In this document: piece after piece, positions 1 to 64,000 of the stretch
How positions within the stretch are numbered: the first letter of the stretch is position 1
Layout of the letters: the number at the start of each line of letters is the position of its first letter
DNA from: Candidatus Borkfalkia avicola
GTDB taxonomy: Bacteria; Bacillota; Clostridia; Christensenellales; Borkfalkiaceae
Reading direction: 5' to 3'
NCBI GenBank assembly: GCA_019116115.1
Contig: DXCF01000005.1
Location: 15,495-79,494, forward strand
DNA: 64,000 nt
The notes under the pieces: model-generated
Database searches by the model: none
What the model was told of the DNA's origin: nothing
Seen by the model: only the letters and a program-made list of their open reading frames with translations
Position numbers and translations under genes: made by a program

Positions 1-1316
1 TCGATGCGCAGCGACGGTGCAGCGCCGGACGAAGCGCGGACACTGCCCGAAATCTCGTAAGTGCATCCGCCGGAAAGTTCTGTCCACACGGCTCCGGCGG
101 AAGCGCCCTGCCCGAGGACGAGCTCTTCGCCCGTAAACTTCGCATCCCCTTCCGCCTGCCAGAGCGCGGAACTGCCCGACGAAGAAACATCGGAGAAATC
201 CTCATAAAAGGCGTACCCGCGCGGCCGGACGGTAAATGCGTCGAACCGGACGTCCGCCTTTCCTGCGGTAACGTAAATGCGTATCTCTGCTTCAGCCGTA
301 TTCAGATTGAGTTTCAGACCCAGCCATATTTCCCGCCAGTCGCTCCACTCCTTTCCTTCATTGAGCAGGATAGACGGGCTTTCCGTGGCGGCGACGGTAA
401 CGGAACCGTCCGCCGCATACTGTGTCACGGTGAAATATGCCTGTGAATATCTCGCCTCGCGCGACATCGCCCGCAGCGAAAAGCGGTATTCTTCGCCGCC
501 CTGTACGGGGATCCTTGCCTGCGCCGCCATCGAGAGAGGCGCAGCATAATTTTCCATCTGCACGAGCAGCGAACTTTCGCCCTCGTAGTACACCTGCGTA
601 TCGGCGGAAAGATATTCCGAAGCGGAGTATGTCCATCCGGACGGAAGGCGACCTTCCTCTGCTTCCATGCCGCCGTTAAAGGCAGATTCCGGCATCAGGC
701 CGATCTCGACGTCGTCCAGCCATACGGCTCCCTCGCCTGTAGGCGTGATCTCGAAAAACACAGCCGCAGACTTCGCGTCGGATGAACTGACAAAGCCGAC
801 CGAAATATATCTCCAGCCGTCCGTCTGCCCGTAGACGTTGCCGTCCGTAAGCCAGTGATAATTTTCGCTTCCGACGGGAACGCCCACCGTACCGCCGACA
901 TCCGCATACTGCCGCACGCACGGCGAAAACGTGACCGACGGCGCGGTCGACTTTACGCGGAAGCCGATAAAATATGCGGTGTTCGGCGCGACGGGTATCG
1001 CCGCCGCCGTTACGAGCGCATGGATATCTTCCGTCGAGGCATTGGATATCTTCAGGCTGTTCCCTTCATATGCCTCGTCCCCGGATACGATATCGAAACG
1101 AATATCCGCTTTATCCGGGTCTTTTCCGTTCAGGTAGGTGCCGAGCGTCCATGACGTTGCCTCGCTCCCGCTGTCCTCAAACCCCGCGTTCGGGAAGGAG
1201 AGTTCCCCCTCCTCCGCAAACGCAAAGGTAAAGGCGAAAGACATACAGACGAGCAACGCTGCCGCCAGTATCGAAACTGCGGCGAGCCGCAGTTTTTCTG
1301 CGCGCTTTGCTTTCAT
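1..1316 (-). CDS. Secreted CBM4/9-like multidomain protein, paralog of 1335..5591; 3' end runs off the window (not in ORF track)
   Basis: Manual translation from ATG at 1316 (GGAGG RBS near 1323-1327) is open to the window edge for 438 codons: MKAKRAEKLRLAAVSILAAALLVCMSFAFTFAFAEEGELSFPNAGFED... Signal peptide, NxGFE/NGGME-type CBM motifs, and collinear similarity to the N-terminus of 1335..5591. Confidence 0.85.
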   Translation of the reverse strand, partial: MKAKRAEKLRLAAVSILAAALLVCMSFAFTFAFAEEGELSFPNAGFEDSGSEATSWTLGTYLNGKDPDKADIRFDIVSGDEAYEGNSLKISNASTEDIHALVTAAAIPVAPNTAYFIGFRVKSTAPSVTFSPCVRQYADVGGTVGVPVGSENYHWLTDGNVYGQTDGWRYISVGFVSSSDAKSAAVFFEITPTGEGAVWLDDVEIGLMPESAFNGGMEAEEGRLPSGWTYSASEYLSADTQVYYEGESSLLVQMENYAAPLSMAAQARIPVQGGEEYRFSLRAMSREARYSQAYFTVTQYAADGSVTVAATESPSILLNEGKEWSDWREIWLGLKLNLNTAEAEIRIYVTAGKADVRFDAFTVRPRGYAFYEDFSDVSSSGSSALWQAEGDAKFTGEELVLGQGASAGAVWTELSGGCTYEISGSVRASSGAAPSLRI

Positions 1317-1334
1317 GCGCGGTCCTCCCCCGTT

Positions 1335-4300
1335 TTACGCATTCTTCCTGCTCTTTTTCCTAAGCAACAGTACAATGGCCACGACCGCCGCGGCCACGAT
1401 GACCGCACCGCCCACGGAGAGGCCGATGATCAGGCCGATATTTCCGCCTCCGGGCGATTCGGGCAGTTCCGGCTCTTCGAGCACCGTTCCCGGAGGGACG
1501 GTCTTGAAAAGCCTCGTGCCGTTCGCTTCCATCTCGACCGTAAAGCTCGTAACGTTTTTCGCCACATATTCTTTGGCGAAAACGTCGTACACGTCGCAGG
1601 CCGTTTTCAGCCGGATCGTGCGCGTGCCGCCGTAAGGGCTGCTGATGCCTACATATCCGCTGTTGATGAACAGGGCATCCGTCTGATTTTCGCTGTAAAT
1701 ATGCCCGCCCGCTTTTTCAAGGGCTGCACGGATGACCTGTGCGGGGATATTGGATACGGAAGAGTAGACCGATGTCCAGCTTCCGTTCTCGCCCTGCACC
1801 GTTTTTTCGACAAGGCCCGCATACTCCGTGCCGTTAAGCAATCCCAACACGGCAGCGTCATCGTCGACGGAATACGCCATCGGCGTAACGTTCCGCGCCC
1901 CGAGGTCGTAATCGCCGTACAGCAAACCGCCCGCGCCCGCAGCGACGGAATCCGCCGCGGGATCTTCGACGATGCGCACGTTATAGTTGAGCGATTCGTT
2001 CGTCAGTGCAAGGTCGATTCCCGTGATCTCGGAGATGCGATCCGCACTGACCGTACCGTCTTCCGCATAGACGCCCGGGATGCCGTACCAGAGAATGGTG
2101 ACGCCGTCCTTTTTGAGGGCGTCGATCGCCGCCTTTTCCGCAGCGTCGATATTCACGGCACTGATGAGATAGACCTTATAGCTTCTCGCCGAACCGTTTT
2201 CGAGGTCGGAAAGATACAGGCTGTCATACGGGGCGCCTATATGCGCGAGCTGTTCTTTTTGCAGATAATTCGCGCCATAAAGGACCGAATACGTTCCGCC
2301 GAAGTGATACGCAGTCGTCGTGAGCAGGTCGTCGTCTATCACCCAGGCGATCTCGCTTTCGTTCTGCACGGGGTGCGCGATGCTGTAATCCATTTCCGCC
2401 TTCATGACGGATACCATGTCATAGATCTCCGCATCGTCGAACCAGCCGCCGTACATATCGTACCACCACAGCCCCGCGCCTTTCGCGAGAACCGCTGCAA
2501 AATCGCGTTTCATCAGTTCGATCGTATCTTTCAGCGTATACGTTTTGCCCCATTCCTGCAGCAGATAGGGCTCCATGTCTTCGATCTCGAAATATACGGT
2601 GCGACTGTCGCACTCCATGAAGAACATCTTCCCTGCATTGAGGATAGAATCGACGAGCGCCATATACCCCGCGCTCATGCCCGGCATGCGGGTATCATAA
2701 GCGATGGGAGCGCAGAGGAAATCCACGTCGTCGGAGGCAAGTATCTGCGCGATGTGCGCGTTCATGATATTGTTGGATTCAAACGTCAGCGAGTTCGTGA
2801 CGTAGCCGTTATATGTGCCGACGATCCAACGCCCGCCGCAAGCCTGCTTCACGATATCCGCAAAATACAGGATGCTGTCCGTGGTCATCTGCGAGTAGAA
2901 CAGGTGATAGTCGATGACGTTGCGCTGTCCGATCCCGTTGAGGATGTATGTATAATCCTGATTGACGCGTTCGCCCCATGTGGGGATCTGCGCGGTGGCG
3001 AGGGTGACGGAATCGTCTCCCCAGGCCGCCTGCAAGGCTGCATCCGTCCCGTACTGCTCCGTGAGCCATGCGCGGAAAGCGTTCAGCGCCACCGGGCTGT
3101 AATCGCCGCAGGTAGAGGTCGTCATGCCCCACCACTGCCATTCGACCGTCTGCCCGGCCGTAACTTTTACCGCAAACACATGGCTCGCATACGGCTGCCC
3201 GAGCACATGTTCTATAAATGCTTTATAGTAATTGCCCACGTCCGTGCGCCATTTTTCGGAAGCATACGACGCGCCGTAGGTAGTGCCGTCTGCCATCGCC
3301 GTGCCGCCGTTGGAATCTATGACGCATTCGTCGGGGTTCGCGTTTTTCCACCACTGCGGCGGTTCCGCGTCGAGGTGGATCATCAGTTTCGCGTCGGGCG
3401 CGCCCTCGAGCGTCTCATAGATGAGGTCGTCGAGCGGATCGAAGTTATAGCGGTTGTTGCTCACCCATACCGCGCCGGAACGGTTCATTTCGTAGCTGCG
3501 GCTGTTCGGCAGGCAGATGAGCTGCACGCCCGCATCCTCCATGCCCTGCGCGTACTGCGTTTTGAAAACGTTGGAGCCTTCGCGCATATAGATCATGGGA
3601 GAAGTCGCCTCGCCGTTGATATACAGCAGCGTCTGCCCGTTTTCGCGTTTCACTTCCGACGTGGTCAGAGGCGTTTCGGGCATCGTGATGTCGAAATAAA
3701 ATCCGCGCAGCTTGTTGTCCGTAAAGCTGCTGCTGCCCGTAACAACGACCTGTTCGGGATCGAACTGCAGCATATATGAACCGGACTCCACATAATCGGG
3801 TACTCTGAAACGGTAGCGCACGGTTATGTCCTGCCCTGCGGGCCACTGCGACGACGGTTGCGCGTCTATCGGTTCGAGGATGGCCGACGGCACGCGGGAA
3901 ACTTCGGAATCGGAGGAATATTTCCCCCAGAAGAATACACGGAAATCATAATCGGCTGTCAGCTGTTTGGGCACAGAGAGCGTAAAGGTCACTTCTCCTT
4001 CCTCTCCTGCCGTAACGTTTTCGGTTATTTCCGCATCTTTGATCTCGATCGTGTCGCTGATGGTAGAATTATCCGTATAGCTGACCTCGTTCCACGGCTG
4101 GCAGGGAGGGACGCCGATGACGTACACCTCTTTCCAGTCGGAATCGTCGTACGCGGGCTGTTCCCATCCTTCCTCCTTTTCCGTTTCCAGCGCGGAAAGG
4201 ACGGTCTCATCCGAGAAAAAGCGCTCCTGCTTCCCCGACTGATAGACGACCGTCATATCGAAAAGCAGCCCCGTGTAATACGTCATGTTCGCGATCTCGA

Positions 4301-5591
4301 ACGCAAAAACATTCTTCCCCGGAACGAGTAGGTCTTTGATGTCCTTCATTGAAACGAAGGACCATGACTCCGTGCCGTTGTTTTCGGATGTGGTTATGTC
4401 CGTACCGTTGATCCAGAACTTCCAGCTGTCGTCTGCGGTAAACTGGATATAAGCGGAACTGATCGCTTCGTCCGGGATTTCAAAAGTATAGCGATAGAAC
4501 AAATTCTGCCCGGCAAGCCCGTAAGCGATGTCGTTTGCGGGGTAGCATACCCACGCTCCCTGCCAGCCTGTGCCCGCCGTGCGCGGATCGTAAGTCATCT
4601 GAACAGTAACGTTGTCGACGGAAGAGCTGCCCGCTCCCTCCGTTGCAAATTCGATGCTCGCATAAGCGGCCTGCGTGACAGTGAAATTCTGTGTATAAGT
4701 ACTTCCCGCGGCAGACGCCGGCACGGTAAAGGTTTCGACGGAACGCTCTTTCCCCGCAAACGAATAGTAGCGGATATTGACTTTCAATGCCGAAGAACCC
4801 GATGTCTTATAGTCGAACGAAAGGGCGTAAATACAGGAGGAATGCGCATCCCACCGCAGGGCGGAAGCCGCCGTGCCGTACATTGCCATTTCACCGCCGG
4901 TAAACGCTACGGTGCCCGTATTCTCCCAGCCTTCTGCCCTGCCGAGAGAATTGACGGCGTCAAAATTCTCATATACGGGGTAGTTCGGGCGGGCGGTGAC
5001 CTTGTCGATCCAGAATTCCGCGCGGCCTTTCGTGACCGTGATCTCTATCGTTGCCCATGCCGCATTGCTCGGCAGGCGGCGTGTGACGAATATTTCCGTC
5101 CAGTCGGAAACATTTTCCCCGTCTTTATTGAGGATGGTCTCCCCGCTCTGCCTTGAAGTCACCTGCTGCCCGGCTTCATCATAGACGACGGCCTTGACGA
5201 TGGCGCTCGCATAGTCGCAACCGACAGACCTGATCCAATAAGAAAAGCGATATTCCGTATTCCCTTCCACGGGAATGCGGTTGAGAGAACTCATATAGAA
5301 GTCCGAGCCGTAATCGTCGCGGACGACATAGAGCGAGTTTTTCCCCTCCAGATACTCGGCGTTGTCGACCTTTACGGTGCTCCGCTCGCGGAAATACCAC
5401 TCTGCCGGCAGAGATTCGCCGTCCTCGCTTTCCAGCCCTCCGTTGAACGCCGCCACCGCGGCATCCCGTTCCGCGTCTCCTTCCGCTGCCGAGGGGAACA
5501 AAGTCCCCGAACAAAGCACCGCGGCGGCAAGCATTACCGCCGCGAGCAATGCTATCAGAACAATGCGCAGATTTTTGCCTGTTGCTTTCAC
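1335..5591 (-). CDS. Membrane-anchored multidomain glycoside hydrolase: CBM-like domains, jelly-roll domain, GH42-like (clan GH-A) catalytic domain, C-terminal TM anchor
   Basis: 1418 aa, GTG start with AAGGAG RBS. Signal peptide; ADDSWKFWING...PGKNVFAFEIAN...GWEQPAYDDSDW jelly-roll; DYSPVALNAFRAWLTEQYGTDAALQAAWG typical of GH42-like enzymes; C-terminal hydrophobic helix followed by RKKSRKNA. Substrate cannot be determined from sequence. Confidence 0.75.
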   Translation of the reverse strand: MKATGKNLRIVLIALLAAVMLAAAVLCSGTLFPSAAEGDAERDAAVAAFNGGLESEDGESLPAEWYFRERSTVKVDNAEYLEGKNSLYVVRDDYGSDFYMSSLNRIPVEGNTEYRFSYWIRSVGCDYASAIVKAVVYDEAGQQVTSRQSGETILNKDGENVSDWTEIFVTRRLPSNAAWATIEITVTKGRAEFWIDKVTARPNYPVYENFDAVNSLGRAEGWENTGTVAFTGGEMAMYGTAASALRWDAHSSCIYALSFDYKTSGSSALKVNIRYYSFAGKERSVETFTVPASAAGSTYTQNFTVTQAAYASIEFATEGAGSSSVDNVTVQMTYDPRTAGTGWQGAWVCYPANDIAYGLAGQNLFYRYTFEIPDEAISSAYIQFTADDSWKFWINGTDITTSENNGTESWSFVSMKDIKDLLVPGKNVFAFEIANMTYYTGLLFDMTVVYQSGKQERFFSDETVLSALETEKEEGWEQPAYDDSDWKEVYVIGVPPCQPWNEVSYTDNSTISDTIEIKDAEITENVTAGEEGEVTFTLSVPKQLTADYDFRVFFWGKYSSDSEVSRVPSAILEPIDAQPSSQWPAGQDITVRYRFRVPDYVESGSYMLQFDPEQVVVTGSSSFTDNKLRGFYFDITMPETPLTTSEVKRENGQTLLYINGEATSPMIYMREGSNVFKTQYAQGMEDAGVQLICLPNSRSYEMNRSGAVWVSNNRYNFDPLDDLIYETLEGAPDAKLMIHLDAEPPQWWKNANPDECVIDSNGGTAMADGTTYGASYASEKWRTDVGNYYKAFIEHVLGQPYASHVFAVKVTAGQTVEWQWWGMTTSTCGDYSPVALNAFRAWLTEQYGTDAALQAAWGDDSVTLATAQIPTWGERVNQDYTYILNGIGQRNVIDYHLFYSQMTTDSILYFADIVKQACGGRWIVGTYNGYVTNSLTFESNNIMNAHIAQILASDDVDFLCAPIAYDTRMPGMSAGYMALVDSILNAGKMFFMECDSRTVYFEIEDMEPYLLQEWGKTYTLKDTIELMKRDFAAVLAKGAGLWWYDMYGGWFDDAEIYDMVSVMKAEMDYSIAHPVQNESEIAWVIDDDLLTTTAYHFGGTYSVLYGANYLQKEQLAHIGAPYDSLYLSDLENGSARSYKVYLISAVNIDAAEKAAIDALKKDGVTILWYGIPGVYAEDGTVSADRISEITGIDLALTNESLNYNVRIVEDPAADSVAAGAGGLLYGDYDLGARNVTPMAYSVDDDAAVLGLLNGTEYAGLVEKTVQGENGSWTSVYSSVSNIPAQVIRAALEKAGGHIYSENQTDALFINSGYVGISSPYGGTRTIRLKTACDVYDVFAKEYVAKNVTSFTVEMEANGTRLFKTVPPGTVLEEPELPESPGGGNIGLIIGLSVGGAVIVAAAVVAIVLLLRKKSRKNA

Positions 5592-5673
5592 CGATTTTTC
5601 TCCTTATCCCTGAATACTCCGGAAGACAAGGCGGAAACCCTCTGTCCGGGTTCCCGCCCCGTTGCCGTTAAAG

Positions 5674-8346
5674 TCAGTTCCTCTTTCTCTTGACGACAGC
5701 GAACACCGCCGCGCCCAGCAGAGGGAGCGCTATCGCCGCGCCCGCGCCTGCGGCCGCGCCGCTGCATCCGCCGCCTTCTTCCCCGTCGTCGCCGGGGTCT
5801 TTGCCGGGATCGGTGCCGGGGTCTGTGCCGGGGTCGGTCGTTCCCGCGTTCGGGTCTACCGCGCCGCAGACGGTGCAGACGCCGTTCTCATAGGTATGTT
5901 CGCCTGTGGGCTGCGTGATCTCTATCTCGCGCTCGCCGCAGTCTTCGCAGGTGCGCTGCTGCCTGCCCGTCGTAACGCAGGTCGCTTCCTGTATGACGTC
6001 CCATTCAGACCAGTTGTGCTCGCCCTTTTCCGTGCTCTCCAATACGACGTACTCGCCGCAGTCGCTGCAATATTTGCTGGAAGTGCCGCCGTGCTGGCAG
6101 GTCGCCTCTTCGATCTTGGCGGGGTGCTCCGCGTCGTCGTCGGCGACGAAGGTATGCACGTGCGTTTCCAGCCCGATGCCGCCCTTCATGACGCTGACGT
6201 ATTGCAGAGAGATATAGTAGTTGTTGGTGTTTTCGATGACGATGCGCAGAGACGTAGTCCCCTCGGGGATGCGGTACTGCCCGTAAATGGAGGCGTTGAC
6301 GCCGTAAACCTTCTCCGTCTGCTTTTCGCCGAGCGGTTCGAGCACTTCGTCGTCCTGCGTGAGCAGCGTGACGTTGAGCTCGCCTTCCGACTCGAAGGCG
6401 AAGATCACCCGCGCGAAGGTATCCTCTTTCGCAGCCGCGATGGAGACGGCGGGCGAGACCACCTTGCTCTCCCCGTCCAGCGCCAGGCGGTACTGCTTGG
6501 CTTCCGCATACTCGTGCACGAACCCGCGCACCCGCGCGCCGCCCGTCAGTTCCCAATCGGTGTCGGGGAAAACGAGCTCGTCGAAGTCGCCGTATTCGTA
6601 AACGTTTTCGCCGTATTCGGGTGCGGGAGCCTGACTGTAATCTTTGAACGCGGGGTTCGCGATCTTATATTCCGTGCCGTCTTCGCCCGTAAATTTGATG
6701 TTGCGGATATATGTCTGCGTGGCTGCGGTATACTCGTTAGCCGAATCGCCGTAAATGAGCACGGAGTCTTTCAGCTCGATGAAATCGCTTTCCGCCGTCG
6801 ACCAGCCGTTGTTCTTTTCGCTGCCGCGCCCGCCGGTTGCCGTATTGTCGTTGGACATGACGTAGGTATTGTCCGGATACGAACCGTTTTCGACGTACGT
6901 ATTCTGCCAGATGCCGCCGCGGTACTCGTAGCTCAACTTATATTTCTGGCTCAGATCCATCCCGTCCGTCCACATGCGGATGTAGCCCCTGTTGTAGCCG
7001 ACCGTCGTATTGGCGTCGTTCACCATGCTTCCCACGCCGCGCGGCGCCTGGTTGCCCGCCGTATATACGTAGCTGCCGTCCGGCATTTCGGCAACGGACG
7101 TCGTCGATTCCAGCACTACCTGCTCGTCAAGCTCTATCCACGAGGTGAAAGAGCCGTTCTGTATGTACTGCATGGGGTCGTCCGCGTCGTTGCAGACGAG
7201 GCTGACTTCGTCGATGAGGTAATCGCCGCCCGTCGCGCCCAGCGTGACGAACACGATCTCTCTCCAGTCGCTGCCGTTGCGCGCCTTAAAGGTGTAGCTG
7301 AACTCCGTCCAATCGTCTGCGGCGCCGGTAAGAGCAGTCTCGTTCGGCTGCCCTTCGCCGGTGACCCAGTAAAACGCGGTGCCGTCGGTGGTGTAGCCGT
7401 CCATGCGGACTTTGATGTTGGAACCTTCGTTGCCGCCCTTGTACTTGAAGGACAGCGTGTACGTCGTATCCTCGTTGCGTTTGGCGAGGGCGCCGAACAT
7501 CGTCTTTACGAACATCCCGCCCGTCAGCGAGAGGCTGGCGCCGTCATTGTCCGAAGATTCTTCGCTCAACGCCATTGGGGAAAGCTGTTCCCATTTCTCT
7601 TCCGTGGACGAAGAGCTTGCGATGCCCGTATCCTTGACGCCCTTGCCCCAGCCGTACAGCCTCCAGCCGTAATTGGGGGCGGTGGTCACTTCGTCCGCGT
7701 TGGTGACTTCGCGGATCATGATCTCGTCCACGTATACTTCGCCGACGCCGGCGTTGAAGAGCATCTTCGCGCCCATCTGCGCCGTTCCCGACACCGTCCG
7801 GAAGGTATAGGAAACTTTCTGCCACTTTCCTTCCGTATTCGTCACGGTAGTTTCGGCAGATGTTCCGGCATAAGTTTCCTGTGCATCCTTTTCCGTGGTG
7901 CCCGCCATACGCTCGTTGCGCGTCATTTGCAGCACGCACCCTTCGCCGATCACCTTGACCTGTGCGGAGATCTCATACATCGTGCTCGGCTTCACCGCGT
8001 TGTGGCGGCTGTACAGCACGAATTCCTGCGGGGCGCCCGACTTGCGCACGGCGTGCAGCGCGTTGCCGCCGTCTACGCCTGCGCCCTCGGCGATCTCCAT
8101 ATAGGCGGCGCTGCTGGTGTAGGTGATGATGCCGTTGTTGGCAAAGTAATACTGCCATCCTTCCTCCGCGCCGATAGCGGTCTCCGTGAAGTCGAGCACT
8201 TCCCTGTTCCAGCCCGCCGTAGGGGCTTCTTCGGGTTCGCCCGCCGCGAAAACCACGGTCGGCAACATTGTGAAGAGCAATGCAAAGGACAATAAAATGC
8301 CCGCCAGCATCATTGAAAAGCGATGAACAGCACTTTTCCGGTTCAT
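5674..8346 (-). CDS. Secreted cell-surface protein with CBM4/9-like domains, His/Cys-rich repeats, DPG linker and Gly-Gly-Cys/TM/basic C-terminal tail
   Basis: 890 aa; signal peptide; YIQNGSF-type CBM motif; repeats EATC..G....C..CG; tail GGGCSGAAAGAGAAIALPLLGAAVFAVVKRKRN. Confidence 0.75.
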   Translation of the reverse strand: MNRKSAVHRFSMMLAGILLSFALLFTMLPTVVFAAGEPEEAPTAGWNREVLDFTETAIGAEEGWQYYFANNGIITYTSSAAYMEIAEGAGVDGGNALHAVRKSGAPQEFVLYSRHNAVKPSTMYEISAQVKVIGEGCVLQMTRNERMAGTTEKDAQETYAGTSAETTVTNTEGKWQKVSYTFRTVSGTAQMGAKMLFNAGVGEVYVDEIMIREVTNADEVTTAPNYGWRLYGWGKGVKDTGIASSSSTEEKWEQLSPMALSEESSDNDGASLSLTGGMFVKTMFGALAKRNEDTTYTLSFKYKGGNEGSNIKVRMDGYTTDGTAFYWVTGEGQPNETALTGAADDWTEFSYTFKARNGSDWREIVFVTLGATGGDYLIDEVSLVCNDADDPMQYIQNGSFTSWIELDEQVVLESTTSVAEMPDGSYVYTAGNQAPRGVGSMVNDANTTVGYNRGYIRMWTDGMDLSQKYKLSYEYRGGIWQNTYVENGSYPDNTYVMSNDNTATGGRGSEKNNGWSTAESDFIELKDSVLIYGDSANEYTAATQTYIRNIKFTGEDGTEYKIANPAFKDYSQAPAPEYGENVYEYGDFDELVFPDTDWELTGGARVRGFVHEYAEAKQYRLALDGESKVVSPAVSIAAAKEDTFARVIFAFESEGELNVTLLTQDDEVLEPLGEKQTEKVYGVNASIYGQYRIPEGTTSLRIVIENTNNYYISLQYVSVMKGGIGLETHVHTFVADDDAEHPAKIEEATCQHGGTSSKYCSDCGEYVVLESTEKGEHNWSEWDVIQEATCVTTGRQQRTCEDCGEREIEITQPTGEHTYENGVCTVCGAVDPNAGTTDPGTDPGTDPGKDPGDDGEEGGGCSGAAAGAGAAIALPLLGAAVFAVVKRKRN
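5791..5838 (-). repeat. Four 12-nt tandem repeats encoding the DPGT/DPGK linker
   Basis: gccggggtcttt gccgggatcggt gccggggtctgt gccggggtcggt on the + strand. Confidence 0.85.
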
Positions 8347-8542
8347 TGTGATTCCTCCCTGATCAAAATAAGTTAGCGTTTCGCTACAATCTTATTGTAA
8401 CATTGAATCTGCCGCATTTCTCGCCTTTTTGCGTTACAAAATTGTGTTTTTTTATTATCTTATCAAAAAGGAAGGGGTCATGACCTCAAAATAATTGTCT
8501 TTCTTTCGGTGCTCTCACGGGCGAGAACTTTTCTTTCCCCTA

Positions 8543-8571
8543 TTGACAAAGGTGACGTTTCGGTTTATAAT
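8543..8571 (+). promoter_or_regulatory. Consensus sigma-A promoter of the AraC gene
   Basis: TTGACA (8543-8548), 17 nt, TATAAT (8566-8571). Confidence 0.85.
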
Positions 8572-8607
8572 ATCATTACACTATGGTCGCCCGGAAAGGA
8601 GGCAAAA

Positions 8608-9483
8608 ATGGGGAAGAACAGAAACGGCTGCATCACGCTTACGCCGACTACACGGTTTGCCACCCGCCATTACACCACGCCGAACCCGCTGCATACGCAC
8701 GTTAAATGGGAAATTCTGATCTTTGAAAAGGGTGTTTCGCGCAATATCGTCAACGGAATTACCTTCGACAATATGACCCGCGGAGACGTCTTCGTGCTGG
8801 GTCCGAATCATCCGCATATCATCGAATTTGTCGAAGAACCGCACGGGCATTGGGATATCTACTGCACGCAAGAGGAAATGAAAACGATTTGCTGTTCCTT
8901 TGACGGCAATTTTTATGAAAATATAGCAAAAAGCAATACCCCCCCCCACTTGAAATTGCAGCCGAACATTTTTGATGCGATCATATCCGAACTGAAAGGC
9001 CTTGAGAAACTTTCCCTCATGGCGGAGGCAGACACCCCGAAGGCGATCGCGACGCAACAATCCGTCGCCAACGGGCTGATCCATTACATTTTGAGTCTGT
9101 ATGTAAAACAGGAATGGAAAAAAAATGACCCCATCCCCGATTGGTTTTACGAGGTGGCTCATAAGCTGCGTCAGCCGGAAAACTTTGCAAAACGCATAAA
9201 CGACATAGTGGGGATATCAAACTATTCCCATGCCCAATTCAGCAAGAAATTTAAGGAATATACGGGCATGAGTCTGATCGAATATATCGTCAATCTTCGG
9301 CTGGACTATGCCACGGCACTTCTGACGCAGACAAACAAATCTATTCTCGATATTGCACTCGAAACAGGTTACAGCAGCGTCAGTTTCTTTATTAAAATAT
9401 TCAGGAAGAAGTACGGTGTGACCCCCATGCGCTATAAAAAACTTATCGAAGGCGGCATGAAACCGCCCGACAGCACTTCGTGA
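8608..9483 (+). CDS. AraC/XylS family transcriptional regulator (cupin plus HTH)
   Basis: Start reassigned to ATG 8608 after AAGGAGG. HTHVKWEILIF cupin motif; FSKKFKEYTGMS...IALETGYSSVSFFIKIFRKKYGVTPMRY HTH signature; visibly AT-richer than the core genes. Confidence 0.92.
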   Translation: MGKNRNGCITLTPTTRFATRHYTTPNPLHTHVKWEILIFEKGVSRNIVNGITFDNMTRGDVFVLGPNHPHIIEFVEEPHGHWDIYCTQEEMKTICCSFDGNFYENIAKSNTPPHLKLQPNIFDAIISELKGLEKLSLMAEADTPKAIATQQSVANGLIHYILSLYVKQEWKKNDPIPDWFYEVAHKLRQPENFAKRINDIVGISNYSHAQFSKKFKEYTGMSLIEYIVNLRLDYATALLTQTNKSILDIALETGYSSVSFFIKIFRKKYGVTPMRYKKLIEGGMKPPDSTS

Positions 9484-9530
9484 CACACTGCGATACGCTG
9501 TACACAATATAATAAATAGTTCAGGCAGCC

Positions 9531-9567
9531 AAAAGCGCGGCGCATCGAATGATGCGCCGCGCTTTTT
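9531..9567. terminator. Bidirectional intrinsic terminator downstream of AraC
   Basis: aaaagcgcggcgcatc-gaat-gatgcgccgcgcttttt, a perfect stem with A and T tracts. Confidence 0.85.
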
Positions 9568-9674
9568 CAGTACCGGAGTATTCGTTCAATATTTATCTTT
9601 CTTTCTGCGCAGGAGGGCATACAGCCCCTCCTCTCCCGCCTGCTGCAAAACATGCAGCGCGGCGGCTTATACTC

Positions 9675-9699
9675 AAAAAGCCCGCCGAAGCGGGCTTTT
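9675..9699 (-). terminator. Intrinsic terminator of ppdK
   Basis: aaaaagcccgccgaagcgggctttt, about 20 nt past the ppdK stop. Confidence 0.8.
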
Positions 9700-9718
9700 C
9701 GTACTGTTCCTGACAGAC

Positions 9719-12367
9719 TTACTTGCGGGGATTTTTGATGTTCGCCTGCGCGGCTGCGAGCCTTGCGATAGGCACGCGGTAAGGCGAGCAGGAAACATAG
9801 TCCAGACCGATCTTGTGGCAGAACTCGATGGAAGAAGGATCGCCGCCGTGCTCGCCGCAGATGCCGCAATGCAGGTTGGGACGGGTGCTTCTGCCGAGTT
9901 TGACAGCCATCTCCATCAGTTTGCCGACGCCGACCTGGTCGAGCTTGGCAAACGGGTCGAACTCGTAGATCTTGTTCTCGTAATACGAAGGCAGGAACTT
10001 GCCCGCATCGTCACGGGAGAAGCCGAAGGTCATCTGCGTGAGGTCGTTCGTGCCGAAGCAGAAGAACTCCGCTTCCTTCGCGATCTCGTCGGCGGTGATC
10101 GCCGCGCGCGGGATCTCGATCATCGTGCCGACTTCGTACTTGATGTCGCTCTTCGCCTCGGCGATGAGTTTGTCGGCCGTTTCGACGACGATGTTCTTGA
10201 CGAACTTCATCTCTTTGACCTCGCCGGTGAGCGGGATCATGATCTCGGGGCAGATGTTCCAGTCTGCATGCTTTTTCTTGACGTTGATCGCAGCCTTGAT
10301 GACGGCGGCCGTCTGCATGCGCGCGATCTCGGGATAGGTGACCGTCAGGCGGCAGCCGCGGTGGCCCATCATCGGGTTGAACTCGTGCAGGTCGGCGATG
10401 ATCTGCTTGATCTGCGCGACGGTCTTTTTCTGCGCCTTTGCCAGCGCCGCGATCTCTTCCTCGGAGGTGGGCACGAACTCGTGCAGAGGAGGATCGAGGA
10501 AGCGGATGGTCACGGGATAGCCGCCCAGCGCCTCGTAGAGCTTTTCAAAGTCGCTCTGCTGCATCGGCTCGATCTTGGCGAGCGCGGCCTCGCGCTCTTC
10601 GACGGTATCCGAGCAGATCATCTCGCGGAACGCGGCGATCCTTTCGGGCTCGAAGAACATATGCTCGGTACGGCAGAGGCCGATGCCCTGCGCGCCGAAC
10701 GCCGCAGCCTGCTTCGCATCCTTCGGGGTATCCGCGTTGGTGCGGACGCCGAGCGCCTTATATTTGTCGGCGAGCTCCATGATGCGGCCGAAGTAACCGC
10801 TGTTGGGATCAGCGGGAACGGTCGGGATCAGGCAATCGTAGATATTGCCGGTGGAGCCGTCGAGGGAGAGCACGTCGCCCTCTTTGTAAACTTTGCCTTT
10901 GAGGGTGAACTGCTTGTTCTCCTCGTCCATCTTGATATCGCCGCAGCCGGAAACGCAGCAGGTGCCCATGCCGCGCGCGACGACCGCCGCGTGGGAGGTC
11001 TGTCCGCCGCGGACGGTCAGGATGCCCTGCGCGAACTTCATGCCTTCGATGTCTTCGGGGGAGGTTTCCAATCTTACCAGGACGACCTTTTCGCCCTTCT
11101 TGCCCTGCTCGACGGCATCTTCTGCGGTGAACACGATCTTGCCGGCGGCAGCGCCCGGAGAGGCCGCGATGCCCTTGCCGACGACGTTGTTCTTATCCGC
11201 CTCTTTGAGCGCTTTGGGATCGAACTGCGGGTGCAGCAGCATATCGAGCGACTTCGCGTCGATCTGCATGAGCGCTTCCTGCTCGGTGATCATGCCCTCG
11301 TCGATGAGGTCGCAGGCGATCTTGATGGCGGCGGCGGCGGTGCGCTTGCCGTTACGCGTCTGCAGCATGTAGAGTTTCTCGTTCTCGACGGTGAACTCCA
11401 TATCCTGCATGTCGCGGTAATGCGATTCGAGGATCTTGCAGACTTCCTGGAACTGCTTGTACACTTCGGGGAAGACTTCCGCCATCTTGGAGATGGGCAT
11501 CGGGGTGCGGACGCCCGCAACGACGTCTTCGCCCTGCGCGTTGGTGAGGAATTCGCCCATCAGGCCCTTCTCGCCGGTGGCGGGGTTGCGCGTGAACGCG
11601 ACGCCCGTGCCGCAATTGTCGCCCATGTTGCCGAACGCCATCATCTGCACGTTGACGGCAGTGCCCCAGCTGTAAGGGATGTCGTGATCCATGCGGTAGA
11701 TGTTGGCGCGGGGGTTGTCCCACGAACGGAAGACCGCCTTGATCGCCTCGAAGAGCTGTTCCTTCGGGTCGGAGGGGAAGTCTTTGCCGAGCTGCTTTTT
11801 GTACTCGGCCTTGAACTGCTCGGCGAGCTCTTTGAGGTCTTCCGCCGTCAGCTCGACGTCCTGCGTGACGCCCTTCTTTTCCTTCATCTTGTCGATGAGC
11901 TGTTCAAAGTATTTCTTGCCGACTTCCATGACGACGTCGGAGAACATCTGGATGAAACGGCGGTAGCAGTCGTACGCCCAGCGGGGATTGCCCGACTTTT
12001 TGGCGATGACTTCGACGACTTCTTCGTTGAGGCCGAGGTTGAGGATGGTGTCCATCATGCCCGGCATGGAAGCGCGCGCGCCCGAACGGACGGAGACGAG
12101 CAGAGGGTTCTCCTTGTCGCCGAACTTTTTGCCGCAGATCTTTTCCATCTTGGCGATGTACTCCATGATCTCCTTCTGGATATCGGGATTGATCTGCCTG
12201 CCGTCTTCATAATACTGCGTGCACGCTTCGGTGGAGATGGTGAAGCCCTGCGGAACGGGAAGGCCGATCTTGGTCATCTCCGCAAGGTTCGCGCCCTTGC
12301 CGCCGAGAAGCTCGCGCATCTGTGCGTTCCCTTCCGAGAAGAGATAGCAATACTTCTTTTTTGCCAT
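9719..12367 (-). CDS. ppdK: Pyruvate, phosphate dikinase
   Basis: Start reassigned to MAKKKYCYLFSEG (AGGAGG RBS). LLGGKGANLAEM, GGQTSHAAVVARG phospho-His motif, FGTNDLTQM, GICGEHGGDP. Confidence 0.98.
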   Translation of the reverse strand: MAKKKYCYLFSEGNAQMRELLGGKGANLAEMTKIGLPVPQGFTISTEACTQYYEDGRQINPDIQKEIMEYIAKMEKICGKKFGDKENPLLVSVRSGARASMPGMMDTILNLGLNEEVVEVIAKKSGNPRWAYDCYRRFIQMFSDVVMEVGKKYFEQLIDKMKEKKGVTQDVELTAEDLKELAEQFKAEYKKQLGKDFPSDPKEQLFEAIKAVFRSWDNPRANIYRMDHDIPYSWGTAVNVQMMAFGNMGDNCGTGVAFTRNPATGEKGLMGEFLTNAQGEDVVAGVRTPMPISKMAEVFPEVYKQFQEVCKILESHYRDMQDMEFTVENEKLYMLQTRNGKRTAAAAIKIACDLIDEGMITEQEALMQIDAKSLDMLLHPQFDPKALKEADKNNVVGKGIAASPGAAAGKIVFTAEDAVEQGKKGEKVVLVRLETSPEDIEGMKFAQGILTVRGGQTSHAAVVARGMGTCCVSGCGDIKMDEENKQFTLKGKVYKEGDVLSLDGSTGNIYDCLIPTVPADPNSGYFGRIMELADKYKALGVRTNADTPKDAKQAAAFGAQGIGLCRTEHMFFEPERIAAFREMICSDTVEEREAALAKIEPMQQSDFEKLYEALGGYPVTIRFLDPPLHEFVPTSEEEIAALAKAQKKTVAQIKQIIADLHEFNPMMGHRGCRLTVTYPEIARMQTAAVIKAAINVKKKHADWNICPEIMIPLTGEVKEMKFVKNIVVETADKLIAEAKSDIKYEVGTMIEIPRAAITADEIAKEAEFFCFGTNDLTQMTFGFSRDDAGKFLPSYYENKIYEFDPFAKLDQVGVGKLMEMAVKLGRSTRPNLHCGICGEHGGDPSSIEFCHKIGLDYVSCSPYRVPIARLAAAQANIKNPRK

Positions 12368-12419
12368 AAAAATTCTTTCCTCCTGATAAGATTGGAAATT
12401 TTTTTCTTTCAGCATATCT

Positions 12420-12448
12420 ATTTTAATATAATTCGGCGCAAAATTCAA
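12420..12448 (-). promoter_or_regulatory. Sigma-A-type promoter of ppdK
   Basis: Minus strand TTGAAT, 17 nt, TAAAAT. Confidence 0.6.
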
Positions 12449-12554
12449 GTGAAAAGCAATTCTTTTTGAAATTTTTTGCATGATTTTTGCATCCTCCGCG
12501 GCGGGAAGAACAAAAAGGGCGCAGGGGCGGCAAAACGGCCGCCCCTGCGCGGGG

Positions 12555-13271
12555 TCATTGCGGCAATGCTATGTATTCGGCGAGCGCCTTCACTTCGGTT
12601 TCCGTCTTTGCACGGAAAAAGGCATAGAGCAGCTTTACGGCGCGCCGCTTGCCCTCCCGCGTGACTTTGGCGGGGTCGCACTCCTCCCCCGCGCACTTTT
12701 TCAGCACTTCGAGGGTCTCTGCGCTCACGCCCGCGCCGCGCGCGCAGTCCGCGCAGTAAAAGCAGCCGTCCGCGACGTCGAAAAAGCACTTCCCTCCCAG
12801 CAAGGCGCCGCAGCCGGCACAGCCGGAAAGGTCGAGCCGGTAGCCGGAAAGTTCCAGCGCGGCGAGCAGGAAGGAGATGAGTTCTTCCGCCTCGTCGCCG
12901 TCGCACATCCCGCGCAGGGCGTTCACCGCGCGGAGAAACAGCTCTTCGCTGACCATGCCGTCATAGAGCAGCGCGTCGCAGACGCCGGCGAGGGAGGCGG
13001 CGGCGTAAAACTTGCCGATATCCCCGCGCAGGGCATAAAAACTGTCCGTTTCCGCGGCGGAGATGACGGTATTGCGCTCCCCTCTCTGCGCGAGCACATA
13101 CTCCGCGAAACAGAAGGGCTGCGCCGCAAAGCGCAGCTTCGCCCCCGCCTTGCGCACGCCCTTCGCCGCGGCGGAGAGCTTCCCCCGCTGCAGCGTGAAG
13201 AGCGTGAGCATCCTGTCGCTTTCGCCGTAGTCCGCCGTGCGGATCACGATTGCATCGACCTTGATCTCCAC
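12555..13271 (-). CDS. recO: DNA repair protein RecO
   Basis: GTG start; IVIRTADYGESDRMLTLFT...G...AKGVRK OB-fold; C-x2-C...C-x2-C zinc finger. Confidence 0.95.
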   Translation of the reverse strand: MEIKVDAIVIRTADYGESDRMLTLFTLQRGKLSAAAKGVRKAGAKLRFAAQPFCFAEYVLAQRGERNTVISAAETDSFYALRGDIGKFYAAASLAGVCDALLYDGMVSEELFLRAVNALRGMCDGDEAEELISFLLAALELSGYRLDLSGCAGCGALLGGKCFFDVADGCFYCADCARGAGVSAETLEVLKKCAGEECDPAKVTREGKRRAVKLLYAFFRAKTETEVKALAEYIALPQ

Positions 13272-13284
13272 TCCTTTCTCCGTA

Positions 13285-13392
13285 TCACTTTTTCAGCTGT
13301 TTGTACAGCATATAGTAAGACAGGCTGCCCGTCTGCCGGAAAAGCTGCCAGGCGATCTCTGCCGTTTCGTCGTCTTTGATGAACCTTGCCAT
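13285..13392 (-). CDS. yqzL: YqzL-like small protein, 35 aa (not in ORF track)
   Basis: MARFIKDDETAEIAWQLFRQTGSLSYYMLYKQLKK; GGAGG RBS; W.lF..TG....Y.lyk pattern; position directly upstream of recO as in Bacillus yqzL-recO. Confidence 0.75.
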   Translation of the reverse strand: MARFIKDDETAEIAWQLFRQTGSLSYYMLYKQLKK

Positions 13393-13455
13393 GCGCATTC
13401 CCCTCCCGTTACAGTTTGCGCAGGAAACGGGGAAAACGCGCGCGGAAAATTCTGC

Positions 13456-14448
13456 CTATTCGCGCTCGGTCAGTTCGTTGTTGAACGCGGCGTAATCTTC
13501 CCTGCCCTCGCGGATAAAGCGGATGGCGGAAGAGGGGTGCATGTTCAGCCTGCCCGTGAGCAGGTATGCCACGTCGTACCCCCACACGACGCCCTGCTCT
13601 TTCAGCGGGAGCATATGCTGCTCTATGAACCGCAGGACGGGCGAAAGGCGGAACTTGGGGTTTTTGAGGAAGCCGAGCAGAAGTTCGGAAGAGCAGTTGC
13701 CCGCACCGCGCCCCATGCCGTTGACGGTCATGTCGAGATAGGAGGCGCCCCAGCTCGCCGCCTCGATGGTGTTGCCGAAGGCGAGCTGCTGGTTGTTGTG
13801 CGCGTGCACGCCCACCGCCTTTTTGTACTTTTCGCCCGCTTCGAGATAGCGCAGCGTGAGCTTTGCCACCTGCTCGGGGTACAGCGAGCCGTACGAATCG
13901 ACGAGATAGATGACGTCGACGGGGCTTTCGCCGAGCATGCGGAGGGCGTCGTCGATCTCCTCGTCTTTGGCTTTGGAGACCGCCATCACGTTGGCGCACG
14001 TTTCATAGCCGAGCTTTTTGCAGTGCTCGATCATCTCGATGGCGGCGGGGATCTCGTTGATGTAGCAGGCGACGCGCACCATGTCGAGCACGCTCTCCTT
14101 TTTGGGGAGAATGTCTTTGCGGAAATCCGTTCTGCCCACGTCTGCCATGACGGAGAGCTTCATGTCCGTCTTGTTTTCGCCCACGACGGCGCGCAGGTCT
14201 TTTTCGTCGCAGAACTTGTATTTGCCGAACTTATCGGCATCGAACAGCGCCCGCGACGCCTTGTAACCCATCTCCATATAGTCGACGCCCGCCGCGAGGT
14301 TCATCGCGTACAGCGCCTTTGCGAACTCGTCCGAAAAGCGGAAATCGTTGCACAGCCCGCCGTCGCGCAGGGTGGCGTCGAGAACCTTGATATCGGGGCG
14401 GAAGGAGAGAAGGGAGCCCTTCCGCTGCGCATTCTGTACGTTTGCCAT
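13456..14448 (-). CDS. DRE-TIM/HMGL-like aldolase catalytic-domain protein (4-hydroxy-2-oxovalerate aldolase-like)
   Basis: VLDATLRDGG (DRE motif), YLVDSYGS, GVHAHNNQQLA, GMGRGAGN. Confidence 0.85.
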   Translation of the reverse strand: MANVQNAQRKGSLLSFRPDIKVLDATLRDGGLCNDFRFSDEFAKALYAMNLAAGVDYMEMGYKASRALFDADKFGKYKFCDEKDLRAVVGENKTDMKLSVMADVGRTDFRKDILPKKESVLDMVRVACYINEIPAAIEMIEHCKKLGYETCANVMAVSKAKDEEIDDALRMLGESPVDVIYLVDSYGSLYPEQVAKLTLRYLEAGEKYKKAVGVHAHNNQQLAFGNTIEAASWGASYLDMTVNGMGRGAGNCSSELLLGFLKNPKFRLSPVLRFIEQHMLPLKEQGVVWGYDVAYLLTGRLNMHPSSAIRFIREGREDYAAFNNELTERE

Positions 14449-14553
14449 ATATCTGCTCCGAAAAAAAATTTTTGCGTGTCCTTATGAAAAAATTTATAAT
14501 AAATTTGCCTCGCGGCCCCGCAGGCTGCGCCTGCAAAGCCACTCGTTAAATTT

Positions 14554-14582
14554 ATTATAAATCTGAATTTTGCCGTTTTCAA
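14554..14582 (-). promoter_or_regulatory. Sigma-A promoter of the aldolase-like gene
   Basis: Minus strand TTGAAA, 17 nt, TATAAT. Confidence 0.75.
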
Positions 14583-14634
14583 TGCCTTCTGCCATAAACT
14601 TTTTCGGCAGACAAACTTGACTTTTATAAGTATC

Positions 14635-14850
14635 TGCGCGTTTCAAAGCCACGCCTTTGAATAAGCGCACTCAATTTGCCGTAAACTTACGGCTCCCCCG
14701 AAGGGGGTGAATTTGCGGCATTTTTCAATATGTGTGCCCCGAAGATGCCGCAAAGAGGGGGAAACTGCCCGCAGAGCGCAGCGAACGGGCGGTTGCACCC
14801 TGAAATTCGCAGGATTTCGCAGCCGTCAGCTCGGCGAGAAATCCGCGAGC
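14635..14850 (-). repeat. Structured intergenic repeat, single ~215-nt unit (copy A)
   Basis: Reverse complement is near-identical to 35245-35459 from GCAACC inward, differing mainly in one loop and in the outer hairpin. Confidence 0.9.
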
Positions 14851-14854
14851 TTTT

Positions 14855-15454
14855 TCAGTGCCTTTTCTCCAGCTCCGTGCAGACGTCGGACAGCTTTACG
14901 CCCGCGTTCGCCAGCAGCACGAGGGTGTGGTAGAAGAGGTCTGCGCATTCGCCGACGATCTCTTCCTTCTCCCCGTTTTTGGCGGCGATGACCAGCTCGA
15001 CCGCCTCTTCGCCCGCCTTTTTGGCGATCTTGTCTACGCCCTTTTCAAAGAGATAGCAGGTATAGCTGCCTTCTTCGGGGTTTTGTTTGCGGTCTTCAAC
15101 GATGCGCTGCAGCCTGCCCAGCATCTCCGCGCCCGCGCCGCATTCCTTTACGGGCGTGAAAAAACAGCTGTAACTGCCCGTGTGGCAGGCGGCGCCCGTC
15201 TGTTCGACTTTGAGAAGGACGCAGTCTTTATCGCAGTCGAGATAAATGCCGCGCACCTTTTGCAGGTGCCCGCTCTCCTCCCCCTTTTTCCACAATTTTT
15301 TGCGCGAGCGGCTCCAATAGTGGGCATACCCCGTTTCGAGGGTGAGGCGGTACGCCTCTTCGTTCATGTATGCCTGCATGAGCACTTCTCCGCTCTCGAA
15401 GTCCTGCGCGACGGCGCAGACGAGGCCCTGTTCGTTCCATTTGAGTTCTTCCAT
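14855..15454 (-). CDS. hisIE: Bifunctional phosphoribosyl-AMP cyclohydrolase / phosphoribosyl-ATP pyrophosphatase
   Basis: [34 protein letters not shown]...KKAGEEAVE. Confidence 0.96.
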
Positions 15455-15457
15455 CGG

Positions 15458-16219
15458 CTATACCTCCCGCACGGGTACCCCGCGCCCGGCGAGGTAACTT
15501 TTGAGCTGCTTCATGTCTATCTCCCCGAAGTGAAAGAGGGAGGCGGCGAGCGCCGCGTCTGCCCCGCCTTCGGTGAGCACGTCGTAAAAATCTTCCGCCC
15601 TGCCCGCGCCGCCCGAGGCGATGACGGGCACGTTGACGGCATCCGCCGCCGCGCGCGTGAGCGCGAGGTCGTAGCCGGACTTCGTGCCGTCTTTATCCAT
15701 GCTGGTGAGCAATATTTCCCCCGCGCCGAGGGCGACCGCTTCTTTTATCCAGCTTACGGCGTCGAGCCCGGTATTGACGCGGCCGCCGTTGAGATAGACG
15801 TCCCACGAGCCGCGGCCGTTTGCCTTTGCGTCTACCGCGAGCACCACGCACTGCGAGCCGAACTTTGCCGCCGCCTCGGAAATGAGGGCGGGATTCTTTA
15901 TCGCTGCGGAGTTGACGGCGATCTTGTCTGCCCCGGCGGAGAGCATGGTGCGGAAATCTTCGATGCTGCGGATGCCGCCGCCCACCGTGAGCGGGATGAA
16001 TACCTGCTCGCTGGCGCGGCTCAAAATATCGACGGCGGTCTTTCTGCCGTCGCTGGACGCGGTTATGTCGAGAAAGACGATCTCGTCGGCGCCGATCTTG
16101 TCATACGCCTTTGCGACCTGAACGGGATCTCCCGCGTCGACGAGGTTGACGAAATTGACGCCCTTGACCACCCTGCCCTTATCTATATCGAGGCAGGGAA
16201 TGATGCGCTTTGCGAGCAA
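15458..16219 (-). CDS. hisF: Imidazole glycerol phosphate synthase cyclase subunit
   Basis: TTG start; RIIPCLD...[33 protein letters not shown]. Confidence 0.97.
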
Positions 16220-16279
16220 GTGGCACCTCCTCCGCCCGCAGGCGCGCGGGCGGCATTGTAACGGACGGCGGCAGGAGCT

Positions 16280-16990
16280 TTACCTGCACAGCCGTATGGC
16301 TTCTTTCAGATCGACGGCGCCGTCGTAGACAGACCTGCCCAGAACGCAGCCGGCGACGCCGCTGTCTTTGAGATTTTCGATATCTTTCAGGGAGGAAACG
16401 CCGCCCGAGGCGATGACGTTCAGCCCCGTTTCCTTCTGCATGCGCACCGTTTCGCAGAGGTTGACGCCCTGCATGGCGCCGTCTTTGGAAATATCGGTGA
16501 ACAGCGCCCAGCGGATGCCCATGCGCACGCATTTTTTGCCGAACGCCGCGGCGGAGATGTCGGTGGTTTCCGTCCAGCCCTTGACGGCGAGCATGCCGCC
16601 GCGCGCGTCGATGCCGGCGACGATCTTTTCGGGGAAGGAATAGGCGGCGAGGGCGAACTCGTCTGGATCGCTCACCGCCATCGTGCCGATGACGGCGCGG
16701 TCTGCGCCCGCGTCGAGCCGGCGGCGGATGTCCGTTACCTTACGCAGCCCCCCGCCGCTCTGTATGCGGATGTTCACCCGCTTTTTGATCTCGGAGATGA
16801 CGCCGTCGATGCCGCTTTTGCCCGAAAACGCGCCGGAGAGGTCGACGACGTGCAGCCACCCGGCGCCCGCCTCCGCCCACTTTTCGGCAAAGGCGACGGG
16901 GTCGCCGTAGTCGGTCACTTTGTTCTTGTCGCCCTTGTACAGGCGCACTGCTCTGCCCTCGAGAATGTCGATGGCGGGAAATAAAATCAT
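16280..16990 (-). CDS. hisA: ProFAR isomerase
   Basis: ILFPAIDI..GRAVRL..G, IQSGGGLR, FTDISKDGAMQG. Confidence 0.96.
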   Translation of the reverse strand: MILFPAIDILEGRAVRLYKGDKNKVTDYGDPVAFAEKWAEAGAGWLHVVDLSGAFSGKSGIDGVISEIKKRVNIRIQSGGGLRKVTDIRRRLDAGADRAVIGTMAVSDPDEFALAAYSFPEKIVAGIDARGGMLAVKGWTETTDISAAAFGKKCVRMGIRWALFTDISKDGAMQGVNLCETVRMQKETGLNVIASGGVSSLKDIENLKDSGVAGCVLGRSVYDGAVDLKEAIRLCR

Positions 16991-17008
16991 AAGAACGTCC
17001 CCCTTGTT

Positions 17009-17599
17009 TCAGTTCATTCCGCAGAAATTTTTAAGCAGGCGCAGGCCCGCCGCGCCGCTCTTTTCGGGGTGGAACTGCACCCCGTATACGTTGCCCGACC
17101 AGACCGCGGACGGGTATATATCATAATATTCTGTGCGCGCGCAGGCGTACCCTTCGGGGCAGTCTGCACGGTAGCTGTGCACGAAATAAAAGCGCGTGCC
17201 CTCCTCTATGCCGTCGAAGAGCGGCGTTTTCAGGGAAAAGACGCCGTTCCAGCCGATCTGCGGGATCTTGCCCCGCGCAAAGCGCACGACCTGCCCCGGC
17301 ACAAAGCCCAGCCCCGCGTGCTCGCCCTCCTCGAAACTGCGTTCGAGAAGGAACTGCATGCCGAGGCAGATGCCGAGGATCTTCGTATCCCGCGCGCGCG
17401 CCTTTATATAGGCGTTAAGCCCGCGGGCGGACAGCTCTGCCATGCCCGCGCCGAAGGAGCCGACGCCGGGAAGGATGAGCTTATCGCAGCCGTCGAGGAC
17501 AGACCTTTCGCCGGAGATGAGGGCGGGGACGCCGATCGCTTCCAGCGCCTTCTGCACCGAGCGCAGGTTGCCCGCGCCGTAATCGACGATGCCGACCAT
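17009..17599 (-). CDS. hisH: Imidazole glycerol phosphate synthase glutaminase subunit
   Basis: Start reassigned to MVGIVDYGAGNLRSV, overlapping the hisB stop; GICLGMQ, QFHPEKS. Confidence 0.96.
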   Translation of the reverse strand: MVGIVDYGAGNLRSVQKALEAIGVPALISGERSVLDGCDKLILPGVGSFGAGMAELSARGLNAYIKARARDTKILGICLGMQFLLERSFEEGEHAGLGFVPGQVVRFARGKIPQIGWNGVFSLKTPLFDGIEEGTRFYFVHSYRADCPEGYACARTEYYDIYPSAVWSGNVYGVQFHPEKSGAAGLRLLKNFCGMN

Positions 17600-18171
17600 C
17601 ACAGCACCCCTTTGGAGGAAGGGATCTTGTCGGACGTGATCTTCACGGCGTCCTGCACGCACTTTGCGAGCGCCTTGAAGATCGCCTCCGCCTCGTGGTG
17701 CATATTGCCGCCTTTGAGCAGCTTTATATACAGGTTGACCCCCGCGTTGAAGGCGAAGGCGCGCATAAATTCTTCCACCAGCTCGGCGTCGAACTCCCCT
17801 ATCTTGCCGGAGAGCTTGTCCTCAAAATTCAGAAAAGGCCTGCCCGAGATATCCAGCGCGACGAGGGCGGCGCACTCGTCCATCGGCACGACGCGGTCGG
17901 CAAAGCGGGCGATGCCCTTTTTGTCTCCCAGCGCAGCCTTGAACGCCTGCCCGAGACAGATGCCGACGTCTTCCACGCTGTGGTGGAAATCGACGTCGGT
18001 ATCCCCCTTGCACGTCACTTTCAGGCCGGTGCCGGAATGGACGCCGAAGAGTTCGAGCATATGGTTGAAAAACCCGACCCCCGTATCGACGGAAACCGTT
18101 CCGCCGTCGAGGCAGAGCGTTACATTCACTTTGGTTTCGCGCGTTTCGCGGGAAATTTCTGCCGTTCTCAT
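17599..18171 (-). CDS. hisB: Imidazoleglycerol-phosphate dehydratase
   Basis: Start reassigned to MRTAEISRETRET; DFHHSVED, NMHHEAEAIFKA, IPSSKGVL. Confidence 0.97.
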   Translation of the reverse strand: MRTAEISRETRETKVNVTLCLDGGTVSVDTGVGFFNHMLELFGVHSGTGLKVTCKGDTDVDFHHSVEDVGICLGQAFKAALGDKKGIARFADRVVPMDECAALVALDISGRPFLNFEDKLSGKIGEFDAELVEEFMRAFAFNAGVNLYIKLLKGGNMHHEAEAIFKALAKCVQDAVKITSDKIPSSKGVL

Positions 18172-19454
18172 TTTCTTTTCTCCTTTTCCGTGCGGATGCG
18201 CACCGCGTTGGCGTGCGCGTGCAGACCTTCGTTTTCCGCGAGGCGGACGATGTCTGCCGCGTCTTCGGCGAGCGCCTCTTCCGTATAGCGGATGACGCTC
18301 ATCTTGCGCAGGAAGATATCCTGGTTCAGCACCTCGAAAAAGCGCGCCGTGCCCCCCGTGGGGAGGGTGTGGTCGGGGCCGGCGAAATAGTCGCCGACGG
18401 GCTCGGGGGTGCTGCCGCCCATAAATACCGCGCCCGCGCTGCGGATGCGGGGCAGCAGCGCCTCGCAGTTTTCGCAGGCGAGTTCGAGGTGTTCGGGCGC
18501 GATCTCGTTGGCGAGGGCGCACGCCTCCTCCATGTCTTTCACGAAGATGATGCCGCCCGAATTTTCCACCGAATATGCGGCGATTTCGCTGCGGGGAAGG
18601 AGGGCGAGCTGCCGCTCCGTTTCCGCGGCGACCCGCTCCGCGAGGGCGGGGCTGTCGGTGAGCAGGATGGCGCGGGCGAGCCTGTCGTGCTCGGCCTGCG
18701 AGAGGATATCTGCCGCGATGTGGGCGGCGTTCTGCCTGCCGTCCGCTATGATGAGGATCTCGGAGGGGCCGGCGAGCATGTCGATGCCGACCTCGCCGTA
18801 CACCTCTTTTTTGGCGAGGGTGACGTAGATGTTGCCGGGGCCGGCGATGACGTCGACCTTCGGGATGCTCTCCGTGCCGCAGGCGAGCGCGGCGATCGCC
18901 TGCGCGCCGCCGGCCTTGAAGATCTTTTCGGCGCCGCACAGATCGGCGGCGACGAGCACCGCGGGCGCGATCTTGCCGTCTTTGGCGGGCGTGCAGACGT
19001 AGATATGCTCCACCCCCGCCGCCTTTGCGGGCAATACCCCCATCAGCACCGAGCTGAACAGCGGCGCGGTGCCGCCGGGGACGTAGATGCCCGCGCGCTC
19101 GACGGCGCGGACGGTGTAGCCCGTCGTCCTGCCGCGCCCGTCGGTGCGGATATCCTCCCGCATCGGACTGCGGGAATGGTAATCGAGCACGTTTTTCGCC
19201 GCCTTCTTCATGGAAGAGAGCAGGTCTGCGCTCACCTGCGCGTACGCCTCCCCGATCTCCTCGCGGGAGACGGCGACGGTCGCGGCGGTGAGGGAAGTGC
19301 CGTCGAATTTTTCGCAATATTCGAAGAGCGCGGCGTCGCCGCGGGTACGCACGTCCTGCACGATGGCGCGCACGGCGGCGCGCTTTTCTTCGTCGTCGAA
19401 CCTGCCGCGGCGCAGGATGGCGGCGGCGTCTGCAGCGTTTTTATAAATTTTCAT
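18168..19454 (-). CDS. hisD: Histidinol dehydrogenase
   Basis: GIYVPGG, AGPGNIYV, DMLAGPSE, QAEHD, APEHLEL, GDYFAGPDHTLPTGG. Confidence 0.97.
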   Translation of the reverse strand: MKIYKNAADAAAILRRGRFDDEEKRAAVRAIVQDVRTRGDAALFEYCEKFDGTSLTAATVAVSREEIGEAYAQVSADLLSSMKKAAKNVLDYHSRSPMREDIRTDGRGRTTGYTVRAVERAGIYVPGGTAPLFSSVLMGVLPAKAAGVEHIYVCTPAKDGKIAPAVLVAADLCGAEKIFKAGGAQAIAALACGTESIPKVDVIAGPGNIYVTLAKKEVYGEVGIDMLAGPSEILIIADGRQNAAHIAADILSQAEHDRLARAILLTDSPALAERVAAETERQLALLPRSEIAAYSVENSGGIIFVKDMEEACALANEIAPEHLELACENCEALLPRIRSAGAVFMGGSTPEPVGDYFAGPDHTLPTGGTARFFEVLNQDIFLRKMSVIRYTEEALAEDAADIVRLAENEGLHAHANAVRIRTEKEKRK

Positions 19455-19470
19455 GAAGGGAACCTCCCTT

Positions 19471-20091
19471 TCAGATGTACTTTTTCATTTCGGAGATGAG
19501 GGGCAGGATCTCGGCGGCGTGCGTCTTTAAGCTGACCTTGTTGGCGACGAGGCGGGCGGAGATATCGAACACCTCTTCGAGCACGGCGAGCCCGTTGGCG
19601 CGCAGCGTGCCGCCCGACTGCACGATGTCGAAGATGACGTCTGCAAGGCCGGTGAGCGGCGCCAGCTCGATAGAGCCGTTGAGCTTGATGATCTCCGCGT
19701 CTGCGCCGCGGGAGGAAAACAGCTTTTTCGCCGTGTGCGCGTACTTTGTGGCGACGCGCAGGTGCGCGGCGTCCGCAAAGTTTTTCATGGACGGGAAGCC
19801 CGCCACGCACAGCTTGCAGCGTTCGAAGTTCAGATCGAGCATCTCATAGAGATCCGCCTCCGCTTCGAGCAGCGTGTCTTTGCCGACGATGCCGATGTCG
19901 GCGATGCCGTATTCGACGTAGGTGGGAACGTCTGCCGGTTTTACGAAGAAAAAGCGGAACGCCTTGTCCGGCGTTTCGAGCACGAGCCTGCGCGTTTCCT
20001 CTTTGAGGATGCCGGCGCGGATGCCGCATTTTATGAAGATGTCTGCACAGGAATCGGCGAGCCGACCCTTTGCGAGGGCGACGTTGAGCAT
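19471..20091 (-). CDS. hisG: ATP phosphoribosyltransferase, short form
   Basis: VALAKGRL, DVPTYVEYGIADIGIVGKD, GSIELAPLTGLADVI; 206 aa, paired with hisZ. Confidence 0.97.
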   Translation of the reverse strand: MLNVALAKGRLADSCADIFIKCGIRAGILKEETRRLVLETPDKAFRFFFVKPADVPTYVEYGIADIGIVGKDTLLEAEADLYEMLDLNFERCKLCVAGFPSMKNFADAAHLRVATKYAHTAKKLFSSRGADAEIIKLNGSIELAPLTGLADVIFDIVQSGGTLRANGLAVLEEVFDISARLVANKVSLKTHAAEILPLISEMKKYI

Positions 20092-20092
20092 C

Positions 20093-21070
20093 TTATCTCC
20101 CCTCCTTTTTTTCCAGCGCGCGCAGAACGCGCATCATGCCGACGGCGAAGCCGACGGCGGGGAGCTCCCTGCCGAACTGGCCGCACAGGCCGTCGTACCG
20201 CCCGCCCGAGAGAACGGGCGCCCCGACCCCCTCCGCAAGCCCCGTGAACACGATGCCCGAGTAGTAGGAAAGGCTCTTGACGGTGCCGAGGTCGAAGGAG
20301 ACGTACTTTTCCGCCCCGCGCGCTTTCAGGCAGGCGTACACTTCGCCGAGGCGGGAGAGCGCGGAGAGCGCCATCTCGTTATCGGTGAGCGACTTCGCCC
20401 TTTCGAGCACGGAAACGTCGCCGAACAGCGAAGGAAGGGCGAGGATGGCCGCCTGCGCGCGGGCGCTCGCGCCGTTCCTGCGCAGGGCGATCTCGGTGTT
20501 GACGGCGTCTTTCGCGTTGATGTAGCCGCGGATCTCTTCCGCGGCCGCCTCCGAAAGGCCGCTGCCCTCTAAAAGCCCCTTATAAAAGCCGACGTGGCCG
20601 ACGTCGATGATAAACTCCTGAAGGCCCGCCTCGCGCAGGCATCCGGCGGCGAAGGAGATGACGGCGGCGTCTGCCTCCGCGCCGCCCTCGCCGAACAGCT
20701 CGACGCCCGCCTGAAAGACTTCGCGGTCGGAATTGCCGCCGGCGGAGAAATCGTAGATGTCGGTGAAATAGCACAGCCGCGCGCTCTCCGCGCGCAATTT
20801 TGTCGCCGCGATGCGCGCGCAGGCGAGGGTCATGTCCGGCCGCAGCACGATGAGCCTGCCGTCCTTGTCCGTCAGTTTGAACATCTTCTCCTGCCCGACG
20901 GCGCTGCGGATGCCCGCGTAGGTGTCGTAATATTCGAGGCCCGCCGAACGCACGAAACGGAAACCCGCCGCGGCGAATTTGCCGCGCAGGCGCGCTTCCA
21001 GCGCGTCCAGCCGCTCACACTCGTCGGGCAGAATGTCCCTCACGCCTTCCGGCAATCTGAAATAAGCCAT
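20093..21070 (-). CDS. hisZ: ATP phosphoribosyltransferase regulatory subunit
   Basis: HisRS-like LPEGVRD, LRPDMT..CAR, QAGVEL, YYSGIVF, GGRYD. Confidence 0.95.
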   Translation of the reverse strand: MAYFRLPEGVRDILPDECERLDALEARLRGKFAAAGFRFVRSAGLEYYDTYAGIRSAVGQEKMFKLTDKDGRLIVLRPDMTLACARIAATKLRAESARLCYFTDIYDFSAGGNSDREVFQAGVELFGEGGAEADAAVISFAAGCLREAGLQEFIIDVGHVGFYKGLLEGSGLSEAAAEEIRGYINAKDAVNTEIALRRNGASARAQAAILALPSLFGDVSVLERAKSLTDNEMALSALSRLGEVYACLKARGAEKYVSFDLGTVKSLSYYSGIVFTGLAEGVGAPVLSGGRYDGLCGQFGRELPAVGFAVGMMRVLRALEKKEGR

Positions 21071-21140
21071 TTTGATCCTCCGCCTTGCGCATATGCGCCT
21101 GTGCGCGCATCCGGCCGCGCGCCCGCGTTCTTTCCGCTTT

Positions 21141-21170
21141 ATTTTACCATTTTTTGCGCCCGCCTGTCAA
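21141..21170 (-). promoter_or_regulatory. Sigma-A promoter of the his operon
   Basis: Minus strand TTGACA, 18 nt, TAAAAT with TG extension. Confidence 0.65.
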
Positions 21171-21254
21171 TGATATGAAAAAACCGCCCGCAAAAAAGAG
21201 GCGGTTTTCGGGAAATGACTGCACGGTTTTCGCCGCGCCGTCATCTGCGGCGCG

Positions 21255-23264
21255 CTAATTCAGCACCACGTCTGCAAGGGCGGCATATTTTTTTGCGGCG
21301 ACGGCGCGCAGCGCCTCGGTGCCGGGACAGGACACCGCCTCGTCCGCGAGCTTTTTCGCCGTGAAGATGACGGAGGAAGGATAGCGCAGGTTTTTGATGT
21401 CCGAAAGCATCTTCCCGCTCTGGCGGGTGCCCAGAAAATCTCCCCCGCCGCGCATTTCGAGATCGGCTTCGGCGATCCTGAACCCGTCGGTGTTGTTCTT
21501 TATGACGGCGAGCCGCGCGCGCGCCTCCTCCGAATCGGTGCCCATGAGCAGGAAACAGTAGCTCTTTTTGCTGCCGCGCCCCACCCTGCCGCGCAGCTGG
21601 TGCAGCTGCGAAAGCCCGAAACGCTCCGCGTTATAGATGACCATGATGGTCGCGTCGGGCACGTCTATGCCCACCTCGATGACGGTGGTGGATACGAGGC
21701 AGTCGTACTGCTTTGCCTTGAAGGCAGCCATGATCTCCGCCTTTTCCTTCTCCTTCATGCGACCGTGCAGCAGCGCGAAGCGCACGCGGGGAAGGCAGGC
21801 GCGCAGTTCGTCGTACAGTTCGGTGACGCTCATGAGGGAGCCCTCTTCGTCGCCCTCGATCTTGGGGCAGACGAAGTAGCTCTGGTTGCCCTTCGCCGCT
21901 TCCTGCCCGATATATCCGAGCATGTCGTCGTACTTGCGGGAAGGGACGATGCCCGTGACGACGGGCGCGCGTTCGGCGGGCTTGTCTTTTATCTCGGTGA
22001 TGTCGAGGTCGCCGTAAAAGATGAGGGAGAGGGTGCGCGGGATGGGCGTTGCGGACATGACGAGCATATCCGCGCCCGCGCTCTTTTCGCCGAGGGCGGA
22101 GCGCTGCGCCACGCCGAAGCGGTGCTGCTCGTCGCAGACGCAGAAGGCGAGGTCTTTCGCCGCCACGTCGCCCTGCAGGACGGCGTGCGTGCCGCACAGC
22201 ACGGAAATTTCGCCGGAGGCGAACGCCTTTTTGATCGCGCGCTTTTCCGCCGCGGGCGTGGAGCCGGCGAGGAAGGCGGCGGGATATTCGGGGAGATAGC
22301 GCTGCACGAGGGCGAAGTTCTGCGCGGCGAGCACCTCCGTAGGCGCGAGGAATGCCGCCTGATGCCCGCTCTTTGCCGCCATGAAGATGCCCGCGAGGGC
22401 GACCGCCGTTTTGCCGCTGCCGACGTCGCCCTGCAAAAGCCTGTTCATGCGGGTGGGCGCGCGCAGGTTCTCAAAGACAGCCCTGACCGCCGCCTTCTGC
22501 CCCGCCGTGAAGGGGAAGGGAAAGCGGGCGGCGAAGTCTGCCACGTCCTGCCCGGTGCAGGTGTAGGAAAAGGCGCGGGGATCCTCTTTGCCGCCCTTGA
22601 TGAGGCGGAAGGCGGAGATGAGGATGAAATATTCCTCGAGGGCGATGCGGGCGGCGCCCTCTTCCGCCTCGGCGAGCGTTTGGGGGGCGTGTACCTTGCG
22701 GTATGCCTCCGCGAGGGAGGAAAGCCCGTATTTGCGCGCGAGCTGCGGCGGCACGACGGTTTGCGGCGGGCAGGCGGCAAGCGCGGCGCGGACGGCGTCG
22801 CGCACGCAGCGCTGGGTCAGCGCGCCTTTCAGACCGTACACGGGGACGATGCCCTTTAAGCGGTAGTTTTTATCCCGCGGTTCAAAGGAAGGGTTGACCA
22901 TAGAGGGCGCGCCCGTGCCCCACTTGTTGGTGATGCGGCCGTAAAAGAGGTACTCTTCCCCCGCGCGCAGGTTGTTTTTTACATAGGGCGCGTTGAACCA
23001 GACGGCGGAAAAGCGTTCGCCGCCCTGGTCGCACCACACCTTTACGAAGGGCCGACGGCCGTAGACGGACTGCGGCTCGGTCATGACGCGGCAGGAAAGC
23101 AGGACGATGTCGTTGTGGTAGCACTGCGAGAGCTTCTGCTGCTGCGTGAGGTCGAGATAAGAGCGCGGAAAGTACCGGACGAGATCTTCTGCGGTAAAAA
23201 TATTCAGTTTGTTGAGGTCTTTTTCCCTTTTTTCGGAAATGCCCCGCAGTTCTTTCAGCTGCAA
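21255..23264 (-). CDS. recG: ATP-dependent DNA helicase RecG
   Basis: TTG start; LQGDVGSGKT, DEQHRFGV, MSATPIPRTL, QLRGRVGRG. Confidence 0.97.
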   Translation of the reverse strand: MQLKELRGISEKREKDLNKLNIFTAEDLVRYFPRSYLDLTQQQKLSQCYHNDIVLLSCRVMTEPQSVYGRRPFVKVWCDQGGERFSAVWFNAPYVKNNLRAGEEYLFYGRITNKWGTGAPSMVNPSFEPRDKNYRLKGIVPVYGLKGALTQRCVRDAVRAALAACPPQTVVPPQLARKYGLSSLAEAYRKVHAPQTLAEAEEGAARIALEEYFILISAFRLIKGGKEDPRAFSYTCTGQDVADFAARFPFPFTAGQKAAVRAVFENLRAPTRMNRLLQGDVGSGKTAVALAGIFMAAKSGHQAAFLAPTEVLAAQNFALVQRYLPEYPAAFLAGSTPAAEKRAIKKAFASGEISVLCGTHAVLQGDVAAKDLAFCVCDEQHRFGVAQRSALGEKSAGADMLVMSATPIPRTLSLIFYGDLDITEIKDKPAERAPVVTGIVPSRKYDDMLGYIGQEAAKGNQSYFVCPKIEGDEEGSLMSVTELYDELRACLPRVRFALLHGRMKEKEKAEIMAAFKAKQYDCLVSTTVIEVGIDVPDATIMVIYNAERFGLSQLHQLRGRVGRGSKKSYCFLLMGTDSEEARARLAVIKNNTDGFRIAEADLEMRGGGDFLGTRQSGKMLSDIKNLRYPSSVIFTAKKLADEAVSCPGTEALRAVAAKKYAALADVVLN

Positions 23265-23365
23265 GCCGCGCCTCCTTCGAGGAATATTCGCAGAGCGCCG
23301 CGCGGGCGGCGCGGGAAATCATCAAAAAACGGCGGGTTTTGCCCCGCCGCGTTCTCTTCCGTTTT

Positions 23366-25009
23366 TTATTCGAGCGATACGATGTAATAGTAGATGGGCT
23401 GGCCGCCGAAGTGGAAGTCTACGTCGCAGTCGGGGAACTGCTCCCCCACGCGCGCGGCGAGCGCCTCTGCCTGCTCTTCGGAGACATCCTGCCCGTAATA
23501 GAGGGTGATGATCTCGTGCGAGCTGTCTTTCAGCCTGCCGACGAGGGAAAGGAGGGTATCCTCCACGTTGTCCCCTTTGGCGAGGATCTTTTTGTCGTCA
23601 AGCCCGATGATGTCCCCTTCTTTGAGGTCGAACCCGTTGACGGAGGTGGAGCGGACGGCATATGTAACCTGCCCCGCGCGCACGTTGTCGATCGCGTGGA
23701 TCATGTCCGTCTTGTTCTCTTCGGCGGAGGCTTCGGGGTTGAACGCGAGCGCGGCGGCGAAGCCCTGCGGCACGTTTTTGGTGGGGATGACGTGTATGGT
23801 GCGCTTTTCGACGAGCGCCTTCGCCTGTTCGGCGGCAAGGATGATGTTTTTGTTGTTGGGGAACACGAATACGTGCTCGGCGTTGATCTTCTGCACGGCG
23901 GAGGCGATGTCGCTCGCGCTCGGGTTCATGGTCTGCCCGCCCTCGATGACGCGGTCTACGAGCAGGTCTTTGAAGATGGCGGCAATGCCCTCGCCCGTGC
24001 AGATGGCGAGCATGCCCATCTCCTTCTTTTCCGCCTCGCGCTTGGCGCGCAGCGCCCTGTTCTGTTCGAGCATATTTTCGATCTTGACGCGGTCGAGCTC
24101 GCCCAGTTCGACGGCGTATTGCAGCGCAAGCCCCGGGGTGTTCGTGTGGACGTGCACCTTGACCAGCTCGAGGTCTCCGATGCAGATGACGGAATCGCCG
24201 ATGCGCATGAGCTTCTCTTTGAGGCGGTCTATATCGGCGAGAGTGGTGGATTTTTTCAGGTTGATGACGAAAAACTCGGTGCAGTAGGCAAACTCGATCT
24301 CACCGAGGTCGAGGTTGATGATGTCTGAATTGTCGCCGAACACGTCTTCGTCGGATTTGGACGCCTCGGGCGCGACATATTCTTCGGCGACCTCTTCGCC
24401 GTTGAGAACGCCCAAAAAGCCGCGGTAGATGCACAGAAGCCCCATGCCGCCCGAATCGACGACGCCCGCCTTTTTGAGGACGGGAAGGAGCTCGGGCGTC
24501 TGCGCGAGCGCCTCTTCGCCCTTTTTGATGACGTCGGCGAGGAAGTCGGAAAAATCGCGGTATCTGGACGCGGAGTTGCGGGCAAACTCGCTCATCAGGC
24601 GCGCCACGGTGAGCATGGTGCCCTCTTTGGGCTTGGAAACGGCGGAATAGGCGACTCTGGTGCCGTTCTCCATCGCCTTCGCGAACACCTTGATGGTGAT
24701 GGTGTCCGCATTCTTGATCTCCGCGCAGATGCCGCGGAAGAGCTGGGAGAGGATGACGCCCGAGTTGCCGCGCGCGCCTTTCAGGGCGCCTTTGGAAACG
24801 GCGTCGCACATCTCGGAAAGGCGGTTGGACGTGCACACGGACAGCTCGCGCACGGCGGACTGTATGGTCAGCGACATATTGGTGCCCGTATCGCCGTCCG
24901 GCACGGGGAACACGTTGAGCGAATCGACCTTCGCCCTGTTTATTTCAAGTACCCTGGCACCGGAGAGGATCATCTTCCTGAACTCGGTGCCGCCTATGGT
25001 TTTCGGCAT
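23366..25009 (-). CDS. fakA: DAK2-domain fatty acid kinase subunit A (YloV)
   Basis: Start reassigned to MPKTIGG; LNVFPVPDGDTGTNM, GARGNSGVILSQ, GGQTMNPS, GGQPIYYYIVSLE. Confidence 0.93.
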   Translation of the reverse strand: MPKTIGGTEFRKMILSGARVLEINRAKVDSLNVFPVPDGDTGTNMSLTIQSAVRELSVCTSNRLSEMCDAVSKGALKGARGNSGVILSQLFRGICAEIKNADTITIKVFAKAMENGTRVAYSAVSKPKEGTMLTVARLMSEFARNSASRYRDFSDFLADVIKKGEEALAQTPELLPVLKKAGVVDSGGMGLLCIYRGFLGVLNGEEVAEEYVAPEASKSDEDVFGDNSDIINLDLGEIEFAYCTEFFVINLKKSTTLADIDRLKEKLMRIGDSVICIGDLELVKVHVHTNTPGLALQYAVELGELDRVKIENMLEQNRALRAKREAEKKEMGMLAICTGEGIAAIFKDLLVDRVIEGGQTMNPSASDIASAVQKINAEHVFVFPNNKNIILAAEQAKALVEKRTIHVIPTKNVPQGFAAALAFNPEASAEENKTDMIHAIDNVRAGQVTYAVRSTSVNGFDLKEGDIIGLDDKKILAKGDNVEDTLLSLVGRLKDSSHEIITLYYGQDVSEEQAEALAARVGEQFPDCDVDFHFGGQPIYYYIVSLE

Positions 25010-25043
25010 GGAAAAACTTTCTCCTTTCAGCGAAAGAGGGAGG

Positions 25044-25394
25044 TCACAGCTTGACCCCGATAATGTTGACATTGACCGTATCGACGATCATGCCCGTAAA
25101 CTTTTCGACGCGGTATTTGACGCCCTCTTTGAGGGATTCCGCCACGGCGTTGATGGAGACGCCGAACTTGATGATCACATACACGTCGATGTAGATGCGG
25201 TCTCCGCTGGTGGTGACCTTTACGCCCCTGCCCTGCGAGGGCTTGTTGAAGAGCTCGGCGAGGCTGTCGGTAAAACGGCGCGCGACGGTTTCGACGATGC
25301 CGTAACATTCCATCGCCGCCTGCGACGCGACCTTTGCGATCGCCATATCTGAAATTGTGATCTTGCCATAGGCATTGCTCGTATTTACAGACAT
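25044..25394 (-). CDS. yloU: Asp23/Gls24 family protein (YloU)
   Basis: YGKITIS, MECYGIVE, DVYVIIKFGVSI; conserved position between rpmB and yloV. Confidence 0.9.
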   Translation of the reverse strand: MSVNTSNAYGKITISDMAIAKVASQAAMECYGIVETVARRFTDSLAELFNKPSQGRGVKVTTSGDRIYIDVYVIIKFGVSINAVAESLKEGVKYRVEKFTGMIVDTVNVNIIGVKL

Positions 25395-25519
25395 AAAGAG
25401 GCCACTCCCGTATCGACACTATTTTATACTATTTTCCCCTGTTTGGCAAGAGAAAATTTTACAAAGCGCGCTATTTTTTTATTTTTAATGAAATTTTGCC
25501 GAAAAAGAGGCAAAATTGA

Positions 25520-25548
25520 TTGCTTTTTTTTTCGCTTTTTGGTATAGT
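25520..25548 (+). promoter_or_regulatory. Sigma-A promoter of rpmB
   Basis: TTGCTT, 17 nt, TATAGT. Confidence 0.6.
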
Positions 25549-25622
25549 ATCCATGCTCGCTTCGGGCGGGCGGGGCGATGCTGCCCTGTTTTTTCTTTGA
25601 ATCAACCTCGGAGGTGAGTTAT

Positions 25623-25811
25623 ATGTCGAGAGTATGCAGCGTATGCGGCAAGGGGCAGGATTCCGGCAACAACGTGAGCCACAGCAACCGCAAGACGAGG
25701 AGAACCTTCAAAGCCAACGTGCAGAAGGTCAAGCTCGTGAAAGACGGAAAGGTGGAATCCGCTTACGTCTGCGCCCGTTGCCTGAAAAGCGACAAAGTGG
25801 AGCGCGCGTAA
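25623..25811 (+). CDS. rpmB: 50S ribosomal protein L28 (Cys-containing, Zn-binding type)
   Basis: [11 protein letters not shown]...GNNVSHS.RKTRR.F..NVQ...VCARCLKS; GGAGG RBS. Confidence 0.96.
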
Positions 25812-25837
25812 GTTTCGGATTTTTATAAGAAACGCCG

Positions 25838-25873
25838 AAAGCGGCGGGAACGGTTCGTTCCCGCCGCTTTTTT
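25838..25873. terminator. Intrinsic terminator between convergent rpmB and the lipoprotein gene
   Basis: aaagcggcgggaac-ggttc-gttcccgccgctttttt. Confidence 0.8.
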
Positions 25874-25882
25874 GGGTGAAAT

Positions 25883-26482
25883 TCAATATTCGATGACGGA
25901 GATATAGACGTCGTCGGCTATGAACACGGTGAAGGAGCCGCTGCCCGTAACTTCTCCGCTGCGGGCGGAGCGGTCTTCGTAGGAAAAGGTGTACTCGGTG
26001 CCGTCTGCCTTGTACCCGAGCGCGACGGCGCCCGTGTAAGCGGACGGGTCGGGGAGGTTCACCTGGAATTTGTCCAGCGGCATCCGCGCGCTCCACGCGT
26101 ACAGCGGCTCCGCCGCGAGATACGGCTCTTCGGCGAGCGTTTTCCCCGCCATGCCGAGGGCATCGTACACGGCGGCGGCGCCCTCCTCGTTCGCAACGCC
26201 TGCCTTTTCGGCAAACAGCGAACCTGCCCCGTAGGTATAGGTGAAGACGACGCCGAAGGACTGTACCGGATCCGCGAGAACGAAGGGAGAGATGACGTCT
26301 ACGACCTTGCCCTCGACGGCGTTCCCCTCTCCGCTCTGCGAGATGACCCTGTACACGTCTCCGTCGCGGAAGTAGATCTCCCCTTCCGCGGGAACATATG
26401 CGGGGGCGCATGCCGCCGAGGACAGGAGAAACAGGCACGCCGCCGCGGCGGCGGCTGCCGTGAACATTCTTTTCACAAACAT
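25883..26482 (-). CDS. Hypothetical secreted protein, probable lipoprotein
   Basis: 199 aa; basic N-terminus, Ala-rich hydrophobic stretch, SAAC lipobox-like; own promoter TTGACA-17-TATGAT at 26509-26537. Confidence 0.7.
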   Translation of the reverse strand: MFVKRMFTAAAAAAACLFLLSSAACAPAYVPAEGEIYFRDGDVYRVISQSGEGNAVEGKVVDVISPFVLADPVQSFGVVFTYTYGAGSLFAEKAGVANEEGAAAVYDALGMAGKTLAEEPYLAAEPLYAWSARMPLDKFQVNLPDPSAYTGAVALGYKADGTEYTFSYEDRSARSGEVTGSGSFTVFIADDVYISVIEY

Positions 26483-26559
26483 TTTCCGACCCTCCTTTTT
26501 CCGATGCCATCATACCACAAAAATGCGCGTTTGTCAATACCAAAACAAAAAAGAAAATA

Positions 26560-26593
26560 CGGCGGGGAACAGACCGTTCCCCGCCGCTTTTTT
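26560..26593. terminator. Intrinsic terminator downstream of the SpoVM-like ORF
   Basis: cggcggggaac-agacc-gttccccgccg with T tract on the + side and A-rich tract on the other. Confidence 0.7.
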
Positions 26594-26602
26594 CTCTTTG
26601 GT

Positions 26603-26686
26603 TTATCCTCTGTGCAGGATGCCGCGGACGCCCCGCAGCACGGCGCGCACCGCCGAAGGCGGCCTGACGCAGATGATGCGTATCAT
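26603..26686 (-). CDS. spoVM: SpoVM-like amphipathic peptide, 27 aa (not in ORF track)
   Basis: MIRIICVRPPSAVRAVLRGVRGILHRG; GGAGG RBS; ATG overlaps the thiN stop; Pro at position 9; syntenic with B. subtilis rpe-thiN-spoVM-rpmB. Confidence 0.7.
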   Translation of the reverse strand: MIRIICVRPPSAVRAVLRGVRGILHRG

Positions 26687-27288
26687 ATGAGTTCCTCCCG
26701 CACGATGAATACGAAGAGCGTGCCTGCGTCGCAGACAATGTGCGCCGCATCCGCCTCGACCACGTTGCTGACGCCGCGGCAGCTGCCCGCGGCGAGCGTG
26801 AGGTCCTGAAGCGGATATTTCAGCCCTTCACTCTCTATGATATGCGCCTTCTCCCCCACGGGTGCGAGGGAGAGCGTTCTTCCGCGCAGGTTTTTCCATT
26901 CCGCCCTGCCGGAGGCGCAATAAATATCGGTGTAGTTTGTGTGCAGCGTCGCCTTCGCGCCGCGCAAAAACGCCGCGTACGCGAGCTGGAGATTGCCGAA
27001 AAAATGATCGTCTCTCCCGCCGCCGCAGCCGTAAATTTCTATCTTTTTATACCCGCGCGCAAGAAGGAGCCCGAGGGCGATTTCGCCGTCGGTGAAGTTC
27101 TTTTCCGCGGGGTAGACCTCCGCGCCCGCGGGGATGTAGCCGAGGGAGTCGAAGTCGCCCGCCTTTACGTCGATGCGCGTTCTGCCCTCCGCCCAGCGAA
27201 GGGCGCCGTCGCAGCAGACGGTGAACCCCGCAGAGATCTCCCCTTTATACGGCTCGCCGTTGAGGAGGATGACGCCGCGTTCAGGCAT
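26683..27288 (-). CDS. thiN: Thiamine diphosphokinase
   Basis: CCDGAL, GDFDSL, EKNFTDGEIAL, GGRDDHFFGNL, GLKYPL, GVSN. Confidence 0.93.
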   Translation of the reverse strand: MPERGVILLNGEPYKGEISAGFTVCCDGALRWAEGRTRIDVKAGDFDSLGYIPAGAEVYPAEKNFTDGEIALGLLLARGYKKIEIYGCGGGRDDHFFGNLQLAYAAFLRGAKATLHTNYTDIYCASGRAEWKNLRGRTLSLAPVGEKAHIIESEGLKYPLQDLTLAAGSCRGVSNVVEADAAHIVCDAGTLFVFIVREELI

Positions 27289-27937
27289 TTTTCAGCCTCC
27301 GTATGGTGGCTGCCATGTCCTTTGCGCTGAACACGGTGTTGCCGGCGACGAGGATGTTGACGCCCGCGGCGATGACCTGCGCCGCGTTCGCTTCGGTGAT
27401 GCCGCCGTCCATCTCGATATCGCAGGAAAGCCCGCTGCTTTCGAGGAAGGAATACGCCTCCTCCGCCTTTGCGAGGGTGCGCTCTATGAGCTTCTGCCCG
27501 CCGCGGCCGGGGTATACGCTCATGACCAGCAGCATATCGGCATACGGGAGGACGTCGTAAATGCTCTTTACGGGGGTATCGGGGCTGACGGAAAGCCCCG
27601 CCTTTACGCCCAGCGCGCGGATGCTTTGCAGTACCTCGCGCGTCTTGTCTATGGTCGCCTCGAAGTGGACGGTGATGCGGCTTGCCCCCGCCGCGGCGAA
27701 CGTTTCTATCTTGTTCTGCGGCTGCACGCACATCAGGTGCACGTCGAGCGGGAGCGACGTGTGCCTGCGCACCGCCGCGACCATGTCGGAGCCGAATGTG
27801 ATCTTCGGCACGAAAGACCCGTCCATCACGTCGCAGTGGATCATGTCTGCGCCCGCGCGCTCCAGTTTTTCCACTGCTTCGCCCATCGCCGCAAAATCGG
27901 CAGAGAGAATCGACGGTGCTACGAGAATTTCCCTCAT
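27281..27937 (-). CDS. rpe: Ribulose-phosphate 3-epimerase
   Basis: APSILSADF, HCDVMDGSFVPKITFG, LDVHLM, EMDGGI, VAGN; promoter TTGACA-17-TATGAT at 28000-28028. Confidence 0.96.
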   Translation of the reverse strand: MREILVAPSILSADFAAMGEAVEKLERAGADMIHCDVMDGSFVPKITFGSDMVAAVRRHTSLPLDVHLMCVQPQNKIETFAAAGASRITVHFEATIDKTREVLQSIRALGVKAGLSVSPDTPVKSIYDVLPYADMLLVMSVYPGRGGQKLIERTLAKAEEAYSFLESSGLSCDIEMDGGITEANAAQVIAAGVNILVAGNTVFSAKDMAATIRRLKNA

Positions 27938-28057
27938 ATTTCACCTCCGCGGCCGCCCGCCCTTTTCCGGTGCGCGGCGGCAACTTTTATTACCCGTTTA
28001 TCATAACAGAAAGCGGCAGTTTTGTCAAGGGGCGGGGAACGTTCCCCTGCCCCGTTT

Positions 28058-29122
28058 TCACGCTTTTTTGTCCTCGCCCTGCGTGCGGGCGCGCAGGTAG
28101 CCCGCGCGCAGCTGCCCGCAGGCGCCGCCGATGTCCGCGCCCGTGCGGCGGCGCAGCGTCGCCGAAATGCCGGCGCCTTCCAGCGCGCCCAGAAAGCGGT
28201 ACGCCTGCTTTTCGGAGGTGCCTTTGAGCTTGCGTTCCTTCACCTCGTTGAGGCGGATGAGGTTGACGTGGCAGGGTCTGCCCTTCAGAAGTTTTGCCAG
28301 CGCTTCCGCGTGGGCAAGGTCGGCGTTTTCCCCCTCGATGAGGGAGTACTCGAAGATATAGCGTCGGCCGGTCTTTTCAAAATAATTGTCGCACGCTTTG
28401 AGGATATCGGCGATGGAAAAGGCGTTGGCGACGGGCATGGTGCGGCGGCGCTCCGCGTCCGCAGAGGCGTGCAGGGATACCGTGAGGTTGACGGGGATGC
28501 CCTCCTCCGCGAGGTCGTACATCTTCGGCACGATGCCGCAGGTGGAGAGGGAGATGTTGCGCGGGCTGATGCAGATGCCGCCCTGCGCGGTGATATTGCG
28601 CAGGAATTTTACGGTGTTTCCGTAATTGTCAAGCGGCTCGCCGCTGCCCATGAGCACGACGTTGGTGACGGCGCGCTTTTCGGGCGTGCCGCCGCAGCGG
28701 GCGTTGATGACGAGCACTTCGCAGAGGATCTCGCCGGCGGTGAGGTCGCGGATGAGCCCGTTCAGCCCCGAAGCGCAGAAGGTGCAGCCCATGCGGCAGC
28801 CCACCTGCGTGGACACGCACTGCGTGTTGCCGTACTTGTAGCGCATGAGCACGCCCTCGATGAGGTTGCCGTCTGCAAGCTCGAAGAGGTATTTTTCGGT
28901 GCCGTCTTCGGCGGTGAGCACCTCGCGCACCTTTACGGGTTCGTCTTCGAAGCGTTCGAGAAGGCGGTCTTTGAAGGCTTTGGAAAGTTCGGTGATCTCC
29001 GAAACGCGCTTGCCGCGCATCAGGCCGCGGTACAGCTGCCCGGCGCGGAATTTTTTTTCGCCCATCCCCTGCACGAGCGCTTCCAGCTCGGGAAGAGAGA
29101 GGTCTTGCAGGATCTCCTTCAT
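28058..29122 (-). CDS. rlmN: 23S rRNA m2A2503 methyltransferase (radical SAM)
   Basis: CVSTQVGCRMGCTFCASG, VLMGSGEPLDN, DIGGACGQL. Confidence 0.96.
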   Translation of the reverse strand: MKEILQDLSLPELEALVQGMGEKKFRAGQLYRGLMRGKRVSEITELSKAFKDRLLERFEDEPVKVREVLTAEDGTEKYLFELADGNLIEGVLMRYKYGNTQCVSTQVGCRMGCTFCASGLNGLIRDLTAGEILCEVLVINARCGGTPEKRAVTNVVLMGSGEPLDNYGNTVKFLRNITAQGGICISPRNISLSTCGIVPKMYDLAEEGIPVNLTVSLHASADAERRRTMPVANAFSIADILKACDNYFEKTGRRYIFEYSLIEGENADLAHAEALAKLLKGRPCHVNLIRLNEVKERKLKGTSEKQAYRFLGALEGAGISATLRRRTGADIGGACGQLRAGYLRARTQGEDKKA

Positions 29123-30354
29123 GCCTTTTTCCTCATCTTGCAGACGTAAAAGCCCGCGCCCATCGACAGGTGCGGCAGAAATTGCAGACCGAAGCGGGTG
29201 CGTTCATGCCCGAGCGGGCTTGCGATCTCTTCGGCGGCAAAATCGGGGTGCTGCCCCAAAAAGGCGGAAACGGTGCCGTCGTTTTCTTCACCGAACACAG
29301 AGCAGGTGGAATAATACAGGCAGCCGCCCGCGCGGACGTACGGCGCGCACGCGGACAGAATGGCGCGCTGCGTTTTGCAGAGGGAGGAAAGGTCTGCCTC
29401 CCTGCGCAGCAGCTTGATGTCCGGGTTTTCCCCGACGACGCCGTAGCCCGAACAGGGCGCGTCGGCGAGGACGGCGTCGAATTTTCCGTCGTAAGCGGGA
29501 TCGTGCACCGAAGAGTCGCGGCAGACGACGGAGATGTTCTCCGCGCCCATGCGGGAGGCGTAGCTCTCGATGAGCTTTGCGCGGTGTTCGTGCAGTTCGA
29601 AGGCGGTGACGCGGCCGCATTTGCCCGCGAGCAGGACGCTCTTGCCGCCGGGCGCGGCACAGGCGTCGAGGAGCTCGCCGCACGGCTCCACGGCGGCGCA
29701 GACGGCGACGGAGCCGACGGACTGGAAGGTGTATTCGCCGCGGTCGTAGCCTGCGTCGCGCCGGAAATTCGGATAGGCGTACAGCCCCGAAAAGGGGGTG
29801 TCTTCGTGAGGGAGATCGAGATACTTCTGCGCGGGCGCGCCCGCAAAGCGCACGAAGGTGCGGGCGGGACGGGGACGCATGATCCCCTCCGCTTCCTCCG
29901 CGCCGTACTCCTTTACAAGGCGGGAAACGGCAAAGGGCGGGAAGGAATACTGCACGGAAAGGCGGGAAAGTTTATCTGCGGGGAGAATCAGCTTTTCCGC
30001 GTCGAAATTGCGCAGGAAGGCGTTGACGAAGCCGGAGGCGCCGCCCTTGCCCAGCTTTCTGATCAGGGACACGGCGCTGTCCGTGACCATATACCGCGCC
30101 TTGCCTAAAAAGAGCAGGAAGTACAGCGAAACCTTGAGGAGGATGCGCACGGGGAGCTTCGGGCTCTTCGGCGCGAAGCTCTTTATGCAGAAATCGAGGT
30201 AAATGTCGTTTTCCAGCACGCCGTAGCACACCTTTGCGGTGCGGGCGCGGTGCGCCTCCTCTATCGGCGTATCGTTGAGCGCCTGTTTGAGGTATGCCCC
30301 GCCGCCGTATACCTTCTGCAGGACGGCAAAGGGGTCGTAGAGCGGGTTGGTCAT
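29119..30354 (-). CDS. rsmB: 16S rRNA m5C967 methyltransferase (Sun/RsmB)
   Basis: Start reassigned to MTNPLYDPF; NusB-like N-terminus; LDACAAPGGKS, DAPCSGYG, YSTCS. Confidence 0.92.
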   Translation of the reverse strand: MTNPLYDPFAVLQKVYGGGAYLKQALNDTPIEEAHRARTAKVCYGVLENDIYLDFCIKSFAPKSPKLPVRILLKVSLYFLLFLGKARYMVTDSAVSLIRKLGKGGASGFVNAFLRNFDAEKLILPADKLSRLSVQYSFPPFAVSRLVKEYGAEEAEGIMRPRPARTFVRFAGAPAQKYLDLPHEDTPFSGLYAYPNFRRDAGYDRGEYTFQSVGSVAVCAAVEPCGELLDACAAPGGKSVLLAGKCGRVTAFELHEHRAKLIESYASRMGAENISVVCRDSSVHDPAYDGKFDAVLADAPCSGYGVVGENPDIKLLRREADLSSLCKTQRAILSACAPYVRAGGCLYYSTCSVFGEENDGTVSAFLGQHPDFAAEEIASPLGHERTRFGLQFLPHLSMGAGFYVCKMRKKA

Positions 30355-30358
30355 CGCG

Positions 30359-31276
30359 TCACGCTCCGAATACGTCGCCGGCGCGCACCTTTCTGCCGTT
30401 GACGGCGTCTGCCGCACGGACGGGCTTTCCGCCCGCGAATTGCAGTTCGGTGACGCGCAGAACACCCCCGCCCGCCGCGATATAGATGCCCGTCTTGTCC
30501 GCGCGGACGATCTGCCCCGGCGCGCCTTCCCCCTCTTCGGGAAGGGCATAATAAAAGTTGACGGGCGCGCCGCGCAGGAGCGACCAGGCGAGCGGCTGCG
30601 GGTTCATCGCCCGCACGAGGCGGGAGAGCTCTTCCGCGGGGCGGGAAAAGTCGAGCAGGCACTGCTCCTTCTTTATCTTTTTGCAGAGGGTCGCATCCCC
30701 TGCCTGCGGGGTCAGCGGAGCCTCCCCCTTTTCAAGCAGAGCGAGCGCGTCCGCGATACATTCGCCGCCGAGGGCGGACAGCTTCTGCGAGAGCGTTCCC
30801 GCCGTTTCGGTGCCGTCGAGGGAGAGCGGGCGGGACAGAAGAACGTCGCCCGTGTCGAGCCCCTCGTCCGTCTTCATGACGGTGACGCCCGTCTTTGCGT
30901 CCCCCGCGAGGATGGCGTGCTGTATGGGAGAGGCGCCCCGCCAGCGCGGGAGCAGGGAGGCGTGGATGTTGTACACGCCGAGCGGGAAGGCGTCCAGCAC
31001 CTCGCGCGTGAGCAGCTGCCCGTATGCGCAGGTGACCATGAGATCGGCGCCCGTTGCGGAAAGCTCCGCCGCGTGCTCGCGCACGCGCGCAAAATCGAGC
31101 ACGGGGATCCCCTCCTGCACGGCGAACGCCTTTAAGGGGGTGGGGGTGAGCTGCGCCTTCCTGCCGAAGGGCTTATCCGGCTGGGTGAGCACGGCGGCGA
31201 CGGTATGCCCCGCCGAAAGCAGCTTTTCGAGAGGCGGGAGAGAAAAAGCGGGCGCGCCCGCATAGACGATCTTCAT
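30359..31276 (-). CDS. fmt: Methionyl-tRNA formyltransferase
   Basis: VLTQPDKP.GR, NIHASLLPRWRGASPIQ, DEGLDTGD. Confidence 0.96.
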   Translation of the reverse strand: MKIVYAGAPAFSLPPLEKLLSAGHTVAAVLTQPDKPFGRKAQLTPTPLKAFAVQEGIPVLDFARVREHAAELSATGADLMVTCAYGQLLTREVLDAFPLGVYNIHASLLPRWRGASPIQHAILAGDAKTGVTVMKTDEGLDTGDVLLSRPLSLDGTETAGTLSQKLSALGGECIADALALLEKGEAPLTPQAGDATLCKKIKKEQCLLDFSRPAEELSRLVRAMNPQPLAWSLLRGAPVNFYYALPEEGEGAPGQIVRADKTGIYIAAGGGVLRVTELQFAGGKPVRAADAVNGRKVRAGDVFGA

Positions 31277-31287
31277 GGGGCGCTCCT

Positions 31288-31743
31288 TCAGTCGCTGCGC
31301 TCGACGCGCTCGGCACGGTCGATGTACAGGATGCCGTCGAGATGGTCGAGTTCGTGGCAGACGGCGCGGGCGAAGAAGCCGTGCGCGGTCAGCTTTTTCT
31401 TTTTGCCGGCGCGGTCGAAATACTCGACCTTCACCGTCTGCGGACGGGTAACGACGCCGCGCTTGCCGCGCACCGAAAGGCAGCCCTCCCAGCCGCGCTG
31501 TTCGCCCTTGCTATCCACGATGACGGGGTTGACGAGCTCGAAAAAGCCTTCGTCCACATCTATCACCACGGCGCGGCGCAGCACGCCGACCTGCGGCGCG
31601 GCGAGGCCCGCGCCCTCCTCGCGGCGGACGGTATCCTTCATGTCGTCGAGAAGAAGGGCGAGCTTTTCGTCGAACGCGGTGACTTCAAAACATTTTTTGC
31701 GCAGGATGTCGTCTCCGACCTGCACGACGTTGCGTATAGCCAT
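31288..31743 (-). CDS. def: Peptide deformylase
   Basis: Start reassigned to MAIRNVVQVGD; GAGLAAPQVG, EGCLS, CHELDHLDG. Confidence 0.97.
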   Translation of the reverse strand: MAIRNVVQVGDDILRKKCFEVTAFDEKLALLLDDMKDTVRREEGAGLAAPQVGVLRRAVVIDVDEGFFELVNPVIVDSKGEQRGWEGCLSVRGKRGVVTRPQTVKVEYFDRAGKKKKLTAHGFFARAVCHELDHLDGILYIDRAERVERSD

Positions 31744-31797
31744 TGTATCCTCCGAAGCCCGCAAAAAGCGGGCGGAACGTTCATAATTTTTTCCGCC

Positions 31798-33960
31798 TTA
31801 CGAGAGATTGGCGGGGTTCTCTTCCACATAGACGAGCACGTCGCGCGTCTTGCAGGCGAGGGCGCGGGCATAGATTTCGGAAAGCAGCGCGTCGCCGCGG
31901 AGGCGCATGAGCACCTGGTAGCGGAATTTGTTCTGTATGCGCCTGACGGGCGCCTTCATGCGGTTGAAAAAGAGAAATTCTTCCCGGTGCGAATCGAACA
32001 GCTCTTTGAGGGAAAAGTATACCTCTTTGAGCGTTTCCACCGCCTTCTTCTCCTCCTCGCCCGTGACCATGACGCGCACGATCTTCGCGAACGGCGGGAA
32101 CGCCGTGGAGGCGCGCAGGGAGATCTCGTGCCGGTAAAAGCCCTTGTAATCGTAGTTCACCGCAAAGCGCAGGATGTAGTTGGCGGGGTCGTACGTCTGC
32201 AGGACGGCGCGCCCCTTTTCTTCGGCGCGGCCGCTCCTGCCCGCGACCTGTGTGATCAGCTGGAAGGTGCGTTCGCCGCTGCGGTAATCGGAGAAATGCA
32301 GGCTCATGTCTGCATCGAGGATGCCGACGAGGGTGACGGCGGGGAAATCGTGCCCCTTTGCGATCATCTGGGTGCCGACGAGGATATCCGCCTCGCGGCC
32401 GGCAAATTTTTTGAGGATGCGGTAATGCCCCTCTTTGCCGCCCGTCGTGTCCACATCCATGCGCAAAATGCGCGCGGAGGGGTACAGCTTTTTCAGTTCC
32501 CCCACCACCTTCTGCGTGCCCGTGCCCGTGTAGCTTAAATGCACCGAGCCGCACTCGGGGCAGGCTGTGAGCATCTTGTAGCTTGCGCCGCAGTAATGGC
32601 ATTTGAGGCAGTGCTCTTCGCTGTGATAGGTGAGCGACACGTCGCACTGCTCGCAGCGGGCGACGTAGCCGCAGTCGCGGCAGACCACGCTCTGGGCAAA
32701 GCCGCGGCGGTTGAGGAAGATGATCGCCTGGTTGCCCTGCGAGAGGCAGCTTTCCAGCTCTTCGCGCAGCAGGGCGGAAAAGGCGCTGTTGTTGCCGCGG
32801 CGCGCCTCGGTGCGCATATCCGCGATGAGGATCTCCGGCATCGGCCGGCGGTTGATGCGCTCGGGCAGTTCGGTCAGGCCGATCTCCCCCGTTTCCGCGC
32901 GGCGGTAAGTTTCCACCGAGGGGGTGGCGCTGCCCAGAACGAGCTTGCAGCCGTTGTACTTTGCGCGCAGTTCGGCGACTTCCGCCGCCGCATAGCGCGG
33001 GGCGTGCTCGCTCTGATAGCTGCCGTCGTGCTCCTCGTCGAGCACGATGACGCCGATGTTTTCCACGGGCGCGAACACGGCGCTGCGGGCGCCGATGGCG
33101 ATCTTCGCCTCACCCGAACGCAGGCGCTGCCATTCGTCGAACTTTTCCCCCGCGGAGAGCCCGCTGTGCAGGATCGCCGCGTTTTCGCCGAAGCGGGCGC
33201 GCAGCTGCGAGAACATCTGCGGCGTGAGGGAAATTTCCGGCACGAGGAAGATGGCGCTCTTTCCGGCGGCGAGCGCCTCGGCGATGAGGGTGAGATAGAT
33301 CTCCGTCTTTCCGCTGCCCGTGACGCCGTGCAGGAGGTGGACGGTTTTGCCGCTGCCCTTTATGGCGGCGACCGCCTCCCGCTGGGCGGGCGTGAGCTCG
33401 TGCGGGGCCGCCGCGCCCGCGACGCCTTTCAGCGGCGTGCGGTTCACGCGTTCCCGCTCCGTGCGCACCGCGCCGCGGGAAATGAGGGCGCGCACGGCGG
33501 CGTCGCCAAATTTTTCCCTGTATGCGGTATACGGGAAGCTGCCCTTCTCTTTGAGGAAGGCGAGCGCAGCCGCCTGCGCCTTCGCGCGGGCGGGGATATC
33601 GGCGTCGCAGACGAATACGGCGACGTTTTTGTACAGCTCGCGCACCGCGCCGCGGCGCATTTCGGCGGGAAGAAAGAGGCGCAGCACCTGCGCCATCGGG
33701 CAGCGGTAGCGCTCCGAAAGGGCGCGGGCGAGGGAGAGGCACTCGGGGATGAGGGGCTCGTCGACGACGGAGAAGATCGCTTTGAGCTTTGCGGGGTCGA
33801 AGCTGCTCCCCTCTTTCAGGCGCATCACATAGCCCTCCACCGCTCTGCCGCCGAAGGGGACGCGGACGCGGCTGCCCTCCTTTACGCCGTCGGCGGAGAT
33901 GTATTCAAATACCCTGTCGACCTCGCTGTGCGCGATGTCTACGATCACTTCCGCCGTCAT
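31798..33960 (-). CDS. priA: Primosomal protein N'
   Basis: HGVTGSGKTE, DEEHD, paired CxxC zinc motifs, GTQMIAKGHDF, QVAGRSGR. Confidence 0.97.
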   Translation of the reverse strand: MTAEVIVDIAHSEVDRVFEYISADGVKEGSRVRVPFGGRAVEGYVMRLKEGSSFDPAKLKAIFSVVDEPLIPECLSLARALSERYRCPMAQVLRLFLPAEMRRGAVRELYKNVAVFVCDADIPARAKAQAAALAFLKEKGSFPYTAYREKFGDAAVRALISRGAVRTERERVNRTPLKGVAGAAAPHELTPAQREAVAAIKGSGKTVHLLHGVTGSGKTEIYLTLIAEALAAGKSAIFLVPEISLTPQMFSQLRARFGENAAILHSGLSAGEKFDEWQRLRSGEAKIAIGARSAVFAPVENIGVIVLDEEHDGSYQSEHAPRYAAAEVAELRAKYNGCKLVLGSATPSVETYRRAETGEIGLTELPERINRRPMPEILIADMRTEARRGNNSAFSALLREELESCLSQGNQAIIFLNRRGFAQSVVCRDCGYVARCEQCDVSLTYHSEEHCLKCHYCGASYKMLTACPECGSVHLSYTGTGTQKVVGELKKLYPSARILRMDVDTTGGKEGHYRILKKFAGREADILVGTQMIAKGHDFPAVTLVGILDADMSLHFSDYRSGERTFQLITQVAGRSGRAEEKGRAVLQTYDPANYILRFAVNYDYKGFYRHEISLRASTAFPPFAKIVRVMVTGEEEKKAVETLKEVYFSLKELFDSHREEFLFFNRMKAPVRRIQNKFRYQVLMRLRGDALLSEIYARALACKTRDVLVYVEENPANLS

Positions 33961-34055
33961 GCGTAAAACTCCGTAAAAAACAGAATGCCCCGATACGTTC
34001 GGAGCAAAAGGGTGCGCCCTCCCGCAGATGCGGGCGGGCTGTATCCAAAGGAAAG

Positions 34056-34277
34056 TCAGTCTTTGACCATCGTCAGCTTGCCGGAGATGATCTCGTGGCA
34101 GGCGAGGGCGATCTCTTTGACGCCGCCGGGCAGTTCGTGGATGCCCTGGCTCTGCTCCTGGTCGATGATCTGGCGGGCGCGCTTGGCGACCACCACGCAG
34201 AGCGCGTAGCGGGACGCGGGTTCTTCGGGGGTGCCCAGTTTTTCCACAAGCCTGTCTACTACCGGTTCGTTGATCAT
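34056..34277 (-). CDS. rpoZ: RNA polymerase omega subunit
   Basis: SRYALCVVVAKRARQI, KEIALACHEI; upstream of priA. Confidence 0.9.
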   Translation of the reverse strand: MINEPVVDRLVEKLGTPEEPASRYALCVVVAKRARQIIDQEQSQGIHELPGGVKEIALACHEIISGKLTMVKD

Positions 34278-34342
34278 ATATCCTTCTCCTGAAAAATTTT
34301 TTACTCTTTTTGCGCCGCGCGGAAAGCGCCGCGGCCTTGTTT

Positions 34343-35218
34343 TTATTCTATGTTCTGCACCTGTTCGCGGATCTTTTCGATCTCGTTTTTGAGGGCAAGA
34401 CCGCTGTTGGTCACAGAAAGGTCGTTGCTCTTGGAACAGACGGTGTTCGCCTCGCGGTTGAATTCCTGCACGAGGAAGTCGAGCTTCCTGCCCACGCGCT
34501 CCTCCGCGCAGATGGCGCGGAACTGCGAGATGTGCGATTTCAGACGGGTGAGTTCTTCGTCTATGTTGGATTTGTCGACGAATACGGCGACTTCTGTCAG
34601 CAGGCGCGATTCGTCGTAATCGACGCCGGAGAGCGCCTCTTTCATGCGCTCGGAAAGCCTCGCGCGGTAATTCTGCGCGACGAGCGGCGCGCGCTCCGAA
34701 ATGTCTGCGACCAGCTTTTCCACCGTGTCCATGCGGGAGAGCATATCGGCGGCGAGCTTTTTCCCCTCCTCCGCGCGCATCCCGTTGAGCTTTTCAAGCG
34801 CGGCGGAGAGCGCCGCGTTCAGAGCGGAAAAGAGTTCGTCGTCCGCCGCCTGCGCCTCTTCGGGACGGGCGACGTCTGTACACTTCAGAAGGGCGGTGAG
34901 GGTGAAATCGTCGGGAATGGCGGGGAACACCGCTTTGAGCTTCTGCGCCGCGCCGTACCAGCTGCGCGCAGCCTCTTCGTCGACGTACAGCGTTTTGGCG
35001 CGCTCGCGCCTGTCGGTGAGGTTGACGTACACGTCGGCATGGCCGCGCGTCATGCTCCCGCGCACTTTGGCGCGGATCGCCTCTTCGCAGGCGGTGAAGA
35101 TGCGCGGCGCTTTGACGGACACGTCGAGGTAGCGGTTGTTGACCGTTTTGATCTCGACGGTCAGTTCGATGCCGCCCTCTTTGTATTCCCCTTTTCCGTA
35201 ACCGGTCATACTGAACAT
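34343..35218 (-). CDS. yicC: YicC/YloC family endoribonuclease
   Basis: SMTGYG, EIKTVNNRYLD, GRKLDFLVQEFNREANT..SK, EKIREQVQNIE. Confidence 0.94.
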   Translation of the reverse strand: MFSMTGYGKGEYKEGGIELTVEIKTVNNRYLDVSVKAPRIFTACEEAIRAKVRGSMTRGHADVYVNLTDRRERAKTLYVDEEAARSWYGAAQKLKAVFPAIPDDFTLTALLKCTDVARPEEAQAADDELFSALNAALSAALEKLNGMRAEEGKKLAADMLSRMDTVEKLVADISERAPLVAQNYRARLSERMKEALSGVDYDESRLLTEVAVFVDKSNIDEELTRLKSHISQFRAICAEERVGRKLDFLVQEFNREANTVCSKSNDLSVTNSGLALKNEIEKIREQVQNIE

Positions 35219-35244
35219 AAAAGACCTCGCTCGCGGATTTCTCG

Positions 35245-35689
35245 GCTCGGAGATTTTGTTTCAAGCTGATGAAACAAAATCTTCCGATTTGAAGGGGCAA
35301 CCGCCCGTTCGCTGCGCTCTGCGGGCAGTTTCCCCCTCTTTGCGGCATCTTTTGGTGCACACATTTCGATAAATGCCGCAAATTCACCCCTTTCGGGGGA
35401 GCCGTAAGTTTACGGCAAATTGAGTGCGCTTATTCAAAGGCGTGGCTTTGAAACGCGCAATAATTATAATAAATAAATGCGCAAGCAAAATCGCAATTTT
35501 GCGCCAGCGCACACGATTTGCTGTGAAGCTCTTGCAGGAAAGGTGAATGCGGCGCGCGTATTTTATGGTGTGCCCCAAAAAGGCGCGCCGCAGAGGAAAA
35601 CCTCCGCTGTCCCGACCGACGGGAGGGCGGTGGGGTTGTCCTCAATTCGGAAGATTTTGTTTTGTCAGCTCAAAACAAAATCTCCGAGC
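35245..35689. repeat. Structured intergenic repeat, inverted doublet (copy B): units 35245-35459 and 35478-35689 around an AT-rich spacer
   Basis: Imperfect inverted termini of about 55 bp (GCTCGGAGATTTTGTTT...GCAACC versus GGTTGTCC...AAACAAAATCTCCGAGC); homologous to 47402-47847 and 14635-14850. Confidence 0.9.
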
Positions 35690-35726
35690 GGAAATTATTA
35701 TAGCAGAAACCGCGAAAAATTTCAAG

Positions 35727-37757
<2,031 letters not shown>

Positions 37758-40070
37758 TTACCCGATGACGGTGAGCGGGGCGATCTGCAGCGAGAGCGTT
37801 TTGATGCCCAGCCCGGGGAAGCTGACGTTTGCGACCTTCGCGCTGCCCTCCCCGCGGGTGGAAATGATCAGCCCCTCGCCGAATTTGGGGTGGCGCACCT
37901 TTACGCCGGTGCGGAAGGCGGCATAGTCCTTTGCGGGGGAAGGCGCCCTGCCCGCGCTCTGCGCGCGGCGGTAGCCCGCACCCGCCGAAAAGGAGGAGGG
38001 GGCGCGCGTTTCCTCGGGCGGGAGGTCGCTGTGATAGCCGTACTCCTCCTCGTCTCTGTCTGCGGGGCGGGAGAAGGAGCGCCGCGCGCCGTACCCGCCG
38101 TAAGAGGAGCCGTAGGAGCGCCCGCCGTAGGCGCTGCGCACGGCGTAGTCGCGCGCGGGCTGCTCCTCTATCTTCATGACGGAGGAGAGCTCCTGCAAAA
38201 AGCGGGAAGGAAGGGTGAGGCTGCGTTCGCCGTAGAGATAACGGCTGCGCGAGCGGGTGAAGAACAGGCGCTCTTCCGCCCGCGTGATGGCGACGTACAG
38301 AAGCCTGCGCTCCTCTTCGAGGTCGTCGTCGCTGTTGGCGGCGCGGGACACGGGGAAGATGTTCTCCTCCATGCCGACGACGAACACCACCTTGAATTCC
38401 AGCCCCTTGACGGAGTGGACGGTGGCGAGGGTGACGTAGTCGGTTTCGTCCATGTCGTCGGTATCCGAGCTCAACGTGACCTGGTTGAGGAAGTCTGCGA
38501 GGGTCGCCCCCTTGTTCATGCGGCAGAACTCGTCGACGGAGTTGACGAATTCGTCGATGTTCGCCTTTTTATTGATGGATTCGTCGGAATCGTCGGCATA
38601 CATGGAGAGGATGTCGGTATCGTTGATGACGTCGCGCACCAGCTCGTCGGCGCTCATCTCCGCGCCCTTGACGACCAGCTCTTTGAGGAGGGAGCCGAAG
38701 GCGCGCACCTTCTGCTTGCTGCCCGCGTTGAGGGGGAGTTCGTCTATGTTCAGCACGGCGTCGTAGACGGAAAGTTCTTCCCTGCGGGCGTACTCTTCGA
38801 GCGTTTCCACCGTCTTTGCGCCGATGCCGCGCTTGGGCACGTTGATGACGCGGGTGACCGCCTCGCTGTCGAAGGGGTTGTTGACGATGCGCAGGTAGGC
38901 GAGCAGGTCTTTGATCTCCTTGCGCTCGTAGAAGCGGAAGCCGCCGAACACCTTGTACGGCACGTTGTATTTGGAAAACTCCTGCTCGTAGGCGCGGGTG
39001 AGCGCGTTGATGCGCATGAGCACCGCGAAGTCGGAGAAGGAATAGCCCTGCCGCATCAGGTCGCTGATGCGGCGGGCGACGTACAGCGCCTCGTCCGCCT
39101 CCGTTTCCGCCTGATAATACTGCGGCTCTTCCCCCGCCGCGTTCTTCGTCCAGAGCTGCTTGTCGCGCCGGCGGCCGTTGTTGCGGATGACGGCGTTGGC
39201 AAACTTGAGGATATTCTGTGTGGAGCGGTAGTTGCGCTCGAGCTTGTAGATCTTTGCGCCGGGGAAATCTTTTTCGAAGCCGAGGATGTTTTCCAGCTTT
39301 GCCCCGCGCCAGCCGTAGATGCTCTGGTCGTCGTCGCCGACGGCAAACACGTTGCCGTGCACCGCGGAGAGCAGTTTTATGATGTCGTACTGCACGCGGT
39401 TGGTATCCTGAAATTCGTCGACGTGTATGTAGCGGAATTTGCCCGAGAGGTATTCGAGGGCGTCTTTGTCCGTTTCCAGAAGGCGGAGCGTCTGGGTGAG
39501 GAGGTCGTCGAAGTCGAGGGCGTTGTTCTTTTTCAGATGCTCGCAGTAGGCGGAATAGACGGCGCAGATGTCGCGCATGCCGCGCACGTCTGCGTTGTTT
39601 TCGGCATATTCGGCGGGTTCCTGCCCCAGCATTTTGGCGTTGGCGATGTGGAATTTTACGTTTTTGAGCAGCTTTTCGTCGTCAAAGCCGCACTCCTGGA
39701 AGGCCTTTTTTATGACGGCCGCGCGCTCGGTTTCGCTGTAAATGGAAAAGTTTTTGCCGTAGCCGAGGCGCTCGGCGTACATGCGCAGGATGCGCACGCA
39801 CATGCTGTGGATGGTGCAGATCCACATACTCTGCGCGCCGTCGACCATCGAAGAGAGGCGCTCGCGCATCTCGTTTGCCGCCTTGTTGGTGAAGGTGATG
39901 GCGAGGATGGCGGAGGGGTACACCCCCTTCTCTTCCACGAGATAGGCGATGCGCGAGGTGAGCACGCGCGTTTTGCCGCTGCCCGCGCCCGCGAGCACCA
40001 GCACCGCGCCCTCGGTATCGGTGACGGGCTTTAACTGTTCTTCGTTGAGCTTTGCAAGTATGTCGTTCAT
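37758..40070 (-). CDS. pcrA: ATP-dependent DNA helicase PcrA/UvrD
   Basis: Start reassigned to MNDILAKLNEEQ; LAGAGSGKTRVLT, VDEFQDTN, GDDDQSIYGWRGA, EEERRLLYVAITRA; promoter TTGCCC-17-TATAAT at 40104-40132. Confidence 0.96.
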   Translation of the reverse strand: MNDILAKLNEEQLKPVTDTEGAVLVLAGAGSGKTRVLTSRIAYLVEEKGVYPSAILAITFTNKAANEMRERLSSMVDGAQSMWICTIHSMCVRILRMYAERLGYGKNFSIYSETERAAVIKKAFQECGFDDEKLLKNVKFHIANAKMLGQEPAEYAENNADVRGMRDICAVYSAYCEHLKKNNALDFDDLLTQTLRLLETDKDALEYLSGKFRYIHVDEFQDTNRVQYDIIKLLSAVHGNVFAVGDDDQSIYGWRGAKLENILGFEKDFPGAKIYKLERNYRSTQNILKFANAVIRNNGRRRDKQLWTKNAAGEEPQYYQAETEADEALYVARRISDLMRQGYSFSDFAVLMRINALTRAYEQEFSKYNVPYKVFGGFRFYERKEIKDLLAYLRIVNNPFDSEAVTRVINVPKRGIGAKTVETLEEYARREELSVYDAVLNIDELPLNAGSKQKVRAFGSLLKELVVKGAEMSADELVRDVINDTDILSMYADDSDESINKKANIDEFVNSVDEFCRMNKGATLADFLNQVTLSSDTDDMDETDYVTLATVHSVKGLEFKVVFVVGMEENIFPVSRAANSDDDLEEERRLLYVAITRAEERLFFTRSRSRYLYGERSLTLPSRFLQELSSVMKIEEQPARDYAVRSAYGGRSYGSSYGGYGARRSFSRPADRDEEEYGYHSDLPPEETRAPSSFSAGAGYRRAQSAGRAPSPAKDYAAFRTGVKVRHPKFGEGLIISTRGEGSAKVANVSFPGLGIKTLSLQIAPLTVIG

Positions 40071-40255
40071 GCCTTTCTTCCGTTTGTTTTTTGCTTGCCT
40101 TTTATTATACCACAAACGGCGGCAAAGGGCAAGAAGGAAGCCGCGCGATTTCTGCCGAATTGCGGGGAGCGGATAAGAAAAACGCCGCGGGCAGAGAAAA
40201 CCCCGCCGCCCGCAGAAATGCGGGCGGCGGGGCCGCTTGTCCGTTCTGTACCGTG

Positions 40256-41953
40256 TCAGCCGAGCGTGACGGTGCTTTCGCTCGCTTCCGTCGCTTCCTT
40301 TTCCATGCACATGCCGGGATAGGTTATGCCGGACACGTCGTTGCCCGAAGAGACGATATGGCTCTGGATGCCGAAAGAGGTGTCGTCGTTCGCGAGATAG
40401 GGCGCGATGAACGTGTTGCCTCGGATCGTGTACTGCACTTCCGTATTCTTCGCCGCCTCGTGGAACCAGAGGGCGTTGCCCGCATTCACGTCGATGACGT
40501 TGTTTTCGACGAGCGCCGTCGCGCAGTCGGTAAGCTGCAGGGCGCCGCGGTCGGGCTCGTTGTTTGTGCTCCTGATCACGTTGCCGGTGACGGTGACGAC
40601 GGCCGTCCTCTGCTGGATGTTGATGCCGCGGGTGTAACCCGTGACCGTGTTGTCCGTAAAGACGATATTGAGCGGGTCGGTCTCGCTGCCCTGCACGAAG
40701 AACGCGTAGCCGACATTGCCGTCGTCGGTGAAGTTGCAGTTGCTGACCGCGATGCTGCCCTCGCCGTTGAAATAATGATAGATGCGTCCCTGAATGTCGC
40801 AGCCGTCGAACGCGACGTTCAGCGGAGCACCGTAGGCGCGCGAGCAGCGGATATCTTCATCCGCGCGGAGAGAGACCAACTTCAGCCCGCTGAAAGTGAC
40901 GGTGAGCGCGTCTTCCGCGTCGTTCCACCACGCATACGGGAGAGCTACGTCGCCCAATTCGAGCCGCGCGCCCGAATTGCCGCCGACGACGTTGATCTCC
41001 GTGACGGAGCGCCTGCTGCTGTAACGGTTGCTCGCCCTGCCGAAGGTGAGATAGCGCACGCCTTCGTTCAGCGTCTGTTCGCCGTAGATCGTCCAGGTAA
41101 GGATGCCGCCGTCGGTATACAGCGCGTCGAACTCTTCATCGTCAGAGATCGGCCCCTGCCCGAGGGTATCCCCGTCGTCCACCCCCGCGGCAAGCAGGAT
41201 CTGCCTGCCCGCCTCGTACGCTTCTTCGACGGTGGCGAAGGTCTGCCCTTCCATGCCCGCGAGCCCGCTGACGGCGACGCCCGTTTTCAGCTCGTTTTCG
41301 GCGCCCTCGACGTTCTGCGTCGCTTTCAGCACGACGGCAAAGCCGCCCTCGCCGACAAAGGCGCCCTGATACTCGTTGCCCGCGCTCTCCTGCATGTGCA
41401 GGACGACGCAAGCCGCGACTTCTCCGACCGCCGCGCCCGCGGCCTCTTCCGCGCCTGCGGGGAGAAGCACGCCGTGCGCGATGCCGTCGTTTTCCGCCAT
41501 CAGCTCCGCGAGGGTGCCGACCTTCGTTAAAGACTGCTGCGCGGCGGCAAAATCCGCGGGGGCGGAAAAGCCCTCGCCGATGACGCCGAAGTATACGTCG
41601 ATGACCTCGGCGAGCGTGCCCGCGCCGCCTTCGGGAACGACGTCAAGGCGATAGCGGAAGGCGATATCGCCCTCGTTGGTCGCCTTTATGTACCTGATCT
41701 CGGTTTTGCCCGGTGCCCAGGCATCCGAATCGAAGATCGCGCCTTCGGACGCGTCCTACCAGGCGGTATCCTCTCCGTTCCAGCCTTCCGCATAGAACAG
41801 GCCGGCTTCGAGGCTGCCCGCGGCGATGATGTTGCCCGCGCTCGTCACCGTGTCGGTAAACCAGGCGAACGTGGTGCCGGCGAGCATCCCGACGCACAGA
41901 ACGACGGAGAGCGCCGCGGCGATGACCGCGCTTCTGAAACCCTTTGCCCTCAT
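40256..41953 (-). pseudogene. SipW-type (TasA/CalY-like signal) secreted protein with C-terminal beta-helix, interrupted by an in-frame TAG at 41756-41758
   Basis: Track ORFs 41756..41953 and 40256..41500 share a frame, and the sequence between them is open. GTTFAWFTD...GNIIAAGSL and WAPGKT..Y....N.G.IA.RY motifs; promoter TTGACA-18-TATAAT at 42022-42051. Confidence 0.7.
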
Positions 41954-42130
41954 TCTTTCTCCTTTTTCCCTCTCCGTGCCGCGAAGGGAGCGGACAGGAA
42001 AATTCCGTTTTCTATACCTGTATTATAACACCGCACCCCCTGCGATGTCAAGTATGTCCGGAATAATTATGTGTAAATTTCCGATATTTGCATATGTGCA
42101 GGCATACGACGGGGATGCGCGGACGGCGGG

Positions 42131-42523
42131 CTATCCTTCAAACTCTCTTTCGCGGCGGTAGCGCTCCAATGCCTTTAAGTACCGTTCGGAGAGCGAGAGC
42201 GTGTAGCGCTGCTTCTCTTCGTAGGAGAGCTTGTCGTAGACGGCGCGGTCGGTGAGGCGGCCGATGGCGTCGGACACCTCCCCTTCCGTCTGCAAAAGGG
42301 CGCGCACCTTGCGGTAAAAGGCGTCGTCTTCCCCGCCGCGGATGGCGCCCGACACCTTGCCCGCGAAATAGCGCCCGGCGCGGCTTTCGGAAATGCCGTT
42401 TTCGCGCGCACGCGCGACCTCGCTGCCGAGTTCGCTCCTGCAGTTTTCCCAGAACCCGCTCTTCAAGCGCGCCTTTGCCTCGCGCGCGATGCCCCTGAAA
42501 CTACGTTCTCTGTTTACAGCCAT
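42131..42523 (-). CDS. Hypothetical protein
   Basis: Start reassigned to MAVNRERSF after AGGAGAGGG; 130 aa, helical and charged; no family recognised. Confidence 0.7.
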   Translation of the reverse strand: MAVNRERSFRGIAREAKARLKSGFWENCRSELGSEVARARENGISESRAGRYFAGKVSGAIRGGEDDAFYRKVRALLQTEGEVSDAIGRLTDRAVYDKLSYEEKQRYTLSLSERYLKALERYRREREFEG

Positions 42524-42594
42524 CTTTCCCTCTCCTTCGGCATTTTTCGCAAACAAAAAAGCCCGTTATCTTTCAATAACAGGCTTTTGTGTTT

Positions 42595-42774
42595 TCAGTT
42601 TTTGTTGCTTCTCTTACGAGCGGCTTCCTGCTTCTTCTTCTTTCTCACGGAAGGCTTCTCGTAATGTTCTTTACGGCGAAGATCTCCGATGATGCCGTCG
42701 CGGGAGCACTTTCTCTTGAAACGGCGCAGCGCGCTGTCAATCGACTCGTTTTCTCCGACTTTGATCGTAGACAT
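42595..42774 (-). CDS. rpsU: 30S ribosomal protein S21
   Basis: [23 protein letters not shown]...[20 protein letters not shown]; promoter TTGACT-17-TAAAAT upstream. Confidence 0.96.
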
Positions 42775-42934
42775 TCCTCTCAACCCTCCTTCGCCTGACG
42801 CACTTAATCAACGCTGTCTATTTTATACGAAAGAGAGGAGAAAGTCAAGCTATTTTCCGCCCGCTGCGGAAAAATTTTCCGCACTGCGGACGCTCCTGCC
42901 GGGCGGTTTTGCCGACCTGCCCTATCAGAAGCGG

Positions 42935-44008
42935 TTACTTGACCACTTTGAACGGCCCTACGCTCTCCGTCCCCAAAGCGACGGTCAAAAAGCTGTTTTC
43001 AAAGGTGCTTTCCGGCGTGACCCACTGGCTGTCGAAATTCAAAAGCGCATACCTGTTTTCATCTTTCAGATAGGATACGGTGACAGAATATTTGTGGCCG
43101 ATGGCAAAATTATTCATCACAAAAGTGATTTCGGAAAGGTCGGCCTCGTCGGCGACGACGACCGTCTTTTCCAGACTCATATCGCTGCCGTAGATCTTGT
43201 TGTAGTTATCTGAAATGCCAATGATGATCTCGTCGGAAACATCAGCCACCTTGGAGAGGTCGAAGGTGAACTCCACGCTCATGGCGGGGATCTCCAGATC
43301 TTCCGCTTCGACGACGGTCAGCTTTTTGACGATCGTTTCGTTCTTGCTGCTTATGCTCGAATCCTGAACGGTAAGGGAAACATAGGCAGTACCGGGCTTT
43401 ATATCATTGACCGCGATATAGACGATGGCGCTCTCTATGAAGGAACCGTCTGTATCGACGTAGCAGCGCAGGGCAGAATCGGGGATGACGCTCTGGTCGG
43501 AAGAAGTGACCTGCACATATTCGTCCTGATCCCCCGTGCCGATATTGACATCTTCGCTGAACGAAACGTAAAGTTTGTCTTCATAGTCCCACTCGTTTTC
43601 GTACACGGCGATGGTGTCGGGAATGAACCCGGAGAAGAACATGAAGTCGCCCGTCAGCTTTTCGGCATACGTTCCCGTCTGCGCGGCGAGGGTGACGTTT
43701 GCCGCGGGCATGGTGAAGGAATAGCCGTCCTCTTCTTCTTCGCAGGCGGTGCCGTTGAAAGTGACGCCCGTTATGTACTTGTCGGCATTTTTGCTCTCCG
43801 CCGTTACGGTGATCACCTCGCCGGCTTCGGCAGACGTCTTGCTCGGGGTCAGAGTGTAATCTTCCGACGGCTCCGCGGCGATCGTATACGTTACGGGGAC
43901 GCCGGGCTGATCACCCGGTTCCTCTCCGCCGCCGCAGGCGGCGAAGAGCACTGTGCACAGTGCTGCCGCGCAGAACACGGACACTGCGGAAAACAAACGT
44001 TTTTTCAT
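42935..44008 (-). CDS. Lipoprotein with InlB-B-repeat-like / Ig-like beta domains
   Basis: LFAAC lipobox; AEAGEVITVTA...YSFTMPAANVTL repeat-type motif; promoter TTGACA-17-TACAAT at 44047-44075; AT-richer than core genes. Confidence 0.75.
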   Translation of the reverse strand: MKKRLFSAVSVFCAAALCTVLFAACGGGEEPGDQPGVPVTYTIAAEPSEDYTLTPSKTSAEAGEVITVTAESKNADKYITGVTFNGTACEEEEDGYSFTMPAANVTLAAQTGTYAEKLTGDFMFFSGFIPDTIAVYENEWDYEDKLYVSFSEDVNIGTGDQDEYVQVTSSDQSVIPDSALRCYVDTDGSFIESAIVYIAVNDIKPGTAYVSLTVQDSSISSKNETIVKKLTVVEAEDLEIPAMSVEFTFDLSKVADVSDEIIIGISDNYNKIYGSDMSLEKTVVVADEADLSEITFVMNNFAIGHKYSVTVSYLKDENRYALLNFDSQWVTPESTFENSFLTVALGTESVGPFKVVK

Positions 44009-44223
44009 ATTCCCGAAAAAACCTCCTTATGGATATTTCTGCGCTTATTGTAGCACGTTTTTGCCGCACTGTCAAGCGGCCGGTTCCGGCACGCTTCCGA
44101 AAAGATGCCCCCCGCCGCGGAGCGGAAACCCCTTTATTTCACATTGAAATATGTATAAATTACTTGCTTTTTATCCCCCTTGCAGGTATAATAATATAGA
44201 AAGTAAAAAAAGGAGTGAGAAAA

Positions 44224-45096
44224 ATGAAAACCTGCAAAAACTGCGGCAGGCAGTTCGAAGGGAACTTCTGCCCTGCCTGCGGTACAAAAGCGGATGCGAG
44301 CTGCCCGAACTGCGGCGCGGCGCTCTCGCAGGGCGCCGTCTTCTGCCAGAACTGCGGCGCGCGCGTAAACGCGGCCGCACCCGTGCCGAACGCACCTGCC
44401 GTAAACCGCGCGCCCGTGCCTGCCCCCGCGCCGAACGCTTACCCCGCGCCCGCGCCCGTGCCCGGCGGGCCCTCCGCCTCCGTGTATACGGGCGGAGCCT
44501 TCGGGCTGTTCTTCGCGAGGCTGTGGGCGGTGCTGATCTCCGTGCTGTCGCTGACGCTGCTCATGCCCGCGATGATCTGCTTCTTTCAGCGGTTCAAGGC
44601 AAAGCGCACCTTTATCGACGGGCGCAGGGTGGTCTTTGACGGCAAAGGGATACAGCTGTTCGGCAAATACCTGCTGTGGCTGCTGCTGTGCATCGTGACG
44701 CTGCTCATTTACAGCCTGTGGATCAACGTGCGCCTGCGCAAGTGGATAACGCAGCACACCCATCTCGAAGGCGCGCCCGCGGACGCCGTTTCCGATTACG
44801 ACGGCGGCGCGATCGCCTGCTTCTTCGTAAACCTCTGGGCGGTCATCGTGGCGATCATCACGCTGGGCTTCGGCTCGGGCTGGGCGGTCTGCTTCGTCAG
44901 CCGCTGGCACGCAAAGCATACCGTCATCGACGGAATGCAGCAGGTGTTCGACGGAAAGGGCGGAGCGCTGCTCGGCAAGTTCATCTGCTGGTTCCTGCTG
45001 ACGCTGATCACGCTGGGCATCTTCTCCTTCTGGTATGCGGTGAAGGTGCTCAAATGGACGACCTCGCATACGCATCTCGTGCCCAAGACGGCATGA
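44224..45096 (+). CDS. Double zinc-ribbon membrane protein with an internally duplicated DUF898-like domain
   Basis: CKNC-CPAC-CPNC-CQNC, Pro/Ala linker, two homologous GG...IDG...FDGKG..L.GK...W.LL.IITL...W...HTHL units; promoter TTGCTT-17-TATAAT at 44164-44192. Confidence 0.75.
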   Translation: MKTCKNCGRQFEGNFCPACGTKADASCPNCGAALSQGAVFCQNCGARVNAAAPVPNAPAVNRAPVPAPAPNAYPAPAPVPGGPSASVYTGGAFGLFFARLWAVLISVLSLTLLMPAMICFFQRFKAKRTFIDGRRVVFDGKGIQLFGKYLLWLLLCIVTLLIYSLWINVRLRKWITQHTHLEGAPADAVSDYDGGAIACFFVNLWAVIVAIITLGFGSGWAVCFVSRWHAKHTVIDGMQQVFDGKGGALLGKFICWFLLTLITLGIFSFWYAVKVLKWTTSHTHLVPKTA

Positions 45097-45154
45097 CCCG
45101 GACAAATACGGCCCGCCCCTCACGGAGGCGGGCCTGCTTTTTGCCGTGCCGGCT

Positions 45155-45823
45155 TCAATAGTCGCGCCGGCCGTGCCGCCGCTGCCCGCGGGTGCGGACG
45201 GAGGCGAGGCGGTATTCGCGGCGGAGGGAGAGGTCGCAGACGCTCTCCTCCTTTGCGGAGCGGTAACAGATCTCGCCCTCGGGGGAGGCGACCTGCGCGA
45301 ACCCCGCGCCGCACATACAGGCGGGTACGCCCGCGCAGAAGGCGCAGGCGCGCAGCATGAGCTGGGGCGCGAAGTCTTCCGCGGCGCCGAACACGCCGAT
45401 GACGGCGTCGGCATCGAACAGGGCGAGAGATTCGCAGACGGAGGGATAAAAGATGTCTTCCCCCACGCAGAGCCCGAGCTTCCCCGCTCCCGTTTCGTAT
45501 ACTTTGAGGTGGGCGCCCGCCTTGAAATCCCCCTCCGCGTGCAGCATATCCGCCACGCCGAGGATGCGGCCCTTTTCGGCGACGGCGGCGCTCTTGCGGC
45601 GCATCCCGCACGAATCGGTGATGCAGCCGGACACGGCGACGCAGCCCATCTCCCTGCTCAAAAGGGCGAGGTCTTCCAGCCGGGAAGTTTCGCCCGCAAG
45701 TTCGGCGCGGTAGTCCACTTCTCCCAGTCCGCCGAAACCGAACACGAGCACGTCGCATTCTTCGTGCTTTTCCTTCTCCCAATAGGCGTTCACGCTGCCT
45801 GCGGTAACGAAACAGATCTTCAT
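45155..45823 (-). CDS. Carbon-nitrogen hydrolase (nitrilase) fold protein with a degenerate catalytic triad
   Basis: Overall pattern MKI.F...DVLVF...G.I.G....GKLGLCVGEDIFYP...; the E/K/C positions appear substituted. Confidence 0.6.
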   Translation of the reverse strand: MKICFVTAGSVNAYWEKEKHEECDVLVFGFGGLGEVDYRAELAGETSRLEDLALLSREMGCVAVSGCITDSCGMRRKSAAVAEKGRILGVADMLHAEGDFKAGAHLKVYETGAGKLGLCVGEDIFYPSVCESLALFDADAVIGVFGAAEDFAPQLMLRACAFCAGVPACMCGAGFAQVASPEGEICYRSAKEESVCDLSLRREYRLASVRTRGQRRHGRRDY

Positions 45824-46036
45824 GCGCCACCTCCCGCTCTTTCATTATACGAAAAAGCCGCCCCGTATGTGCGCGCCGCCCCGTTCACCGCATAAAATCA
45901 TGCGCTTTGCACAAAAAAACGCAGCCTGAACGTCAAACCGCGAAAAAATCGCTTTTTTCCGCGCAAACACTTTGCTTTTATCCCCGAACATGATATAATC
46001 GTTACCGAACGATGCTTCGTTTCCTTCGGAGAATGT

Positions 46037-47395
46037 ATGCAACGAAAAATACGCCTCACTCCGGTGCGGCTGCTGGTACTCGGCTATCTCGCCGTCATCA
46101 TCATCGGGACGCTGCTGCTGATCATCCCGTTCGCTTCTAAAATAACGGGCAGCGCCTCCTTTATGGACGCGCTGTTCACGACCGTTTCCGCTTCCTGCGT
46201 GACGGGGCTGATCGTGCGCGATACCTATACGCATTGGTCGACCTTCGGACAGGTCGTCATCCTGCTGCTCATTCAGATCGGCGGCATCGGGTTCATGACG
46301 GTGGTCTACCTGCTCCTGCGGCTGGGCGGCAGAAAGATCGGGCTGAAAGAGCGCACGTTCATGCAGGAGGCGGTCAGCGCCCCCACTTTGAGCGGCATGG
46401 GAAAGCTGACGACGACCATCCTCGTCGGCACCCTCGCCTGCGAGGGCATCGGCGCCTTTATCCTCTGCTTCCGCTTCGTGCCCGACTTCGGCTGGGGGGA
46501 AGGCATCTGGATCTCCGTCTTTACCGCCGTTTCCGCCTTCTGCAACGCGGGCTTCGACCTCTGCGGCGGGAAATACGGGGAGTTCTCTTCCCTGACCGCC
46601 TATTCGGGCGACCCCATCGTCTGCATCACCATCCCCCTGCTCATCATCGTCGGCGGGCTGGGTTTTTTCGTCTGGCAGGACATCAAGAACAATAAGTTCC
46701 ATGTACGCAAATACGAGCTGCACACAAAGCTCGTGCTCATCATGACGGCGGTGCTCGTCGTCGTGCCCACCGCGATCATCGCCATCGCGGAGAACACGCT
46801 CCCCTGGGGCGAGCGCATCCTCTCCTCCCTCTTTACGGCGGTGACGCCGCGCACGGCGGGATTCAACGTGCTGCCCCTTTCGGGCGCGGGGAGCGTGCGG
46901 TCGGTGACCATCTTCCTGACCATCGTGCTCATGTTCATCGGCGGCTCGTCCGGCTCGACCGCGGGCGGCATCAAGACGAACACCCTCGCCGTGCTCTTCC
47001 TCTCCGTGTTTTCGCTGATACGCGGCAAACGCTCGGTAGAGTGCTTCGGCAGGCGGCTCGACGACACCAACGTGAAAAACGCCGCGCAGTTCGTTACGGC
47101 GTTCCTTTCCCTCATCGTGCTCGGCACCGTGCTGCTGTGCCTGTTCGAGGAGAACAACGCCGCCTTTGCGGAGGCGCCGCTCACCCCCACGCAGGCGGTG
47201 TTCGAGGTCGTTTCCGCGATAGCGACGGTCGGCCTGACGACGGGCATCACGCCGCAGCTGACGATTGGGTCGCAGATCGTACTGTGCGTGCTCATGTTTT
47301 TAGGACGCGCGGGCTGCATGACGGTCATGCTCGCCTGGAAGGCGCCCAACGCCCCGACGGCGGAACTGCCGCTGGAGAGGGTGAGGATAGGGTAA
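46037..47395 (+). CDS. ktrB: KtrB/TrkH K+ uptake membrane subunit
   Basis: SASCVTGL, IQIGGIGFM, FCNAGFD, TPRTAGFN, GSTAGGIK, ATVGLTTG pore motifs. Confidence 0.93.
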   Translation: MQRKIRLTPVRLLVLGYLAVIIIGTLLLIIPFASKITGSASFMDALFTTVSASCVTGLIVRDTYTHWSTFGQVVILLLIQIGGIGFMTVVYLLLRLGGRKIGLKERTFMQEAVSAPTLSGMGKLTTTILVGTLACEGIGAFILCFRFVPDFGWGEGIWISVFTAVSAFCNAGFDLCGGKYGEFSSLTAYSGDPIVCITIPLLIIVGGLGFFVWQDIKNNKFHVRKYELHTKLVLIMTAVLVVVPTAIIAIAENTLPWGERILSSLFTAVTPRTAGFNVLPLSGAGSVRSVTIFLTIVLMFIGGSSGSTAGGIKTNTLAVLFLSVFSLIRGKRSVECFGRRLDDTNVKNAAQFVTAFLSLIVLGTVLLCLFEENNAAFAEAPLTPTQAVFEVVSAIATVGLTTGITPQLTIGSQIVLCVLMFLGRAGCMTVMLAWKAPNAPTAELPLERVRIG

Positions 47396-47401
47396 AAAGG
47401 G

Positions 47402-47847
47402 GCTCGTTGCATTTGTTTCGAGCTGGCGAAACAAATGCATCCGATTTGAAGGGGCAACCGCCCGTTCGCTGCGCTTCGGCGGGCAGTTTCCCCCTCGCGC
47501 GGCATAAGTGGGCACACATATTATTTGAATGCCGCGCTTCACCCCCTTCGGGGGAGCCGTAAGTTTACGGCAAATTGGGTGCGCTTTGCCAAAAGTGTCA
47601 TTTTGGCACGCGCAGTAATTTTTATAAATACTCGCGCAAGCAGAACCACGCTTCTGCGATAGCGCACCCCTGTTTGCGCGGAAGCGCTCTTGCAGGAAAG
47701 GTGAATGCGGCGCGCGTAGTTTAAGGTGTGCCCTAAAAAGGCGCGCCGCAGAGGAAAACCTCCGCTGTCCCGACCGACGGGAGGGCGGTGGGGTTGTCCT
47801 CAATTCGGAAGAATTTGTTTTGTCAGCTCAAAACAAATTCTCCGAGC
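47402..47847. repeat. Structured intergenic repeat, inverted doublet (copy C): units 47402-47614 and 47633-47847
   Basis: Collinear with 35245-35689, with compensatory stem changes; starts 7 nt after the ktrB stop and ends 20 nt before the ktrA start. Confidence 0.9.
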
Positions 47848-47866
47848 AAAGTTTATCGGAGGTAAT

Positions 47867-48511
47867 ATGAAATCAGTTCTCATCATCGGGCTGGGCAGGT
47901 TCGGTACCTATATGGCGAAAAAATTTGCCGAGCTCGGGAATCATGTGATGGCGGTGGATACCGACGAGGAGAAGGTCAACGAGATCCTGCCTTACGTTAC
48001 CAGCGCGCAGATCGGCGACGCCTCGAAGCCTTCCGTGCTCGCGGGGCTGGGCATCGACAACTATGACATCTGCGTCGTTTCGATGGGCGAAAACTTTCAG
48101 GGGTCGCTGGAAACGACTTCCCTGCTCAAAGAGGCGGGCGCGAAGTTCGTGCTCTCGCGCGCCTCGACGGAGATACAGGCAAAATTTTTGCTGCGCAACG
48201 GCGCCGACGACGTCGTGTTCGCGGAAAAAGAGATGGCGGAACGCCTCGCCGTGAAGTACAGCGCGAACAATATCTTCGATTATATCCAGCTCACGCCCGA
48301 ATATGCCATTTACGAGATCCCCACGCCGAAAACGTGGGAGGGAAAGACCATCCGCGACAAGGGCGTGCGCGTGAAATACAACCTGAATATCCTCGCCATC
48401 AAGCGCGGGGCGACGCTCATCCCCCTGCCCTCCCCCGATTACGCCTTCAACGCGGCGGAGCGGCTGATCGTGATGTGCCGCAAGGCGGACATCGACCGCA
48501 TCATGCATTGA
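47867..48511 (+). CDS. ktrA: KtrA/TrkA K+ uptake regulatory (RCK) subunit
   Basis: Start reassigned to MKSVLIIGLGRFG after GGAGG; TrkA-N Rossmann fold and TrkA-C domain. Confidence 0.93.
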   Translation: MKSVLIIGLGRFGTYMAKKFAELGNHVMAVDTDEEKVNEILPYVTSAQIGDASKPSVLAGLGIDNYDICVVSMGENFQGSLETTSLLKEAGAKFVLSRASTEIQAKFLLRNGADDVVFAEKEMAERLAVKYSANNIFDYIQLTPEYAIYEIPTPKTWEGKTIRDKGVRVKYNLNILAIKRGATLIPLPSPDYAFNAAERLIVMCRKADIDRIMH

Positions 48512-48603
48512 AAACAGAAAAACGTATGCAAAAAGCGGAGCGCGAACGCTCCGCTTTTTTTTGGGAAAAATATCCCCGCCCGTTTACGGGCGGGGAGCTT
48601 TTG

Positions 48604-49044
48604 TCATAGGAACAGCATCGCGGGGGCTGCGGCATAGTAGCCCGCAGAACCGGCAACGGCAACGACGATGACTACATAAATCACGATCCATACGACGTTC
48701 AAGATGACGCCGACAAGAGCGCCTATGCCCGCGCCTTTGGAGCGGGCAGGATGATCATCCTTCCACACGAGGAAGAGGATCAGCCCGACGACGGGGAAAA
48801 AGAAGCCGAGCACGCCCCAGCCGGCGCCGCTCTCCTGCGGCTTGGGCGGCGCATAATAGGTTTGGTTGTACGGGTTATTGTTATATGGTGCCTGGTACGG
48901 CTGCTGCGGCTGCTGCGCCTGCTGCTGCGCCTGCTGGTTCTGTGCCTGCTGCTGCGCCTGCGCGTCATCCGCCTGGCTCGCACCGCAGAAGGGGCAGAAG
49001 GAGCTGCCGTCTTCGATCTCTTTCCCGCATTGTTTGCAGAACAT
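48604..49044 (-). CDS. Zinc-ribbon membrane protein with a Gln-rich linker
   Basis: MFCKQCGKEIEDGSSFCPFCG; AQQQ repeats; GWGVLGFFFPVVGLILFLVWKDDHP...K.AG.GA; promoter TTGACA-17-TATTCT at 49089-49117. Confidence 0.8.
   Translation of the reverse strand: MFCKQCGKEIEDGSSFCPFCGASQADDAQAQQQAQNQQAQQQAQQPQQPYQAPYNNNPYNQTYYAPPKPQESGAGWGVLGFFFPVVGLILFLVWKDDHPARSKGAGIGALVGVILNVVWIVIYVVIVVAVAGSAGYYAAAPAMLFL
48901..48963 (-). repeat. Low-complexity CAG/GCG tandem repeat encoding AQQQ/AQNQQ
   Basis: ctgctgcgcctgctgctgcgcctg... on the + strand. Confidence 0.75.
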
Positions 49045-49225
49045 ATTCTCTCCTCCTTAATAAAATCTTTACAGATTTTTATGAATTAAGAATACCATAG
49101 AATATGCAAAATGTCAAGATTATTTGACAAAAAAAGAAAATTTTTGCGCCCGCGCGCGGCGGAAAAGGCGCCGCGGAAAAAAATGCGGGCTTCCCCCTCG
49201 GGGGAAGCCCGTATGCGGACAAATA

Positions 49226-50812
49226 TCATCTCTTTTCCAGCTCGCTGCGGTCGATCTTGCCGATGAGGTTGACGGGAAGGCGGTCTTCGAAGACGATCTC
49301 CTTCGGTACAGCGTAGGCGATGAGGACGCGGCGGCACTCTTCCGTGATGCGGACGGAGAGGTCGGCGCGGTCTGCCCCCGGGGAAGGCTCCACGAACAGG
49401 CGGACAACCTGCCCTTTCACCGCGTCGGGAATGCCGACGGCGCACGCCTTGCGCACGCCCTTCACGCCCTGCGCGGCGGCTTCGATCTCCGAAGGGTATA
49501 CGGGCACGCCGCTCACCTTGATCATGTTCTTGATGCGCTGTTTGAAATAGAGGTAGCCGTCTTCGTCGAGCCAGCCGTAGTCGCCCGTTTTCAGCCAGCG
49601 GACGCCGTCTTCCTCCTCGAAAGGAGAACCGTTCCCGTGCAGGTAGCCGAGCATGAACTGGTCGGTGTGCAGCCATATCTCCCCCACTTCTCCCGCGGGG
49701 AGGTCTTTGCCGTCCTTGACGATGCGCACGCGCGTGCCGGAGAGCGGATAGCCGATGGAGTTCTCCCGGTGGTGCGCGAGGGTGTTGACGAGGCAGACGG
49801 TGACGGTTTCCGTCAAACCGTAGCCGACGTACATCCGCGCCGAACTGCCGCCCTTTTCCAGCGCTTCGTTGAAGTCGTCGATGAGCTGCTGGGGAACGCT
49901 GTCTCCTCCGACGTAGACGTCCTTTATGTTGGAGAGGTCTGCCCCGGTGAACGCCTTTTCGCCGAGCAGCTTCAGGAACATGGTGGGAACGCCCGTGAGG
50001 ATGTTCGCCTTGCCCTTTACGATCTGGCGGGCGCTCATTTTAGGGCTGAACTTGATGCACATGATGTTCGTGCGGCGCATGAGCGTGCACATGTGCATAT
50101 TGATGCAGAGCCCGAAGCCGTGGAAAATGGGCAGAACGTTATAAAGAGCGCGGTAATTTCCGATGGGTTCGCTCAGAAATTCTTCCGCCTTCGCGCAGAG
50201 GCGGTTGAACACGGAATTGTCGTGCGCGATGATCTTGGGTTCGCCCGTCGTGCCGCCGCTGGCGAGATAGACGGCGGGTTCGCCGTCTTTCCACTTTGCC
50301 GCGGGGAGGCGCGGGTTGCCGCGCTTTTTAAGGAGCGGCTCGAACGGCTCGCCGAACGCCGTGCGTTCGTTGGTCATCTTATAATAGATGCGCGGGACGA
50401 GCCCCATGTACGAGGAGCTGTCGCTCACAAGCGCGGGGATGCCGAAATCCGCCTGCCCGCATTTGTACAGGTCGTATACGAGGATGAGCTTGCTGCCCGT
50501 CTGCCGCGCGCTCTCTTTCAGCTTTTCGGGCGGGAGAAAGGGATGCACGAGATTGACGCGCGCGCCCAGCTTGTTCGCCGCATAAAAGCAATACAGCGCG
50601 GCGGGAGAGTTGGGCATGCACAGCGTGACGGTATCTCCCTTGCCGATGCAGTACTCCGCGGCGAGGTTGTCCGCAAGGGTGTCTATGGCGGCGAACACGT
50701 CGTCGAAGGAATATTTTTTTCCGTAGAAGGAGATCGCGGTGCGGACGGTGCTGCCCGAAATGTTCAGCAGCAGCGCATCGTACATAGAGGTGTCTGCGGG
50801 GATCGTTTTCAT
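49226..50812 (-). CDS. AMP-binding acyl-CoA synthetase (long-chain fatty acid--CoA ligase-like)
   Basis: YLASGGTTGEPK, GYGLTET, LKTGDYG, RIKNMIKVSG..VYPSEIE, GKIDR. Confidence 0.9.
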   Translation of the reverse strand: MKTIPADTSMYDALLLNISGSTVRTAISFYGKKYSFDDVFAAIDTLADNLAAEYCIGKGDTVTLCMPNSPAALYCFYAANKLGARVNLVHPFLPPEKLKESARQTGSKLILVYDLYKCGQADFGIPALVSDSSSYMGLVPRIYYKMTNERTAFGEPFEPLLKKRGNPRLPAAKWKDGEPAVYLASGGTTGEPKIIAHDNSVFNRLCAKAEEFLSEPIGNYRALYNVLPIFHGFGLCINMHMCTLMRRTNIMCIKFSPKMSARQIVKGKANILTGVPTMFLKLLGEKAFTGADLSNIKDVYVGGDSVPQQLIDDFNEALEKGGSSARMYVGYGLTETVTVCLVNTLAHHRENSIGYPLSGTRVRIVKDGKDLPAGEVGEIWLHTDQFMLGYLHGNGSPFEEEDGVRWLKTGDYGWLDEDGYLYFKQRIKNMIKVSGVPVYPSEIEAAAQGVKGVRKACAVGIPDAVKGQVVRLFVEPSPGADRADLSVRITEECRRVLIAYAVPKEIVFEDRLPVNLIGKIDRSELEKR

Positions 50813-50839
50813 ACAGACGTATGCTTCCTTTTTGGTTTT

Positions 50840-51751
50840 TTATGTGAAGAGCATTGAGATCGCCGCGCAGAGCGCGAGGAATACGGGAATGGCGACCATG
50901 TGCGCGATGTAGATGACGGCGGCGTGCCTGCCGAAGAAGCAGATGCCGCTGTTCCACGCGCCGCCGAAGGGCGCGAAGGCATACTTCGCGTCGGTGTGGT
51001 AGCACAGCCTGCCGAAGATGCCGCCGATAAGCACCAGCGCCGCCCACGGCAGGATGGGGAAATAATCGCCCGAGTCCGGCGTGAAATTGCGGATATACAG
51101 GAAGGTGGACACGAAGGTCTTTTCGGCGTTCGTCGCCCCCGCCGCGTCGTAGAGGGAATGCACGTCCCACACCCCGTACGCAAAGCGCAGTTCGGCGTAG
51201 CCGCCGCCGAACAGCCAGGCGAGAAAGACGATGCCCATGACGCCGGGCAGGAACCTCACCGCGTATTTTGCGATGCGCGCCGCCTTCCCCTCTCCGAGCA
51301 CGCCGCAGACGGCGCCCGCGACGCCGTCGTACACGGCATAGAGGAAGATGCCGCAGGCGAGCATGTGGATGACGCCGAAGATGACCTGCTGGCCCATCCC
51401 CAGCTGTTCGAGGAGGGAGGTGACGAACGAGATGCCCGCGGCGACCAGCGCGAGCGGGATGCTGCGGCGGAAGTTGCCGCGGGTGAGGGTGCAGCTGACG
51501 CCGCAGAGCAGGAAAAAGACGGAGATGACCACGAGGCGCACGTTTTCGCGCACGTCCCACCGCCAATATTCCAGTGCGAGCTGCCTGCTCTCCGTGAACA
51601 GGTGCGTGCCGAACATCTGGTTGATGGCGGGCATGAGATCCCACAGGCAGTACATGAGATGGTCGAACACCATCAGCAGCACGCACAGCCCGCGCAGGAA
51701 GTCGATCTCCCAGAAGCGATCTTTTCCCCTGCCGCTATAACGGCGGGTCAT
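50840..51751 (-). CDS. DUF1624 / heparan-alpha-glucosaminide N-acetyltransferase-domain membrane protein
   Basis: Start reassigned to MTRRYSG; RFWEIDFLRGL...LMVFDH, FGVIHMLA, DYFPILPW, GRHAAVIYIAH. Confidence 0.85.
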   Translation of the reverse strand: MTRRYSGRGKDRFWEIDFLRGLCVLLMVFDHLMYCLWDLMPAINQMFGTHLFTESRQLALEYWRWDVRENVRLVVISVFFLLCGVSCTLTRGNFRRSIPLALVAAGISFVTSLLEQLGMGQQVIFGVIHMLACGIFLYAVYDGVAGAVCGVLGEGKAARIAKYAVRFLPGVMGIVFLAWLFGGGYAELRFAYGVWDVHSLYDAAGATNAEKTFVSTFLYIRNFTPDSGDYFPILPWAALVLIGGIFGRLCYHTDAKYAFAPFGGAWNSGICFFGRHAAVIYIAHMVAIPVFLALCAAISMLFT

Positions 51752-51812
51752 TGTTTTGTAGCCCTCCGCGCCCGGGCGGAGGACGTTTATTCCGCTGCGA
51801 TACATTGTATAC

Positions 51813-51841
51813 AATATACCATTTTCGGGAGGAATTGTCAA
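51813..51841 (-). promoter_or_regulatory. Sigma-A promoter of the DUF1624 / acyl-CoA ligase operon
   Basis: Minus strand TTGACA, 17 nt, TATATT. Confidence 0.75.
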
Positions 51842-52809
51842 TAAAAGCGTGCCTGTTCTTCCGCGTAGATCTCCTCCACCATCTCCCGCAGGCGGGAAAC
51901 GGAGGGGCAGGCGAGCAGCTCCGCGCGCAGCTTCGCGCCGCCGCGCGTACCGCGCAGGTAGAACGCCGCCATCTTGCGCATCTGTACGAGAGTGAACTGT
52001 TCCCCGTAAAAGGGGAGCATATCCTCTATCTGCCCGAGCACGGCGGCGCGTTTGCTCCATCCGCCGCCGCGCCCGAGGATCTCCGCAAAGACGTGCGGGT
52101 CGTACAGCGCCGCGCGGGCGACCATGACGCCGTCGGCGCCCGTTTCGCGGAGCAGTTTTTCCGCGTCGGCGCGGGAAAAGACGCCGCCGTTGGCGATGAC
52201 GGGTATGTTCACCGCCTCCTTCGCCGCGGCGATCTGCGCATAGTCCGGTTCTCCCGCATAGTACATATCCCGCGTGCGGCCGTGCACGGTAATCATGTCC
52301 GCGCCTGCGCCCTCGCACATTCCGGCAAATTCCGCCGCGACGATGCTGTTTTTATCCAGCCCGATGCGGAATTTGACGGTGACCGTCTTCCCGCTCTTTT
52401 TGCAGGCGGAAATGATGCGCTCCGCCCGCGGCAGATCGGCGAGCAGCGCGCTCCCCTCGCCGTTTTTGTACACCTTCGGCACGGGGCAGCCCATATTGAT
52501 ATCGACGATGCGGAAAGGGGCGAGGTGTTCGCTCTCGCAGGCGGCGCGCATGACGGCGGGGTCGCCGCCGAACAGCTGCACCGCCGTGCGCCCCTCCTCT
52601 TCGGGCGCGAGGTGCAGAAGCCGCTTCGTCGCCTCGCTGTTGTACATGAGCCCCTTTGCCGAGACCATCTCGGTAAAGCAAAGCCCCGCGCCGAAAGAAT
52701 AGCACAGTTTGCGGAAGGCAAAGTCGGTATATCCCGCGAGCGGCGCCAACAGGACGTTGTTCGGCAGCAACGTATCCCCGATTTTTATGCTCTGCCCGAT
52801 TTCAGCCAT
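51838..52809 (-). CDS. dusB: tRNA dihydrouridine synthase B
   Basis: LAPLAGYTD, DINMGCPVPKV, TVHGRTR, IANGG. Confidence 0.93.
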   Translation of the reverse strand: MAEIGQSIKIGDTLLPNNVLLAPLAGYTDFAFRKLCYSFGAGLCFTEMVSAKGLMYNSEATKRLLHLAPEEEGRTAVQLFGGDPAVMRAACESEHLAPFRIVDINMGCPVPKVYKNGEGSALLADLPRAERIISACKKSGKTVTVKFRIGLDKNSIVAAEFAGMCEGAGADMITVHGRTRDMYYAGEPDYAQIAAAKEAVNIPVIANGGVFSRADAEKLLRETGADGVMVARAALYDPHVFAEILGRGGGWSKRAAVLGQIEDMLPFYGEQFTLVQMRKMAAFYLRGTRGGAKLRAELLACPSVSRLREMVEEIYAEEQARFY

Positions 52810-54214
52810 TCTGCTTTTTTGCCTCTTCGTAATACTTCCAGAGCGTTTCCGCGTCCAGCTCTTCCATCTTTCTGCCGTCGGCGAGGACGAGCGTCTCCGT
52901 CGCGCAGAAGCGGCGGACGAACTTGTCCGTGCTCTCTTTGAGGCTCATCTCCCCGTCCGCGCCCGCGAGGCGGGCGACGTTGACGGCGGAAAAGAGCAGA
53001 TCCCCCGCCTCTTCGCTTATGTGCGCCTTGTCCCCTTCCTTTACCGCGGACAGAAGTTCGGCGAGCTCCTCCTTCACCTTCTCCCCCGCCTCGGCGGCGT
53101 CTTTGAAGTCGTAGCCGAACTTTGCAGCGCGCTTTGCCGTCTTCTGCGCCCGCATGACGGCGGGGAACGCCGCGGGGACGTCTTTCACGGTATCGGAAGC
53201 GGTCTTCTGCCCCTTCTCTTCCCGCTTGTTCTTCTCCCATACGGAGAGCGCGCCCGCCTCGTTCTCCGCCCTGTCTTTGCCGAAGATGTGCGAATGGCGG
53301 AAGATGAGCTTTTCGCAGACGGCGGAAAGCACGTCTTCGGGGGTGAACGCGCCGCGCTCTTCGGCGATGACGGAGTGGAAGGCGCCCTGCATGAGCACGT
53401 CGCCCGCCTCTTCGAGGATCTTGGAATCGTCTTTGCTGTCGACGGCGTCTACCAGCTCGTACGCCTCTTCGATCATGTTCGCGCGGATGCTCTCGTGCGT
53501 CTGCGCCCTGTCCCACGGGCAGCCGCCGGGCGCGCGGAGAAGGCGCAGGATCGCGACGAGGTCTTCATAGCCGAAGCGCGTGCGCTTGAGGAGCGGGATT
53601 TCGCCGACGACGACGGCGCTCCACGCGTCGTATGTACCCTGCCTGTCTGCCTCGTACAGCTTTATCCTTTTTGCCCTGCCGCCCTGCACGAAGAAGGCGT
53701 CCGCTTCGTCGCCGTACAGCTCGCAGAGGCGCAGCTTCACGTCGCCGGCGATGAGGTCGCAGTCGACGTCGTACACGCACAGCGGGAGGGCGGGGCGGCC
53801 TTCGGGGAGGGAATAGGCGGAAAACGCCGACCTGCCCACCGCGGGCACGCGCGCCGCCGCAAAGGCGGCGTCTGCTTTGGACACGCCCGCATACACGCGC
53901 GCGCCCTTCGCGCGGCGCAGGACGAGCTGCGCGGAGACGTCGTCCGTCACGCTCCCGTCCACGCAGTAGGCGACGTCGCCCTCCTTTGCGGCGGAGAGCA
54001 CGGCGGCGGCGAGTTTTTTGTTCAGCGCATCGAAACTGCGGCAGGACGCATAGAGCGCGTCGAGCGTTTCAAAGGGGATGCCGAGCGCGCGCACGCCCTC
54101 CGCGGGGGCGCCTGTGCCCGTGCGCAGAATGACGCGCACGCCGCTGCGGAGCACGCGTTCCGCCGCGGCGGAGAGGTCTGCGGGGTCACACCCCAAGCCT
54201 ATGATATGGATCAT
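52802..54214 (-). CDS. mazG: Tetrapyrrole-methylase-like / MazG nucleoside triphosphate pyrophosphohydrolase fusion (YabN)
   Basis: Start reassigned to MIHIIGLG; LRAPGGCPWDRAQTHES, EEAYEL, EEAGD, KLIFRHSHIFG. Confidence 0.93.
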   Translation of the reverse strand: MIHIIGLGCDPADLSAAAERVLRSGVRVILRTGTGAPAEGVRALGIPFETLDALYASCRSFDALNKKLAAAVLSAAKEGDVAYCVDGSVTDDVSAQLVLRRAKGARVYAGVSKADAAFAAARVPAVGRSAFSAYSLPEGRPALPLCVYDVDCDLIAGDVKLRLCELYGDEADAFFVQGGRAKRIKLYEADRQGTYDAWSAVVVGEIPLLKRTRFGYEDLVAILRLLRAPGGCPWDRAQTHESIRANMIEEAYELVDAVDSKDDSKILEEAGDVLMQGAFHSVIAEERGAFTPEDVLSAVCEKLIFRHSHIFGKDRAENEAGALSVWEKNKREEKGQKTASDTVKDVPAAFPAVMRAQKTAKRAAKFGYDFKDAAEAGEKVKEELAELLSAVKEGDKAHISEEAGDLLFSAVNVARLAGADGEMSLKESTDKFVRRFCATETLVLADGRKMEELDAETLWKYYEEAKKQNG

Positions 54215-55697
54215 GTTTTTTCCTCCGGAAGAGATCGAGCTCCCGCGCGGAAAACGCGCCGCCGAGAAAGGTGACGGCGAGATACACCGCCGCCGAGACG
54301 GCGAGAGCGAGCAGAACGTGCACGCGCGCCGCGGGGAGCGCCGCACATACGCAGCCCGCGGCGGCGAGGGAGAACCCCGCGGCGTGCCGCAGAAAGCGAA
54401 GGCGGTTTTTTGCTTCCCTTATACTATATAACAAATTGACGAGAAGCGCAACAAAATAACACCCCAAAGAGGCATAAGCCGCGCCCAGAACGGAAATTTG
54501 CGCGTCGCGCAGCAGCACCGCTTCCAGCGCGAGCTTTACCGCGCACGCCGCCGTCATGGACAGCGCCGCGACCTTCGGCTTTCCCCTGCCGGTGAGCACG
54601 GCGGAAAAGGTCTGCACCAGCGACAGCAGCGCCGCGCCGCCCGAAAGGGCGCGGACGAGGGCGGCGAGCATCTCCCCTTCTTCCCCCGCGACGGAGGGAT
54701 ATAAAAAGCGGGCGGTCTGCCCCGCAAACGCGAACAGGAACGCCGCCGAGGGCAGCGCGATAAACAGCGTGTACTTTGCCGCCTGCAGCGCGCGGCGCTC
54801 CGCGGCCGCAGCGCCGCCCGTGACCTGCGCCGCGGATACGGAGGGCACGATCGCCGCCGCGATGCCGTAGCAGACGGATACGGGCAGATTGATGAGCGTG
54901 ACCGCGCTGCCCGCGTACAGGCCGTAGAGCGCGGTGGCGTTCGCCGCATAGCTGCCCACGATGCGCACGATGAGGATGCTCTCTATGATGTTCGAGAGAG
55001 GCAGAACGCCCGCCGCCACCGCCACGGGCACCGTCACCCGCAGAAGCTGCGGGGGAGAGACGCGCCCCGCCCTTTCGCGGTAGAGCGGGCGGCGCTGCCT
55101 GCATTGCAGGAGCAGCCACGCGCAGGCGGCAAATTCGCTCGCCGTGACGGCGAGGAGCGACATCTGCACGGCGCGGGCGGGAAAGAGGGCGGGGAGCGCA
55201 AGCCCCAGCCCCACCTTTACGAGCTGTTCGAGCACTTCGGAGAGCGCCGTGGGCAGAAAGCTGCTGCGGCCCTGGAACCAGCCGCGCACGCAGGAGATCG
55301 CCGATACGAAAAAGACGGACGGCGCGAGCGCGCGGTACGCCGATGCCGCCGCCGGTTCGCCCTGCGCCGCCGCGAACAAGGGCGCGGCGAGGAACATGAC
55401 GAGGCTGCCCGCCGCGCCCACCGCGCAGAACAGGGAAAGCGCCGAAAACAGCACGCCGCGCACCTCTTGCCCGTCCGCCGCGCGGCGGGAGACGATGCGC
55501 GCAAGCCCCGCGGGGATGCCCGTCGCCGAGAGGGTGAGCAGGAGGCAATATAAGGGGTATACCATCTGGTACACCCCCATGCCCTGACCGCCGAGCAGGT
55601 TTGCCAGCGGTATGCGGTAAAACGCGCCGAGTATCTTTGCCGCGATGCCGCCCGCGGATATGATGACCGCGCCCTTGAGAAAGCTCTGCTTTTTCAT
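54186..55697 (-). CDS. yabM: MOP-family flippase, SpoVB/YabM-like
   Basis: Start reassigned to MKKQSFLKGAVII; KILGAFYRIPL..LLG..G.G.YQ..YP; spoVT-yabM-yabN synteny. Confidence 0.88.
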   Translation of the reverse strand: MKKQSFLKGAVIISAGGIAAKILGAFYRIPLANLLGGQGMGVYQMVYPLYCLLLTLSATGIPAGLARIVSRRAADGQEVRGVLFSALSLFCAVGAAGSLVMFLAAPLFAAAQGEPAAASAYRALAPSVFFVSAISCVRGWFQGRSSFLPTALSEVLEQLVKVGLGLALPALFPARAVQMSLLAVTASEFAACAWLLLQCRQRRPLYRERAGRVSPPQLLRVTVPVAVAAGVLPLSNIIESILIVRIVGSYAANATALYGLYAGSAVTLINLPVSVCYGIAAAIVPSVSAAQVTGGAAAAERRALQAAKYTLFIALPSAAFLFAFAGQTARFLYPSVAGEEGEMLAALVRALSGGAALLSLVQTFSAVLTGRGKPKVAALSMTAACAVKLALEAVLLRDAQISVLGAAYASLGCYFVALLVNLLYSIREAKNRLRFLRHAAGFSLAAAGCVCAALPAARVHVLLALAVSAAVYLAVTFLGGAFSARELDLFRRKKHDPYHRLGV

Positions 55698-55725
55698 ATG
55701 TAGGCGGGGAAACCCCGCCCCCGCT

Positions 55726-56271
55726 TCATTCGAACTGGTTTGCGAGGATCTCCGCGGTGAGGCGGCAGAGATTGACCGCGCCGCTCTCCATGCGCGCGCC
55801 CTCTTCCGTCGTGAGCAGGGAGACCGCGCCGAGGCAGTCTCCGCCCGAAACGATGGGCACGATGATCTGCGCGGTGACGCGCACGTTTTCGCCTTCGGTG
55901 AGGGGGACGATGTCTCCCCCTTCCGCAAGGTTCGCGATATAGCTGCGGCGGTCGCGCAGCACCTGTTCGAGCCGCTCGGAGATCTGCCTGCGCGTGAACT
56001 CCCTGCGCTCCCCGCCGGAGGCGTACAGCACTTCGTCCGTATCGCAGATGACCGCCGTGCAGCCGCTCAAATCGCTCAGCGATTTGGTCGTGCCCTCCGA
56101 AAACTTTTCCAGCGTCGCCATCGGCGAATACTTTTTGAGCATGAGCTCGTCCCTGTCCGTGAAAATTTCCAGCGGGTCGCCGTCCTTGATGCGCAGGGTG
56201 CGGCGGATCTCCTTCGGGATCACCACCCTGCCGAGTTCGTCTATCCTCCTTACGATTCCCGTTGCTTTCAT
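55726..56271 (-). CDS. spoVT: Stage V sporulation protein T
   Basis: MKATGIVRRIDELGRVVIPKEIRRTLRIKDGDPLEIF (AbrB-like) plus GAF-like C-terminus (PIVSGGDCLGAV). Confidence 0.94.
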   Translation of the reverse strand: MKATGIVRRIDELGRVVIPKEIRRTLRIKDGDPLEIFTDRDELMLKKYSPMATLEKFSEGTTKSLSDLSGCTAVICDTDEVLYASGGERREFTRRQISERLEQVLRDRRSYIANLAEGGDIVPLTEGENVRVTAQIIVPIVSGGDCLGAVSLLTTEEGARMESGAVNLCRLTAEILANQFE

Positions 56272-56317
56272 TGCTTTCCTCCCTTCCGCCGCCTTTGCCG
56301 CGGCTTGTCGTCGGGAA

Positions 56318-56346
56318 AAGTATGCGTAACTTTTTACCGCTTATTC
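56318..56346 (-). promoter_or_regulatory. Possible sigma-G-type forespore promoter of spoVT
   Basis: Minus strand GAATA, 17 nt, CATACTT, resembling the B. subtilis sigma-G consensus. Confidence 0.4.
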
Positions 56347-56383
56347 CTGCATTATCCTCTTTATGCGGGGGAAAGCCGTAAAA

Positions 56384-59302
56384 TCACAGGAAACGCAGCG
56401 TTTTAATCTCGAAGGGGCGGAAGTTAAGGGGCGCGTCGGGCAGTGCCTCGCCCGCGTTTTCCAGCATATCCGCCGCGCGGCATTGCCTGCCGCCGCAGGC
56501 GACGCGCGCCCGTATCTCTTCGGGCAGATCGTTGTACACGCGCACGACGATGCCCTTTCCGTCATAGGCGGGCTTGACCGTTTCCACGACGGCGTGTTCG
56601 CAGTCCGTGGCGACGAGGGAGGGCGTCTCTTCCCCGCCGACGACGCGCAGCGGCCTGTTCAGCGCGTACGCCGCCTTCGCGACGCCGCCCGCATACGCAT
56701 CCCCCGCGTGCGGGAGCAGGGCATAGGCGAAGTCGTGCTCCCCTTTGTCCTGGTCGGTGCAGGGGTACATCTGGCTGCGCAGCACGTTCATCGACAGCAC
56801 GCCGTTTTTGGCGCGGTAGCCGTACTTGCAGTCGTTGAGCAGCGCGACGCCGTACCCGCGCCCGGAGATATCCGCCCACTTGTGCGCGCAGACCTCGTAC
56901 TGCGCCCATTCGTGCGAATCGTTTTCCTTCATGCTGCGTTTCAGACTGCCGAACTGGATATCGAACGTCGCCTCTTCGGCGACAACGTTCGGGCGGAAAT
57001 CGACGCGCAGCATCTTTTTCGTTTCCTGCCACGAGATGTGATTGCCGAAGTACAGGGCGCGGTCGCCCTCGCGGAGAGTGACCGTCTGGCGGAGCAGCGA
57101 ACCGCCGAACGCATACTCGAACACGATGCCGGCGCAAAAGCCCTCATTGACATACCCGACGCGGCGGCCGCGGAGCGTCTGCGCATCCGAACCCGGATAC
57201 CCGACGTAGGTATCCCAGGCGTCGAAGCTGTCGTCGTACAGGCGGAAGGTGTTGCCGCCGCACATCGCCTCCCGCCCGTTCTCTTTGTCGAAGAGGCGGG
57301 TAAGTTCGCCCGTTTCGGAAAACTCGGCGAGGATGAGGCCGTTTTCGATGCGCAGCCCCCGCGCGCGGCAGCTGCCCTTCCCCTTTGCGGGGACGAGCGC
57401 GGTCAGCGACCACGGCTTCGCCTCCGCCCTGTACCAGGCATCGCCGCATTTCAGGTATTCGCCGCGGGAGAAGGAGGTAGCGTTCAGCGCGCACTTCTTT
57501 TCTCCGCCGCCGAGCACGCGCGCCGTTTCCTCCCCGATGCGGGCGAGGATGGCGCGGTAGCGGGCGCCCGTCTCCTCGTATACCCTGCGGATGGAGGAAC
57601 CGGGCAGGACGTCGTGGAACTGATAGAGCAGCACTTCCTTCCAGATATCGTCAAGCCCCCTCTCATAGACGCCGCTATCGCCTTTGAGCGCGCAGGCAAA
57701 TTCCAGTTCGGCGAGCCTGTTTTCCGCGAGGCGGTTGCACCGCTTGTTTTCCGCCTGCGAGGTGTACGTTCCCTGATGGCGTTCGAGGTACATCTCCCCG
57801 CGGTATTCGGGCAGTTTTTCCCGTTCCTTCGCGAGGGCGGCGAAAAATTCGGCGGACGTGGCGCTCTTTACCCGCGGCATGCCGCTTATGTCCTTTTCGC
57901 GGCGCACGAATTCGAGAAATTCGCGCCCCGGCCCCGCGCCGCCGTCGCCCACGCCGTACAGCAGCATCGCGTTTGCGGAGATGCCGCGCTCGGCGTAATT
58001 TCCGCCCGCCTCGATGATCTTGTCGGGCGCGGCGGAAGAATTGTACGTCCCTTCCGGCGGCATATGCACGAGCACCTCGCTGCCGTCGATCCCCTTCCAG
58101 CGGAAGGAATGGTACGGGAAGGCGTTGACCATGTTCCAGCTCAATTTGATGGTGAGGAAGTTTTCGCAGCCGCAGCCGCGGATGATCTGCGGGAGCGCGC
58201 CCGAAAAACCGAACACGTCGGGCAGCCAGAGGGTGCTGACCTCTTTGCCGAACTCCTCTTTCCAGAATTTTTTGCCGTAATAGAACTGACGGATGAGCGA
58301 CTCTCCGCCGGTGACGTTGGTGTCTGCCTCCACCCACATGCCGCCCTGCACTTCGAAGCGCCCGCCCGCGACGGCCGCCCCGATCTTTTCGTACAGGGCG
58401 GGATAGTCCTCTTTGACCCATTCGAACTGCTGCGGCTGGCTCGCCCCGTACACATATTCCGGATACAGTTTCAGGTTGGCGAGCGCCGTGGAGAACGTTC
58501 TGCCCGCCTTCCTGCGCGTTTCGCGCAGCGGCCACAGCCACGCGAGGTCGAGATGGGAATGCCCCACCGCGAAGAAGGTGAGCGACGGACGCGACGGCCC
58601 GCGGCGAAGAAGGTGCGGTTTCAGCACGCGCAGGAGGCGCTCCGTCTTTTGCCGCGGCATATCCGCCGAAAAGTTGACGGCGACCTCTTCGAGGGCGTAG
58701 AGGATGCCCATCTTTTCGGGGTCGCGCCCGTCCAGCCCCTCCGCGAGGCTGAACAGGAAGGCGTAATCGTAGAGCAGTTCGCGCCGCTTTTCGTCGCAGC
58801 GGTAAATGCCCGCCATGCACAGGCGGCCGCCCTTGAAAGTGCCGAACATATCGTTGCTGCCCGCGTCCACCCATACGTCTACGGGGCGGGTGCGGAACGT
58901 CCCCTCGCGGAAAGGCACATAGCGTTTGCCCTGAAAGGGAAGCATATGCTCGGTCAGCGTCGACACGTTGGTCAGCCCGCGCACGGGCGTGCCGTCCTCG
59001 CCGAAGAGGCAGCCCTCGCCGTCTACGTCGATGCCGAGGTACAGCTCCTCTTCCGGTATGCCCGCGGGCGCCTCGCCCGTGAAGCGGAACCAGGCGCAGT
59101 CGAACAGCGTCCGGCTCCATACGTCGCCCTCCGCGAGCGGCGCATATTGCAGTTTTTCCCGCTCCGCAAAGGGGACGGGCTCCTCCGTACGCGCGAACTC
59201 CGCGCGCAGCGGCGCGACGCGCTCGTACAGCGTGCGCGCCATCTCTTCCGACGTGCGGCGGATCTTCTCCGTCATCAGCCTGTAACGCATGGGCAGCATC
59301 AT
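56384..59302 (-). CDS. Alpha-mannosidase, GH38
   Basis: GHSHLDLAWLWP, GGMWVEAD, WLPDVFGFSG (nucleophile), GDGGAG, QFHDVLPGSSI; promoter TTGACC-17-TACAAT at 59334-59362. Confidence 0.93.
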   Translation of the reverse strand: MMLPMRYRLMTEKIRRTSEEMARTLYERVAPLRAEFARTEEPVPFAEREKLQYAPLAEGDVWSRTLFDCAWFRFTGEAPAGIPEEELYLGIDVDGEGCLFGEDGTPVRGLTNVSTLTEHMLPFQGKRYVPFREGTFRTRPVDVWVDAGSNDMFGTFKGGRLCMAGIYRCDEKRRELLYDYAFLFSLAEGLDGRDPEKMGILYALEEVAVNFSADMPRQKTERLLRVLKPHLLRRGPSRPSLTFFAVGHSHLDLAWLWPLRETRRKAGRTFSTALANLKLYPEYVYGASQPQQFEWVKEDYPALYEKIGAAVAGGRFEVQGGMWVEADTNVTGGESLIRQFYYGKKFWKEEFGKEVSTLWLPDVFGFSGALPQIIRGCGCENFLTIKLSWNMVNAFPYHSFRWKGIDGSEVLVHMPPEGTYNSSAAPDKIIEAGGNYAERGISANAMLLYGVGDGGAGPGREFLEFVRREKDISGMPRVKSATSAEFFAALAKEREKLPEYRGEMYLERHQGTYTSQAENKRCNRLAENRLAELEFACALKGDSGVYERGLDDIWKEVLLYQFHDVLPGSSIRRVYEETGARYRAILARIGEETARVLGGGEKKCALNATSFSRGEYLKCGDAWYRAEAKPWSLTALVPAKGKGSCRARGLRIENGLILAEFSETGELTRLFDKENGREAMCGGNTFRLYDDSFDAWDTYVGYPGSDAQTLRGRRVGYVNEGFCAGIVFEYAFGGSLLRQTVTLREGDRALYFGNHISWQETKKMLRVDFRPNVVAEEATFDIQFGSLKRSMKENDSHEWAQYEVCAHKWADISGRGYGVALLNDCKYGYRAKNGVLSMNVLRSQMYPCTDQDKGEHDFAYALLPHAGDAYAGGVAKAAYALNRPLRVVGGEETPSLVATDCEHAVVETVKPAYDGKGIVVRVYNDLPEEIRARVACGGRQCRAADMLENAGEALPDAPLNFRPFEIKTLRFL

Positions 59303-59462
59303 GTTTTTCCCTCCGTTTCCGTTCTATGACTCTATTGTATCGCAGAAAGGGGGAAAGGTCAACGGAAAAGCAAAAAAATATCCGGCGCCGCGGCGCTTTT
59401 TCCGTGAAAAAAGAGCCGCGGCAAAAAGCCTGCGGCCCTGTTTTCGGCGATGCGGAAGAGAA

Positions 59463-62138
59463 TTATGCCGATGCGCGCATCTTCTTCCCCTTCGCGGCGC
59501 GGCGGAAAACTTTTACAAGTTCGTCGAGCGCGATGACGGAGAGTGCCAGCCCGATGAGTTTGAGCCAGTCGAGCGCGTTCAGGGCGACGGTATCGAACAC
59601 CTGCCCGCCGAACTGCGTGATGAGCACCTGCAGCGCAAAGGCGATGACGAACGCCGCGAGCATCAGTCTGTTTTTGAAGAAGTTGGGGAAAACGCTCTTA
59701 TCGCCCAGTTCGCGGCAGTTGAAGGCGTTGAACAGCTGGAAGAGCACGAACAGCGTGAATACGGAAGTGGACACCTTTTCCGCGCCCATGCCGAGGAAGT
59801 CGAAGCCCATCTGCGCGAGGCAGATGACGCACATGAAGGCGCCGTTCACGCCGATGCGCAGCAGCATTTCTTTGGATACGATGCTCTCGCCCCGCGCCGT
59901 GGGCTTGCGGGTCATCAGGTCGTCGCGGATGGGTTCAAGCCCCAGCGTGAGCGCGGGAGGGCCGTCCATGATGATGTTGATCCACAGAAGATCGAGCGCG
60001 GAGAAGGGAGAATGGAAGTCCTCCACGAACAGCCCGATGATCGTACAGAGGAACACGGTGAGAACAGACGCCACGTTCACCGTGAGCTGAAATTGTATGA
60101 AACGCTTGAAGTTTTCGTAGATGCCCCTGCCCCACTTGACGGTGGTGACGATGGTGGAGAAGGAGTCGTTCAGCAGCACGATATCCGCCGCCTCTTTGGA
60201 AACTTCTGTGCCCGAGATGCCCATCGCGATGCCGACGTCGGCGTTTTTCAGCGCGGGGGCGTCGTTGATGCCGTCGCCTGTGACGGCGACCACGTTGCCC
60301 TTCGATTTCAGTTCCTTGACGACGCGCATCTTCAGAAGGGGGGTGCTGCGCGCGATGACGCGCACGGAGGGCAGCACCTTTGAAAATTCTTCGTCGGAGA
60401 GCCCCTCGAGGTAGGACGCCTCGACGGCGATGCCGCCGCCTTCTAAAAGCCCCAGCTCGTCTGCGATGGCGGTGGCGGTGATGATGTTGTCGCCGGTGAG
60501 CATCTTGACTTCGATGTTCGCCGTCTTGCAGGCGTGCACGGCGTCTTTGACTTCGGCGCGCAGCGGGTCTGCGATGCCGACGAAGCCGTCGAAGGTCATC
60601 CCTTCTTCCGCCGCCTCGCGGGAGGCGGGGCGCGCCTTCACCTCTTTATGCGCGAAGGCGAGCACGCGGCGGGCGCGCTTCTGCAGCCCCACGATCGCCT
60701 CTTCGATGCGCAGGCGTTCCGGTTCTCCCACGGAGCAGAGGGCGAGGATCTTTTCCGGGCTGCCCTTCGTGTAGACGGTGTACCCTTCCGCCGTGCGGAC
60801 GCAGACCGTCATGTTCTTCGTGTCGGAAGAGAAGGGGTACAGGTCGCAGACCTGCGCGCCCTCCCTGCGGGCGGCGTAGTCGACGCCGCACTTTTTTGCC
60901 GAAACGAGCAGCGCGCCCTCGGTGGGGTTGCCGACGAAGCGGACGTTCCCCTCTTCTTCGTAGAGATCCGCAGTGCTGTTGAGGCAGTAGTTGGAGAGCA
61001 TATTTTCGTCGGAAAAGGAGGAAACGTCTCTGAACTGACCGCCCGACCATACGTCTACGACGGTCATGCGGTTTTCGGTGAGCGTGCCCGTCTTGTCAGA
61101 ACAGATGACGTTGATGCAGCCGATGGTCTCGCAGGCGACCATCTTTTTGACGAGGGCATTCTGCCGCGCCATGCGCGCGATGTTGATGGAGAGCGAGATG
61201 GCGACGATGGTGGGCAGGCCCTCCGGCACCGCCGCGACCATGAGCACGATGCTCTCGATGAACACGCTGCTGATGGTCTCGAAGGTGCGCGGCCCGACCG
61301 CGAGGAAATATACGAGCTGGATGACGAAGATGAGCGCCGCGAACACCGCGCCGATGACGGTGATGCTCTTGCCCAGCCTGCCCATCTTTTCCTGCAGGGG
61401 GGTCTGCCCCTCGCCGCCGCCCTGTATCTCGCGGGCGATCAGCCCGAACTGCGTGAAATCGCCGACGTCCGTGACCGCCATCTTCCCCGTGCCGCCGGTG
61501 ACGAAGGTGCCCGAATACACCATGTTCAGCCGCTCGGCGACGGGCGTCTTTTCGTCTTCGAGCACGGCGGAGGCGTCCTTTTCCACCGGCGCCGATTCGC
61601 CGGTGAGAGAAGATTCGTCGCACATGAGCGAGGTGCTTTCGATCAGCCGCCCGTCCGCCGCGACCTTGTTGCCCGTTTCGAGGTACACGATGTCGCCGAC
61701 GACGAGTTCCTGCTGCGGGACGTACTGCACGATGCCGTCGCGCACGACCTTGATCTCGACGCCCTCTTTGATCTTGTTCAGCTCGTCGAACGCCTTCGCG
61801 CTGCGCCCTTCCATGACGACGGTGAGTACCACCGAGATGAGCACGGCGACGAGGATGCCCGCGCATTCCGCCCAATCGAACGCCGCAATCCCTTCCTGTA
61901 CGGCGTTGACCACGTTCACGGCGATGGTGATCGCCCAGGCGCAGAGCAGGAGGATGAGCATGGGCTCGGTCAGCGCCTCCCAGATCCGCCGCAGGAGGCT
62001 CTTGCGCTTCGCGCGGGTAAACTCGTTCCTGCCGTACTTTTCGGCGTGCTCCTTCACCTTCGCGGAAGACAGCCCCGCCGACCTGTCCGTATCGAGGCGG
62101 GAGAGCGCCTCTTCGGGTGTCTGTGTGTAATACTCCAT
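59463..62138 (-). CDS. P-type ATPase, Ca2+/Mn2+-transporting PMCA/PMR1 type (YoaB/YloB-like)
   Basis: DESSLTGES, VPEGLP, SDKTGTLT, TGDGINDAPAL. Confidence 0.95.
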   Translation of the reverse strand: MEYYTQTPEEALSRLDTDRSAGLSSAKVKEHAEKYGRNEFTRAKRKSLLRRIWEALTEPMLILLLCAWAITIAVNVVNAVQEGIAAFDWAECAGILVAVLISVVLTVVMEGRSAKAFDELNKIKEGVEIKVVRDGIVQYVPQQELVVGDIVYLETGNKVAADGRLIESTSLMCDESSLTGESAPVEKDASAVLEDEKTPVAERLNMVYSGTFVTGGTGKMAVTDVGDFTQFGLIAREIQGGGEGQTPLQEKMGRLGKSITVIGAVFAALIFVIQLVYFLAVGPRTFETISSVFIESIVLMVAAVPEGLPTIVAISLSINIARMARQNALVKKMVACETIGCINVICSDKTGTLTENRMTVVDVWSGGQFRDVSSFSDENMLSNYCLNSTADLYEEEGNVRFVGNPTEGALLVSAKKCGVDYAARREGAQVCDLYPFSSDTKNMTVCVRTAEGYTVYTKGSPEKILALCSVGEPERLRIEEAIVGLQKRARRVLAFAHKEVKARPASREAAEEGMTFDGFVGIADPLRAEVKDAVHACKTANIEVKMLTGDNIITATAIADELGLLEGGGIAVEASYLEGLSDEEFSKVLPSVRVIARSTPLLKMRVVKELKSKGNVVAVTGDGINDAPALKNADVGIAMGISGTEVSKEAADIVLLNDSFSTIVTTVKWGRGIYENFKRFIQFQLTVNVASVLTVFLCTIIGLFVEDFHSPFSALDLLWINIIMDGPPALTLGLEPIRDDLMTRKPTARGESIVSKEMLLRIGVNGAFMCVICLAQMGFDFLGMGAEKVSTSVFTLFVLFQLFNAFNCRELGDKSVFPNFFKNRLMLAAFVIAFALQVLITQFGGQVFDTVALNALDWLKLIGLALSVIALDELVKVFRRAAKGKKMRASA

Positions 62139-62180
62139 AAATAACCTGCCTTATTGACGCGCCGCGGCGCAGAATGAAAT

Positions 62181-62212
62181 AAAAAAAACCATATATGCGC
62201 GTGCATATATGG
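62181..62212 (-). terminator. Attenuating intrinsic terminator in the riboswitch expression platform
   Basis: Minus strand CCATATATGC-ACGC-GCATATATGG followed by 8 T, upstream of the ATPase RBS. Confidence 0.8.
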
Positions 62213-62261
62213 CAACAGAATGGGCAGAGTGACGCCATATATACGCGGAAAGCGCGGATAT

Positions 62262-62355
62262 ATGGGTCTTGCCGTGTTTCAGGCGGAGCCCTGTGTTCGG
62301 CGAACACGGGATGAAGAACTCCGCCGCGCAGAAGCTGCGCCGGCTACTCCCCCAC
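62262..62355 (-). ncRNA. yybP-ykoY (Mn2+-sensing) riboswitch aptamer
   Basis: P1 GUGGG/CCCAU, GGAGUA loop, GCCG/CGGC-AAGA, P3 GCGCAG/CUGCGC, P4 GGCGGAG/CUCCGCC with UCAUC loop; sits upstream of a P-type ATPase, a known context for this family. Confidence 0.85.
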
Positions 62356-62379
62356 GGGAATGATTGAATTTACCTTACC

Positions 62380-62408
62380 ATTATAATCGGCAAAGAGAGA
62401 TTTGTCAA
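62380..62408 (-). promoter_or_regulatory. Consensus sigma-A promoter of the riboswitch-ATPase transcript
   Basis: Minus strand TTGACA, 17 nt, TATAAT. Confidence 0.85.
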
Positions 62409-62490
62409 CCGAAAAACGCGTGAAAATACACAAAAAACCGGCTGTTCTCCCGTGAAGGAAAGGCGGGCCGGCACGCGCGGCGGAGGGGGG

Positions 62491-62994
62491 CTACTCCCCT
62501 TCCGCCAGAAAGCCTCCGCGGGCGAGGCGGGCGCCGATCTCGTCGAGGGCGGCTTCGCTGTCGGCAGACACGGTGTGGTAGTGATAGTCTCCCGTGATGT
62601 TTTTGAGGGGGACGGAGACGCCGCTTTCCAGCTTGCGCATGAATTCGTCCACCTCCCTGCGCGAAGAAATGCCCATAGGCGCGGCGATCCTGCCGTAGAC
62701 CTTGTGCCAGACGAACACGTCTTCCACCCTGCCGCCCGCGTCGACGATGAGATACAGCTCTTCGCGGGTGCGCGCGTCGGAATGGCGCGCCTTGAATACC
62801 CGCCGCGCGCGGGCGCGGGGCAGGATATAGCCGCGGTTGGTGGCGACGATCTCCCGCCCTTCCGCGCGCAGAAGGGCGACGTCCTGCACGATCACCTGCC
62901 GCGAAACGCCGAATTTTTCCGCGAGTTTTGTGGCGGAGAGAGGGGTTTCCCCCAGCATCTCCGCGATCTTTCTGCGCCGCTCTTCCCCCGTCAT
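62491..62994 (-). CDS. niaR: Niacin-responsive transcriptional repressor (HTH plus 3H domain)
   Basis: LAEKFGVSRQVIVQD...I.ATNRGY; H...EEL..IVD.GG.V.DV...H.VYG; YHYHT; adjacent to nadC. Confidence 0.9.
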   Translation of the reverse strand: MTGEERRRKIAEMLGETPLSATKLAEKFGVSRQVIVQDVALLRAEGREIVATNRGYILPRARARRVFKARHSDARTREELYLIVDAGGRVEDVFVWHKVYGRIAAPMGISSRREVDEFMRKLESGVSVPLKNITGDYHYHTVSADSEAALDEIGARLARGGFLAEGE

Positions 62995-62998
62995 GCTC

Positions 62999-63862
62999 TC
63001 ACTCCTTTGCCGGGCGCAGGTTTTTGAGGGAAACGTCGAGGATGGGCGCGGAGTGCGTGAGCGCCCCGCAGGAGACGACGTCTGCCCCGATATCCTTCAG
63101 CCGCGCGACGTTTTCGGCGGTGACGTTGCCGGAAATTTCGACCAGCGCCCGCCCGCCGACGAGGGCGACCGCCTCCTTCATCTGCTCGTCGCTCATGTTG
63201 TCGAGCATGACGATGTCTGCCCCCGCTTCGACGGCTTCCTTCACCATGCCGAGGGTCTCCGCTTCGACCTCTATCTTCATCGTGAAGGGCGCGTACGCCT
63301 TCGCCGCGGCGACCGCCTGCTTCACGCCGCCTGCCGCGCCGATGTGGTTGTCCTTCAGAAGCACGGCGTCGGAGAGGTTCCAGCGGTGGTTGCCGCCGCC
63401 GCCCATGCGCACGGCGTACTTTTCGAACAGGCGCATATTCGGCGTCGTCTTGCGGGTGTCGACGAGTTTCAGGCCCGACCCTTCCAGAAGCTGCGCCATC
63501 TTCGCCGTATAGGTGGCGATGCCGCTCATGCGCTGCAAAAAGTTCAGCGCGGTGCGTTCGCCGGTGAGGATGACGCGCATATCCCCCGCGACGCGGGCGA
63601 GCAGCTGCCCCCTGCGCACGCGCTCGCCGTCTTTTGCGAGAAGTTCGGTGCGCACGGCGCCCTCCGAAAGCAGATCGAACACGCGCGCGAACACGGGCAG
63701 TCCCGCGACGACGCCGTCCTGCTTGCAGATCAGCTCCGCCCTGCCGAAGGCACAGGCCTTCAAGATGCAGTTGGTGGAAATATCCTCGCTCGTGACATCC
63801 TCCGCGAGCGCCATGCGGATGAGTTCGTCCGCACGGATCTTCATCGTCACTTCGTCAATCAA
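62999..63862 (-). CDS. nadC: Nicotinate-nucleotide pyrophosphorylase (quinolinate phosphoribosyltransferase)
   Basis: TTG start; ERTALNFLQRMSGIAT, DTRKTTP, LLKDNH, EVEAE, MLDNM. Confidence 0.96.
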   Translation of the reverse strand: MIDEVTMKIRADELIRMALAEDVTSEDISTNCILKACAFGRAELICKQDGVVAGLPVFARVFDLLSEGAVRTELLAKDGERVRRGQLLARVAGDMRVILTGERTALNFLQRMSGIATYTAKMAQLLEGSGLKLVDTRKTTPNMRLFEKYAVRMGGGGNHRWNLSDAVLLKDNHIGAAGGVKQAVAAAKAYAPFTMKIEVEAETLGMVKEAVEAGADIVMLDNMSDEQMKEAVALVGGRALVEISGNVTAENVARLKDIGADVVSCGALTHSAPILDVSLKNLRPAKE

Positions 63863-64000
63863 TGTATGCCTCCCTCTCCGCCTCTTCGCGGATCATTTTT
63901 GCGTATTCCTGTTTGAGCGCTGCATAGGCGCGGTATGCGGACAGATCCGCAGCGGGCGTGCGCGACGATACCTCCGTACGGGATGCGGCCATGCACTTTG
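63855..64000 (-). CDS. 3' end of an upstream gene, possibly L-aspartate oxidase; partial at the window edge
   Basis: Open frame ...ADLSAYRAYAALKQEYAKMIREEAEREAYID* whose stop overlaps the nadC start by 8 nt. Identity is inferred only from the usual nadA-nadB-nadC order. Confidence 0.45.
   Translation of the reverse strand, partial: KCMAASRTEVSSRTPAADLSAYRAYAALKQEYAKMIREEAEREAYID

Follow-up and report, generated by a model that had tools for sequence, protein, structure and literature searches.

An undescribed intergenic repeat family of Candidatus Borkfalkia with a strand-specific six-helix fold and outward-facing terminal hairpins

Five units at three intergenic loci

The window, by which we mean the whole 64-kb stretch of DNA analysed here, is part of a Candidatus Borkfalkia metagenome-assembled genome (MAG) of 1.84 Mb in 43 contigs that is 90% complete. 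It contains five copies of a ~215-nt unit, one as a singlet and the others as two inverted doublets of ~445 bp, each built around an AT-rich spacer of 18 nt; a covariance model of the family recovers exactly five in the window, at the positions given for them in a first-pass annotation made from the sequence alone. All three loci are intergenic. The singlet has hisIE on one side and a gene for an HMGL-like aldolase on the other, doublet 1 is flanked by ligA and a YicC-like gene, and doublet 2 by the TrkH-family gene ktrB and the TrkA-family gene ktrA. The features are listed below, with the evidence for each in parentheses where it applies.

14635–14850, plus strand (the folding strand, H1 to H6, ending CGAGC): singlet unit S (R1 match, 189 bits; sequence; open reading frames)
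35229–35244, minus strand: 16-nt relic, identical to the reverse complement of 14835–14850
35245–35459, minus strand: unit A1, left half of doublet 1 (R1 match, 209 bits; open reading frames)
35460–35477, no strand assigned: AT-rich 18-nt spacer of doublet 1; each strand has a TATAAT-like box
35478–35689, plus strand: unit B1, right half of doublet 1 (R1 match, 89 bits; inverted repeat I4)
35697–35725, minus strand: native promoter of the yicC-like gene (TTGAAA-17-TATAAT with TG)
47402–47614, minus strand: unit A2, left half of doublet 2 (R1 match, 260 bits)
47615–47632, no strand assigned: AT-rich 18-nt spacer of doublet 2 (sequence)
47633–47847, plus strand: unit B2, right half of doublet 2 (R1 match, 86 bits)

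Each unit has at one end a terminal hairpin, P1 (also helix H6, and the outer hairpin of the first-pass annotation), which is a 13–14-bp inverted repeat with an AGCT core and GCTCG/CGAGC feet. The hairpin of S comes to within 4 nt of the hisIE stop codon at 14855. In doublet 1 the P1 of A1 (35245–35290) faces the yicC-like start codon at 35218 and that of B1 (~35644–35689) faces outward at the opposite end; in doublet 2, A2 begins 6 nt past the ktrB stop codon at 47395, and the 19 nt between the end of B2 and the ktrA start codon at 47867 include a GGAGG. The short relic immediately outside the A1 end is what is left of an older P1 of the S type, whose final 16 nt it represents (CGAGAAATCCGCGAGC on the folding strand).

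A repeat finder links 35245–35689 and 47402–47847 end to end and pairs 14625–14850, the singlet, with both left halves as inverted matches. The ends of doublet 1 form inverted repeat I4, 51 nt long and 88% complementary. Identity between the two doublets is 85% overall, with values of 89% for B1 and B2, 82% for A1 and A2, and 60–66% between A and B halves, and in a five-unit alignment the right halves, taken in reverse complement, align as diverged homologues of the left halves. The two halves of a doublet are thus diverged homologues of one another, and each half is conserved between doublets.

The yicC-like promoter (35725–35697) is the only strong sigma-70 match near doublet 1 and fires straight into B1; it is kept in species and strains that have no doublet. 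A sigma-70 promoter internal to the repeats was considered and rejected, a consensus scan giving no canonical promoter inside either doublet and, in the interior of doublet 2, a single weak match (9/12). The two halves of a doublet look symmetric in their promoter-like boxes.

A six-helix fold on one strand

The units, ~175–225 nt in length across the family, have six helices (H1–H6) on one strand only. Read along that strand the order is an AT-rich TATAAT-like box, H1, H2, H3, the junction GGUGAA, H4, H5, H6 and a 3' CGAGC. The H4 loop reads AUAUGUGUGCCC on the folding strand and the H6 loop UCAGCUC. Conserved motifs comprise GGUGAA and, within the H4, H5 and H6 loops respectively, GUGUGCCC, GCGAACG and UCAGCUC. 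Units that are 60% identical in sequence still have the six helices in this order, and so do members from other families of the order.

The covariance model was built from three closely similar units and an RNAalifold structure, and was used to align 44 matches from this genome and other species. In the resulting structural alignment 93.2% of pair cells are standard pairs, and both-sided changes occur in 64 of the 66 pairs. The covariation score is 0.537 against 0.163 in shuffles, a value reached by none of 500 shuffles, and with the partner slid by 1–3 columns it is 0.09–0.13. An alignment fitted to the model favours structure, and the margin is large all the same; compensatory changes are already visible in the two best-aligned helices of a plain MAFFT alignment, which was not used by itself because it misplaced H4 and H5. 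The fold is kept by compensatory substitutions. A pairwise column scan, dominated by lineage correlations, gave no consecutive antiparallel signal for a pseudoknot between the H4 loop (GUGUGC) and either the 3' flank of H1 or the H6 loop.

Wobble pairs identify the folding strand as the complement of the GCTCG-first orientation. Predicted folds contain 20 1x1 A.C mismatches on the GCTCG-first strand and one on its complement, and in the structural alignment G.U cells outnumber A.C cells by 86 to 26 overall and by 42 to 4 in helix 5. The excess on one strand is strong in H5 and H3, and in H1, H4 and H6 the two counts are about equal. The minimum free energy is likewise equal or lower on the reverse strand, relative to GCTCG-first, for 16 of 17 units, and for every one of the 17 once the flank is trimmed. 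Some of the G.U excess and of the covariation reflects shared ancestry within subfamilies, and these cell counts therefore overstate the number of independent events. Conservation of unpaired columns is no lower than that of paired ones (0.74 versus 0.68). Covarying stems together with conserved loops are the usual mark of a selected single-stranded fold, and the strand specificity and the conserved loops imply that a single-stranded form of the folding strand, whether a transcript or single-stranded DNA, would be recognised or useful.

Several statements of the first-pass annotation can be judged against this fold. The stems and loops that it quoted are present, the covariation that it noticed in them is strong, and its description of doublet halves as mutually diverged yet conserved from doublet to doublet agrees with the identities given above. 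Its GCTCG-first orientation has to be reversed, the folding strand being the reverse complement. Its rule that every unit starts with GCTCG and carries an AGCTG(A/G) loop does not extend to the whole family, as other subfamilies in the genome begin with TTCACG and have an AAGAGA loop instead of GCTCG/AGCTGA.

Palindromic DNA might acquire covariation without a selected fold, through intrastrand template switching that copies one arm onto the other. Most stems are perfect Watson–Crick helices without a strand signal, as the near-equal G.U and A.C counts of H1, H4 and H6 illustrate, and the mosaic and hybrid hairpins described below suggest that conversion is frequent. Neutral copying of this kind nonetheless seems very improbable to us, given that loops and junctions are conserved across species and families, that the wobble excess of H5 and H3 lies on one strand, and that the helix order persists both at 60% identity and in other families.

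A second reading takes the units as stand-alone genes for a structured small RNA of ~215 nt, which would be transcribed from the TATAAT-like box and end at H6; their rearrangement and changes in copy number would be secondary, as in sibling sRNA genes. Besides the six covarying helices, the conserved loops and junctions and the strand-specific wobble pairs, it draws on the TATAAT-like box itself, which lies at a near-fixed distance (5–9 nt) upstream of H1 in most units of several species, and on the T run that follows the 3' CGAGC in about a third of copies. Beside the box, however, there is no -35 element or TG extension, and the doublets contain no promoter beyond the weak match in doublet 2; nor is there a consistent terminator, and in 11 of 34 copies a ribosome-binding site and start codon come directly after H6. 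Truncated, tandem, mosaic and interrupted copies are numerous, sister species have anywhere from 0 to 65 copies, and the strict P1-outward pairing and the collapse to a solo hairpin (both described below) are properties of a DNA element. We regard small-RNA genes as a possible but rather doubtful explanation.

Distribution, arrangement and turnover

Five units is the number in the window and not the size of the family. An nhmmer profile of the five gives 29 matches in this genome, 17 of them full length, and the covariance model gives 25, comprising 18 full and ~7 partial copies. Several copies are at contig ends, which indicates that the repeats break Borkfalkia MAG contigs, a practical concern for assembly. 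Five sister genomes contain 63, 65, 52, 41 and 0 covariance-model copies, the genome with none being well assembled, and units occupy up to ~0.8% of a genome. Of 24 species in the genus, 18 have the family by BLAST, which gives no match in any of 16 other families from the order. The covariance model, applied to 200 further genomes of the order, has matches in three (one from another genus of the same family and two from other families); these share the helix order and the conserved loop motifs of the Borkfalkia units and are therefore real, diverged members. The distribution is patchy. All genomes compared are MAGs, 73–96% complete. The genus is known from MAGs of the chicken and human gut, where it is a common lineage, and the units in its operon spacers and 5' leaders may alter gene expression.

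The arrangement of the units follows a simple rule. Among 168 units listed for five genomes, adjacent pairs (600 nt or less apart) comprise 25 inverted pairs with P1 outward, none with P1 inward, and 19 tandem pairs, and the spacer of inverted pairs is 17–22 nt in 14 of the 25. In half of the units of this genome P1 lies 1–7 nt from the end of a coding sequence, in nearly all cases a stop codon, as judged with crude gene calls. Solo P1 hairpins were not found outside units in this genome as an abundant, REP-like base element.

The content of orthologous spacers differs between species. The ligA-yicC spacer is empty in 13 of 20 species, where it is 95–190 nt long and retains the native promoter, and in the seven that are filled the number and arrangement of units differ. 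The ktrB-ktrA spacer is empty (33–130 nt) in ~18 species and filled in 10, with a doublet, a single unit or a tandem pair. At all filled loci the P1/H6 end is a few bases from a stop codon or just upstream of a ribosome-binding site, and the other end of the unit points into the interior of the spacer. The flanks of three doublets and of singlets show no duplicated bases that would constitute a target-site duplication.

Varied alleles also segregate within the species, as seen in strains represented by contigs from other samples, which were retrieved by exact-protein look-ups and whose flanking genes are 98.2–100% identical in DNA to those of the window. The ktrB-ktrA spacer varies from 471 to 708 nt among strains, and its halves are in the order A-B, as in the window, in three strains and B-A in three. 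At ligA-yicC the order found in the window is shared by one strain and reversed in two, and one strain has an extra 60-nt deletion. Alleles of opposite order also differ in sequence and so are not products of a single recent flip. In strain L096 the ligA-yicC spacer is 91 nt long and its sole content is a 46-nt hairpin, GCTCGGAGATTTTGTTTCG-AGCTGA-CGAAACAAAAGCAACGAGC, a hybrid with the left arm of one P1 type and the right arm of another. Unit bodies move between loci: in strain L092 the A body of the ligA-yicC spacer shares 96% identity with the ktrB-ktrA copy of this genome and just 82% with this genome's ligA-yicC copy. Insertions of ~110–120 nt are present in strains L083, L084 and L094; modules of this size sit in the H1 and H4 regions and are also present in four copies of this genome, and a module of ~70 nt lies within a P1 loop directly 3' of AGCTGA. 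The 16-nt relic of 35229–35244 recurs unchanged in L083 at ktrB-ktrA, behind a different unit. The singlet locus has the same length in all strains compared.

The element turns over quickly, by inversion, exchange, insertion and deletion, and the natural alleles of one species display inversion, inter-locus exchange, module insertion and collapse to a hybrid hairpin. The first-pass annotation had treated the inverted doublet as a defined unit, which the census of 25 outward and no inward pairs bears out, had seen no target-site duplication, in agreement with the flanks, and had named orthologous loci at which mobility could be checked; at two of them, ligA-yicC and ktrB-ktrA, the presence and the orientation of units are polymorphic, both between species and within one. 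Its view that the family is undescribed also stands: the window gives no Rfam match at gathering score and nothing relevant at E<=10 (the best sub-threshold match is to a hairpin-only miRNA model, at 23 bits with a cut-off of 63), the phage and plasmid collections searched contain no match to the units, and a literature search found no paper on Borkfalkia repeats. The family is thus undescribed, lineage-restricted and multicopy, has a strand-specific six-helix fold, and always places P1 outward in its inverted pairs.

The location and polymorphism of the doublets could also be those of a domesticated cis-acting cassette or switch, in which P1 would serve as a terminator or 3' stabiliser for the adjoining gene, the AT-rich centre would supply outward promoters and inversion would be a programmed, phase-variable event, as in an inverton. 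P1 is found 1–7 nt past stop codons and is followed by AUUU(U), one doublet separates ktrB from ktrA and another occupies the 5' leader of the yicC-like gene, and both orders segregate in the species at two loci. A dedicated switch is still unlikely in our view. Most species have no unit at the orthologous sites and the genes retain their own promoter, the U-tracts are short, the symmetry of the halves in promoter-like boxes means that a flip would change little, and more than a flip separates alleles of opposite order.

The terminal hairpin P1 and comparison with known elements

Taken together, we favour the reading that the units are a non-coding, fast-rearranging intergenic repeat family of Candidatus Borkfalkia with a few members elsewhere in the Christensenellales, to which we assign a probability of about 0.55. 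Within it P1 behaves differently from the rest of the unit. A1 and S are 95% identical in the body and 60% in P1, while A1 and B1 show the reverse, with 88% in P1 and 59% in the body; within a doublet, one P1 is 80–88% identical to the other. P1 is therefore a separately exchanged module, and similarity is maintained between the ends of a doublet whose halves come from different subfamilies. We infer that P1 is the site where the DNA recombines, which makes one short palindrome the likely site of action and a directly testable one.

The palindromic nature of P1 means that the two copies in a doublet are at once inverted and direct repeats, and exchange between them could have several products. 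The interior would be flipped, or it would be deleted to leave a hybrid solo hairpin such as that of L096, or units would be released, re-inserted at another P1 and so swapped among loci. None of these outcomes would leave a target-site duplication, and P1 exchange fits the missing duplication, the matched ends and the mosaicism. The agent could be a dedicated recombinase or nuclease, or host recombination together with replication slippage at palindromes. The relic junction (35244/35245) falls inside a P1 arm, at a CTCG microhomology away from the AGCT core. Clean core exchange does not account for all events, and this junction fits slippage better than clean site-specific exchange. The P1 arms vary between subfamilies yet stay self-complementary, which is awkward for a recombinase that binds a specific DNA sequence. 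P1 exchange would not account for the colonisation of P1-free sites.

Genes for candidate partner enzymes were sought in four families, Y1, TnpB, IS110 and reverse transcriptase. Neither a Y1 HUH transposase (PF01797) nor a TnpB zinc-ribbon (PF07282) has a match in this genome, and a reverse transcriptase (PF00078) and an IS110 DEDD recombinase (PF01548) are likewise absent from it. Ten unit-rich and seven unit-free genomes contain Y1 genes in 6 and 4 cases, TnpB over the cut-off in none of either, and reverse transcriptase and IS110 in one of each. All four families were rejected as partners, being either absent or uncorrelated with the units. The lack of reverse transcriptase in this genome and in nine of the ten unit-rich ones also fails to support retro-mobilisation of the retron, group II intron or SINE-like kind. 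Among the matches listed no gene is enclosed by a unit pair, the MAGs being incomplete, and an autonomous copy on small contigs was considered and rejected, the smallest contigs of these incomplete MAGs carrying ordinary genes. A partner gene could be absent from the data because the MAGs are 73–96% complete and their contigs are broken by the repeats.

In many respects the family resembles the REP/BIME and REPIN-RAYT elements of enterobacteria and pseudomonads. These too are non-coding and strictly intergenic, with hairpins often a few bases past a stop codon, and they form inverted doublets with a short spacer and mosaic arrays, without target-site duplication and in lineage-specific copy number. 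A REP, however, is one hairpin of 20–40 nt, whereas the Borkfalkia unit has ~215 nt, six helices and conserved loops, and only its terminal hairpin is REP-sized; REPs number in the hundreds and Borkfalkia copies in the tens; and REPINs are defined by REP-flanked RAYT genes, to which the Borkfalkia units have no link.

This last difference bears on the mechanism put forward in the first-pass annotation, that the units are REPIN-like and mobilised in trans by a Y1 HUH enzyme (a RAYT or an IS200/IS605 TnpA) reading P1 as single-stranded DNA. It would account for the inverted doublets with their short spacer and lack of target-site duplication, for hairpin ends with a conserved 5' foot GCTCG and for strand-specific folding, and Y1 genes are present in 27 of 49 genomes of the genus. 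Yet this genome is without PF01797, Y1 genes are found in unit-rich and unit-free genomes alike and are missing from genome G001 with its 65 units, and the unit is 5–10 times the length of a REP. No unit lies within 1.5 kb of the four best Y1 loci, whose flanks contain instead unrelated short hairpins of the AAACC(N)CGCG type, typical of IS200-like ends. With Y1/RAYT, TnpB, IS110 and reverse transcriptase genes failing to co-occur with the units, HUH mobilisation is unsupported, and we think it quite improbable.

A single structured end module is also known from the IS200/IS605 PATE elements with their omega-RNA and from the IS110 bridge RNA, which are similar in having a ~200-nt RNA-like structure and no target-site duplication. 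The 17 genomes have no TnpB over the cut-off and the units match no omega-RNA or IS605-orfB motif of Rfam, IS110 is present in just one of the 10 unit-rich genomes, and the ends of the Borkfalkia element are symmetric, without the distinct left and right ends of these insertion sequences. Invertons and XerC/D pdif modules offer another parallel, in that a segment lies between inverted arm-spacer-arm sites, occurs in both orientations within a species and leaves hybrid sites. In the Borkfalkia family, by contrast, the arms vary while remaining self-complementary, which suggests a hairpin more than a site bound by protein as a duplex, one junction is off-core, and no recombinase was identified among the enzyme families screened.

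A bolder version would make the unit a mobile structured-RNA gene that aids its own movement, with a recombinase or host enzyme, guided or scaffolded by the six-helix RNA or its single-stranded DNA counterpart, recombining the P1 sites and the doublets acting as programmed invertible and excisable cassettes. We hold this to be improbable. If RNA-guided recombination at P1 were true, the family would represent a hitherto undescribed kind of site-specific mobile element, associated with RNA and lacking a transposase.

Returning to the intergenic repeat family that we favour, its behaviour is closest to REP/BIME-REPIN elements, pneumococcal BOX elements and miniature elements with long inverted ends (MITEs). 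BOX elements of Streptococcus pneumoniae (boxA-boxB-boxC) are also intergenic in a Firmicute, consist of exchangeable modules with stable predicted folds, vary between strains and have no known cognate transposase. They differ in lacking any sequence or structure similarity to the Borkfalkia units and in having no obligate P1-outward inverted doublets, and we know of no description of covariation over six helices for BOX. MITEs such as Correia/NEMIS, RUP and ERIC are comparable to the ~445-bp doublet with its 51-nt terminal inverted repeats (88%), its presence/absence polymorphism and its likely co-transcription with neighbouring genes. The Borkfalkia units, in contrast, are without target-site duplication, no related autonomous IS was found in these incomplete MAGs, single and tandem units are as common as doublets, and the ends are themselves palindromes. 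The family thus lacks features that define these classes, namely a RAYT link, a single short palindrome and a target-site duplication, and no parent IS is seen among the matches listed. REP, BOX and ERIC are old puzzles, the function and spread of most of them remaining unclear, and the Borkfalkia family is informative beside them for its large RNA-like fold, apparently selected on one strand.

Rearranged, interrupted and reduced units

The units are intergenic repeats of ~215 nt that fold into six helices.

C41:64400-64640 and C36:10166-10300 (contigs of the same genome): tandem triplication of a doublet centre, with a period of ~88 nt
C22:3550-3670, C32:260-380, C28:1-100 and C35:1-100, and loci L083 and L094 of same-species strains: extra ~120-nt module, GGGCTCCCGAAAAAGATTTGCGCAAGCAAAG...GACGACGAGCG
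C33:4732-6860: gene of ~1.7 kb between two units, the P1 ends (terminal hairpins) of both facing the gene

At the triplicated sites only the doublet centre is repeated, comprising half of one H1 helix, the AT-rich spacer and the other H1. The ~120-nt module, which has hairpins of its own, interrupts at least four units within their H4 loop and is also inserted in some strains; the starts of contigs C28 and C35 both lie within it. In a read-through mRNA spanning the bracketed gene on C33, the untranslated regions at the 5' and 3' ends, ~200 nt long, would be complementary to each other. At locus L096, from the same species in another sample, the sole content of the ligA-yicC spacer is a hybrid hairpin, 46 nt long, whose feet are GCTCG/CGAGC; solo hairpins of that sort were not found in the genome to which the window belongs.

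Y1 transposase genes in the genus

IS200-like genes for Y1, the HUH transposase screened as a possible partner enzyme, are present in 27 of the 49 Borkfalkia genomes, at 1-7 per genome. Those at loci L053-L056 in sister genomes have short flanking hairpins that follow the pattern AAACCNCGCG-loop-CGCGNGGTT; the genes lack a TnpB partner and are unrelated to the units.

Promoter sequences near the units

Window 14560-14625 and C41:30580-30657: repeated module of ~70 nt adjoining some units
Window 35697-35746: conserved promoter region of the yicC-like gene, directly past the ligA stop, TTGAAA-17-TATAAT with TG

The ~70-nt module contains an outward-facing TTGAAA-17-TATAAT promoter, directed in the window at the aldolase gene, and also a CTGCC...GGCAG hairpin followed by TTGAC; its second occurrence, on contig C41, lies upstream of another unit. 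Window 42819-42869 is a 73% look-alike of the yicC-like promoter region (repeat family D19) and may represent another promoter built in the same way.
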